This document shows positions 1 to 64,000 of a stretch of DNA of 64,000 nucleotides, piece by piece. This stretch comes from Cutibacterium sp. (GTDB taxonomy: Bacteria; Actinomycetota; Actinomycetes; Propionibacteriales; Propionibacteriaceae). The translations under genes and the position numbers were made by a program. Below the pieces are notes generated by a model, which was not told the DNA's origin, ran no database searches, and saw only the letters and a list, made by a program, of their open reading frames with translations. Where the stretch lies: assembly GCF_030525615.1 (NCBI RefSeq), contig NZ_JAUNEJ010000001.1:688696-752695 (forward strand). Direction: 5' to 3'. How positions within the stretch are numbered: the stretch's first letter is position 1; the number at the start of each line of letters is the position of its first letter.

Positions 1-427
1 CCCAAGCGGGAAATCCAATCATCCGGTCTGAGAGTCTGATTTCTCCCGTGGTCGGCGTACATGATCCCCACCGGGTGTTCTGGTTCGACACCCACCTCAC
101 TGAGGTGAGTCCGATAGTGTGCCCCACACGCGGTTCAAGGTGGGTTCGGCACAGCCGACGAGCACGACGTGTCAGCTCATCCGAAGTCGGGCCGGAACAT
201 CGTCGGGCCTGAGATCGAGTCACTTTGTCGACCAGTTCCAGCACCTGACGGTCCTGTTCGGCATTCCGCATACTCATAGGAACCATGACCAGAACGGAGT
301 TGCCCTCCATCCGCGCACTCAAGGTGCGGTGGCGTCGCGAACTGCGTCGAATAATGATTTCCGGCCTACCGTCGCGAGCTGCGATGACTTCATCGGTGGT
401 TGCCCTGCCAGCCATGAGACCCATCAT
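1..427 (-). CDS. M48/YgjP(DUF45)-like metallopeptidase, runs off the window start (partial)
   Basis: Manual minus-strand translation from ATG 427: MMGLMAGRATTDEVIAARDGRPEIIIRRSSRRHRTLSAR...WVSNQNTRWGSCTPTTGEIRLSDRMIGFPAW. The NQNTRWGSC...IRLS motif is typical of this family. Not in the ORF track (no stop inside the window). Confidence 0.8.
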   Translation of the reverse strand, partial: MMGLMAGRATTDEVIAARDGRPEIIIRRSSRRHRTLSARMEGNSVLVMVPMSMRNAEQDRQVLELVDKVTRSQARRCSGPTSDELTRRARRLCRTHLEPRVGHTIGLTSVRWVSNQNTRWGSCTPTTGEIRLSDRMIGFPAW

Positions 428-538
428 GCCCGATAGGAAGGACACTTCCGGCGGCAGACTGTTCTCTATTTACATGCATAATGGAATCTGCTCGGTACGC
501 GGTTGACGAGAACCATGACCTGTCCTACATTTGGAGAC

Positions 539-592
539 AACCCCCGGATCTCGGGTGTGCAGGGGAAGGCACATCGTAGTGGTCCGGGGGTT
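539..592. other. Long imperfect stem-loop in a divergent intergenic region
   Basis: AACCCCCGGA (539-548) pairs with TCCGGGGGTT (583-592); nested GGTGTGC/GCACATC stem around the loop AGGGGAAG. Confidence 0.55.
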
Positions 593-627
593 CTATATCC
601 CGGATCTCTGGCCTGATGTGCCAGGTT

Positions 628-703
628 CAGTGTTGTTCGAACGCCGATATATGTTGTCCGTGAAGGGCAATGTGTTGCCCGTCTGCAGTGATGTGTTGCC
701 CGT
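628..703. repeat. Four direct repeats with 21-bp period (core TGTTGYYCG)
   Basis: Units start at 628 cagtgttgttcga, 649 atatgttgtccgt, 670 atgtgttgcccgt and 691 atgtgttgcccgt. Confidence 0.7.
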
Positions 704-753
704 CGTCCCGGCGGCCCTTCCCCACGCTTCGGGGTTTCCGAAATCCTCAGAGT

Positions 754-1524
754 ATGCGCGTTGAACTTGATTGTCCTTGGACTCCTGTACCGGGTGGGTT
801 GCGTCTACTTGCTCCAGACGGTCGATCATTTCGACTGATGGGAGTCCAAGCAACCTATGACGGGAACATCGACGTCCCTGCGAACGTCGCGCAGCGCCTT
901 CATGAGTCTGGACTGGCGACACGACCGAGCGGACTTCGGGTAGCAGTCATCAGTGACGGCTACATCTCCCAAGACATCGTCTGCGGTCTATCGGCGAGAC
1001 ATATCGAGGTGACGACGTGGATGCGCGATCAGCAACCTCGAAGCTCTCGAAACCTTCGATGGGTGTCCGGGGCGTCCTGTCCCGAGGCCGATGTTGTCGT
1101 GATATGCCCGAGGACCCTGCTGGGAGGCCGTGACATCGCTGAACAGTGTCAACGCGCCGGCATAGCTTCCATCATTGCCTGGGGACGCCATCGTTGGGGT
1201 GTCGTCGGACCGGTTAATGATCGCAACCCAGGATGCCAGCACTGCGCAGACATGGCGCTGGCGGCGCACGACCCAGACTGGGTAGTGATAGCCCGTACGG
1301 CGATCGGAGACAACCATGACCCGGTTGTGACTGCCTGGTTGGTCAACCGCATCGAGACTACCGCTAGGGCTCTGCACGATCACTCAGACCGACGTCACTT
1401 AAAGTCTCTCCACGTTCGTACCACCGCCGGCGAGCGCAGTCTCCATGTGCCGATTCAACCCGGATGTCATTGCTGGTCACCTGAAGATGCGTCGTGCAGT
1501 ACCTTGATGAGATCAGCGGCATAA
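754..1524 (+). CDS. Rv3196-like ThiF/E1-related protein (TOMM leader-binding-like domain)
   Basis: Motif VVGPVNDRNPGCQHCADMALAAHDPDW; conserved actinobacterial position next to uvrD2. Start moved to ATG 754, downstream of the repeats. Confidence 0.65.
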   Translation: MRVELDCPWTPVPGGLRLLAPDGRSFRLMGVQATYDGNIDVPANVAQRLHESGLATRPSGLRVAVISDGYISQDIVCGLSARHIEVTTWMRDQQPRSSRNLRWVSGASCPEADVVVICPRTLLGGRDIAEQCQRAGIASIIAWGRHRWGVVGPVNDRNPGCQHCADMALAAHDPDWVVIARTAIGDNHDPVVTAWLVNRIETTARALHDHSDRRHLKSLHVRTTAGERSLHVPIQPGCHCWSPEDASCSTLMRSAA

Positions 1525-3551
1525 AGATCGGCCTTGCGTCGCCCAATCCCAGGAACTTGCAATAATCCCTCAACCGAATATGGCCGATTCTCGGCGATGC
1601 CGAGCAAGGTCGCGTCGGTGAGAATGACAAACGCGGGGACACGATCAGTCTCTGCTCGTCCACTGCGCCATTCACGCAGTCTCTCGACCAATGCCGGGTC
1701 GACCCCCACTTCACACGCAATGTGGTGGCCAAGCTTGCGATCTCGGCCGGCCATCAAGGCCTCACCACAGACCGAACACCTCGCAACGGTTGTGCGTCGT
1801 CTGCGGTGACGTGGTGGCTTGTTGGACGCCTCCCCAGCCCCAGACAACCCACGCAGGAAACGCGAAATCCCCTGTCGATCACGGTTCGATCCTGACCACG
1901 AATACGAAACCCACAGATCTCGGCGTGCGCGGGTAATCCCGACATGCAACAGACGCCGTTCCGAGGCAATCTCAGCAGGAGTCTCCGCCATAATGAACGG
2001 CACCATATCGTCGCTCATTCCGTACAGGGCAACAACGTCCCATTCGAGTCCCTTGGAGGCATGCAAGGTGGCGAGGGTGACCCCTTCGCCGACCGGGACC
2101 TCCTGAGTTGCGTTCCGCCGGGAAAGCACCGCAGCCACGTCTGCCAGACGCGCCTTCTCCTTATCGACGATCGAGGCAGCCAAATCATGAAGCGCCTGCA
2201 GGGATTCCCAGCGCTGCCTTAACTCGCCTTCCCCTTGGGGCGGTGTGGCGGTCCATCCCTGAGCAGCAAGGAGCCGGTCGAAGGCTGGCAGCGCATCGGC
2301 GTCGGGTTCGTCGGCGACCAGCCGGGCAAGCGCGTCCATAGCGCGACGTACCTCGGGTCTGTCGTAAAACCTCTCGGATCCCCTGACCAAATACGGAATG
2401 GACCGCTCGCTCAGTGCAGCTTCGAGATGGGCGGCCTGCGAATTGATCCGGTACAAAATGGCAATCTCAGACCACGGGATCCCGGCAGCGTGACGAGATT
2501 CAATCCACATAGCAATTGCCGAAGCTTCAGTAGAGTCATCACCGAGAACTTGGAAAACCGGCTCAGGCCCCGAAGGTCGTCGAGCTACCAGATTCACTCC
2601 CCTGCCATGTTCGGCGGCTTCTTCCGAAGACAGACGGTTGACAAGAACTTCATTTGCTAACCGGATGATCTCCGGAGAAGACCGATAATTCCGCACCAAG
2701 TCAATGCGTTTCGTACCCGGATGATCTGTCACGAAATCCAACAAATAATCGGCCCTCGCGCCAGCATAGGAATGAATAGCCTGGTGCGGGTCCCCGACGA
2801 CACAGACGTCATTGCGATCACCGAACCATAGCTCGAGTAATCTATGCTGAATGGGAGAAACATCCTGATACTCATCAACGACGAAGTGCTGATAGCGAGC
2901 TCGGATTTCCGCTGTGATGTCGCGGTGCTGAACCATCATGGCGACAGCGCACAACAGAATGTCGTCAAGGTCAATGACGCAACGCTCACGTTTGACCGCC
3001 TCGTATCCAGCAAACACCCTGCCGACATCGGTAGCCGAGACCCCCGCCACCACTCGCCCTTCTGTTCGAGCCAAAGCTGCATAATCGTCACAGGAAACAT
3101 TCGAGACTTTTGCCCAAGAAATCTCGGCAGACAAATCTCGTAACAGCGCCTTGTCACTTCCCAAGCCGATACGTCGGGTCGCTTCGGCAAGCATGGAGAA
3201 TCGGGCTTCACTCACTGGCGGCAATTCGCAGTTGTAGGCGCGCGGCCAAAAAAACTTGATCTGTCGCAGCGCGGCTGAGTGAATGGTGCGCGCCTGGACA
3301 CCCACCACGCCAAGGTCAGCAAGGCGTCCCTTCATAGTGCCGGCAGCTTTGGTGGTGAAGGTCACTGCTAGGGTTCGACGCGGGTTGAGTTTTCCTGTCG
3401 CAGCTCCGTAGGCGATACGGTGCGTGAGAGCGCGAGTCTTTCCCGTCCCGGCACCGGCGATGACGCAGACTGGAACGTCAAAGGTTTTGGCGACCTTCGC
3501 CTGTTCAGGATCCAGCGCTGCCAAGATCACATCTGCCGGTTGAGTTCTCAC
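1467..3551 (-). CDS. uvrD2: UvrD2-type ATP-dependent DNA helicase with C-terminal Zn-binding and HRDC domains
   Basis: AGAGTGKT, VVDEYQD, GDPHQAIHSY, TLHASKGLEW, CSVC...HHIAC, and HRDC (LREWRS...VPAFVILTDATL). GTG 3551 lies 7 nt after a -10 hexamer (likely leaderless). Confidence 0.92.
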   Translation of the reverse strand: MRTQPADVILAALDPEQAKVAKTFDVPVCVIAGAGTGKTRALTHRIAYGAATGKLNPRRTLAVTFTTKAAGTMKGRLADLGVVGVQARTIHSAALRQIKFFWPRAYNCELPPVSEARFSMLAEATRRIGLGSDKALLRDLSAEISWAKVSNVSCDDYAALARTEGRVVAGVSATDVGRVFAGYEAVKRERCVIDLDDILLCAVAMMVQHRDITAEIRARYQHFVVDEYQDVSPIQHRLLELWFGDRNDVCVVGDPHQAIHSYAGARADYLLDFVTDHPGTKRIDLVRNYRSSPEIIRLANEVLVNRLSSEEAAEHGRGVNLVARRPSGPEPVFQVLGDDSTEASAIAMWIESRHAAGIPWSEIAILYRINSQAAHLEAALSERSIPYLVRGSERFYDRPEVRRAMDALARLVADEPDADALPAFDRLLAAQGWTATPPQGEGELRQRWESLQALHDLAASIVDKEKARLADVAAVLSRRNATQEVPVGEGVTLATLHASKGLEWDVVALYGMSDDMVPFIMAETPAEIASERRLLHVGITRARRDLWVSYSWSGSNRDRQGISRFLRGLSGAGEASNKPPRHRRRRTTVARCSVCGEALMAGRDRKLGHHIACEVGVDPALVERLREWRSGRAETDRVPAFVILTDATLLGIAENRPYSVEGLLQVPGIGRRKADLYAADLIKVLHDASSGDQQ

Positions 3552-3558
3552 AGCGATC

Positions 3559-3580
3559 ACCATAGGGACACGCACCGACA
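3559..3580 (-). promoter_or_regulatory. PafBC/RecA-NDp-type promoter of uvrD2
   Basis: Minus strand TGTCGG-tgcgtgtccc(10 nt)-TATGGT, an exact match to TGTCGG-N10-TANNNT. Confidence 0.75.
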
Positions 3581-3630
3581 GATTGACGATGGTCTGTTCT
3601 GCGTGTGTGCCATCAGCTGTCACGAAAACT

Positions 3631-3652
3631 CGTCGGACGGCGTTCCTATACT
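3631..3652 (+). promoter_or_regulatory. PafBC/RecA-NDp-like promoter of recCBD
   Basis: CGTCGG-acggcgttcc(10 nt)-TATACT, one mismatch to consensus; RBS AAGGAGG before ATG 3712. Confidence 0.6.
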
Positions 3653-3711
3653 GACTTACCAGCTCTTCAACAGTCCCAGACCCAGTCGAGTCGTCACAAG
3701 GAGGTGCCCCG

Positions 3712-6700
3712 ATGGCAGGTGCGGTGAAGGTCGTTCATTCCTGGGGCCACGTCAGCGAAGCTGTGTCGACGGCTTTGTCACAACCCACTGAGGATCCTTT
3801 CGTTCGTCCAATCCTTGTAGCACCCAGCACGGCTCATTCCCGCGCTCTGCTGCAGTCTCATGCTTGTCGTTATGGCATCGCTGCTGGAATCCCATCGACG
3901 ACTCCCTTCGAGCTGAGAACCGGCCTCGAAGAAGACGTCCTCGGGATTGATCGCGCTGACGATCCGTGGCGTCCTGGACCGTTAGCCTTACGAATCGCAC
4001 GCATCATCGATTCTCCGGGTTTCGAAATCGTTTCTACCCACCTTGATTCCTGTCGACGCCAAGGCATTCCTCGCGCATCATGGACAACAGCCCGGCAGGC
4101 GGCAGAGGCGCTGACAGCAATTGCCCGAGATTCCCATGATGTCTTGCGGATCTGGGCTCGCGGCCACGGCACCCAAGCTGACAATGAGTATGACGTCGAC
4201 CTCACCGGTAGCCCGTTGGACCCAGCCCGATCCTGGTGGGCTCCGCTGTGGCGCACCCTGCTCGCCGAACCCTGCCCGGTTACCGACCCGGTGACCAGGC
4301 ATGAGGCGTTGGTTGACGCGCTGCGAGGACGACAAGCCTCGTGCGGTGCGCCTATTGTCTGGTTCTCGTCGGCAGCGGTACCTCAGCACGACGTTGAGTT
4401 GGCCGAGGCTCTGGCGGTGTCGCGCACCATCACGATCATCCACCTCGATCATGCCCTTCAACCCCATGACCCATGGCGCACCTTCGATCGCCTACGCGCC
4501 GCAACCACGGCGAGGTGGGTCTCGTCATCACTTCCCGTTCTCGGGGATACGACGGAGGCACCGGCCAACGAACTTGCCCCGGTTGACATTCACAACTGTC
4601 ATGGGCCAGACCGGCAAGCAGAGGTTGTTCGCGACGTCGTGTGTGAAGTCCTGGCCGACGACGAAACAGTGGAACCAAGGGACATCGTCGTGGTGTGCTC
4701 GGGACGTCAGGATGCGGCGCATTTGTTGTCCGCGAGCACCATGGCGCAGACCAATCATCCGGCCAATCGAATTCGATTTACGACACCGCCGCCCCAGAAT
4801 CGCGTCAATCCAGTGACCGAAGCTGTCACCACCGTCCTTGGGCTGGCAACTGCCCGCGCGACCGGACAAGATCTTCTCAATCTTTGCGCCATGCCTGTTA
4901 TCAGAGCACGTTTCGGATTTTCCGACGATGACCAGGAAACGATCGAACGATTGATAAGCCAGGCTGACATTCGCTGGGGAGTAGACCCAGCAGCTCGCGA
5001 AAAGGCCGGGCTAGCACGAATTAGGCAGTCAACCTGGTTGGCTGGAATTGAGCGCATGGTTCTCGCTATCGCGATGTCATCTGCCCCTCCCACCCATCTG
5101 GGTACTGTCACACCCATTACTGATGTTGGATCCACCACGATTCCAGTCGTGGGGAAACTGGCCGAGCTGGTCTCGCGATTGCGTAAAGCGTTCCTCGATA
5201 CCGAGGTCCCCGCACCACTGACAGTGTGGTCCACTCGTATCAGCGACATCGTTGACAACCTGACCGCCGCACCTAGCGATGCTCCCCGATCGGTACTGGA
5301 TACCCTCTCCCTTCTGGCCAATCTTGATTCAGCTTCCGAGGACAGGGATTTTAATCGCCAGGAGATCATTGACCTTCTGACGTGGTTGTCAGGGACATAC
5401 CATATCCGTCATTCATGGTTTGACGGCTCGCTTCACGTCTGTCGGCCTGGTGATCTTTCTCCTGTCGACCATAAGGTCGTCATCATTGTTGACCCCGATC
5501 AAGACGTCGTTCGGACCGACCAGCTTCACGGGCTGCGCGATGACTGCCTCGACCCAAGTACCAGAGCACGTCAGGATCTTTTCGATGTCGCCCTGTCCGC
5601 AAAGAACCGTCTCATCGTTGTGCGACAGGATCGAAACGCTGTGACCAACCTCCCTGTGCTGCCTGGTCCCTTTACGACCACCTTGACCGAGGCACTCAAG
5701 GCAAAGAACGCCACCGCACACTGCGTCGTCAACCACGGTTTGCAGCCCTTCTCCCCTGATGAGTTCAGTGACAGCACCGGAGCGTCGTGGCGCAGCTTCG
5801 ACCAGACTGCGGCAGAAGCAGCGCGATGCCAACCTGGTTCGCGATCACGCCGTAACCGCATTGTTCTACCTCCGGTGACGGAGCTTCCCGAATCACGGAT
5901 GTCGCCAACTGATCTCACTTTGGCGTTGTCTCACCCTGCCCGAACATTGCTTCGAGCACGGGCAGGTGCTCCGGCCAATGACAGAAACACGGATCTTCCA
6001 ACTGACCTGCCCCTTGCCCCAGGGCCGTTGGACAAATATTGGATTCGTTCTCGGATACTCGCGGACCTTGAACATGGTTCGGATCCGCAAGACGCCATTG
6101 ACGCAGAGCGACTACGAGGATCAACTCCCCCCGGTCGGTATGGACAGAATCTGGTCGATGCCTTGGCGCAGCAGGCGAGCAATATCTCGAAAACGGCCAA
6201 TAATCTTCGTGGTGACCATGATGAACGGTTCGTCGAAATCAACCTTGATCTCACTGACGGCGACACGCCGCCACTGACATGGCCTGACGGACTCATCGTC
6301 GATCCCATGCATACGGTTACCCTGAGAGGTCGAGTCGGGGTGAGAAACAAGCAGATCGTCCATGCTGTAGCGAGTCGCGCACATGCCAGGCCGCTTCTTG
6401 ACCTGTGGGTTGATGTCCTGGCAGTCACGATTGCCACTAACGAGACTGGATGGTGCGGAGCTTTGGTGTCCAATGATGAGGTCTGGAAGATGATGGCCCC
6501 TGATCCCGTTCGTGCACGCGATATTCTCGCCGGTCTGGCGCGTCTAGCGTGGTGGAGTAATCAACAGCTCATCCCGTTACCCGTCAAACTAGCCCATGCC
6601 CTGGTAGGTCTGTCTCCCATGCCACGTCGCAATTGGCAAACCACTCCACTGCAACAAAAGTGGTCGAAGGAGTACGACCCGAACTGGGCAGCGTTTCTCG

Positions 6701-6855
6701 GTCCTGACGTCAACGAGCTCATCACGAGATGTCACGAACTTGGCACCACCCTTGAAAATCTGTCTGGCTGGCTTTTCAACCCCATCATTGCGGCATCCCA
6801 AGGGACAAGGGGTTGTCAACCGGCGATGGCTCGTATTGCCCGCCCCGGAGCATGA
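3712..6855 (+). CDS. recC: Exodeoxyribonuclease V subunit gamma
   Basis: 1047 aa; DIHNCHGPDRQAEVVRDVV...VEPRDIVVVC, IRWGVD...QSTWLAGIERMVL, NHGLQPFSP; first gene of the recC-recB-recD operon. Confidence 0.88.
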   Translation: MAGAVKVVHSWGHVSEAVSTALSQPTEDPFVRPILVAPSTAHSRALLQSHACRYGIAAGIPSTTPFELRTGLEEDVLGIDRADDPWRPGPLALRIARIIDSPGFEIVSTHLDSCRRQGIPRASWTTARQAAEALTAIARDSHDVLRIWARGHGTQADNEYDVDLTGSPLDPARSWWAPLWRTLLAEPCPVTDPVTRHEALVDALRGRQASCGAPIVWFSSAAVPQHDVELAEALAVSRTITIIHLDHALQPHDPWRTFDRLRAATTARWVSSSLPVLGDTTEAPANELAPVDIHNCHGPDRQAEVVRDVVCEVLADDETVEPRDIVVVCSGRQDAAHLLSASTMAQTNHPANRIRFTTPPPQNRVNPVTEAVTTVLGLATARATGQDLLNLCAMPVIRARFGFSDDDQETIERLISQADIRWGVDPAAREKAGLARIRQSTWLAGIERMVLAIAMSSAPPTHLGTVTPITDVGSTTIPVVGKLAELVSRLRKAFLDTEVPAPLTVWSTRISDIVDNLTAAPSDAPRSVLDTLSLLANLDSASEDRDFNRQEIIDLLTWLSGTYHIRHSWFDGSLHVCRPGDLSPVDHKVVIIVDPDQDVVRTDQLHGLRDDCLDPSTRARQDLFDVALSAKNRLIVVRQDRNAVTNLPVLPGPFTTTLTEALKAKNATAHCVVNHGLQPFSPDEFSDSTGASWRSFDQTAAEAARCQPGSRSRRNRIVLPPVTELPESRMSPTDLTLALSHPARTLLRARAGAPANDRNTDLPTDLPLAPGPLDKYWIRSRILADLEHGSDPQDAIDAERLRGSTPPGRYGQNLVDALAQQASNISKTANNLRGDHDERFVEINLDLTDGDTPPLTWPDGLIVDPMHTVTLRGRVGVRNKQIVHAVASRAHARPLLDLWVDVLAVTIATNETGWCGALVSNDEVWKMMAPDPVRARDILAGLARLAWWSNQQLIPLPVKLAHALVGLSPMPRRNWQTTPLQQKWSKEYDPNWAAFLGPDVNELITRCHELGTTLENLSGWLFNPIIAASQGTRGCQPAMARIARPGA

Positions 6856-6856
6856 C

Positions 6857-9800
6857 ATGGGTACGAAGACATCATTCAGCATCACTGACCCACTACCACA
6901 AGGAACTGTCCTTCTGGCGGCGAGTGCGGGAACTGGGAAAACCTGGACAATCTCGGCAGTATGCGCCAAGGCGATTGCAACCGGGATGGTGAAGAACATT
7001 GAGAATCTTCTCCTGGTCACCTTCAACCGGTCAGCAGCTCGGGAACTGCGTGGGCGAGTGTATGAACGTCTTGTCAGCACTGCGGCCTTGCTGGCAGGTG
7101 ACAGACCGTCCAATGATGCCTGCGATGAATCCTTGATGAATCTCGGGACGGAAGGACTGGACCGGGTACGAGCAGCCCTGGACTCCTTTGACCGTGCTGT
7201 TATTACAACCACCCACGAATTCGCGTCTCGGATGCTCGTCGAGCTGGGAATCCTGTCAGATCATGATCCCTCGTCAGTCCTCATGGCTGACCTCACCCCG
7301 CTAGCTACCGAGGTGTCTGACGACTTTTACCTGGCTCGGTATTTCGACGTTGCCCAACCTCCATCTGTGAATGACAAGCGCAAGCTGTCAAGGGATGTCG
7401 CCGTCAAATATGGTGAGGTACCAATTGCGCCACACACCGACGTCGTATCACCTGATCTTGAATGGACTCAATCCGTGCGAGCCGAAGTACGAAAGCGTTC
7501 CCGGGCGAGGGCGGTTCACACCTTTGACGACCTCATCGCAGATTTACTCAGAGCGCTGCGAGACCCTGTCCGAGGCCAATTAGCACGCGAAACTTTGGCA
7601 CGACGTTTTGCATTGGTGATGGTCGATGAGTTCCAGGACACCGATCCTTTACAGTGGGAAATACTGCGTCTGGCCTTCCATGAACGCAGCAACCTGTGGC
7701 TCATTGGTGATCCCAAACAGTCCATCTATGCGTTCCGCGGGGCCGACATCTACGCTTATCAGGACGCTGCGGAATCTGCTGAACACGTCCTCCATCTCGA
7801 CGTCAATTACCGGGCTGACAAGCCCATCGTCGAGGCCATCAGTACCCTTTTCGGCAACGCACAACTAGGGCGAGGAATCGCCATGGAGCCGGTCACCGCC
7901 GACCACCAGAGATCTCGGATCGGCACTCAAACCACGCACAATCATCGATACAGCTGGTCTCAGCCCTTCCAAATCCGTTGTCTTGAAGCCCCGGCAGATG
8001 TTCGGATGGACGCTGCGACCTCGGAGCGCATGGTTACTGAGGATGTGGTCAACCAAGTCATCATGATGTTGGAGGGCGGCACCGTCATCCATGATGACGA
8101 CGGCCAAGACAGACCACTTCGCCCCAACGATATCGCCATCTTGGTCAGGACGCGCAGAAGGGGTGCTGCGATCGCTGCCGCTTTGTCACAAGCCAACCAA
8201 CCTGCTGTCTTTTCCGGCGACTCGCCGGTGTGGACGTCCCAGGCTGCCAAAGATCTCGTCACCCTCTTGGAAGCCCTCGACAACACCGACGAAAGACTGC
8301 GCACCCGGTTGTGTTTGTCCGACCTCATTGGTGCCACTCCTGCCGATCTTGCCGCATCGGATTCGAGGGTACGTTCTGATTTGGCCATCGATGTGGCCCG
8401 GTGGGCAAGCGTGTGGCCCAGCACCGGAGTTTGGGGCACCGTTGAAGCAGCACTTCACAGGCCGGGGGTATTGGCTCGTCTGGTCAGTATGACCGACGGT
8501 GAGCGCTACGTCACAGACCTTCGTCAGGTGGCGCAACAAGCCCACGCCGCAAGCTGCGACGCTGCGTTGACGCCGACTGCGGCAGCGGCATGGATTCGTG
8601 ACCAGCAACAACGCGTCGGAGACGACGAGCCTCGTCGTCTCGACAGCGACCAACAGGCCGTCAATGTTATGACCATCCACGAGGCGAAAGGGCTGGGCTT
8701 TCCAGTTGTCTTACTACCTGACATTTCTCATGGCTGGAGTCTGAGTAATCGCGGGCCGATCGTCTGGCATGACGGACATCGCCGAGTTCTTAGTATTTCT
8801 TCCCAAGGTCCCGATCGCGATACGGCGGTTGAGAGCCATCAAGAAGATGAACGGGGCGAGAATCTTCGGCTTCTTTACGTAGCTCTCACCCGAGCCCGAT
8901 CGGCCGTTCGGTTGTGGTGGTGGCCCTGCTCATCTCGTAATCAAGGATCGGCTTTCCAGCGGTTGGTCGAGATGGATCGTTCTAGTGGCGAACTTGGCCT
9001 TGGCAGGGAAGGAACTAATCCGAGGATCCTCCCCTGGCTCAACTCAGGACCCATCATGACGGCTACCGCACCGGCCAATCAGAAACACCTCAGTCGAACA
9101 CCGAGCATCAAATATCGGGACGTCGCGTCACCACGCCAGCTGACACGACCTTTGGAGCTTGACTTCGTTCGAACCTCATATTCAGGATTGACTACCGAGA
9201 TTCATGGCGGTGTCCTTACTCCCCTGGCGGCCACGCTTACCGACGAGCCTGAGGAAGATGAATCCACCGACATCACTGCTACCGGACTCTGCGGACTTCC
9301 CGGCGGCACATCCTTTGGCACTGTGGTACACGAGGTACTCGAGCACATCGACACCAGTTCTTCGAACCTGTCTCACGAGGTCCTCGCTATCACCCGAAGA
9401 ATCCTACGGACAGCGCCATTACCGGACGTTCCTGCGCCAGTTCTTGCAGCCGGCTTGGAACAGGTTCTTCGGACAGATCTTGGTGACCTGGCACAGGGCA
9501 TGACACTGGCGAGCTTCTCCCCCGACAACAGACTTGCAGAGATGAATTTCGAGTTGGCGATGTGCCAATCCAAGACGGCACAAACAATGGCCGACCTAGC
9601 GGCTCTGCTCAGGGATCCGGGCTTAGTTCCGTCGGATGATCCGATCAGTGGATACGGAGATGCACTGTCCCACATACCTAACAGTGACCAGACTCTGCGA
9701 GGTTTCCTCACTGGCTCAATTGACGCGGTTTTGAGACGGCCGGATGATCGTTACCTTGTCGTCGACTACAAGACAAACCGAGTTCCTGGCGCTCGAAAGC

Positions 9801-10087
9801 TACGAGCCGAGATGTACGACACCGACACTATGCGCGCCATGATGTTCAGCTCTCACTATCCCCTACAGGGACTGCTGTATTCAGCGGCCTTGCATCGATT
9901 CTTGGTGTCGAGCCTTCCCGGATACGACCCTGCCCGCCATCTTGGACCTATCGGATATCTCTTCGTTCGAGGGATGACCGGCGGCTCAGCTCCTGAGACC
10001 GGGATGCCGCAAGGAGTGTTCACATGGCATCCAAAGCCGGATCTCATCGAGGCTATCAGCGAGTGTTTGGGAGGTCGCCATGCCTGA
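6857..10087 (+). CDS. recB: Exodeoxyribonuclease V subunit beta (helicase-nuclease)
   Basis: ASAGTGKT, VMVDEFQDTD, GDPKQSIYAFRGAD, TIHEAKGLGF, nuclease motif GSIDAVL...VVDYKTN. ATG 6857 directly follows the recC stop. Confidence 0.92.
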   Translation: MGTKTSFSITDPLPQGTVLLAASAGTGKTWTISAVCAKAIATGMVKNIENLLLVTFNRSAARELRGRVYERLVSTAALLAGDRPSNDACDESLMNLGTEGLDRVRAALDSFDRAVITTTHEFASRMLVELGILSDHDPSSVLMADLTPLATEVSDDFYLARYFDVAQPPSVNDKRKLSRDVAVKYGEVPIAPHTDVVSPDLEWTQSVRAEVRKRSRARAVHTFDDLIADLLRALRDPVRGQLARETLARRFALVMVDEFQDTDPLQWEILRLAFHERSNLWLIGDPKQSIYAFRGADIYAYQDAAESAEHVLHLDVNYRADKPIVEAISTLFGNAQLGRGIAMEPVTADHQRSRIGTQTTHNHRYSWSQPFQIRCLEAPADVRMDAATSERMVTEDVVNQVIMMLEGGTVIHDDDGQDRPLRPNDIAILVRTRRRGAAIAAALSQANQPAVFSGDSPVWTSQAAKDLVTLLEALDNTDERLRTRLCLSDLIGATPADLAASDSRVRSDLAIDVARWASVWPSTGVWGTVEAALHRPGVLARLVSMTDGERYVTDLRQVAQQAHAASCDAALTPTAAAAWIRDQQQRVGDDEPRRLDSDQQAVNVMTIHEAKGLGFPVVLLPDISHGWSLSNRGPIVWHDGHRRVLSISSQGPDRDTAVESHQEDERGENLRLLYVALTRARSAVRLWWWPCSSRNQGSAFQRLVEMDRSSGELGLGREGTNPRILPWLNSGPIMTATAPANQKHLSRTPSIKYRDVASPRQLTRPLELDFVRTSYSGLTTEIHGGVLTPLAATLTDEPEEDESTDITATGLCGLPGGTSFGTVVHEVLEHIDTSSSNLSHEVLAITRRILRTAPLPDVPAPVLAAGLEQVLRTDLGDLAQGMTLASFSPDNRLAEMNFELAMCQSKTAQTMADLAALLRDPGLVPSDDPISGYGDALSHIPNSDQTLRGFLTGSIDAVLRRPDDRYLVVDYKTNRVPGARKLRAEMYDTDTMRAMMFSSHYPLQGLLYSAALHRFLVSSLPGYDPARHLGPIGYLFVRGMTGGSAPETGMPQGVFTWHPKPDLIEAISECLGGRHA

Positions 10088-11945
10088 ACTCATACCTGTC
10101 GGGGCTGGAAACAGGTTGGAACCTTTCGCGCGCGCCGGCGTTCTGGAACCAAGCGATATTCACCTTGCCAATCTGGTATGCCGTATTGGCGGAGAGCATA
10201 ACCCTGACGTAGGTTTAGCTATCGCGTTGTCGTGCCGCGAGCTACGTCGTGGGTCCGTATTTTGGGATCCTCGTGAGATCGCCGGATCCATCCGACGCCA
10301 GGTCCTCGACCCCGCCATTCCGAACATTGACGACAGCGACCAGGCTGACCTCTTTGACGCTTTGGAATGGCCTGACCCCGACACGTGGCTGTCTGCGCTG
10401 GCAGACAGCCCCGTCATTGCCGGGCGCAACGATCCACTCAACCGGCTGCCGGCTCGCCTGGACGATGACCTGCTCTACCTGGAAAAGTACTGGCAGGCTG
10501 AACACAACGTCGCACGTGATTTGGCTTTATTAGCTGCCGACCCTCCACGTCAAGGGCCCGTAGCTGCCAACCAGATCGTCTCAAAGGTCAGCGCCGCTCT
10601 TGCATCCGCCGACATCATCCTGGACCCAGCCCAAGCCGAAGCCGCCATTGCGGCTATCACTCATCGGATCAGTATCCTTGCTGGTGGGCCTGGAACGGGC
10701 AAGACGACGACAGTATGCGCACTATTGGCTTCGCTTCAGAAAGCGGATCCTCACCTCGGGGCTATCGCCCTCGCAGCCCCCAGCGGTAAAGCTGCGGCCC
10801 GCCTTCGCGACTCTGTCTCGGAGATGTCAGCACACATGCCTGATGACCTCAAACCGGTCGTTGCTGATGCCACAACCATCCATTCTCTTTTGAAATGGCA
10901 GGGGCCAGGATCGTCCTTCGGCTACGACGAGCAGCGCCAACTTCCGTTCGGGGTGATTGTCGTCGACGAGGCGTCTATGCTCTCGCTCCCTCTGGCAGCC
11001 AGTCTGCTAGCCGCTATTGGCTCCGGGACTCGCCTTGTCCTGGTAGGAGACCCAGGCCAGCTCGTGTCGGTGGACGCCGGAAGCGTTTTGGCTGACATTG
11101 TGTCTTCGGCTGGTGCGCTCGACACTCGTCTTCCGGTCACGATCCTCACCCGAAACCACCGCTCGCGAGGAGATATCGCCGATCTGTCGGAAGCCGTTCG
11201 TGAAGGTGATAAAAGCACCGCTTTAATGGTTCTCAGCAAAGCCGCGCTTGGCCACGGTGCGGCAACGGCAGGGGCGGTCGTGCCAAGCATTTCTTGGATT
11301 AACGCCGATCCGGCTGACATCACTATGACTGACCTTCCAGCAGTCGCGGACGTCATCACACACACTGGGTCGCGAATGCTCGAGCTGGCCCGGTCAGGAT
11401 CAGACGCAGCTGCTCTGAAACTGGTCGACGCCCATCGCTTGCTGTGTGCTCATCGGGAAGGACCTTATGGCGTCGACGAGTGGTCTCAGCGCATGGTGTC
11501 TGTCCTTGCTGATGTCCTCCCTGGCATCGATCAGAGCCGATGGGCCCTCGGTGAAACCGCCATGGTCACGCACAACCTCGCTCAGTTGGGAGTAAACAAT
11601 GGCGACTGCGGAGTTGTTGTGGAGACCCGACCGGTTCCCATCGTGACTCTTCCCGGCCCGGGCGGTACTCCTCGGCGATTACCCTGCTCCCTCATCCCGT
11701 CTTTGCAGCCCCTACAGGCAATGACGGTTCATAAAGCTCAGGGCAGTCAATTCACCAATGTCACGGTGATCTTACCGCCGCCTGAATCCCCGCTCCTCAC
11801 CCGGGAATTGTTCTACACGGCCATCACTCGGGCTCGCGAACATCTCACAGTTGTTGGGACGAAAGAATCTGTGGAACGAGCCATCGACCGAGCGAACGAC
11901 CGCCGCTCTGGTATCCAGCGCCGGTGGGAAGAGAATCGCGCATGA
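10080..11945 (+). CDS. recD: Exodeoxyribonuclease V subunit alpha
   Basis: GGPGTGKTT, APSGKAAARL, VVDEASM, VGDPGQLVSV, TVHKAQGSQF, LLTRELFYTAITRAR; 8-bp overlap with recB. Confidence 0.92.
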   Translation: MPELIPVGAGNRLEPFARAGVLEPSDIHLANLVCRIGGEHNPDVGLAIALSCRELRRGSVFWDPREIAGSIRRQVLDPAIPNIDDSDQADLFDALEWPDPDTWLSALADSPVIAGRNDPLNRLPARLDDDLLYLEKYWQAEHNVARDLALLAADPPRQGPVAANQIVSKVSAALASADIILDPAQAEAAIAAITHRISILAGGPGTGKTTTVCALLASLQKADPHLGAIALAAPSGKAAARLRDSVSEMSAHMPDDLKPVVADATTIHSLLKWQGPGSSFGYDEQRQLPFGVIVVDEASMLSLPLAASLLAAIGSGTRLVLVGDPGQLVSVDAGSVLADIVSSAGALDTRLPVTILTRNHRSRGDIADLSEAVREGDKSTALMVLSKAALGHGAATAGAVVPSISWINADPADITMTDLPAVADVITHTGSRMLELARSGSDAAALKLVDAHRLLCAHREGPYGVDEWSQRMVSVLADVLPGIDQSRWALGETAMVTHNLAQLGVNNGDCGVVVETRPVPIVTLPGPGGTPRRLPCSLIPSLQPLQAMTVHKAQGSQFTNVTVILPPPESPLLTRELFYTAITRAREHLTVVGTKESVERAIDRANDRRSGIQRRWEENRA

Positions 11946-11969
11946 TGACCGGCGGAACTGTCGGGTCAG

Positions 11970-12872
11970 TTAAGCCAGCGGAGACGATAAGTCGAACCCA
12001 CTTTCCGGTTCAGGGAGCCGTCGCGCCAACCAAGCGTCAATGAGTGCCCTGGCGATCGACAAGGTTGGTGGCAGCTGCAGCGCGCCACACTGGACCTGTT
12101 GACGCACCTCATCGCGGGTGAACAGGTCGGCCTCTGCCAGCTCGTCCTCGGCCACATCAATAGACCCGGTTGCTCGTGCAACGTAACCGAACATCAGTGA
12201 GCGTGGGAAAGGCCATGCCTGCGAACCCACATAGCGTGCCGCAGTAATTGTCAGGGTCGTCTCCTCGGCGACCTCGCGGACCAAAGCATGCTCAGCGGGT
12301 TCCCCAGCCTCGACAAATCCAGCGACTACGGACCGACGATGTGCGGCCCAGGAATGCTGTCTGGCCAGCACAATACGGTCCTCGGTATCGAGGACCGCAG
12401 CAATGATCGCCGGGTCCGTGCGCGGGAAGACTTGATGCCCGTCCGGGCAAACCCGAGCCGGGCCGCCACTGGTAATGCGTGTTGGCCGCCCACAGCGCGG
12501 GCATGTTGGATTGCTCTCGTGCCAGGCGAGAGCGGCAACTGCTGACATCACCAATTCACGATCGGTCGGCTCAAGGTCGACGCTACGCAGACTGCGCGCT
12601 TCTGGACGCGCCTGGGTATTTCGTCGGGCGAACCAGGGCACGTCACCGACAACTCCGAGAAACAGGTCCCTCTGATCGTCACGCTCCCCAACGGTAGGGC
12701 CAGCCACGAGTCGTCCGCTGGCCATAACGACCTTGTCGTGCGGATCGATGAGCAACAGCCGGGCCTTCGGATTTTCCCACCGAACTCGATTGGCCTCGTT
12801 GTCGTCGCGGTCCGAATGGCACCGATCCAGCATGGGTCGAGCCACGATGTGCATCTCGCTGGCCTCAGTCAC
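11970..12872 (-). CDS. nudC: NADH pyrophosphatase (Nudix)
   Basis: CPRCG...CPDGH zinc ribbon, FPRTDPAII, AGFVEAGE...REVAEE, SQAWPFPRSLMFG. Start uncertain (GTG 12872 or ATG 12854). Confidence 0.88.
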   Translation of the reverse strand: MTEASEMHIVARPMLDRCHSDRDDNEANRVRWENPKARLLLIDPHDKVVMASGRLVAGPTVGERDDQRDLFLGVVGDVPWFARRNTQARPEARSLRSVDLEPTDRELVMSAVAALAWHESNPTCPRCGRPTRITSGGPARVCPDGHQVFPRTDPAIIAAVLDTEDRIVLARQHSWAAHRRSVVAGFVEAGEPAEHALVREVAEETTLTITAARYVGSQAWPFPRSLMFGYVARATGSIDVAEDELAEADLFTRDEVRQQVQCGALQLPPTLSIARALIDAWLARRLPEPESGFDLSSPLA

Positions 12873-12921
12873 AGTGTCACTGTAATCCGGTTGCCGAGGA
12901 CGACTCGAAGGCCAGGTTCTA

Positions 12922-15900
12922 CTAACCGTCTGATGTGCGTTCCGCCTCGTGCAACATTGCGGCCACCTGATCGGCGTCCAGCAATGGGTCTGCCGCGACG
13001 GTCTTGTTGGCACCTACGTGGTGAAAGACCGCTCGCACCCGAGATGGGTCTATCCCTCGGGCTTGGGCCCACGCCAAACGGTAAATAGACAACTGAAGAG
13101 GGTCGGCTGATTTCGGCTTCGACGTTTTCCAGTCAATAACGAGCTCATCACCGGGATGATCGGGGTCTTTCACCACCGCATCAAGACGTCCCCGAACAAC
13201 TATGTTCCCAATCGTCATGACGAACGGCTTCTCCACCGCCAAAAATGTGGCATCTGCCCATCGACAGTTCTCGAACGCCTCGCAAAGCGTCTGCAATCTG
13301 CGCTTGTCTGCTGGCTTAGTGTTTGCACTGTCTTCCGGCCACCGCTCCGCGTCGCCGTCCGGCCAGTCGGCAATCTCTTCGGTATCAAAATCGGCAATCT
13401 CTTCGGCAGCAAAAAGTGGGGCCGGTTCGGTGGGTGCAAGACGTTGACTCACCCACTCGTGGAATGCCGTTCCAATGTTCGCTCCCTTATCCGCACGTCG
13501 AGGCATAGGGCGTCGCAGATCCGCCCAAAACTTCTGCGGATTCGAGTGGAGCCCGACCATCTGAGAGGTTGTCAGCCGCGATGGAATGACAAGATCGTGG
13601 TTTCCATCGCGCTGACGTCGAGCCTCTGCGATCAAAGCCTGTGCATCAGATCGCCATGACGCCACTCGATCAGCGTCCTCAGGATCGTCAACAGCTGGAT
13701 GTCCACCGCTGCGTGACCACTCCGTTGGTATTGGTGCGATGGCGCTTTCATCGGCCAGATCAGGCCATGGAATCCCTTCTTGGGTATCTTCCTGAGGCTC
13801 TTCGTCAAGCGCAGGCCACTTCACGCCGAGCAGATCAGCCACAAGATCTGCGTAATAACCGGGTTCACAACCCTTTGTGCGTCGAGGGTCCCATTTGTGC
13901 CATGACACCACCAGTCTCTCTTTTGCTCTTGTGAGGGCCACATAGGCCAACCTGGCCTCTGATGATTGAGAATCGTCCTTCAGCGCCGCGACGTAAGCCT
14001 TGGCGTCGGCTTCACTTCCGGATGCGGGGTGACTGATCTCATCTGCATCTCCCCTGGCAAAAGATGGCATGACAGCGGCCTTGGTCACGAAATTGTCGGG
14101 ACTCAATCCGGATGGAAACACGCCTTTGGCCATGTCAGGAATAATCACGAATGGCCATTCCAGACCCTTGGCTGCGTGAACAGTCGATATCGTGACGGCG
14201 TCGCTCTGGTCCTCAGAGACTCGGCTAAGACCTTGCCCGTAGTCCTCTTCGGCCGCAAGCCACGCAACGATCCCCGCGACGGTCATGTCGGGATCACCTC
14301 GGCGTATTTCTCGCACTTCGTTCCACAACTCGTCGAGTTGGCTACGACGCGCCTGACCCCGCTCTGGAGCGTCGGCAGCGATGTCGTCGACGAGTCCGGT
14401 AATGACTTCGATACGCAAAATCAAGTCGTCAGGGCTATCCCCCCGATGAGCATCAACCTCGCGGATCTCTGCAGCGAGACGCTTGAGTGCAGATTGCACT
14501 CGTCCGTCTCCTACCGGTCGATCTTCCATGACGGCACCGTCCAGATGGACATCGACGTCTTTGGAATCCAGGCCGTCGGCGATGGCTTGTGCCTTGGTCA
14601 AGGCCCGAGCCCGTCGGTAGACCAATGCGAGATCGTCCGTCCCTAGTCCAAGTCGAGGAGCAGCGAGCAGAGTGGCCATCGCAGCATCATCGTGGCGATC
14701 GACCAGCAACCGAAGGTGAGCCACCACCATCGCGACGTCCGGAAGCGACAACAACCCGGAGAGGTTTGCCACCCTTACCGAGACGTCACGAGAACTTATC
14801 GCGTCATAAAGGTCGGCAATGTCGCTGTTCCGTCTTACCAGAATCGCGACGTCGGACCATCGTGCGATCTCTCCGCGTTCTTTGGCCTCCACCAGCATGT
14901 CAGCGCAGTGTCGACACTCATCGGCCCAGGTCACATATGCAGTAGCGCTGACGTCCCCGTGCCGGTTACCCCTTGGCGCAACCAAGGGCCTACCTACCGC
15001 AAGTTCGATTTGATCGTCACCCGGGCAGCCTCCTGCAGATTCCAGCGATGCCGCCAGTGATTCGCGCAATTCTTTCGACGCCACATTCGCCGCGTTGATG
15101 ATCTGGTTGGCACATCGTCGGTTCGTGGTCAGGGACAACATGGTCGCAGGCTGATTCGTCGCGTCCGGGAAGCGCCGATGAAAATCCAGGATGTTGCTCG
15201 CGGCTGCCCCGCGCCACGCATAAATGGCCTGCAGCGGATCACCGACGGCCATCACCGGATGGCCCATTCCATGATCGGCATCGGGACCAGAAAAGAGGGC
15301 AGTTAACAAATCTGCTTGTGCAGACGAGGTGTCCTGATACTCGTCGAGAAGAACAACACGGTATCGGGCTCTCAATTCTTTCCCGACTCTCGGATGATGT
15401 CTCACGAGGTGCAGAGCTTGCATCATGCGGTCGCCAAACTCGACAAATCCGCGTTGCCGCTTGAGATCTTGGTAGGCGTGTACGAGGTTGAGCAAGTCAT
15501 CGCGTTCGTCCACCGTGACAAGGTTCTTCTTCACGCTGGCGTACTGTTCGCCATCACGCCGAGTCGGGGCGTCGACAAGCATCTGGCGCCACCGAGCGTC
15601 CGCGGCTAGCACCTCGTCCTCACTCGCGTCGTGCGAAGCCATCGCTCCCGCCAGTGACACGATCCCTTGAGCAATAGACGTGGGAGCCAGATGAGTGCTC
15701 ATCAGCGGTGGCCTGTCCAGCTCTGAGACGACCTCCATCGCTAGCTGGTAAGCCCTGGCCCCCGTTATGAGTTGGGCCCCGGTATCGATGCCGTCCCACG
15801 CCCCGTAATCGGTTACCAGAGTGCTGGCGAAACTGTCATACGTCGACACTGTGGGCCTGGGCTGCTCAGGGGTGAGAAGACCTGCGCTAGTGAGGTTGTT

Positions 15901-16152
15901 TTCAATCCGCTCCGACAGTTCGGATGTGGCCTTGTTGGTAAACGTCAGTCCCAAGATTTCCTCGGGCCTGACCAGACCACTCGCAACGAGCCAGACGACC
16001 CGAGCAGCCATCACCGTTGTCTTGCCTGTACCCGCTCCAGCGACAACGACGCACGGTTTGAGAGGGGCCATAATGGCCTTCCCCTGTTCACTGGAGATGG
16101 GAATCCCAAGCAGAGCTGCGATGTCGACGTTGCCGTCAGTAGGATCACTCAT
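12922..16152 (-). CDS. adnB: AdnB helicase-nuclease subunit
   Basis: AGAGTGKT, LLDEYQDTS, VGDPLQAIYAWRGA, TVHAAKGLEW, C-terminal GRLDAVV...VIDWKT; sits between adnA and nudC. Confidence 0.85.
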   Translation of the reverse strand: MSDPTDGNVDIAALLGIPISSEQGKAIMAPLKPCVVVAGAGTGKTTVMAARVVWLVASGLVRPEEILGLTFTNKATSELSERIENNLTSAGLLTPEQPRPTVSTYDSFASTLVTDYGAWDGIDTGAQLITGARAYQLAMEVVSELDRPPLMSTHLAPTSIAQGIVSLAGAMASHDASEDEVLAADARWRQMLVDAPTRRDGEQYASVKKNLVTVDERDDLLNLVHAYQDLKRQRGFVEFGDRMMQALHLVRHHPRVGKELRARYRVVLLDEYQDTSSAQADLLTALFSGPDADHGMGHPVMAVGDPLQAIYAWRGAAASNILDFHRRFPDATNQPATMLSLTTNRRCANQIINAANVASKELRESLAASLESAGGCPGDDQIELAVGRPLVAPRGNRHGDVSATAYVTWADECRHCADMLVEAKERGEIARWSDVAILVRRNSDIADLYDAISSRDVSVRVANLSGLLSLPDVAMVVAHLRLLVDRHDDAAMATLLAAPRLGLGTDDLALVYRRARALTKAQAIADGLDSKDVDVHLDGAVMEDRPVGDGRVQSALKRLAAEIREVDAHRGDSPDDLILRIEVITGLVDDIAADAPERGQARRSQLDELWNEVREIRRGDPDMTVAGIVAWLAAEEDYGQGLSRVSEDQSDAVTISTVHAAKGLEWPFVIIPDMAKGVFPSGLSPDNFVTKAAVMPSFARGDADEISHPASGSEADAKAYVAALKDDSQSSEARLAYVALTRAKERLVVSWHKWDPRRTKGCEPGYYADLVADLLGVKWPALDEEPQEDTQEGIPWPDLADESAIAPIPTEWSRSGGHPAVDDPEDADRVASWRSDAQALIAEARRQRDGNHDLVIPSRLTTSQMVGLHSNPQKFWADLRRPMPRRADKGANIGTAFHEWVSQRLAPTEPAPLFAAEEIADFDTEEIADWPDGDAERWPEDSANTKPADKRRLQTLCEAFENCRWADATFLAVEKPFVMTIGNIVVRGRLDAVVKDPDHPGDELVIDWKTSKPKSADPLQLSIYRLAWAQARGIDPSRVRAVFHHVGANKTVAADPLLDADQVAAMLHEAERTSDG

Positions 16153-19100
16153 GAGGCGCTCCTTTGCTGTCGAGACTCATTGGTTGAAGCGTCCCTCGGA
16201 ATCAGTGCTGGACATCCAGCTCTGGCAGGACAATGGCTGCACCCGGCATTGACAATTGCGGAGTACTTGCCCGACTTGACGATCTTGATCGCCTTGTCGA
16301 CACTCGCCTCGATCCAGTTTCGGCAGCCAGCGACTGGCTTTGTAGGCTCGGGCCAAGGAACCTCAGAAAGCCCATTCTGCCGGTCAATCTTTGCATTCAC
16401 GTGCCCTTTGCCCGCCCCTATCCGAAGATGAACTAATTCCGCGCCACTGACTGATGTTTTACCAAGGTCAGCGACTCCGCCGGACTGGACGACAGCTTGG
16501 TACACCCCAATTTGTAGATGGTGGGCCTTCTTCGTTTCAGCCGATGTGCTCGTTCCGGTCTTGAGATCCACCACGTAGCACGCGCCTTCTGCGTCTCGTT
16601 CCAGCCGATCTATGCTTCCGCGCACCCGGGCTATACCAGACGGAACTACGATCGTGCCGTCGATTCGCACCTCAGTACCAATGAGTTCTCGGTTACGCGA
16701 GGCCAACCAACTGTCGAAACGCTTCAGTGCGGCTTTTGCGCCGTCGAGTTCACTGTCTCGTTGCCATTCCGCGGCCAATTCGATGCTGGGCCATGCCGCT
16801 TCCAACTCGGCAATTGCCCCGGGCAAGGACCATTCATCCATGTTTTCCGAACAGATCCGGTGCACGAGCGTGCCAATACTTGCACGCAGCGCAGCACCGC
16901 TACTAGCCCCAGCACGACGAGACATGAACCACCGCCGCGGGCAGGTGAGCAACTCCCCAATGTGCGAGGCTCCCAGCTCAATTTCACCACTGATATCGGC
17001 TTGCGGGGGGACTCCTTTGCGCCACCACGTGTGCGGATCAGCTTGTGGCACAAGAGGATGTCCATAGTGCTCGGCAACGCGCAGTTCATCGAGAAGCTTC
17101 TGAGCCTCGCCTCGCAGCGCGGGTGACTCGCTCTCGTCCCCGACGACACGGCGTAGTTCGCCGACAAGCTCGGTCAGGCTTGCGGTGTTCAAGACAGCGG
17201 CGCTGTCTTCCAGGTGGGGAATCCTCATCAATATCCCAGAAGGGCGAATACCGTCGTCGGGAGATTCGACAGAACACAACAGCAATTGATTTGTCGCTCG
17301 TGAACACGCCACAAGCAACAACCTGGTCTCAGCACGAAGGTTCTCCGACCATCCAGGTGCCGCCACGGGACCATCTGGAGACCACCTATCTGCCCCGACC
17401 AGCGAACCGGTGTGGTTATCGGCTGGCCAGTTGCCCTCTTGCAGGCCGCAGACCGCTACCACAGTGAATTCCCTGTCCTTGACACGGTACGCAGTGGCAA
17501 CCGTGACCCCATCGCGATCCTGGTCGGACTCACGGGCCCGGTCTGCGGGAATCTGTTCTCGTCTCACTATGTCAATGAGACGACGTGCCCCTGAGACACC
17601 ACGCATGGTGTTAGCCGACTCAACCATGTCGAACAACGAGCACAGTCCATCGAGATCACGATTGGCAGACGCGTCGCCGGCCAAGGCGCGATCGCGTAGC
17701 GTCCGCGCCCACGAACCCCCCTGCCACAAGGCCCACAGAGCTTCATGGCACGTTCCGCCAGAGTCCAAAATGCGGGCCGACCGTTGAACTCGCCGCACCA
17801 ACGCCGCGAGCGGCTGGGCGCGTTCTTGCAGTCCCGGTGGCACAGTGTTTTCGCGCGCCGGAGACGCAGTGTTTTCGCCCACCGGTGGCACAGTGTTTTC
17901 GCGCACCGGAGACGCAGTGTTACTCGAGACCCCTGTAGACGCAGTGGTCGTACCGATGTCGTTATCAGATCCACCACCGTCACCGGCGTCGCCGTCCACC
18001 TCTTTCTTTGTTGCACCTGTATCAGTAGCCAGTTCTTGGAGTATCTGCCAATTAAGCTCATCACCGCGGACAAGTCGGCACCACGTTTCAAGCCGATGGA
18101 TAACGTTGCGATCGATCCCCGCCAATGGGTTCTCTACCAGGGCCGCCACCTCTCGCTGGCTCGGCTGAGATCCTGCTGCGAGACACACTGCCGCCTCAAG
18201 AGCATTGAGAATCTGAGTGACACCATGTACATCAGACAACGCGTGCTCGTCTCGGGAGCGGATGACCGGTATGCCCTCGGAGGTAAGGATTGTCGCCATC
18301 ACTCCCACCTCGGCCCCATGACGAGTCACTACGGCCATCTCATTCCAGGGGACACCATCAGCCACATGGGCATGGCGAAGACTTCCGGCTATCTTTCTTA
18401 TCAACCGGGTCGTACTGCCAGCTCGAACAGCAGCTACTGTGCCCGTCTCTGCAGTCACAACCTTGTTTGCCCGGCGTCGCAGACGCCTCGATGACGGTAG
18501 CGTCGGCATACCCGTACGCAAGGACTCAACAACATCAGCAATATGCTTATGGTTCCGGTAATTGGTCTGCAGGTGATGAACTGATACCTCTGGGAACTCA
18601 TCGATCACGTCATCGAGACGGTCTGCAACAGCCCCACGGAAACCGTAAATCGTCTGATCCGGGTCCGCAGCCAGCACACAGCGGACATGGCATTGAGCAA
18701 TCTGGGCGATGAGGTGGATCTGGGACACATCACATTCAGTGAGGTCGTCACACACAAGCAGTTTGACCCGTGACCTCACGGCGGCGGATGCTTCTGGACG
18801 CGTCAAAGCAATCCGAGCACGGTGAACTGCCTCGGCATAATCGACTGTTCCTTCCAAATCAAGAACATCGAGGTAGTCCGCCAGGAACGGTCCTAGGACT
18901 TTCCATTCCGGCACTCCCCATCTCATTCCAGCAGCAGTGAGGTCCTGAGGGTCGCGCCCTTCTTGACGCAGTCGCGCCGCCATAACACGTACGTCAGACG
19001 CAAACTGAGAGGTCTTTGCACACGCCCGCAACTCTTCCGACCAATCCGACATGTCATGAACCGCGAGCAGCTCCCTCATACGGAACTCCTGTTCGGGGGC

Positions 19101-19436
19101 AGTCAACAAGTGTCCCGAGAACTGCCGATATGCAAGTATGCGCCGTGCCAAAGCATGAACCGTCATGACATGAGGATCCAGATGGGCACCGCCGAGTCGT
19201 CGCGCTAGTCCGTTGCGTAATAACTGAGCAGCCGGTCTTGTCTGCCCAAGTAGCAAAACATCAGACACCGACCCGCCAGCTTCAACGTACCGAGCCGCCG
19301 CTTCAAGGCACAGGCTGGTACGACCGGTCCCCGGCCCTCCCATGACGAGAACTGTGCCAGCCTCATCGTCAAGCACCTGAGTTTGAGCGTCATCCCATCC
19401 GTGCATGACACACATCCCACCACTGGACTGAGACAC
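16149..19436 (-). CDS. adnA: AdnA helicase-nuclease subunit
   Basis: GGPGTGRT, LAADPDQTIYGFRGA, nuclease motif GSIDRLE...VVDLKTG, Cys set CPRRWF...CSHCPARAGC; 4-bp overlap with adnB; start approximate. Confidence 0.82.
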   Translation of the reverse strand: MSQSSGGMCVMHGWDDAQTQVLDDEAGTVLVMGGPGTGRTSLCLEAAARYVEAGGSVSDVLLLGQTRPAAQLLRNGLARRLGGAHLDPHVMTVHALARRILAYRQFSGHLLTAPEQEFRMRELLAVHDMSDWSEELRACAKTSQFASDVRVMAARLRQEGRDPQDLTAAGMRWGVPEWKVLGPFLADYLDVLDLEGTVDYAEAVHRARIALTRPEASAAVRSRVKLLVCDDLTECDVSQIHLIAQIAQCHVRCVLAADPDQTIYGFRGAVADRLDDVIDEFPEVSVHHLQTNYRNHKHIADVVESLRTGMPTLPSSRRLRRRANKVVTAETGTVAAVRAGSTTRLIRKIAGSLRHAHVADGVPWNEMAVVTRHGAEVGVMATILTSEGIPVIRSRDEHALSDVHGVTQILNALEAAVCLAAGSQPSQREVAALVENPLAGIDRNVIHRLETWCRLVRGDELNWQILQELATDTGATKKEVDGDAGDGGGSDNDIGTTTASTGVSSNTASPVRENTVPPVGENTASPARENTVPPGLQERAQPLAALVRRVQRSARILDSGGTCHEALWALWQGGSWARTLRDRALAGDASANRDLDGLCSLFDMVESANTMRGVSGARRLIDIVRREQIPADRARESDQDRDGVTVATAYRVKDREFTVVAVCGLQEGNWPADNHTGSLVGADRWSPDGPVAAPGWSENLRAETRLLLVACSRATNQLLLCSVESPDDGIRPSGILMRIPHLEDSAAVLNTASLTELVGELRRVVGDESESPALRGEAQKLLDELRVAEHYGHPLVPQADPHTWWRKGVPPQADISGEIELGASHIGELLTCPRRWFMSRRAGASSGAALRASIGTLVHRICSENMDEWSLPGAIAELEAAWPSIELAAEWQRDSELDGAKAALKRFDSWLASRNRELIGTEVRIDGTIVVPSGIARVRGSIDRLERDAEGACYVVDLKTGTSTSAETKKAHHLQIGVYQAVVQSGGVADLGKTSVSGAELVHLRIGAGKGHVNAKIDRQNGLSEVPWPEPTKPVAGCRNWIEASVDKAIKIVKSGKYSAIVNAGCSHCPARAGCPALIPRDASTNESRQQRSAS
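17834..17929. repeat. In-frame tandem repeat inside adnA (2 x 48 bp = 4 x 24 bp)
   Basis: ccggtggcacagtgttttcgcgcg / ccggagacgcagtgttttcgccca / ccggtggcacagtgttttcgcgca / ccggagacgcagtgttactcgaga; encodes (E/S)NTASP(V/A)RENTVPP twice. Confidence 0.9.
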
Positions 19437-19685
19437 AGTTATCGTCTGACTGCCTACTTCTGACAGAACAACGCTGTCAAAGGCCCCTTTCTGGCCGATC
19501 GTCCCGGCGTGTGAGAAAGTGGAGAAGATGGTTCCGGGCCAATGAGATGCGTCCGCACCGTCGTGGTTAGATGTCGGTTGACGTATATTTACCGCTACCG
19601 CTATTTACCACCACCGCCGTGCCACAGCGAGCGCTACACCCGGTCGGAGCCATGCGGACGACAACCGCCCAGCCTGAGGACTTTC

Positions 19686-20549
19686 ATGAATGAATCGGAT
19701 CAGTCAGCGGCCAAAATTGTGACGCCCGATACCTCCGCCATCACACGAGTGGACCTCACCGATGAGGCTGCAGCTCGCGACGATCTTGCGTGCGCATCGC
19801 ACATTGGGCTGCACCACGACACGAACCAGGACGCTGCGGCCCTTGGTATCGACAGCTCCGGGCGCCATGTCGTCCTCGTCGTCGCTGACGGTGTTTCCTC
19901 AACGCAGGGTGCTGAGGAATGTGCCAGAATCGCGTCTCATACGGCCCGTGATTACCTGACAGCCACAATGGGGCAGGGAATGCCGGACAATGACAATGAC
20001 GTCGTTGCCTTGTTTGAGCGGGCATTCCGGAAGACTCACGAGGCAGTGGTGAATGCAACACCTCCCGTTGGTGCGTGCACTCTTGCCGTCGCTGTGGCGA
20101 CACCGGAACGCATTGTCGTTGGCAACATCGGTGATACCAGAACCTACTGGTTCCCTGACGGCGGCGACTGTATTCGACTGTCTATCGATGATTCCGTAGC
20201 TCAAGCGCAAATGGATCTGGGGATGCCCCGCGAAGAGGCCGAAGCAGGACCCGGCGCCCATGCCATCACCAAATGGGTTGGTGCCTGTGCCACCGACCTT
20301 GCTCCTCGCGTAGTGGCTTATCAGCCGCAGCATTCTGGCTGGCTCTTGGTATGCAGTGACGGGTTGTGGAATCACGTTCCCGATCCTGACGACTTTACCG
20401 CGCTCATCGCTGACCTGGTGAGCACAGCGCGACACAATGACCAGGGACGTCCTGACCCTGAAGGTCTCGCCGCCGGACTTATCAGATACGCCAATAGCTG
20501 CGGCGGCCACGACAACATCACCGTGGCATTGTGGCGTCGCGACGCTTGA
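19686..20549 (+). CDS. PP2C/PPM-family Ser/Thr protein phosphatase
   Basis: SHIGLHHDTNQDA, VVADGVSS, GNIGDTRTY, LLVCSDGLWN, GGHDNITVAL. Confidence 0.88.
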   Translation: MNESDQSAAKIVTPDTSAITRVDLTDEAAARDDLACASHIGLHHDTNQDAAALGIDSSGRHVVLVVADGVSSTQGAEECARIASHTARDYLTATMGQGMPDNDNDVVALFERAFRKTHEAVVNATPPVGACTLAVAVATPERIVVGNIGDTRTYWFPDGGDCIRLSIDDSVAQAQMDLGMPREEAEAGPGAHAITKWVGACATDLAPRVVAYQPQHSGWLLVCSDGLWNHVPDPDDFTALIADLVSTARHNDQGRPDPEGLAAGLIRYANSCGGHDNITVALWRRDA

Positions 20550-20570
20550 TCTAACGGTAGGTTTGTCACT

Positions 20571-20798
20571 ATGGAGATCAAGATCGGCATCACTAACACC
20601 GCACGTGAAGTCAGCATTGACGCCCAGGAAAGCGCACAGGCCATCGAGCAGCAGCTCAGGGACAGTATCCGCGAACCCGACGCCGTCCTTACCCTGACTG
20701 ATGCCAAGGGCCGCAAAGTTCTCGTTCCCGCCCGTGGAATCGCCTATCTCGACCTGGGGCAGCCCAACAGCCGTCAGGTAGGATTTGGAACCCTCTGA
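20571..20798 (+). CDS. DUF3107 family protein
   Basis: MEIKIGITNTAREVSI...LTLTDAKGRKVLVPARGIAYLDLG...RQVGFG. Confidence 0.85.
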   Translation: MEIKIGITNTAREVSIDAQESAQAIEQQLRDSIREPDAVLTLTDAKGRKVLVPARGIAYLDLGQPNSRQVGFGTL

Positions 20799-20836
20799 CC
20801 CGACGCACAGGTAAACACCACACACAGTTAAACGTT

Positions 20837-20869
20837 GTGGGAGCTTCCGATCATGACAGAAGCTCCCAC
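20837..20869. terminator. Probable bidirectional terminator hairpin
   Basis: Perfect 10-bp inverted repeat GTGGGAGCTT...AAGCTCCCAC between convergent genes. Confidence 0.65.
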
Positions 20870-20895
20870 TCTTACCTACCGACGTCCTACATCAT

Positions 20896-21567
20896 TCACG
20901 GCTCAAGGCCAAGATCGATCATGCGTTCGTCGTGGGCACTCAAGACACCGGCCATGACCTCATTGATAAGATCGAGGTCATCGAACTCTCCCCCGCCAGC
21001 CTTCGTCAGAGCCGAGGTCAGTGCTTGATAACGGGCGAACAGGCGTTGAGCCACCGACAGTACCTCTCCGACGAGACGGCGCGCGAACAATGACTCCGCC
21101 GACTTATTGTGTTGTGCGGCGATGATATGACGCATCGCAGTATCCCAAGGCACGCGGCTTCCAGTGCCGCGTCCTAGCCAGGGTCCAAAAGATCCACAAG
21201 CCGGACAGAGTTCGGGTTCGAGATTTGGCTCGACCCGATCCAGGAAGTCGGCGATGAGTTCAACAATGATGTGATCGCGCAACAAGACCTGAGACCACGA
21301 TCGAGAGGGCACGTACTCCTCAACGGACCCAATGAGGGGTTCCACCTCTGCCAGAACTGCGCTATCTGTCAGGTGGGTTCTGGCTTCCGCCAAGACCTTC
21401 TGCACCTCAGCGCTGCGATCGACGAGGAGGAACCGTTCTGGCAGACCGGGAGCCAGACTCATAGCGGACACCGTTGCGGAGAATCCATGCAAGGCACAGG
21501 AAGCCACAACGGACCAGAAAACCGTCACAACCCTGGAGTCATTGGGGTTCGTGTCGTCGATGCTCAC
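20896..21567 (-). CDS. Ferritin-like fold protein (MiaE-like, Rv3210c-like)
   Basis: Helical 223-aa ORF ending AHDERMIDLGL; conserved position between DUF3107 and the DEAD-box helicase. Confidence 0.7.
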   Translation of the reverse strand: MSIDDTNPNDSRVVTVFWSVVASCALHGFSATVSAMSLAPGLPERFLLVDRSAEVQKVLAEARTHLTDSAVLAEVEPLIGSVEEYVPSRSWSQVLLRDHIIVELIADFLDRVEPNLEPELCPACGSFGPWLGRGTGSRVPWDTAMRHIIAAQHNKSAESLFARRLVGEVLSVAQRLFARYQALTSALTKAGGGEFDDLDLINEVMAGVLSAHDERMIDLGLEP

Positions 21568-21730
21568 GCCCCTAGATTTTAGAGGGTCAACGGCACTGGA
21601 GGTAGAATGCCCCGTGGTGTGTTGGCTGCGGCACCGAAATGTCCACCGTTACAAAAAAGTACAACCCACACTGTAAACCAACACATTTAACACTGCGTGA
21701 CACCGTTGCTCCTGCGGCGACGTCACGAAT

Positions 21731-21766
21731 AACGACTCAAGAATGACCAACGACTCAAGAATGACA
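21731..21766. repeat. 18-bp tandem duplication at the 5' end of the DEAD-box gene
   Basis: aacgactcaagaatgacc / aacgactcaagaatgaca. Confidence 0.85.
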
Positions 21767-23332
21767 CCGGGCCTTGACGGGTCCACGCACGAAGAGGCCA
21801 TGACACTGACCGAGACCACTGTTTCCGTTTCCACCTCCTTCGCCGATCTCGGCGTCCGAGAAGATATCTGTCAGGCGCTGGAGGGGGTGGGAATCGTATC
21901 CCCGTTCCCCATCCAGGCTATGTCGATCCCGATTTCGATTCAGGGCACCGACCTCATCGGACAGGCTCGCACTGGCACGGGTAAGACCCTCGCCTTTGGT
22001 ATCACCATCCTGCAGCGCATCACGCTTCCCGGTGACGAAGACTGGGGCAAGCTCGAGCATAAGGGCAAGCCGCAGGCTCTTGTCATGTGCCCTACCCGTG
22101 AGCTCGCTCTCCAGGTTTCCAAGGACATCTCGACTGCCGCCTCCGTCCGCGGCGCGCGAGTCCTCACGGTTTACGGCGGAGTCGGCTACGACCCGCAAGT
22201 CGACGCCCTCAAGAGGGGGGTCGACGTCGTCGTCGGTACTCCAGGACGTCTGCTCGACCTGTCTCAGCGCAAGGATCTTGACCTGAGCCACGTACGTATC
22301 GTGGTGCTCGACGAGGCTGACGAGATGCTTGACCTAGGGTTCCTGCCCGACGTCGAGAACCTTATCGGTCGTACCCCGACTTCCCGTCAGACCATGCTCT
22401 TCTCGGCGACCATGCCGGCGCCAATCATGGCTCTGGCTCGTTCCCAGCTCAACCGCCCGGTGCATGTGCGTGCCGAGGGTGCCGACGCCCAGGCGACCGT
22501 TCCGGACACCCAGCAGTTTGTCTATCAAGCTCACCCCATGGACAAGATCGAGATCATTGGACGCGTCCTGCAGTCTCGCGACGTTGAGAAGGTCATCATC
22601 TTCTGCCGTACCAAACGCGCCTGTCAGCGTCTGGCTGACGACCTCGACGATCGTGGTTTCAAAGCCCGAGCTATCCATGGAGACCTCACCCAGATCGCTC
22701 GTGAGAAGGCCCTAAAGAGATTCCGCAGTGGTGATGCCACCATTCTTGTCGCCACCGATGTCGCTGCCCGTGGCATAGACGTCACCGGAGTTTCACACGT
22801 CATCAACCATGAGTGTCCCGAGGACGAGAAGACTTACATCCATCGCATTGGTCGTACCGGACGCGCCGGGGCCAAAGGTGTCGCTGTCACCCTCGTTGAC
22901 TGGGCGGATGTCACCCGTTGGAAGCTCATCAACAAGGCGCTCGACCTCGGTATCCCTGAGCCGGTTGAGACCTATTCGACCTCCCCTCACCTCTACACCG
23001 ACCTCGATATTCCCCAGGGCACCAAGGGTTCTCTAGCTGACGCCGACCATCGTCACCGCAAGCATGAGGACCACCACAACCATGGTGACCACGGCGACGG
23101 TCGTCGTTCTCGCAAAGACTCCAGTGCCAGGAACAATGACAGGCCACGCCGTAAGCGCATTCGACGCCGCAATGGCAAGGTGATTAGAGGCTCTGCTGCA
23201 GATACTCGCCAGCCTCGCGAGACCAAGCACGAAACCCGACGGGAACAACGCAAGGGCAGTGACCACGTCGTGAGTACTGAGCGCGCGGCACGCCCCCAGC
23301 ACCGGCGAGCTCGGAATGCCTTGCATAACTGA
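21743..23332 (+). CDS. DEAD-box ATP-dependent RNA helicase
   Basis: Q-motif, ARTGTGKT, PTRELA, GTPGRLLD, DEAD, FSAT, HRIGRTGRAG. Start could be 21743, 21761 or 21800. Confidence 0.93.
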   Translation: MTNDSRMTPGLDGSTHEEAMTLTETTVSVSTSFADLGVREDICQALEGVGIVSPFPIQAMSIPISIQGTDLIGQARTGTGKTLAFGITILQRITLPGDEDWGKLEHKGKPQALVMCPTRELALQVSKDISTAASVRGARVLTVYGGVGYDPQVDALKRGVDVVVGTPGRLLDLSQRKDLDLSHVRIVVLDEADEMLDLGFLPDVENLIGRTPTSRQTMLFSATMPAPIMALARSQLNRPVHVRAEGADAQATVPDTQQFVYQAHPMDKIEIIGRVLQSRDVEKVIIFCRTKRACQRLADDLDDRGFKARAIHGDLTQIAREKALKRFRSGDATILVATDVAARGIDVTGVSHVINHECPEDEKTYIHRIGRTGRAGAKGVAVTLVDWADVTRWKLINKALDLGIPEPVETYSTSPHLYTDLDIPQGTKGSLADADHRHRKHEDHHNHGDHGDGRRSRKDSSARNNDRPRRKRIRRRNGKVIRGSAADTRQPRETKHETRREQRKGSDHVVSTERAARPQHRRARNALHN

Positions 23333-23483
23333 CGTCCAAGCAGCCTGGTGATTCACGATGTGATCGGGGATGAAGCTCTAAAAGTGACCTCACTACCTTC
23401 TACACTGATCGAAACATGTGGCCTTTCCAATGTCCTGGAAGGTTCCGCATACCAACTCAATCAGGCATTCTGGAAGGTCGTCG

Positions 23484-24989
23484 ATGACCCACGCACCGCA
23501 GCGGTTACGTGATAATGCTCCGCAAACCCCCGCCGGAGCAACGTGTGGAGACCAGCAAAAAACTACCAGCGCAGCAACCAACGGAGTCGTCGATCGCGGC
23601 GACCAGGGGTATGCCGCAACCTTGAGTAATCGCCAGGTTCAGATGATGGCGATCGGCGGGGCAATTGGCGTCGGTCTCTTTCTTGGGGCAGGCAGTCGGT
23701 TACGCAGCGCCGGGCCGGCAGTCCTCATATCGTACGCATTCTGCGCACTCATCGCTTTCCTTGTCATGAGAGCGCTCGGTGAGCTGGTTATTCATCGTCC
23801 CTCTAGCGGTTCTTTCGTGTCCTATGCTCGAGAACTCCTCGGCGACCGCTGGGCTTACGCGGTCGGTTGGATGTACATGCTCAACTGGATGACCTCGGGC
23901 ATCGCCGAGCTGACCGCCATAGGTACGTATCTGCAATTCTGGTGGCCCGATCTACCAATGTGGATACCCTCGCTCATCGCTTTGGTCATCCTTGTGACGG
24001 TCAACCTCATTAGCGTCAAGGCTTTTGGAGAATTTGAGTTTTGGGCCGCGTTACTCAAAGTGTTGGCCTTGACGGCATTCATTGTCGTCGCCATTGGTCT
24101 CGTTGCCGCTCACGTCAATGTCGGCGGCCACCGAGCGGCGGTGTCAAACCTCTGGAACTTTGACGGCGGATTCGCCCCGCAGGGGGTCCTGCCGTTGATC
24201 CTTGTCATCCAAGGTGTCATCTTCGCCTATGCCACCATCGAGTTAGTTGGCACTGCCTCCGGAGAGACTCAGAATCCTCGCAAGGTCATCCCTAAAGCTG
24301 TCCACGCGGTCGTATTCCGGCTCATCGTGTTCTACCTAGGGTCCTTGGCTTTGCTAGCCATGTTGCTGCCATACAACGAATACTCTGCTGACGAATCCCC
24401 CTTTGTCACAGCTTTTTCAGCTATGGGAGTGGGGTGGATAGGGGACGCCATGAATGTGGTCGTCATTACCGCAGCTTTTTCGTCGGTCAACTCCGGATTG
24501 TACGCGACGGGTCGGGTACTCAAATCATTGGCAGCTGCGGGAGAAGCTCCAAAATTCGCGGGCACCCTCAACCGATACAAGATACCCGCCGGTGGAATCC
24601 TTTTGACTGCAAGCGTTTTCCTCCTCGGCGTCGGGCTGGAGTACATCGTTCCCGAACGCGCTTTCGAGATATCGATCAACACCGCTGCGGTGGGCGTGAT
24701 CTGGACATGGGCGACGATCTTCTGGTGCCAACTGAGGTTGCGCAGACGAGTGAATCAAGGTCTGATCGCTGATTCCGGTTTTCATATGCCGGGATACCCG
24801 ATCACGGGGATTTTCGGCATCGTCAGCCTCGTCGGAGTCACGGCTCTCATGGTGCTCGATCCTCAGAACCGAATCGTGCTGGCAGCATCCTTGATATACA
24901 TTGCGGTCATGTTCCTCGCGTGGCCAGCCGTTAAACGTAACAAGGCGCGCCATCCCGAACTCAACGCCCAAGAAAGCATCACGTTCTGA
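23484..24989 (+). CDS. APC-superfamily amino acid permease (AnsP/AroP-like)
   Basis: LSNRQVQMMAIGGAIGVGLFLGAG, FGEFEFW, GETQNP, SSVNSGLYATGR; about 12 hydrophobic segments. Confidence 0.9.
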   Translation: MTHAPQRLRDNAPQTPAGATCGDQQKTTSAATNGVVDRGDQGYAATLSNRQVQMMAIGGAIGVGLFLGAGSRLRSAGPAVLISYAFCALIAFLVMRALGELVIHRPSSGSFVSYARELLGDRWAYAVGWMYMLNWMTSGIAELTAIGTYLQFWWPDLPMWIPSLIALVILVTVNLISVKAFGEFEFWAALLKVLALTAFIVVAIGLVAAHVNVGGHRAAVSNLWNFDGGFAPQGVLPLILVIQGVIFAYATIELVGTASGETQNPRKVIPKAVHAVVFRLIVFYLGSLALLAMLLPYNEYSADESPFVTAFSAMGVGWIGDAMNVVVITAAFSSVNSGLYATGRVLKSLAAAGEAPKFAGTLNRYKIPAGGILLTASVFLLGVGLEYIVPERAFEISINTAAVGVIWTWATIFWCQLRLRRRVNQGLIADSGFHMPGYPITGIFGIVSLVGVTALMVLDPQNRIVLAASLIYIAVMFLAWPAVKRNKARHPELNAQESITF

Positions 24990-25032
24990 CGAGGTTCCGA
25001 GAATCGTTACAACACTGGGCGAATGCTAAGCG

Positions 25033-26124
25033 TCAGTACACCATCTGCATAGCTTTGCGCACTTCTGTCAGTGTTTGATCTGCCACGACTGCGGCCTTCG
25101 CATTACCAGCTCGAAGAACCTCACGGAGATAGCCTTCATCGGCCGCCAGTTCCGCTCGACGTTCACGAATCGGTGCGAAATAGTCATTGAGAGAAGCGGT
25201 GAGCCGCTTTTTCAAGGTGCCTGAACCACCGTCGCCAACTTCCTCAGCGATGGTGGCCGGATCACCGTTCTCGCATAGTGCCGTCAGCAGTACCAGATTC
25301 GAGACCTCCGGACGGTTCTCCGGGTCCCACGTGATGTGACGCTCGGAATCCGTCTTGGCCTTTTTAATGAGCTTGGCCGTCTGATCGGCGGTCATACCAA
25401 TCTCGATGGTGTTGCCTTTTGACTTGCTCATCTTGGTGCCGTCCAGACCAAGCACGTGTGGGGTCGCCGACAGCAAGGCTTCAGGCTCGGGAAAGACCGG
25501 CTTGGAGACGTCAGCACGTCCGTATCTCTCGTCAAAACGTCGGGCGATGACACGGGTCTGCTCGATGTGCGGTAATTGATCTCGGCCCACCGGGACAAGG
25601 TTTGCCTTGCAGAAGAGAATGTCGGCGGCTTGGTGTACTGGAAAGGTGAGCATGAGACCCGACATCGGGCGGTCTGAGGTGGCCAACTCGTCTTTGACAG
25701 TTGGGTTGCGACGCAGCTCAGCGTCGGTGACCAGGGATAGGAAGGGCAGCAGCAGCTGATTGAGGCTTGGCAGAGCCGAGTGAGTAAATATCGTGGTACG
25801 GCTCGGGTCGATGCCGATAGCAAGATAGTCGGCGATGTTTGACATCACGTTGGTCTGCAGATCACCGACGCCATCACGGTCATAAATGACCTGGTAATCG
25901 GCGATGACAAGATAGGACTCGATACCCTTGTTTTGTAGACGCACCCGATTAGCCAGGGACCCGAAGTAGTGGCCGATGTGCAGACTTCCGGTGGGACGAT
26001 CTCCAGTGAGAATCCGCCATTTCTCGGGGTGAATGGCTAAATCGGCCTCAACTTTGTCGCTGCGAGCCTGTGAGCGCGCCAAGGTAGCAGCGTTCGAACC
26101 GATCTCAGAGACGTCGCCGGTCAT
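25033..26124 (-). CDS. trpS: Tryptophanyl-tRNA synthetase (TrpRS II-like)
   Basis: TGDRPTGSLHIGH, FPVHQAADIL, VPVGRDQLPH, GTKMSKS. Confidence 0.95.
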   Translation of the reverse strand: MTGDVSEIGSNAATLARSQARSDKVEADLAIHPEKWRILTGDRPTGSLHIGHYFGSLANRVRLQNKGIESYLVIADYQVIYDRDGVGDLQTNVMSNIADYLAIGIDPSRTTIFTHSALPSLNQLLLPFLSLVTDAELRRNPTVKDELATSDRPMSGLMLTFPVHQAADILFCKANLVPVGRDQLPHIEQTRVIARRFDERYGRADVSKPVFPEPEALLSATPHVLGLDGTKMSKSKGNTIEIGMTADQTAKLIKKAKTDSERHITWDPENRPEVSNLVLLTALCENGDPATIAEEVGDGGSGTLKKRLTASLNDYFAPIRERRAELAADEGYLREVLRAGNAKAAVVADQTLTEVRKAMQMVY

Positions 26125-26130
26125 CGATAA

Positions 26131-26187
26131 TCCTTCCTCGCCGCTCTCTCCTTGGCGACGAGGGGACGCCGCCGAGTGAGGGCGGCC
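26131..26187 (-). promoter_or_regulatory. Alternative-hairpin attenuator upstream of trpS
   Basis: Minus strand GCCGCC-ctcactc-GGCGGC (1:2), GGCGGCG-tcccct-CGTCGCC (2:3), CCTCGTCGC-caaggagaga-GCGGCGAGG (3:4), the last abutting the AAGGA SD. Confidence 0.7.
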
Positions 26188-26196
26188 GTTACATCG

Positions 26197-26253
26197 TCAG
26201 TGCCGCACCCAGCGACGCCACCATGAGGTGGCATTCGCAGGTGCAGTCGTCAT
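26197..26253 (-). CDS. Trp-rich leader peptide MTTAPANATSWWRRWVRH
   Basis: 18-codon ORF with TGG-TGG-CGT-CGC-TGG, ending 72 nt upstream of the trpS ATG. Confidence 0.8.
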   Translation of the reverse strand: MTTAPANATSWWRRWVRH

Positions 26254-26272
26254 AGCGGTCACTGTAGCAGTC

Positions 26273-27133
26273 TCACCGGACGCGAAGAATTCCACCGCGC
26301 ATTTGAATCCTCGTCACAAGCTCCCGGTAGGCAGTCTCACGGGTGAGATTGCATCCCAGTTCGTGACCTTTCTTGCCCGAGCCGTGGTAATCGCTGGCGC
26401 CAGTGCGGACCAATCCGAGCCGTCCACCCAAGTCAAAAAGCATTCGCCGGGTTACCTGATCGTGGTCTTGGTGTTCCACCTCAATACCGTCAAGCTGGTG
26501 ATATGCAGACAACGAAGCGATGACTTGAGGGGTGAGAACCTGCTGAGCTCCTCTACCCCACGGATGGGCGAGGATGACGACGCCGCCGGCGTTGTGGATC
26601 AGGTCAATACCCTCCTCCAGCGCCACGCTGTGCCGCGGCACATATGCAGGTTTACCGTCAGAAAGCCAGTCTCGGAAAGCCTCGTCGCGATCTTCGACGT
26701 ATCCCTTGGCCACCATGGCGTCGGCGATGTGTGGCCTGCCCAAGCTTGAGGCCGAGCCAGCAGCTCCACGCACGTCCTGCGTCGTCAAGGCCATTCCGGC
26801 CTCAGTAAGTTTCTGGCAGATGGCGTCTAGACGACCCAGTCGCGAGGCACGAGTGATCTGCAACTCCTTACTCAGAGCGGGATCGTCAGGACGCGACCCG
26901 TAACCGAGAAGGTGGACATCGCGGTCACCAATATGACACGTCATCTCAAGACCGGGAAGCAGCCGGACGCCGAACCGTTGCCCAGCTGCCTGAGCCTCCT
27001 CCAGCCCATCAAAGGTGTCGTGGTCAGTCAGAGCAATAACGTCCAGACCACTCGTGGCAGCTTTCATCATGAGGCGGGTCGGGGAGTCCGTCCCGTCTGA
27101 AATCGTGGAATGGGTATGGAGATCGATCCTCAT
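26273..27133 (-). CDS. PHP-domain metal-dependent phosphoesterase (TrpH/YciV-like)
   Basis: DLHTHSTISDG, ALTDHDT, VHLLGY, GRPHIADA, LAHP, GASDYHG. Confidence 0.9.
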   Translation of the reverse strand: MRIDLHTHSTISDGTDSPTRLMMKAATSGLDVIALTDHDTFDGLEEAQAAGQRFGVRLLPGLEMTCHIGDRDVHLLGYGSRPDDPALSKELQITRASRLGRLDAICQKLTEAGMALTTQDVRGAAGSASSLGRPHIADAMVAKGYVEDRDEAFRDWLSDGKPAYVPRHSVALEEGIDLIHNAGGVVILAHPWGRGAQQVLTPQVIASLSAYHQLDGIEVEHQDHDQVTRRMLFDLGGRLGLVRTGASDYHGSGKKGHELGCNLTRETAYRELVTRIQMRGGILRVR

Positions 27134-30100
27134 TGTTTAGCCTCCTGCCCCACAGCGGCCCGCAAGTCGCTAACCATCACGACACAGTGCGCGAGATCCG
27201 GGGTTGTCGTCATCGCTTCAACAATACGTCCGCCATTCGCTAGAACCTTGTCCGTTCCGCGTTCCAAGGCCCTTCGCGTTGCCTGCGACATTACCTGAAG
27301 GAGGTCTTCTCGCAGACTTGCCCGCACCCGAGCATCGGTCGGGCGGTCCTGAGGTAACTGCTCGACAAGACGGGTCAACCGGATCATGTCCACCCTGCGC
27401 GCCAGCGTCACGTAAGCCTCGGCAACCTCATCAAGGCGATGACCCTCATTCGAGATCTCGACAACGCTCAACAACACTGGGCCCCAATCATGAGAGGCGA
27501 CTACCGCCGCGTCAGAACGATCCAGCCCCAACTCCATAACCTCGTCAAGCTTTTCCTGCCAGGTGCCGACGCCGTCTCCCAACAGCCGTGAGAGCTTATC
27601 AACAAGTTTCTCAACGCCGGGACGATATGTCTCAATGGTCGCGGAGATATCGTCCGCACCACCGTGGTTGAGGAACCATCGCGTGGCGACCATCGCAAGA
27701 TCTCTCAGCGCAAGCCTGATCTTCGCGATACGGATGGCGTCCAATCCAAGGTGGCTGAGGTTCGTTTCGACCCTCCCCAGTCCGAAAACCGACCGAGCCG
27801 CCAACTGACAACGGATGACCTGAGCAATGTCAGCCCCGGTCTGCATATGCAAGCGGTGGTAGGCCGTAATGCCCTGGGAGTCAACGAACCGGTTAACGGC
27901 CTCGGTAGTAATGATTTCACGATGTAGACGGTGACTGGGCATCCCATCAGCGAACCTCTCACGCAGCAGCGGAGGGAAATACCTCACCAGACGATCAGCC
28001 ACGAAAGGATCCTCCGGAAGGTCCGTAGCCAGAACCGCGTCACACAGCGCGATCTTCGTCCATGCCAGCAGAGTGCACAGCTCCGGGCTGGCCAGCCCCT
28101 CCCCCGCAGCCATCCGACGATTCATCTCAGCAGTCGAGGGCATGGTGTCGACGACCCGATCGAGATGGCCAGACTCCTCGAGCTCGCACATCCAGGCTTC
28201 CATGACTCCGGGAGTCGGACCCGACGGACTCAGTGCGTTGGCCAACGCAAGGTTCTGCGAGCGGTTATGACGTAAGACCAGAGAAGCGACATCCTCGGCC
28301 ATGGCCGGCAGTATCTCGTCGCGCTCCTGGGTGCTGAGGCGGCCCGCAGCAACCTCGGCATCAAGCAAAATCTTGATATTGACCTCATGGTCGGAGGTGT
28401 CGACGCCAGCAGAGTTGTCGATGAAATCAGTGTTAATCCGGCCTCCGTTGCGGGCATATTCGATTCGGCCCGCCTGAGTCCATCCCAAGTTTCCGCCTTC
28501 ACCAGCGGCCCTGGCTCTCACTTCCTTGGCAGTAATGCGCACCGGGTCATTGGCGCGATCGCCAACCTCAGCGTCGGTCTCACTCGTCGCGCGCACGTAC
28601 GTTCCGATTCCGCCGTTCCATAGCAAGTCAACTGGGGCTCGCAAGATTGCCGAGATGAGATCGTCGGGTGTCATTGTTTCAACGCAGCTCTCAATGCCGA
28701 GCACCTCGCGCATTTGTTGGCTCACCGGGATTGACTTCAAAGTACGATCCCAGACACCACCGCCCTCAGAAATAAGAGACGAGTTGTAATCGCCCCAGCT
28801 TGAGCGCGGAAGATCAAAAAGACGGCGACGTTCCTGCCACGAGGCTGCGGGGTCCGGATTCGGATCAACGAAGACGTGTCGGTGGTTGAAGGCCGCAACC
28901 AGCTTGATGTGCTTGCTCAGCAACATGCCATTGCCGAAGACGTCACCGGACATGTCGCCGATCCCGACACAACTGAAGTCGTCAGCCGCTTGGTCAATCC
29001 CCAAATCTGCCAGATGACGAGTCACCGATTCCCATGCGCCGCGAGCTGTGATGCCCATGGCCTTGTGGTCGTAACCATGCGATCCACCCGAGGCAAAAGC
29101 GTCACCGAGCCAGAACCCGTGCTCAGCGGCAATAGCGTTCGCCGTGTCCGAAAAGGTCGCCGTGCCCTTGTCAGCGGCAACGACGAGATAGGGATCGTCC
29201 CCGTCGTGACGTACCACATGGGCAGGTGCGACGACCTTGCCCTCCACGACATTATCGGTCAGAGACAACAGCGACGACACGAAGATGCGGTAGCACTCCT
29301 TGCCTTCCGCAGCCCATCCCGCACGATCGGTCGTCGGATCAGGCAGATGAGCGGGTACGAAACCCCCCTTGGCTCCGGCAGGAACGATGACCGAGTTCTT
29401 GACCATCTGGGCCTTGACCAAGCCGAGGACCTCGGTCCGGAAATCCTCCGGCCGGTCCGACCAGCGAAGACCGCCTCGCGCTACCGCGCCGAATCGCAAG
29501 TGAGTTCCCGAAACACGCGGCGAGTCGACGAAGATCTCAAACTTAGGACGAGGCGCCGGGGCGAAGTCGAGCACACTCGGGCGCACCTTGAAAGCTAGCG
29601 CGCGTCGATCATCCTGCCACCAGTTCGTACGGATCATGGCCTTGATAACGGCATACATCATGCGCAGAATGCGATCGTGGTCCAAGGAGGCGACTTCGTC
29701 GAGGTGAGATAGGAAGGTCTGCGACAGCTCTTCCACCGTGGCCAGCCTCTCGGGTCCGGCGTCAGCACCGTCATCGTATGCCGAGGGATCGAACTTGGCC
29801 TCGACTATTCTCACCAGGTCGCCAGCCAGAGTCGGGTTCGCCCGCAGGGCTTTCGCCATGTACGTTTGCGAGAACGGACTACCAACTTGCCGCAAATACC
29901 GGGCGATACAACGAAGCATGGCCACTTGGGGCCACGACAAGCCCGCTTCGGTCACGAGACCGGAGAAAGTGTCAGACTCGCACTCTCCGCGCCACGACGC
30001 AGCAAATGCCTCGGTAAACCGCTGCCGATCGGAGTCCTTCCATGGCCCCCGGGGGGTCTGCAGCCCAAGATCGAACAACCAGATATCCCGACCGCGTAAT

Positions 30101-31755
30101 ACGATCCGGTGAGGATGTTCGTCGACGATCTGGACGCCCAGGCTCGACAGGTGCGGCATGACCTGGGACAGCGTCATCGGTGCGTGCTGATTGAAGATCT
30201 TGAGGCGCAGATCAGAGGGATCGGCGGGATCATTCGGACGGTACATCACCAGTCCCAGATCGTCATCGGCCAGCCCATTGAGCAGCTCGAGATCCAACAT
30301 CCCCTGTTTAGCCGTGAATTCCTGCTTGTACTCAGGACCAAAATCGATTCCGCGACGGTTACTGTCAATACCACTGGCCAAGGCCACGAATTCGTCATCC
30401 CAGTTCGAGGTGGCGTCGGCGAGCTCAGCCTGCAACTCGTCATCGTCAATGGGAGGCAGAACCTCACCGTCAGCAACCTTGGCCGTTAACGTAATCCGGA
30501 CTAGGGAGGACTCGCCCATCATGGTGGTCGAGTCGATGTCCACAGCCCCGGTACGTTTCGCGACGATCCCTTCCACAACGCCAACCGTGTTGGCGTCGAA
30601 ACGATCGGCGGGAATAAACACAAGTAGATGGAAGAAACGCCCCCACGGGCCACGGCGAACCAATGCGTGCAGACGCTGTTTCTCGCGTAGGTTGACGATC
30701 GTCATGATGAGTGGCACGAGTTCTTCGGCCGAAGCCTCGAAAAGGTCGTCACGTGGAAACTCGGCAACGGTACGGATAACGGCCTTGCCGCCGTGAGAGT
30801 TGGCTCGGTACCCCGACAGGGCCAAGATTCGGGAAGCCTTCGCCCGAAGGACCGGAATGTGCGTGACCGACTCGGTATAGGCTGCGGACCCCAGCAGACC
30901 AATGAAGCGATGTTCGCCCACCACAGTGCCATGGTCATCGCGAATCCGAACGCCAACGTAGTCCCAATATCCGTTGCGCCGCACCGTCGAACGGACAGAA
31001 TCCTTGGTCACGACGATGGTGGATTCATCATCGCTGCGTGGGACCGCGTCAAATCGTGGTTCATCGTCGGCAATGCCCAGCCGGGTACCCGGAACCGGAG
31101 TCATGGTGTCCCCGTCAACCCGGAACTCCTCATAAGACAAATACATGAAGTGGTCGTCGGCCAGCCATTCCAAGAGCTCATGAGTCGAGTCGCGGTCATC
31201 GGCAGGTCCGGCGGAGGCACTCACCAGCTCAGCTGTTCGCACCATCGCCTCATGCATGGCTGCCCAATCGTCGGTAGCCCGAACGACCTGTTGGAGGCAA
31301 CGATGAAGATCATCATCGAGCTCAGCGGCAGCCTTACCGGTGTCGACACCAAGCGGTGCCCTGACATCGATATGTATCCACGATTCCGGTTCAAAGCCTT
31401 TGCAGCCGGGAGCCTCGACCCTCTCAACAACTCCCTCTGCGTTACGTTTGACACCAAAAATCGGATGCCGAACGTCCTCAACTCGCCACCCATGACGAAG
31501 CAGACACGAGACAACAGTGTCCACGAGGAAAGGGCGATCATCCATGACGACTTGCACACAGTTGACCTGGCCATCGGACCACGGCGGGTCAACGATGACG
31601 TCGACGCGAACTGGGCCAGGCTTCGCGGCAAGCTCTATCTGCCGTTCCATTGCCTGACGAATCGCTTCTTCGCAGCAATGATCTCCCGCAGCTTGCTGGT
31701 CGAGTACCGATGCGACAAGAGCCGGGATGACTCTGTCCGTCTCTGACACGATCAC
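27130..31755 (-). CDS. gdhB: Large NAD-specific glutamate dehydrogenase
   Basis: [78 protein letters not shown]; start approximate. Confidence 0.92.
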   Translation of the reverse strand: [1541 protein letters not shown]

Positions 31756-31890
31756 ATCACCTTCGTCACGGTGGCGAGGCCACCTCGATGTAGTCCTCGA
31801 GAAGAACTCTACAAGGGTCGATGGCTCCGCGTGACCCACCAGGCAAGGTTATGTGTGAACTGTGTCGCCATCGTCAGGCATCATGGGGAT

Positions 31891-32364
31891 ATGGACATCA
31901 ATTCACGGGCCCATTTCGACGCGACCCCCGACCAAGTCGTCGCCATGATGAGCGATCCAGCATGGTGGCAGGACGTCTACCGCCGCACGAGAGCCACCAC
32001 CAGCAATCCCGTTGTCACTGACGACGCGCTGATTCTGGACGTGGCCATGCCGGCTCCCAGCCAGGTGGCGAAGTTCGTCGGCCCCACCCTCACTGCCAAG
32101 CAAACCTTGACCTGGCAGCCTGCTCATTCGGATGGATCGCGAGAAGGTACCCTACAGATCGTTCCTCAAGGTATGCCAGCCAAGGCTGACGGACGTGCCT
32201 GCGTACGCCCCGACGGCACCGGCACCGAGGTCGTTTACACTGGCACCTTCACTGTGTCAGTGCCGCTGGTGGGCAAGAAATTGGAAAAGGCCGCCGGCCC
32301 ACATATCACTCAGGCCTTTACCATGCAGCAGCAGGCGGGCGACGATTGGTTAGTCTCTCACTGA
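31891..32364 (+). CDS. DUF2505 family (SRPBCC-like) protein
   Basis: FDATPDQVVAMMSDPAWW...VSVPLVGKKLEKAA. Confidence 0.75.
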   Translation: MDINSRAHFDATPDQVVAMMSDPAWWQDVYRRTRATTSNPVVTDDALILDVAMPAPSQVAKFVGPTLTAKQTLTWQPAHSDGSREGTLQIVPQGMPAKADGRACVRPDGTGTEVVYTGTFTVSVPLVGKKLEKAAGPHITQAFTMQQQAGDDWLVSH

Positions 32365-32394
32365 AATCACCCTTGCCTGCCACGGCGGTCGACG

Positions 32395-32892
32395 TCACTC
32401 CACTCCGGGAAAACCTTCGGGATCGGTGCCGACCGCCGGAAGCTCCTCGGTGATGTCATGCCAGGACAGCTCGTGCTCACCGATGAGAGTTTGGACGGTG
32501 ACGTCATTCCATGCGTCGTCAATGGTCATACCCTTGACTGCTGCCGCGGCAACCCGTGAGTCAGCATCATCGTCATCGGCAAACCACGCCGTAACGTTGG
32601 AGGGTTCGAGACGGGTCAACGTCACTCCGCCATTGTCGACCTCTTCGTGATCGGTAATTTGCTCGGCAGGGACATGAGCGACAAGGACCAGTCGGCGACC
32701 GGTATGAGCTAAGCCCCATACTGACCCGATGACCATGGCAGCGTGTTCGGTTTCCTCCGGATCAGTAACGTCGAGGATGGAACGCAGCTCCTTGTTAACG
32801 GTGAAGGCCGTGACCTGTTTGCCGGGCGCAGTAACGAGCTCGTGAGCTCTTTTCGCACTCGTCGGGATGAAAACGATAGTGGACGTCGACAA
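32395..32892 (-). CDS. Conserved actinobacterial protein (DUF6912-like)
   Basis: TAFTVNKELR...EETEHAAM...RRLVLVAHV...LSWHDITE; typical secA neighbourhood. Confidence 0.6.
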   Translation of the reverse strand: MSTSTIVFIPTSAKRAHELVTAPGKQVTAFTVNKELRSILDVTDPEETEHAAMVIGSVWGLAHTGRRLVLVAHVPAEQITDHEEVDNGGVTLTRLEPSNVTAWFADDDDADSRVAAAAVKGMTIDDAWNDVTVQTLIGEHELSWHDITEELPAVGTDPEGFPGVE

Positions 32893-33011
32893 TTGAACCC
32901 TCCTAGGTCAGCGTAGCCCTTGGTGCACCGGTACTCAGCTCACAACGGAAGCTTATAAGTCATATCTTGTTTCGGGCGACCCGAGGGTCTGGAATAATTC
33001 GCTCACGCGAG

Positions 33012-33020
33012 TTGTCCACA
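33012..33020 (+). promoter_or_regulatory. Single actinobacterial-type DnaA box
   Basis: TTGTCCACA in a divergent intergenic region. Confidence 0.4.
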
Positions 33021-33049
33021 GATTTCTCATCGACCCTTCCCTCCGAGGC

Positions 33050-33592
33050 ATGTCATGCGCTGTCCTAGGGCTTATGACGACGATCCCATCAGCCACGCCT
33101 TCGGCACAACGCCAGTATTCAGACATCTTCCTGGAACTTGACCGGGACTGGTGGCCCGATGAATTACGTATCGTCTCGGCAGCGCCAGCGCCGAGCGCGA
33201 CAGAAAGCAATCCGGAGGCTTATCAACAAGCTGTCAAACTGACCCGTGCCATTCACATCATCATCATTGAGACTATGGCTAGGCGACGCCCCATGTATCA
33301 GCTTATGCAAGCTTCCAGCCCTTGTGCGGCGGCGACCATGCGCGGGTGGCCCCGTGGTCCGGGCTGGAGCCGAATGCTCCTTGTTGGTGTGCCCCACGTC
33401 AATTTCGACGACGATCATGTTGAAGGGGTCGGCCTGATAGATCTGCGAGGCAGAAGGTTACCATTGGCCACCAACCTCGTTCAGCACGAGCACGTCTGGC
33501 ACCTCGACGCCGTTGAACTCGTTGTCAATCCCAAAGTGGCCGCCCTCCTCAGCGCAAAACGCATCACACAGGAGGCCGTCGGAATGGCGTAG
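33050..33592 (+). CDS. Rv3235-family protein
   Basis: ETMARRRPMYQL...GRRLPLATNLVQHEHVWHLDAVEL; convergent with secA as in other actinobacteria. Confidence 0.7.
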   Translation: MSCAVLGLMTTIPSATPSAQRQYSDIFLELDRDWWPDELRIVSAAPAPSATESNPEAYQQAVKLTRAIHIIIIETMARRRPMYQLMQASSPCAAATMRGWPRGPGWSRMLLVGVPHVNFDDDHVEGVGLIDLRGRRLPLATNLVQHEHVWHLDAVELVVNPKVAALLSAKRITQEAVGMA

Positions 33593-33641
33593 CACCGGGC
33601 GGTGTCAACACTCTCGCACCAGTGCCGACCAATCACTCACA

Positions 33642-36341
<2,700 letters not shown>

Positions 36342-36531
36342 AGGGAGGGTCCTTCAAGGAGTAGACATCGTGTCGTCCAAGCCCATGCCGGACGAGCGGC
36401 CCAGTAAAGCCGCCTCCCCTATCCTAGAGGGTCTGTGGCCAAACCAAGAACAACGGTTTTCCGCCATGACCACTTGGGGGGTGCAGATCCTCGTCGTAAC
36501 CCTCCTTTTTCTGACCACTACGACCAACGAT

Positions 36532-36567
36532 TCGGCGGCGGTACGGATAATCCCGCACCGCCGCCGA
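36532..36567 (-). terminator. Terminator-like hairpin downstream of hpf
   Basis: 11-bp perfect inverted repeat TCGGCGGCGGT...ACCGCCGCCGA, 23 bp after the hpf stop. Confidence 0.6.
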
Positions 36568-36590
36568 TGTCGCGTCGTGACGATCAAAAA

Positions 36591-37202
36591 TCATTCTTTG
36601 TCGAGATCCAGATGGATCACGCCATAGTTATAACCCTTCTTACGTCGATAAACGACGCTGGGTCGCTTGGATTCCTGATCGAGGTAGAGGAAGAAGTCGT
36701 GTCCGACCAGTTCCATCTCGTCGAGAGCCTGGGCAAGAGTCAGGGGTACGGCCTGGAAGACCTTTTCCTTGACATAGATGGGGCTGTCCCCGGTAACTTC
36801 CACGTCACCCGCGATCTTCCTGGTGGCAAGAATCTCGGGAGCATCATCGGTGCTTTCCTCGGGCGGGACGTCCAGAACCTGCGAGACACGCAGTCCACGG
36901 CGACTGCGACGACGATCAGCAGCCTTGACGAGCTGGGTGCGGAGTCGGTCGGCTGCCATGTCAAAAGCAACCATCTTGTCCTCTGCCTGCCCAACGGCTC
37001 GCACTACCGGCCCCTTTGCCCGCAGTGTGATTTCGCACGTCATGGCCTGATCTTTGGGGCCCTTGGTGCCCTGGGCAGTGAAAACCACCTCAGCGCGCTG
37101 GACCCGGTCCCTTAATTTCTCGACCCCGGAGAGCCTGTCCTCGACCTGGGTGCGCACGTCGTCACTGACGTGGCAGTGCCGTCCCGAAACGATGACATCC
37201 AT
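36591..37202 (-). CDS. hpf: Ribosome hibernation promoting factor (long HPF)
   Basis: MDVIVSGRH...CEITL...DKMVAFDMA, C-terminal LTLAQALDEMELVGHDFFLY...VVYRRK..YGVI; RBS AGGAGG. Confidence 0.92.
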   Translation of the reverse strand: MDVIVSGRHCHVSDDVRTQVEDRLSGVEKLRDRVQRAEVVFTAQGTKGPKDQAMTCEITLRAKGPVVRAVGQAEDKMVAFDMAADRLRTQLVKAADRRRSRRGLRVSQVLDVPPEESTDDAPEILATRKIAGDVEVTGDSPIYVKEKVFQAVPLTLAQALDEMELVGHDFFLYLDQESKRPSVVYRRKKGYNYGVIHLDLDKE

Positions 37203-37401
37203 GACAACCTCCTGTGGTGGGGTTCGCATCGGTGTTTCCGACGCTGATACACAAAGCACGACCGTTCGCCATCCCCCTGGCGGAGGTCAGAGCGTCAATC
37301 GGTCGTGCCATGCATTTACGCTAGCCCATAACAGGGCCTCACAACAGGTATTTGGCAAGGTTCAACGCCAGTCAACTCATCATGGTCATGTCCCGATACT
37401 G

Positions 37402-38094
37402 TCACGGCCATCTCATTGGGGTTGCAGCGTCGGCAAGCACAACAACCGACAGCACTGTTCGGCCCGCTTGGTTCAAAGCTCGGCAGGCCTCGTCAATCGT
37501 TGCCCCTGAGGTACGAACATCGTCAACCAAAATGACATCTCCCTCTCCTGCCACAGCCCTCATTGATCCGCTCTGATTGGTGCCGCGATCCTCATCACGG
37601 ACTTCAAGCTGATCGGCCACCCGTCGAGTTCTATGCAGCACCTGAGCGAGCGAAGCATTGCCAGCGCCCAAGGCCCGAAGAGCTGATCTCGCCATATCCG
37701 CAGCATGGTCAGCACCTCGTCGCCGCACTGCCCTCGCCGATGAGGGCACCGGAACGACGTCGACGTGGCCGGGGGCGGCCGCTATCGCCGGAGCAAGTCC
37801 ATAGGCCAGCCATTGGCCCAGTTCGTCGGCTAACCATGTGGCACCACGATCTTTGTGAGCTGTGACGATCCCAGGAACGGGACCGTGATAACCCATACAG
37901 GCAATGACAGGAGGCGGGCCATCAGTAATGACCCGTGGAGTTGGGTGAATTGCGCTCCGACAGGCCGCGCACACACCGACGCCCGGCTCTCCACAGCCCG
38001 GACAACATGCCCCCAGCAGCAAGTCGGCCAAGCAATCGAGTGACTTCACAATGAACCAGTGTCGCGCGTCATCGTGGTCTTTCGGAAGAGTCAA
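37402..38094 (-). CDS. comF: ComF-family phosphoribosyltransferase
   Basis: CPGC..CAAC N-terminus, VVPVPSS..AVRRRG, ILVDDVRTSGAT. Confidence 0.85.
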   Translation of the reverse strand: MTLPKDHDDARHWFIVKSLDCLADLLLGACCPGCGEPGVGVCAACRSAIHPTPRVITDGPPPVIACMGYHGPVPGIVTAHKDRGATWLADELGQWLAYGLAPAIAAAPGHVDVVPVPSSARAVRRRGADHAADMARSALRALGAGNASLAQVLHRTRRVADQLEVRDEDRGTNQSGSMRAVAGEGDVILVDDVRTSGATIDEACRALNQAGRTVLSVVVLADAATPMRWP

Positions 38095-39872
38095 GCTGTC
38101 ATCGCGACTGCACTAGCCCCTTGCAGAATCTGGCGCCACCGGAATCTCTCCTCGTGACGAAGGAGCTTTCCGTCCGCAGTGAGTACGACAGCTTCGGTTC
38201 CGGTTTTCATCGGTACTGCTACCACGGATTGCACATCCGTTCCGCTGAGCGGCCCCATAGAGGTCGCCCCTGAGCCATCGACGATCACCTCATATGGTGC
38301 CGTCACCCCAGCCTTTATTGCGCTGCCCAGCAGGCACAACCGGGTTTGAGAAAGCCAGGCGACGTCGGTGATCCTTGACAGATTCGCGTCTGATGAGGAC
38401 AGCGGCATATCGACGATGTGGCCGAGATGGACGACGTTATCCTTTCTGGAAAGCAGGCCGATACCCAGTCCAGACTTCTTCCCGTGCGTGAGGACCAGGG
38501 CAACACGGATGCCGTCGGGTGAGACGCTGAACGACGTCACTGTTCGGCCCCCAAGGTCAACGACGGTCGACAACCGGGTTCCGTCCGGGCCAACGACGAT
38601 GAGTGTCGGATCGATGGTCGAGAATGTCATCACGCTGTGATCGACGAGAATTTGCGGACGGAGCAGATGTTTCCCTGTGGCAATGACATCAGTCTGGGCA
38701 CTGCCTTCCCGCCATGACAGCAGTGATCGTCGATCTGCCGAGACGGCGCGCCACACTCCACCTGGGTCACTCACAGTGGCACCGGGCATGGCGAATTGAG
38801 TCGAGGCAACAGCTGATACGCCGGTCTTCGGGCGGGCATTCTTACCCAGTGCTCCGGGCATGATCTGAAAGGGTTGCCCGGATGTGTTGACACGTCCCAT
38901 CTGGCCCTTGACGACAGCCACAACGGTCGGGGAAACGGCTGTAGGAAGCGGTATGAAGTCGGCGTAGAGATCTGCCGACACGGTGTTGTCCTCAGCAGCC
39001 TCAGGGAGGGGCAGCAAAGACCCACCTGCGGTGAATCGGATACGCGAGATAGCCGCGAACCCGCTGAGGGTCCAGCTGACTTGGCTGGCCAGCAGCCGAC
39101 GCTGAGCCTCCGAGAGCTGAGCAGCCGACGCGCTCAATGGCACAGTGACGACGCCTACTGCGTCAACTGAGGTCGTGCCGAGGATTCTCACTTCTGATGG
39201 CAATGCCGTTCGAAGTGCTGGTTTCACGTGTTCCGGCACTCCTGCCGCCATCGCCCTGAGTGCTGCGTCAGGGGTGGCCGCCAAACTCGGCAGGTGAATG
39301 ATGTCGGGAACCAGACGGTCCACATCGGCAGCCAAGAAATAGATCGGAATCGTCGACCACGCGCGTTGGAAGGTGTATTGCGAGACCAACAGCCCTTTGG
39401 GCGGGTGGGATATTCGCCATTGCCCCGCTTCTTGGGCCATGCCGAAGTCATGTTTCAGGGTTTGGGAATGGGCCGGGTGATAGTGACCGTCGCCATCAAT
39501 CGTCCCAACGATTGGAGCCTGGAGAGAGGCCGTCGCCACCGTGCTCGTCGGTTTGTGGTTGGTGGCCTCATAGATGGTTGCTCCGGCATGGGGATCCCAG
39601 CGGTCCGCCATGTCTTTCGTGAGGTAGGCACGGGCGACGCGATAGTCGTCGCGGGCGCTCATCATGGCTTGCAGAAAACCGCCTACCACAAGGTCAATTG
39701 ACGCTCCGTCCGCAGGAGGCTCGGGAGCGACATCAATCCCCTCCCGTTGAGCAGCAGAATCATTGGGATTGTCAACACGCTTGACCGGTCCCGTGGATGG
39801 CACCTCGGCGCACCCTGCTAGCAGGAGGGCGGCCCCCGACAGCACCGCGCGGCGTGTGGGACGCAATGTCAT
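38091..39872 (-). CDS. lpqB: Lipoprotein LpqB
   Basis: Signal TRRAVLSGAALLLAGC, GerMN-like region, SPDGIRVAL beta-propeller; downstream of mtrB. Confidence 0.88.
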   Translation of the reverse strand: MTLRPTRRAVLSGAALLLAGCAEVPSTGPVKRVDNPNDSAAQREGIDVAPEPPADGASIDLVVGGFLQAMMSARDDYRVARAYLTKDMADRWDPHAGATIYEATNHKPTSTVATASLQAPIVGTIDGDGHYHPAHSQTLKHDFGMAQEAGQWRISHPPKGLLVSQYTFQRAWSTIPIYFLAADVDRLVPDIIHLPSLAATPDAALRAMAAGVPEHVKPALRTALPSEVRILGTTSVDAVGVVTVPLSASAAQLSEAQRRLLASQVSWTLSGFAAISRIRFTAGGSLLPLPEAAEDNTVSADLYADFIPLPTAVSPTVVAVVKGQMGRVNTSGQPFQIMPGALGKNARPKTGVSAVASTQFAMPGATVSDPGGVWRAVSADRRSLLSWREGSAQTDVIATGKHLLRPQILVDHSVMTFSTIDPTLIVVGPDGTRLSTVVDLGGRTVTSFSVSPDGIRVALVLTHGKKSGLGIGLLSRKDNVVHLGHIVDMPLSSSDANLSRITDVAWLSQTRLCLLGSAIKAGVTAPYEVIVDGSGATSMGPLSGTDVQSVVAVPMKTGTEAVVLTADGKLLRHEERFRWRQILQGASAVAMTA

Positions 39873-41455
39873 CGCTCCTCCATTGACTCGGTGTCGCCGA
39901 CATCACTCGGTGCGGCTGGCAGAGGGGATTCGACGATGACTCCGTCAGCCTCTCTCGGAAGGACAAGTCGGAAAAAGGCTCCTTGGCCGGGACGTCCCCA
40001 CGCCGTCAACCAGCCGTGGTGGAGCTCGGCGTCCTGACGAGCAATAGCCAGGCCAAGACCACTACCTCCCACGGTGCGTACTCGGGAGGGATCTCCACGC
40101 CAGAATCGACCAAACACTTTGTCTGCCTGCCATGGCTCGAACCCGACTCCATGGTCACGAACGGCAACGCCCACAGCACAGTCGTTGCCGACAACGGTCA
40201 CCTCAACGGGTTTTCCCTCGGCATGTTCGACAGCGTTCGACAACAAGTTTCTGATGATCCGGCTAATGCGTCGTGGATCGACTTCAGCGGTCTGAGTTGT
40301 CTCAGCGCTCAGTGTGATGGGAACTCTTAGACGTTCTGCAAGCGGAGTCACGTCGGTAATCTCGGCACGCACGAGCTCGCTAATGTTGCAGTCCTCCAAC
40401 GTCAGCTGGGCAGCGCCCGCGTCATACCGGGAGATCTCCAGCAAATCGGCCAGCAGAATCTCGAAGCGTTCCATCTGAGTTCGCATCAGCTCCACCGAGC
40501 GTGCCTGGACTGGGTCGTCAGGATCGGCCTCAATCATGTCGGCGGCCATCCGCATTGTCGTCATGGGGGTGCGTAACTCGTGAGAAACGTCCGAAACGAA
40601 CTGCTGTTGCAGCGTCGACAACCTCTCCAATTCGCCAATTCGCCGATCCAACTGAGCTGCCATGTCATTCATCGACCTGGCAAGGGTCGCGAGCTCATCG
40701 GTTCCCCGCACTGCCATCCGCTCATCCAGCGCCCCGCCAGCCAGTCTCGAGGCTGTGATCGAAGCTTGTCGAATAGGTTGAGATAAATGACGCGTCGCGA
40801 CATAGGTTACAAGCGCAATAGCCAAAGCCATGAGGGCTCCGACACTGATGACGCTGCGGCGTAGCAGTTCGACGGTAGCAACCTCCTGGGTCTCGGGAAA
40901 AATGAGGTAGACCGGAATGGACTGGCTGGCTCCAGGGGACCATAGGGTGGAGCCGACGACGATTGCAGGAGCGTCAGGACGCAGGTGATCGGTGTAATGA
41001 ACTGTGGTCGGCGCAGTCCACATACCGTTGGACTCCCCTACCTTCGCGGTGAGCTCAGCGGGGACGGAGTCCGGCGAGACTCCTTGGGAGATGAGTCCGG
41101 AAACAGGCCCCTGAATGAGAACGTGATACTGCCCAGACTGTTCTGCGGCGTCGTCGGCAAGTTGATTGAGAAGCTCGTAAAGGGAGGCAGTTCTCAGATC
41201 GGTGTCGCGCAGCTGACCTTGAATACGGTTAATTGTCGTGGTCGTCTCCGCAATGGCTGAAGCGCGTTTTGCCTCAACGATTCCTGCGGTGGCTTGGCGC
41301 ATCAGGAAAAACCCACCGACGATAAGAATGACCAAACTGCTCGACAACGTGATAATCACCATGCGCAACGGCAGTGATGACCACCACAGTCGCCGTGGTC
41401 CAGCAAGCCAGGATGTTAACCAACTAGGGCGTGGGCAGCGGCCAGCACGCCGCAC
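39869..41455 (-). CDS. mtrB: Sensor histidine kinase MtrB
   Basis: HAMP domain, QQQFVSDVSHELRTPMTT, RNLLSNAVEH, GGSGLGLAIA. Confidence 0.9.
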   Translation of the reverse strand: MRRAGRCPRPSWLTSWLAGPRRLWWSSLPLRMVIITLSSSLVILIVGGFFLMRQATAGIVEAKRASAIAETTTTINRIQGQLRDTDLRTASLYELLNQLADDAAEQSGQYHVLIQGPVSGLISQGVSPDSVPAELTAKVGESNGMWTAPTTVHYTDHLRPDAPAIVVGSTLWSPGASQSIPVYLIFPETQEVATVELLRRSVISVGALMALAIALVTYVATRHLSQPIRQASITASRLAGGALDERMAVRGTDELATLARSMNDMAAQLDRRIGELERLSTLQQQFVSDVSHELRTPMTTMRMAADMIEADPDDPVQARSVELMRTQMERFEILLADLLEISRYDAGAAQLTLEDCNISELVRAEITDVTPLAERLRVPITLSAETTQTAEVDPRRISRIIRNLLSNAVEHAEGKPVEVTVVGNDCAVGVAVRDHGVGFEPWQADKVFGRFWRGDPSRVRTVGGSGLGLAIARQDAELHHGWLTAWGRPGQGAFFRLVLPREADGVIVESPLPAAPSDVGDTESMEER

Positions 41456-41463
41456 TCGGGGGA

Positions 41464-42183
41464 TCAGCTCTCCTCCCCGGGGGCACTAATGCGGTATCCG
41501 ACCCCACGCACGGTCACGATCATGCGCGGGCAATCAGCGTTTATCTCCACCTTTGAGCGCAGCCGCTGCACGTGAACATTCACCAAACGGGTGTCAGCAT
41601 TACTTGTGTATCCCCAGACGTCTCGAAGCAGGGTTTCTCGGCTGAAAACCCTGTTGGGATGCTGAGCCATCGTCACAAGCAGGGAATATTCCAGCGGCGT
41701 CAAGGAAATCTCTTCCCCACCGCGCTGCACGACATGGGCCGCTGGGTCGATAGTCAGGTCCCCGACGCTGATAATTCCGCCCTCATCGCGTTGCGGAGTA
41801 CGCAGACGGGCACGAATACGGGCAACAAGTTCAGCAGAGCGAAAAGGCTTTGAGACGTAATCGTCGGCACCTGCTCCCAACCCATGAACGACGTCAGTGG
41901 TGTCAGAGCGTGCTGTCAGCATGATGATCGGGATCCCGGACTCACGTCGAATGTCGTGACAGACATGGATGCCATCACGTCCTGGAAGCATGAGGTCGAG
42001 CAGAACAAGTGCAGGTTTGCACTGTCGGAAGATGTTCATGACGTCATTGCCGTCGCCAACCCATACAGTCGAGAATCCCTCTTTAGCAAGGACGAGCTGA
42101 AGCATCTCGGCCAAGGCCGGGTCGTCATCCACGACGAGAATTGGCCCTTGCTCATCGGTCGCACCCACCACAGACCTCCTCAC
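41464..42183 (-). CDS. mtrA: OmpR-family response regulator MtrA
   Basis: VVDDDPALAEML, LLDLMLPG, ADDYVSKPF, DTRLVNVHVQRLRSKVE. Confidence 0.92.
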   Translation of the reverse strand: MRRSVVGATDEQGPILVVDDDPALAEMLQLVLAKEGFSTVWVGDGNDVMNIFRQCKPALVLLDLMLPGRDGIHVCHDIRRESGIPIIMLTARSDTTDVVHGLGAGADDYVSKPFRSAELVARIRARLRTPQRDEGGIISVGDLTIDPAAHVVQRGGEEISLTPLEYSLLVTMAQHPNRVFSRETLLRDVWGYTSNADTRLVNVHVQRLRSKVEINADCPRMIVTVRGVGYRISAPGEES

Positions 42184-42233
42184 TCATTCCCGGATGATCG
42201 ATATCGTAGCCCTCAGTGACTTGTGCCCATCGA

Positions 42234-51219: not shown

Positions 51220-51951
51220 TTAATCCTTACGATAAAAGTCGCACTCATACCCGTCAGCCGCGAGCGGTAACCCCTCCGCCCAATCTGGCACAGTAGCCAT
51301 GAGAGCACAAATCTCGTCCACGCTGGCGGTGGTGGTTTCGACGACAATCTCGTCGTGGACGTGCATCACGATCCGATGCTTACCATTCGCGACGTGGTAC
51401 ATGCCGTAGACGAGCAGGTCGCGGGCAATGGCTTGGACGATGTTCTCTGTAACCTTGCCACCATAGGTCTCCAGCGCGCCCCATTTCCGTCCGGTACTCG
51501 TACCTTCGTAGAGGATCGAGGTGCCGCCGAACTGGTTCTCACCAAGCCGGGGCTTCACGTAGGCGAGCCTGCGCCCGGATGGCAGCTCGATGAAGAAGAT
51601 CCCGGACTCGACCGTAAATGTCAGTGGCCCGACACGTGTGGGCTGGCGGGTAGAGATGACTTCAATCGCAGCGGAATTGATCTGCGCCCACAAGTCGACG
51701 ATGTTGGGGTTCGCGGCTCGCCACGCGTCCACAATGGGTCGTAGCTCGTGTCCGGCTAACCCCATGCGCAAGGCTCCCATGGCTTTCAGCGCACCTACCG
51801 ATCCGCCGTACCCGCAGGCGAGAACCGCGATTTTACCTTTCTGGCGCAGCTCGCTGTTGACGCCGTGTTTGTCGACCGGTATACCGAACATTCTGCTCGC
51901 GGTCTCGCAATAAAGATCCTTACCATCGCGAAAGGCTTGCAGTGTGGTGGT
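51220..51951 (-). pseudogene. Phage family-A DNA polymerase, C-terminal fragment
   Basis: DLYCETASRMFG, RQKGKIAVLACGYGG, ETYGGKVTENIVQAIARDLL, IVMHVHDEIVVE; everything upstream of about 51951 is missing. Confidence 0.88.
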
Positions 51952-52413
51952 TGCGCATATCCAACCGAAGCAGACCTCAAGAGCCTTCAAAAATTCTTCC
52001 CAGAAGCCAACCTGACCAAGCTCGTAAAGATTGAAAAGTTCCACACCAAGATCCAGACAATCCTCAGCAAAGAACTCCAAGAAGCACTCACGCAAGTAAC
52101 TCAAGCGCTCGAAGAATACAAAGGCCAGAAAGCTCGGCTAATTTCTCAGATGGACGCCATCCCACCCTCCAAAGCGTTCACACAAGAGTTCCTTGACGCA
52201 TATACGTCTCTTGACCGCAGAATCAACAAACTGCAAGACGAAAACGACGCGTTCGATAAACGCGCCAAACTTCAAAAAGAGAAACAAGAAGCGAACCACC
52301 GCTATCAAGAACAGCTAAACACTGTGCTAGCTCAAATCGAAATTGTCATCAACAGCCAGATGGAGGCGATCAACGACGAATTTACTGGAGGATACAAAGG
52401 TGCTCAAGCTTGA
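51952..52413 (+). pseudogene. DUF2326-like coiled-coil ABC-ATPase internal fragment
   Basis: DLKSLQKFFPEANLTKLVKIEKFHTKIQTILSKEL followed by coiled coil; no start, and the C-terminal ATPase motifs are absent. Confidence 0.6.
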
Positions 52414-52464
52414 CAACAACGAACACGCACTATTCGGCGAGAAATGGAGCCGAAAGGAACGCCC

Positions 52465-52668
52465 ATGAGAATCCAATACAACAAACTCTGGAAAATCCTG
52501 ATCGACAAAAACATGAACAAAGTCCAGCTCAAAGAAGCCGCAGGCATCAGCAGCAACTCGCTAGCCAAACTCGGCAAAAACGAACCCCTCCGCATGGACG
52601 TACTCATGAAAATCGCAACTGCACTCAACTGCAAAGTCGAAGATCTATTTGAGACAATTCCCGGATGA
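52465..52668 (+). CDS. Cro/C1-type HTH protein (HTH_26-like)
   Basis: MRIQYNKLWKILIDKNMNKVQLKEAAGISSNSLAKLGKNE...LMKIATALNCKVEDL; GAAAGGAA RBS. Confidence 0.9.
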   Translation: MRIQYNKLWKILIDKNMNKVQLKEAAGISSNSLAKLGKNEPLRMDVLMKIATALNCKVEDLFETIPG

Positions 52669-53129
52669 CCACAGGTCGTGACCATCGCACTCAATGCGCA
52701 TTTACATCTGATCCGTTAGAAGTTTTCGCCTAAAGCTAGGAAAAGAACGACCTATCGGCTAGATGCTAGACGCAGACCACTTTCTATCATCTGGAGTGTT
52801 CGAGTCTGCCTGTCCTCCCCCTGCGACAACGGCATCGTGACACGCCGCGATACTTAGTCTTGTTCAGAATCGCGGTAGCCTTTCGCTTGGGTTGCGTACA
52901 TCTGCGCATATACGCCACAGCGAAAAATTCTCTGGATTAGCACTCAAAAACTACACAAACTTACCGTTGCGCAATCCCTGCAGCAGGCGTCACTCCTAGA
53001 TCAGGCACAAAACATACCGCCGATCATTAAAAGCAGCACGCTCACCACGAGGCCGATACACATCCTTCAACGCCAACCGACCAAGCCCCTCCACATACTC
53101 ATCCCTCACAGAGCTCCACAACCCACGAA

Positions 53130-53636
53130 CTACTTCAACACACGAATAGACTCGCCCACCTTATCCAAATCAGCCTTACGAGACTCCTCAAAAAAACCAC
53201 CAACTACTACAGCCGTATCATCATCAATCTGAATCATATACAAACGAGCAGGAAGCTTATATTTTTTGCTCATCCAAAAATCCATAACTACAGTTTTATA
53301 TCCATCAATTTCCATTTCAGTATGGCGTGTACCACCACCGCCAACGGTTCCGCCAGTATCAGCCCTAAATTGACCTTCGATATCATCAACAGTTTTTTGC
53401 TCAGGATCGTGATTACCGACCACATAATTTAACAGGTTCTCCGACGCATGAACGTTACTCCACCCATGCAAGTAGCCATCAGGATTATCAAAATCTTCAG
53501 GATATGCAAACTCTACCAAATCTGCCACAGTATCCGTCACCCAACCCTCAGGCACCTTAGACTCCTCTTTTCCGCCAGCACAGCCTGCAAGCGCAAGCGC
53601 ACACACAGCCAGCAGGCTCATGATTTTTAATTTCAT
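53130..53636 (-). CDS. Orphan low-GC lipoprotein (168 aa)
   Basis: MKLKIMSLLAVCALALAGC lipobox; AGAGGA RBS; acidic mature domain. Confidence 0.8.
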   Translation of the reverse strand: MKLKIMSLLAVCALALAGCAGGKEESKVPEGWVTDTVADLVEFAYPEDFDNPDGYLHGWSNVHASENLLNYVVGNHDPEQKTVDDIEGQFRADTGGTVGGGGTRHTEMEIDGYKTVVMDFWMSKKYKLPARLYMIQIDDDTAVVVGGFFEESRKADLDKVGESIRVLK

Positions 53637-53852
53637 TGCGATTCCTCTCTTGATGTCTTCAAAATCTTGCATCTGGCGGCGCCCATCCGAGCCAATCTCA
53701 CCCAAATACTGCTTGGTCTTCACTGAAGAACTTTCAATAGATTGTTTCGCCTTATGATACACAAACCAGGCATCAATCCTTGCCTTTATGCCGGAAATGA
53801 AGTAGCTCTGGCTGCACACTAGTCGTTCATGGATTAGTACTCGCAGGACTTT

Positions 53853-53920
53853 TTGACGCCCTAACCCATACCAATTGACGTAGACCCTACACATTTTGAC
53901 GATGCTCCGCACAATTTGAC
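53853..53920. repeat. Four TTGAC motifs phased at 20-22 bp near the ssrA-proximal end
   Basis: TTGAC at 53853, 53875, 53896 and 53916, each preceded by a T/A run; a further copy at 53966. Confidence 0.65.
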
Positions 53921-54073
53921 GCGCTCAGGCGCTCGAAGCAGGAGGCCACCCACCAGGCAGCCAAATTGACTCCAGTAGAGACTTTTGAACAGCAACCGTG
54001 CGTCCTCTGAGCACGTTGCCACTCCCCCAAAACCACCCCTGACAAGACAAAACGCAACCCTTCCGGGCAATAC

Positions 54074-54108
54074 AAAAGGACGCTCACTTTGTATCAAAAT
54101 GAGCCTCC
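54074..54108 (-). terminator. ssrA intrinsic terminator, coinciding with the ssrA-proximal att site
   Basis: GGAGGCTCATTTTG-ATA-CAAAGTGAGCGTCC-TTTT, 13 of 14 pairs, starting 3 nt after the CCA end. Confidence 0.8.
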
Positions 54109-54111
54109 TAG

Positions 54112-54482
54112 TGGTGGAGATGGCGGGAATTGAACCCGCGTCCTTGAAAGACAGTCCAGACATTCTCCGGGCGCAGTCGATGCTGTCGTTGTTACTCGGC
54201 TCCTGCACTCACATCGACATGGTGCAGACAAGCCCAGTCACGGAAAAGCCCCGTACAGCCCCCGTGACCACAGCTGTACAGCAAGCCTTCTTAACGAGGC
54301 CAGACTCCGGACGGAAGGCTACATCCGGGCTGACCCTTCGATCGCCGATCAGGCGGCGAGAGCGAAGTCAGTGCGAGTGTTCTCGGCACTTATAGGTTTC
54401 CAAGGATCGTTAACGAGTTGACCTTGGGTCCTCGGCCCGCTTCTCCTGGAACAACCATTCCAAGTCGAAACCAGTCATCCCC
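54112..54482 (-). ncRNA. ssrA: tmRNA
   Basis: 5' GGGGATGACTGGTTTCGAC, 3' GACGCGGGTTCAATTCCCGCCATCTCCACCA; tag frame 54387-54349 encodes AENTRTDFALAA*. Confidence 0.97.
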
Positions 54483-54690
54483 TCTATGGTGTTGTACCGG
54501 CTAAGTTTATCTCAACATTGCCCAGTCATGGAACCTGTCCGCCAGCGGCGATCTTCAACGTCGCACCGCACCAGAAGTTCACACCGTTCACCCCCTCGCC
54601 AGCCGTCGCCTTGCGACGTCTGCCATGTGTTCATGCACTGATAAGCGAACTGTCGAGGCAGACTGCGGGCATTCACTCCATAACCGCGTC

Positions 54691-56708
<2,018 letters not shown>

Positions 56709-56760
56709 TTACCTACCTCCGCACCCACTCCCGTCAACCTGTCGCGTTCCACAGGAGGTG

Positions 56761-57960
56761 TCAGGCTGTTACTGAATCGATGAGGCTTGGAAGGGCAGCA
56801 ACGAAGGTCTGAGCTTCTTCCTTGGTGAGAATGTAGGGAGGAGCAAGTCTTAGTGTCGATGGATTGGCGGCATTGACGATGAATCCAGCCTCGCGGGCTG
56901 CAACAACAAGGTCCGTAGCGATGGCGGAGTCGAGCTGGACACCGATGAGGGCACCTCTCCCCCTGACCTCGGTGACGCGCGGATGGCAGTGTCTTAAGGC
57001 TGTCGTCAGGAAGGCCCCGATCTGACGGACGTGGGACAGCAGATCCTCGGACTCGATGGTGCTGATAACCGACAACGCGGCAGCACATGCCAGCGGATTC
57101 CCGCCAAAGGTGGTCCCATGCTGACCAGCAGTAAGGATTCCAGACACGTCGGGTCCGAAGGTCATCGTCGCCCCGATGGGGAATCCTCCGCCCAGGGCTT
57201 TGGCAAGGGTCATGATGTCGGGAGTGATGTGAGCCTCACGGTGAGCGAACCACTGACCGGTACGTCCCATTCCGCACTGCACCTCGTCGACGGCCATCAG
57301 GACATTGTGCGAGGCCGTCAACTTGCGAACCTGCTGCAGGTATTCGACCGACAGCGGCACAACCCCAGCTTCTCCTTGTATCGGCTCGACGAAGACGCCG
57401 GCTACGTTCCCCCTGTCCAATTCGACGGCGAGAGCGTCAGAATCCTCTGGAGAAACGAATGTGACGTCGACCGCTGAGGGCCCAAAAGGCTGACGGTAGG
57501 CGATCTTGTGCGTCAACGACAGGGCGCCCAGGGTCCGACCGTGGAAGGCATGTTCAAGCGCGATGATTCGACCGCCAGGTGTGCGAGCGAGACAGATCTT
57601 GACGGCGGCCTCATTGGCTTCAGTCCCTGAGTTCGACAGAAAAACCGCCGATCCCTGCGGTGCATTGGCCAGCGACAAGAGTTTCTCGGCCAGGTCGAGC
57701 TGTGGCCCGGTAGTGAAGAAGTTCGACACATGAGCGAGTGTGGCGGCTTGGCGGCTGACTGCCTCGACCCATGCCGGGTGGGCATAACCCAAGGCATTGA
57801 CGGCGATACCGCCTAGCAGGTCAAGGTATTCCTTGCCGTCGCTATCGACAACGACGCAGCCGTGACCGTGTTCCAGACACATCTGGGGGCTACCGAATAC
57901 GCCGAGCAGGCTGTGACGGTACCGCCCCTGCCAAGTGTTAGACGTCTGGTCGTGAGTCAT
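56761..57960 (-). CDS. argD: Acetylornithine aminotransferase
   Basis: YLDLLGGIAVNALG, NSGTEANEAA, EPIQGEAG, DEVQCG, TLAKALGGG; RBS before ATG 57960. Confidence 0.93.
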   Translation of the reverse strand: MTHDQTSNTWQGRYRHSLLGVFGSPQMCLEHGHGCVVVDSDGKEYLDLLGGIAVNALGYAHPAWVEAVSRQAATLAHVSNFFTTGPQLDLAEKLLSLANAPQGSAVFLSNSGTEANEAAVKICLARTPGGRIIALEHAFHGRTLGALSLTHKIAYRQPFGPSAVDVTFVSPEDSDALAVELDRGNVAGVFVEPIQGEAGVVPLSVEYLQQVRKLTASHNVLMAVDEVQCGMGRTGQWFAHREAHITPDIMTLAKALGGGFPIGATMTFGPDVSGILTAGQHGTTFGGNPLACAAALSVISTIESEDLLSHVRQIGAFLTTALRHCHPRVTEVRGRGALIGVQLDSAIATDLVVAAREAGFIVNAANPSTLRLAPPYILTKEEAQTFVAALPSLIDSVTA

Positions 57961-57970
57961 TGGCTTCCTT

Positions 57971-58903
57971 TCAGGCGTAGTCATCACGGCGTGCCATGGT
58001 TCCGACTCCCTTGGTGGTGAAGATCTCGAGCAGCAGCGCGTGTTCAATCCGCCCGTCAACGATTGCTGCACTCGAGACTCCCCCGTCAATCGCGTCGAGG
58101 AGAGCTTGACCCTTGGGTCTCATGCCTTCCCCTAGTCGGGGAATCATGGCGCGTAGGTCCGTAGCCGAAATCTCCGATATGAGGGTGTGGGGGTCTGGCC
58201 AGGTGCCATAAATGCCGGCCACATTGGTCAACATGACGAGTTTTTCGGCGCGTAGAGCCTGGGCGATAGCCGTCGCAGCGGTGTCGGCGTTGACGTTGAG
58301 CACCTGCCCTGTCGGGCGGCCAGCCTCGTCGACCTCAGGACTTACCGGGGCAATGACGGGAATCTGCCCCCGATCCAGCATGGAGTTGATGAGCTCAGTG
58401 TTGACGTCAACGATGTCTCCAACCAGACCCATATCGATCTGTTCCCCGTCGACGATGACTCGTGACTTGCGCGCCGACAACAGCCCAGAATCCTCCCCGG
58501 ACATCCCGGCTGCCAGAGGTGCGTAGGTGTTAATCCGGTTGACCAGCTGACGTCCAACCTGGCCGACAAGTACCATCCGGACGACATCCATCACTTCTGG
58601 GGAGGTCACGCGCAATCCATTACGAAACTCCACCGGTGTCGCGGATTCGGCCAGCATGGCGTTGATCTGAGGCCCGCCGCCATGGACGACGATTGGACGA
58701 ATACCCACCGACGCCATGAAGACGATATCGTCGGCGAAGGCCTGCTGTAGACCGGGATCGACCATGGCATTGCCGCCATATTTCACGACCACGGTCCGGC
58801 CCTGGAACCTTCTAATCCAAGGCAGTGCTTCCACCAGCACCTCAGATTTCCGCTGGGCCGAAAACTGCGAGTCGTTGAGAGGAATGTCAAGAGCGAGGGT
58901 CAT
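57971..58903 (-). CDS. argB: Acetylglutamate kinase
   Basis: VVVKYGGNAM, VVHGGGPQI, NVNADTAA, IVDGRIEHALLLEIFT. Confidence 0.95.
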   Translation of the reverse strand: MTLALDIPLNDSQFSAQRKSEVLVEALPWIRRFQGRTVVVKYGGNAMVDPGLQQAFADDIVFMASVGIRPIVVHGGGPQINAMLAESATPVEFRNGLRVTSPEVMDVVRMVLVGQVGRQLVNRINTYAPLAAGMSGEDSGLLSARKSRVIVDGEQIDMGLVGDIVDVNTELINSMLDRGQIPVIAPVSPEVDEAGRPTGQVLNVNADTAATAIAQALRAEKLVMLTNVAGIYGTWPDPHTLISEISATDLRAMIPRLGEGMRPKGQALLDAIDGGVSSAAIVDGRIEHALLLEIFTTKGVGTMARRDDYA

Positions 58904-60066
58904 GATGTGTATGCGCTGTTCTCTTCGACGTATTCGTGGGTCAAGTCGTTAGTCCACACGGCGGCCTCAGCCTCACCGGCGTGTAGTTCGATGTCGATGT
59001 GTACCTCGCGCGAACTCATGTCGACGAGATCTCGGTCGTCGCCAATACCCCCCGATCTGCACACCTGAATGCCATTGACCGAGACATCCACTGCGTCAGG
59101 GTCGAAGGGGGCGACACTCTCTGGTACACATCCGACAGCTGCCAGGATTCGTCCCCAGTTGGGGTCGTTACCGGCGATGGCGGTCTTCACCAAGTTGGAT
59201 CGGGTGACTTCACGAGCCACTGCCACGGCCGCCTTCGTGGTTGTCGCACCGCGGACCGTCACCTTGACGTCGTGGTGAGATCCCTCGGCATCGGCAACCA
59301 GCTGCCGGGCCAAGTTCGCACACAGCTGCGTCAGAGCACAGACCAAGTCCTCCTTGGACATCGTAACCCCAGAGGCCCCGGACGCCATCGCGACCACAGT
59401 GTCATTGGTCGACATACAAGCGTCGGAGTCGACTCGGCTAAACGTGACCTCGCAGGCTTGGGCCAAGGCATCCTGAAACTCTTCAGCATCCACGACGGCG
59501 TCAGTGGTCACGAAGACGAGCATCGTTGCGAGCTGGGGAGCCAACATGCCCGCACCCTTGGCGATTCCGCCAAATCGTGCACCATTGTTCTCCACGGTGG
59601 CCGTTTTGGGAACGGTATCGGTCGTCATGATGGCTCGTGCCGCCGACTCGTCAACGACATCTCCCTTGCCCAGGGAGCTATGCGCAATCGCAGCACCCTT
59701 GAGGATTGACGGCATATCCAGGCGCACTCCGATAACCCCCGTTGAGGCCACAACTACCTCATGCGGTTCGCAGCCAACTAGGGCAGCGACATATTCGGCT
59801 TCACGCTTGGAGTCGGCCAGCCCGTCATTTCCAGTACAGGCGTTGGCAACAGCCGAGTTGACAATGACTGCACGTGCCTTGTGATCGGCAACAACCTCAC
59901 GTGACCACCGCACGGGTGCAGCACAGACACGGTTGGTGGTGAACACTCCGGCAACACAGTCGCGCGGACCGTCGTTGATGATGAGGGCAAGATCGGGTAC
60001 TGGGGCGTTCCGCAGCCCGGCACGAATACCACGAGCGCGAAAACCTAGCGGAAAGGTAACGGACAT
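58900..60066 (-). CDS. argJ: Ornithine acetyltransferase
   Basis: GVFTTNRVCAAPV, AIMTTDT, AKGAGMLAPQLATML, MSTNDTV, DPNWGRI. Confidence 0.95.
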   Translation of the reverse strand: MSVTFPLGFRARGIRAGLRNAPVPDLALIINDGPRDCVAGVFTTNRVCAAPVRWSREVVADHKARAVIVNSAVANACTGNDGLADSKREAEYVAALVGCEPHEVVVASTGVIGVRLDMPSILKGAAIAHSSLGKGDVVDESAARAIMTTDTVPKTATVENNGARFGGIAKGAGMLAPQLATMLVFVTTDAVVDAEEFQDALAQACEVTFSRVDSDACMSTNDTVVAMASGASGVTMSKEDLVCALTQLCANLARQLVADAEGSHHDVKVTVRGATTTKAAVAVAREVTRSNLVKTAIAGNDPNWGRILAAVGCVPESVAPFDPDAVDVSVNGIQVCRSGGIGDDRDLVDMSSREVHIDIELHAGEAEAAVWTNDLTHEYVEENSAYTS

Positions 60067-60077
60067 GAATACTCCTG

Positions 60078-61133
60078 TCAGGGGTTAAGGCCAACCATGG
60101 GCAGCCCCTGAGTTTCAGGGAGTCCCAGGGCTAGGTTGAGGCTCTGGATGACGGCGCCCGCAGTTCCCTTGACGAGATTGTCGAGGGCGACGATGACGGT
60201 GGCCAGACCGTTGTCGAGGTCGCCGGCGGCAGTGATATGTACCAGCGCTGACCCAACGACATCGTGGGTATCGGGGTGGGTGTCGGTGACGTGAATGAGC
60301 GGCTCATTGTCATAAACCTCATGAAGCCGCCCCATAAGGGTCTCGGTCGAGCACTGCGACGGTGCGGTGCACACCGCCAAGATTCCCCGGGTCATCGGTA
60401 CCAGGACAGCACTGACGCTCAGATGCGGGTCCTTGGCACCGGAAGTGCGCAAAGACTGCATGATCTCGGGAATGTGACGATGAGCATTACCGACGGAATA
60501 GGGGTGGGCTCCCCCGCTCATGCGGGAAAACGTGAGATCTGGACGACTCGACTTCCCGGCTCCCGAGGTTCCGACCACCAGGGTCACTGCCGTCTGAGAG
60601 GTGTCCACGAGGTTCACCAGCGGCGACAGCCCAAGAGCAACGGCCGAGGCATTGCAGCCGGGGCCAGCAATCCGCGTCGCGCCGACAAGATTGCTGCGCT
60701 GAGACCCGCCGCTGGCCAACGGAAGTTCTGGGAGACCGTAGGTCCAGGTACCGGCATGATGACCGCCGTACCAGCGCTGCCAGTCCGACGCCGACGCCAG
60801 CCGGAAGTCCGCACCAGCATCAACAATGACAATATCCGGGTTGACCGTGCTAAGACCGTTGGCGATCTCTCCGGAAGCACCATGAGGAAGGGCCAACACA
60901 ACGGCGTCATGACGTGCCAACCGGGTGACGTCAATCTCGCAAAGAGTTCGCTCCCCCGCTACCCCCGCCAGGTGCGGCATCGCCTGAGCCACCGAGAGGC
61001 CAGCTTGGCTGTGCGCGGCAAGGTCCCCCATCCTCAGCCCAGGATGTCCCGCCAGCAGACGCACCACCTCAGCTCCGGCGTATCCGGACGCCCCGGCTAC
61101 GGCGACGTTGAATTCTTTTGCGCTCATGCGCAT
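60078..61133 (-). CDS. argC: N-acetyl-gamma-glutamyl-phosphate reductase
   Basis: VAGASGYAG, ALPHG, GPGCNASA, GTSGAG, DNLVKGTAG. Confidence 0.94.
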   Translation of the reverse strand: MRMSAKEFNVAVAGASGYAGAEVVRLLAGHPGLRMGDLAAHSQAGLSVAQAMPHLAGVAGERTLCEIDVTRLARHDAVVLALPHGASGEIANGLSTVNPDIVIVDAGADFRLASASDWQRWYGGHHAGTWTYGLPELPLASGGSQRSNLVGATRIAGPGCNASAVALGLSPLVNLVDTSQTAVTLVVGTSGAGKSSRPDLTFSRMSGGAHPYSVGNAHRHIPEIMQSLRTSGAKDPHLSVSAVLVPMTRGILAVCTAPSQCSTETLMGRLHEVYDNEPLIHVTDTHPDTHDVVGSALVHITAAGDLDNGLATVIVALDNLVKGTAGAVIQSLNLALGLPETQGLPMVGLNP

Positions 61134-61142
61134 ATTTATACA
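61129..61142 (-). promoter_or_regulatory. ARG box (ArgR operator)
   Basis: TGTATAAATATGCG versus consensus TGCATA-N2-TATGCA, immediately after a TACGAT -10 and overlapping the argC start. Confidence 0.7.
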
Positions 61143-61232
61143 CCGGATCGTATGTTTGGCCAACTCACATTCACGATGTGACTACAACACGACCGCCACC
61201 ACACTGAGAGTGCGGTGGCGGCCTTCACCACT

Positions 61233-61715
61233 TCAGCGCTTGCGATGACGAAGGCGATTCGCCAACGCCCGCTGTGCCTCACGCTTGGCGTCGCGCTCCC
61301 GAATGGCCTGCCTCTTATCCCACTCTTTTTTACCGGTGCCAACGGCGATCTCGACCTTGGCGTACCCGTCCTTGAAATACAACTGCAGCGGAACGATGGT
61401 CTTTCCGGGGCCGTCAACCTCTCTGGAAAGCTTGGCAATCTCACGTTTGTTGAGCAGCAACTTGCGCTTGCGCATGACGTCATGGTTGCGCCACGTGCCG
61501 AAGGCGTATTCGGGAATGTGGAGGTTGTACATCCACACCTCACCGCGCTCGTCAACCTGCGCAAAAGCGTCGCTCAACGTGGCTTTGCCTGCGCGCAAAG
61601 ACTTCACCTCGGTGCCCTGCAGAACGAGTCCAGCCTCCCATGTGTCACCGATGGTGTAATCGTGGGTAGCCCGACGGTTACGCGCAACGACTTTGACTCC
61701 CTGTTCCCTGGGCAT
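61233..61715 (-). CDS. smpB: SsrA-binding protein
   Basis: [39 protein letters not shown]. Confidence 0.97.
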
Positions 61716-61761
61716 GGCAGACCTCCTTCAACACAGGACATTCCATCCTATATGGAGAAAC

Positions 61762-62664
61762 TCAGACCCTCAGATACTTCTTAGTCACGATGTAGGCCGG
61801 TGCCGCAGATAGCACGATCGCCACCACAATCATCCAGGCAATCGACGTCCACACCTGAGGCCAGCCAATCCACGCGACCGTCGTGATGGAGTGAGCCATC
61901 TTGCCCATGACAACCAGATCGGCACCCACAGCAAGGGTCAGACAAGCCAGCAGCGCTCCAATGAGCCCCGAGATGAGAGACTCGAGGAGAAACGGCATGA
62001 GGATGTATGTATTTGACGCCCCCACCAATTTCATGATTCCCAGTTCGCGACGCCGGGCAAAAGCGGCCATCCGCATAGTATTGCCAATCTGCAAGGCTGC
62101 CGCAACGAGCAAGAGCACCGACATCCCGAGTGTCACCCATTTCAGGGCATTCATCCACATGAATATCGGGTCCAACACGTTGTGCAGATCGACGACTGAC
62201 TGCACACCAGGCAGACTTTGCGCCTCCGTCACAACTGCCTCATAGTTCTGCGGATCGACAAGTTTGACACGGTAGGAGTCCTGGATAGTGTCCTCAGTCA
62301 GAACGTCCCTCACCGGAGAGTCCGCGTAGATCCGCTGGTACTCCTGAAAGGCTTCACCCTTGGACTCGTAATAGACGTGCGAAACTTGCGGATTGCTCTC
62401 CAATGCCTGACGAATGGCGTCCTTCTGGGCCTGAGTGGCAGCCTTCTCTCCCGAGCATTGTGCCCCTGAAACACCGTCGACACACAAAAAGACCGAAACC
62501 TCGACTTTGTCGTACCACTTGCCCTTGAGCAGATCGACCTGCTGGTTGGCAAGCAAGGCCGCCCCGAACAGGGACAGGGAAACCCACATCGTGACGATGA
62601 CGGCCAGGGTCATCGTCGCGTTGCGGCGCAGTCCAGACCATGTCTCTCGCAAGGTGTGACGCAT
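61762..62664 (-). CDS. ftsX: Cell-division permease FtsX
   Basis: GLRRNATMTLAV, IGNTMRMAAFARRRELGIMKLVGAS..FLLE. Confidence 0.93.
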   Translation of the reverse strand: MRHTLRETWSGLRRNATMTLAVIVTMWVSLSLFGAALLANQQVDLLKGKWYDKVEVSVFLCVDGVSGAQCSGEKAATQAQKDAIRQALESNPQVSHVYYESKGEAFQEYQRIYADSPVRDVLTEDTIQDSYRVKLVDPQNYEAVVTEAQSLPGVQSVVDLHNVLDPIFMWMNALKWVTLGMSVLLLVAAALQIGNTMRMAAFARRRELGIMKLVGASNTYILMPFLLESLISGLIGALLACLTLAVGADLVVMGKMAHSITTVAWIGWPQVWTSIAWMIVVAIVLSAAPAYIVTKKYLRV

Positions 62665-62696
62665 ATATGTCCTCGTTCTGTCTGGTATCGGGGATG

Positions 62697-63383
62697 TCAG
62701 GAGTTACGGTAAACGCCCTCGTTCTCGTCTCGGACGACGTGTCCGGAGTCGAGTTCGATGACTCGTCGTCTCATTTGGTCAACGATCGTCGGATCGTGAG
62801 TGGCCATGACAACCGTCGTACCCGTGCGATTGATACGATCAAGGACCTTCATAATGCCCACAGCTGTATCAGGATCAAGGTTTCCGGTCGGCTCATCGGC
62901 AATGAGGATTTTCGGACGGTTCACGAAGGCGCGCGCCAGTGCAACTCGCTGCTGCTCACCACCGGAGAGTTCGTCGGGCATCCGCTTCTCCTTGTTTTCC
63001 AGCCCGACGAGTTCCAACGTCTCGGGAACGACATTGCGAATCTCTTTGGTTGGCCTCCCAATGACCTGCATCGCGAAGGCGACGTTCTCATAGACGGTCT
63101 TGCCCGGGAGTAGGCGGAAATCCTGGAAGACTGTGCCGATCTGCCGACGCAGGGCCGGCACTTTCCACGACCTCAGCTGGTTGAGGTTTTTGCCAGCGAC
63201 GTAGAGGGTTCCTTTCGTCGGCCGGTACTCGCGCAGGATGAGCCGAATAAAAGTCGATTTGCCCGATCCGGACTGGCCAACGAGGAAGACGAATTCTCCC
63301 TTGTCAATATCGACGTTGACGCCGGACAAAGCAGCCTGGCTCTGTCCGGAGTAGGTCTTCGTGACGTTGTCGAAGGTAATCAC
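62697..63383 (-). CDS. ftsE: Cell-division ATPase FtsE
   Basis: [35 protein letters not shown]; GTG 63383. Confidence 0.94.
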
Positions 63384-63393
63384 GTGTGTCCCG

Positions 63394-64000
63394 TCAGTCT
63401 GTCTCGTTCTTACGGCGCCACCGGATGCCAGCGTCAATGAAGTCGTCGATGTCGCCATCAAAGACTGCCTCGGTATTGCCAACCTCGTAGTTGGTGCGCA
63501 GGTCCTTGACCATCTGGTACGGGTGCAGCACGTAGGAACGCATTTGAGCACCCCACGAATTGCCCTCGGACTTCAGCGAGTTCATCTCGGCTTCCTGCTC
63601 CTCACGAGCCTTCTCCAGCAGCTTGGCCTGAAGGACTCGAAGGGCAGCAGCCTTGTTCTGGATCTGAGATCGCTCATTCTGACAGCTCACCACGATGCCG
63701 GTGGGAAGGTGGGTCAGTCGGACAGCCGAGTCAGTGGTGTTAACACCCTGCCCACCCGGGCCGGAGGCATGGAAGACGTCGACGCGCAGGTCCGACTCGG
63801 GAATGTCAACGTGGTCGGTCTCCTCGACGACAGGCAGTACCTCGACACCAGCGAAAGAGGTCTGGCGACGTCCCTGATTGTCGAAGGGGCTGATACGTAC
63901 CAGACGGTGTGTCCCCTGCTCCACCGACAGGGTTCCGTACGCAAAGGGAGCATGGACGACGAAAGTCGCTGACTTGATACCCGCCTCTTCAGCATATGAG
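63394..64000 (-). CDS. prfB: Peptide chain release factor 2 (5' part outside the window)
   Basis: [17 protein letters not shown] tripeptide, [28 protein letters not shown]. Confidence 0.95.

Follow-up and report, generated by a model that had tools for sequence, protein, structure and literature searches.

Streptomyces genomes contain two TrpRS genes, trpS (SCO3334) and trpS2 (SCO4839). The indolmycin-resistant enzyme of Streptomyces is TrpRS1, which we infer to be the product of SCO3334, and work by Vecchione and Sello from 2010 is said to place its gene, trpRS1, under ribosome-mediated transcriptional attenuation. Attenuators of trpS have been predicted in Streptomyces only, from a genome set that included P. 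acnes (Seliverstov 2005; PMC1262725). The trpL2-trpS unit of S. lividans has a leaderless trpL2 and two hairpins, with no U-rich stretch (PMC8079986). The Streptomyces precedent for the attenuation of auxiliary TrpRS genes, on which the initial annotation of the locus described here had drawn, is therefore real (PMC1262725, PMC8079986). In E. coli, another synthetase gene, pheST, is controlled by a leader peptide (pheM) rich in its own amino acid (PMC1262725). No description of a trpS leader in Cutibacterium or other Propionibacteriaceae was found in the papers that were searched.

The locus analysed here lies in a 64,000-nucleotide stretch of Cutibacterium DNA (the window, by which we mean this whole stretch). 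All features of the trpS leader region are on the minus strand, in the order PHP gene, leader ORF, hairpins A, B, and C, and trpS (Table 1). The PHP stop codon and the leader ATG are separated by 19 nt. The leader stop and the trpS start are separated by 72 nt, which are G-rich and almost wholly structured. The 18-residue ORF with the W-W-R-R-W motif that had been noticed previously is confirmed, and its tandem Trp codons are the candidate sensing site. We consider it probable that charged tRNA-Trp is sensed in this region by a leader-peptide attenuator of the ribosome-mediated type, homologous to that of Streptomyces trpRS1 and placed before the sole TrpRS gene of Cutibacterium.

Table 1. Positions of the genes, RNA structures, and signals of the trpS leader region in the window.
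Feature	Position	Strand	Description
PHP-family phosphoesterase gene	27133..26273	minus	TrpH/YciV-like; TGA stop 26275-26273; 3′ end carries the trpS promoter region
-10 box TACAGT	26261..26266	minus	Same sequence in 8 Cutibacterium species; 7 nt from the leader ATG, on its 5′ side
Leader ORF	26253..26197	minus	18 codons plus stop, MTTAPANATSWWRRWVRH; ATG 26253, TGA 26199-26197
Hairpin A	~26246-26203	minus	Predicted MFE pairing between the front of the leader ORF and the Trp-codon region plus GGGUGC
Tandem Trp codons UGG UGG	26223-26218	minus	Candidate sensing site; conserved
Third UGG	26211-26209	minus	Window's species only
Anti-B (antiterminator-like) strand	26202..26210	minus	GGGUGCGGC; just before the stop codon; predicted partner 26178-26186
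Hairpin B	26168..26186	minus	GCCGCC, 7-nt loop, GGCGGC; 6 bp, no U-run
Alternative helix B 3′ arm/C 5′ arm	26154..26173	minus	GGCGGCG (26167-26173) with CGUCGCC (26154-26160)
Hairpin C	26136..26163	minus	Arms CCUCGUCGCC and GCGGCGAGG around a purine-rich loop; immediately precedes the SD; CCUC/GAGG pairing
SD core AAGGA of trpS	26131..26135	minus	6 nt before the ATG; GGAAGGA/GAAAGGA in all Cutibacterium and sister-genus sequences
trpS	25033..26124	minus	363 aa, ATG at 26124; Pfam tRNA-synt_1b, TIGR00233

The trpS gene is present in a single copy and is the sole TrpRS gene in the genome, which has no canonical TrpRS. Its product shares 58–65% identity with leader-bearing copies, other than SCO3334, from Streptomyces, Kitasatospora, Microbispora, and others, compared with 32–38% identity with canonical TrpRS from related families. 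The closest solved structure is D. radiodurans TrpRS II (9e-67), while canonical enzymes score approximately 1e-37. Based on these comparisons, the TrpRS of the window is assigned to the TrpRS-II or "auxiliary" clade. The gene is not an auxiliary copy here: it is the only trpS of the genome, although its clade is of the auxiliary type. A sole TrpRS that comes from the TrpRS-II clade raises the question of whether Cutibacterium is naturally insensitive to indolmycin-type inhibitors.

The PHP protein encoded directly upstream resembles TrpH/YciV, RNase RNM, and nucleoside-bisphosphate phosphatases, with scores below the NCBIfam cut-offs. The PHP gene is directly upstream of trpS in many Propionibacteriaceae (loci L002-L008, L012, L014, L015, L017, L019, and L020), and this adjacency recalls the trpH-trp neighbourhood in E. 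coli. Outside the window, at G000:C4:547380-547830 of the same genome, trpE starts within GAGTGATGA and overlaps the stop codon of a hisI-like gene; neither a spacer nor a leader ORF is present between the two. A genome-wide pattern scan retrieved no other convincing WW leader. Since trpE has no leader, trpS appears to be the sole Trp-codon-controlled gene of the genome.

Between positions 24000 and 28000, no match of the leader to RF00513 (Trp_leader), RF00230 (T-box), or any other Rfam family was found (cmscan, E ≤ 10). The Cutibacterium leader resembles E. coli trpL (RF00513) in its tandem Trp codons and in mutually exclusive hairpins that would be set by ribosome position. Unlike E. coli trpL, it precedes a synthetase gene rather than a biosynthetic operon, its mRNA is probably leaderless, and it has no U-tailed terminator. 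It differs from the pheST system in amino acid and phylum, and also in that the pheM terminator is a classical U-tailed one.

Several features are common to the Cutibacterium leader and Streptomyces trpRS1 (SCO3334, SAV4725, and S. lividans trpL2-trpS). Both precede a TrpRS of the same clade, within the range of identity given above. Both have a short leader with Trp codons near its end that is leaderless (probably so in Cutibacterium), with a -10 box 6–7 nt before the start. The pairing scheme is also common to both, with a GC-rich hairpin whose 5′ arm can be claimed by an antiterminator strand of the GCGGCC/GGCCG type. Copies in Streptomyces, Kitasatospora, Microbispora, and others have leaders of the type ...SWWRSS followed by the stop. 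In Streptomyces, WW is 2–3 codons before the stop, whereas the Cutibacterium leader is longer, at 18 codons, and has WW 6 codons before the stop. The partner of its Trp-codon region in hairpin A is ORF sequence further upstream instead of a downstream segment, its terminator homologue is cut to 6 bp, and a second, look-alike hairpin abuts the SD. The Streptomyces gene is an antibiotic-resistance spare, in contrast to the only TrpRS gene of Cutibacterium. The trpRS1 attenuator has been shown experimentally. Because the S. lividans member also lacks a U-rich stretch, an intrinsic terminator may not define the trpRS1 attenuator family.

A search for mini-ORFs with WW (≤45 codons, within 300 nt upstream) was performed on 96 non-redundant trpS loci of the clade. 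Such a mini-ORF is present at 38 of these loci, whereas the reverse-complement control and the shuffled sequences yield 2 and 2.0, respectively, indicating that the WW leader occurs beyond chance. It is found with this trpS clade in Propionibacteriaceae, Streptomycetaceae, Streptosporangiaceae, Micrococcales, and Acidimicrobiia. Within the genus, the orthologous leader ORF carries WW in 8 of 10 Cutibacterium species when the window's species is counted (7 of the 9 others). Of the two exceptions, one has Cys-Trp with a single Trp (L004) and the other has no Trp at all (L011). Conservation of the Trp codons across the genus, a check put forward with the initial annotation, therefore applies to the first two codons, which are also kept in other genera; at the third position, other Cutibacterium species have UGC or another codon.

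The mean leader identity within Cutibacterium is 81.6%, whereas fourfold-degenerate sites in the trpS gene next to it reach 50.5%, and the element is thus under purifying selection. The best-conserved blocks are the -10 box, CCUCGUGGUGGCGU with the Trp codons, GUGCGGCACUGA, the arms of B, the stem of C, and the SD. Among them, GUGCGGCACUGA is nearly invariant, even at third codon positions. Sister genera in the Propionibacteriaceae have shorter leaders (MTARSWWRA, MHKRICWWRP, and MQQWWWPSA, each followed by the stop) and then GC-rich hairpins, most with U-containing tails. For example, MTARSWWRA is followed by GACGGCCGUUUUUU. At the position of B, relatives have AACGGCCGCC..GGCGGCCGUU (G017) or GGGCCGU..ACGGCCC, followed by U-rich tails. 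Judged from this alignment of positions, hairpin B is a shortened positional homologue of the sister-genus terminator.

The species without any Trp codon (genome G002; L011:2577-2700, minus strand) has also lost hairpin B. Its uORF (approximately 38 codons, leaderless) spans the hairpin-C region. Since this uORF ends in ATGA over the trpS start, attenuation seems to have been replaced in G002 by simple translational coupling. As one species has no Trp codon and another has only one, Trp control can be regarded as dispensable. These two species bear on a different reading, according to which no amino acid is sensed in the genus and the element is a relic kept as a promoter, a leaderless uORF for ribosome delivery or mRNA stability, and protective 5′ hairpins. 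The degenerate state of the terminator homologue B and the full read-through seen in RNA-seq (see below) are in line with such a relic. However, UGG UGG and GUGCGGCACUGA are among the most conserved parts, the leader evolves far more slowly than synonymous sites, and pairing that depends on ribosome position is predicted for all WW-bearing species. We regard a relic as very improbable and a sensing function as likely.

The -10 box is not confined to Cutibacterium, and in other genera a TANNNT box lies 6–7 nt ahead of the start codon in approximately 32 of the 38 WW leaders. To locate the transcript, three raw-read RNA-seq runs from one study (stranded paired-end 2026 libraries) were mapped on the C. 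acnes-like orthologue L003 (L003:2400-3000). The ends of fragments accumulate at L003:2704/2703, which lies 12–13 nt into the leader ORF. For tmRNA and RNase P RNA, which served as calibrators, these libraries remove 8–9 nt from the mature 5′ ends, at sharply defined positions (L111:1863-1872; L113:1501-1511). Because these calibrator RNAs lose 8–9 nt, the true 5′ end should be at the AUG or within approximately 3–4 nt of it; the calibrator-corrected boundary is 3–4 nt inside the ORF, not exactly on the A of the AUG. Read depth there rises 2- to 9-fold relative to the PHP gene in the three runs. The sharp 5′ boundary at the leader indicates that trpS has its own promoter. With a transcription start at the leader AUG or a few nt away from it, a leaderless mRNA is the probable template for translation of the ORF; the RNA-seq 5′ ends are consistent with such a start, short of proof. 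A second -10 box that fits the corrected boundary (CACTAT/CGACAT) was considered and rejected, as it is not conserved. Published P. acnes TSS tables, which give KPA171202 coordinates and locus tags only, do not mention trpS.

Read-through from the PHP gene amounts to 10–50% of the trpS level. Relative to the upstream gene, trpS transcripts from its own promoter reach 11.7, 5.4, and 1.9 in the three runs, an approximately 6-fold spread across runs with unspecified conditions. The operon-like setting described in the initial annotation, with a 20-bp distance to the PHP gene, thus stands as to the short gap (19 nt), but trpS is not merely operon-internal given the conserved -10 box and the jump in depth. 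Neither a fall in depth from the leader to the trpS ORF nor a pile-up of 3′ ends after B or C was seen in the three runs, in libraries that RNAs of 90–115 nt mostly escape.

A 176-nt stretch of the leader region is predicted to fold at -78.2 kcal/mol (z = -3.1 compared with shuffles) into the three hairpins. Hairpin A recurs in the consensus fold built from 9 sequences, with conservation supplying most of its support, and all 10 pairs of C are retained in the 9 sequences. Compensatory changes occur at 2 of the 36 consensus pairs, in Cutibacterium sequences that are too similar to one another for strong covariation support, and the Cutibacterium alignment has a gap in the 5′ arm of B that would distort the columns of the on-state. 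A terminator scan found no terminator-like site with a U-run; the tails of B and C are GUCCCCUCG and AAGGAUUAU, respectively. The last hairpin does abut the trpS SD without a U-run, as had been claimed. The hairpins previously designated 1:2, 2:3, and 3:4 also exist, including the pairing of the B 3′ arm with the C 5′ arm, but account for no more than the downstream section of a longer relay. Contrary to what this designation had implied, the switch begins within the ORF: the ribosome-sensitive strand GUGCGGC (26208-26202) sits just before the stop codon, where it would compete with hairpin A and the 5′ arm of B.

Leaders of the his type form a multi-hairpin relay of more than four pairing segments and end in a canonical terminator. 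T-boxes sense uncharged tRNA directly and need no leader peptide. The Cutibacterium leader is like a his-type leader in having more than four pairing segments in a relay, and like the ileS T-box in having an SD structure instead of a terminator.

Hairpins B and C look alike (GCCGCC..GGCGGC and GUCGCC..GGCGGCG), and a duplication of B may be the origin of C. Arms this GC-rich and repeat-like yield alternative pairings readily, which counts against the attenuator reading. As the arms are so similar, a long alternative hairpin that joins B5′:C3′ and B3′:C5′ is possible, and this is the lowest-energy single hairpin in most of the Cutibacterium species examined. In most Cutibacterium species, the loop of C (26136-26154 region) contains GGAG/GGAGG, an SD-like motif that no start codon follows and that may serve as a standby site or simply reflect a high purine content. 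Autoregulation of TrpRS through a tRNA-mimic operator was also considered, and was rejected since the alignment shows no conserved CCA anticodon-like loop in B or C.

Equilibrium folding with ribosome masks always favours B together with C (or the terminator), in canonical and Streptomyces members as well. Since this test cannot discriminate, folding before emergence of the 3′ arm was used instead. With the ribosome on the second Trp codon, GUGCGGC is predicted to pair with GCCGC, and 83% of the 5′ arm of B is paired upstream; with the ribosome on the stop codon, this upstream pairing falls to 0%. The contrast of 83% and 0% refers to all seven Cutibacterium leaders tested. In the whole leader set, in silico anti-B pairing occurs in 35 of 37 leaders with the ribosome on WW, compared with 13 of 37 with the ribosome on the stop codon. 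When the ribosome is stalled and the C 5′ arm has emerged, the B3′:C5′ relay with anti-B is the predicted MFE structure, and with the C 3′ arm free B3′:C5′ is the best fold in 5 of 9 species. The anti-B helix has just 5–8 bp. At equilibrium, the on-state is 7–16 kcal/mol less stable than B and C, and C forms whichever position the ribosome takes. The in silico foldings argue for an alternative pairing that would depend on ribosome position, and the greater equilibrium stability of B and C implies that the choice must be kinetic and co-transcriptional.

From these elements, we infer that the leader is translated, that ribosomes stall on WW, and that an output step follows. Transcription would begin from the own promoter of trpS, at or a few nt from the leader AUG. 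In untranslated RNA, hairpin A would hold GUGCGGC, and a ribosome at the stop codon would cover the same strand. With GUGCGGC unavailable, B would form and leave the 5′ arm of C free, so that C could form beside the SD, giving a low-expression state. When Trp-tRNA is scarce, a ribosome stalled on UGG-UGG would melt A and expose GUGCGGC for pairing with the 5′ arm of B. The 3′ arm of B, thus freed, would pair with the 5′ arm of C, delaying C and raising trpS expression. Candidate outputs would be U-less termination, partial SD occlusion, or Rho. A kinetic choice favours control of elongation (U-poor termination or pausing at B or C) over a lasting change in SD access.

Actinobacterial ileS T-boxes reportedly act by SD sequestration and would be a precedent for sequestrators that replace terminators in the phylum. 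Accordingly, the output could be translational, with a Trp-sensing leader that opens or closes C and thereby sets ribosome loading on trpS. C ends at AAGGA, no U-run is present, over 90% of the ensemble has the GAGG of C paired whatever the species, and RNA-seq depth does not drop between the leader and the ORF. In the window's species, an outer GUCC/GGAU extension of C also covers part of the SD core. This extension is not conserved, however, and the AAGGA core lies outside the conserved stem, with a predicted accessibility of 0.23–0.80 depending on the species. Moreover, C forms at equilibrium regardless of the ribosome, so a lasting change in SD access is not predicted. SD occlusion, which the initial annotation had favoured, retains the constant pairing of GAGG on its side, but the largely variable opening of the core and the insensitivity of C to ribosome position make translational attenuation a doubtful account.

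The missing intrinsic terminator would also suit Rho-dependent termination, which had been offered as the alternative to SD occlusion. A ribosome that has finished the leader would free the RNA for Rho to stop transcription before or in early trpS, while stalling on WW would keep Rho from loading, either through the ribosome itself or through the RNA structures that it brings about. For cys operons of Mycobacterium and P. acnes whose leaders lack a U-run, Rho has been suggested (PMC1262725). The spacer between the leader stop and trpS, however, is unlike a C-rich unstructured rut site, being G-rich and almost fully structured over its 72 nt, and we consider Rho very improbable here. The preferred reading remains an attenuator homologous to that of Streptomyces trpRS1. 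Compared with the initial annotation, this reading is of the same kind and differs in where the ribosome-sensitive strand lies, in giving trpS a promoter of its own, and in relying less on SD occlusion.

The Cutibacterium annotation gains a mini-ORF, which is probably leaderless, and a promoter, both unannotated so far. The leader travels with its TrpRS clade across Actinomycetota. The device has been proven only for the spare, antibiotic-resistant TrpRS of Streptomyces, and a probable further case now precedes the only housekeeping TrpRS gene in a major commensal of human skin, as well as trpS in many other actinobacteria. Together, these loci provide a natural series for high-GC attenuators, in which U-tracts are rare, from U-tailed terminators in sister genera through the U-less two-hairpin form to loss with a coupled uORF. 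A further-reaching and rather unlikely proposal is that the U-tailed ancestral terminator was replaced by a three-step relay (anti-B, B3′:C5′, and C) at the RBS, through which the sole, essential TrpRS would be tuned by Trp-tRNA, either by leader-peptide translational control or by U-less termination. If true, actinobacteria would have, besides their translational T-boxes, an equivalent that works through a leader peptide. A natural insensitivity of these skin bacteria to TrpRS-targeting antibiotics, along with a response to them, would then be suggested; their enzyme belongs to the clade that gives Streptomyces its indolmycin resistance. The practical interest is modest and concerns how C. 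acnes responds when Trp is limiting or TrpRS is inhibited.
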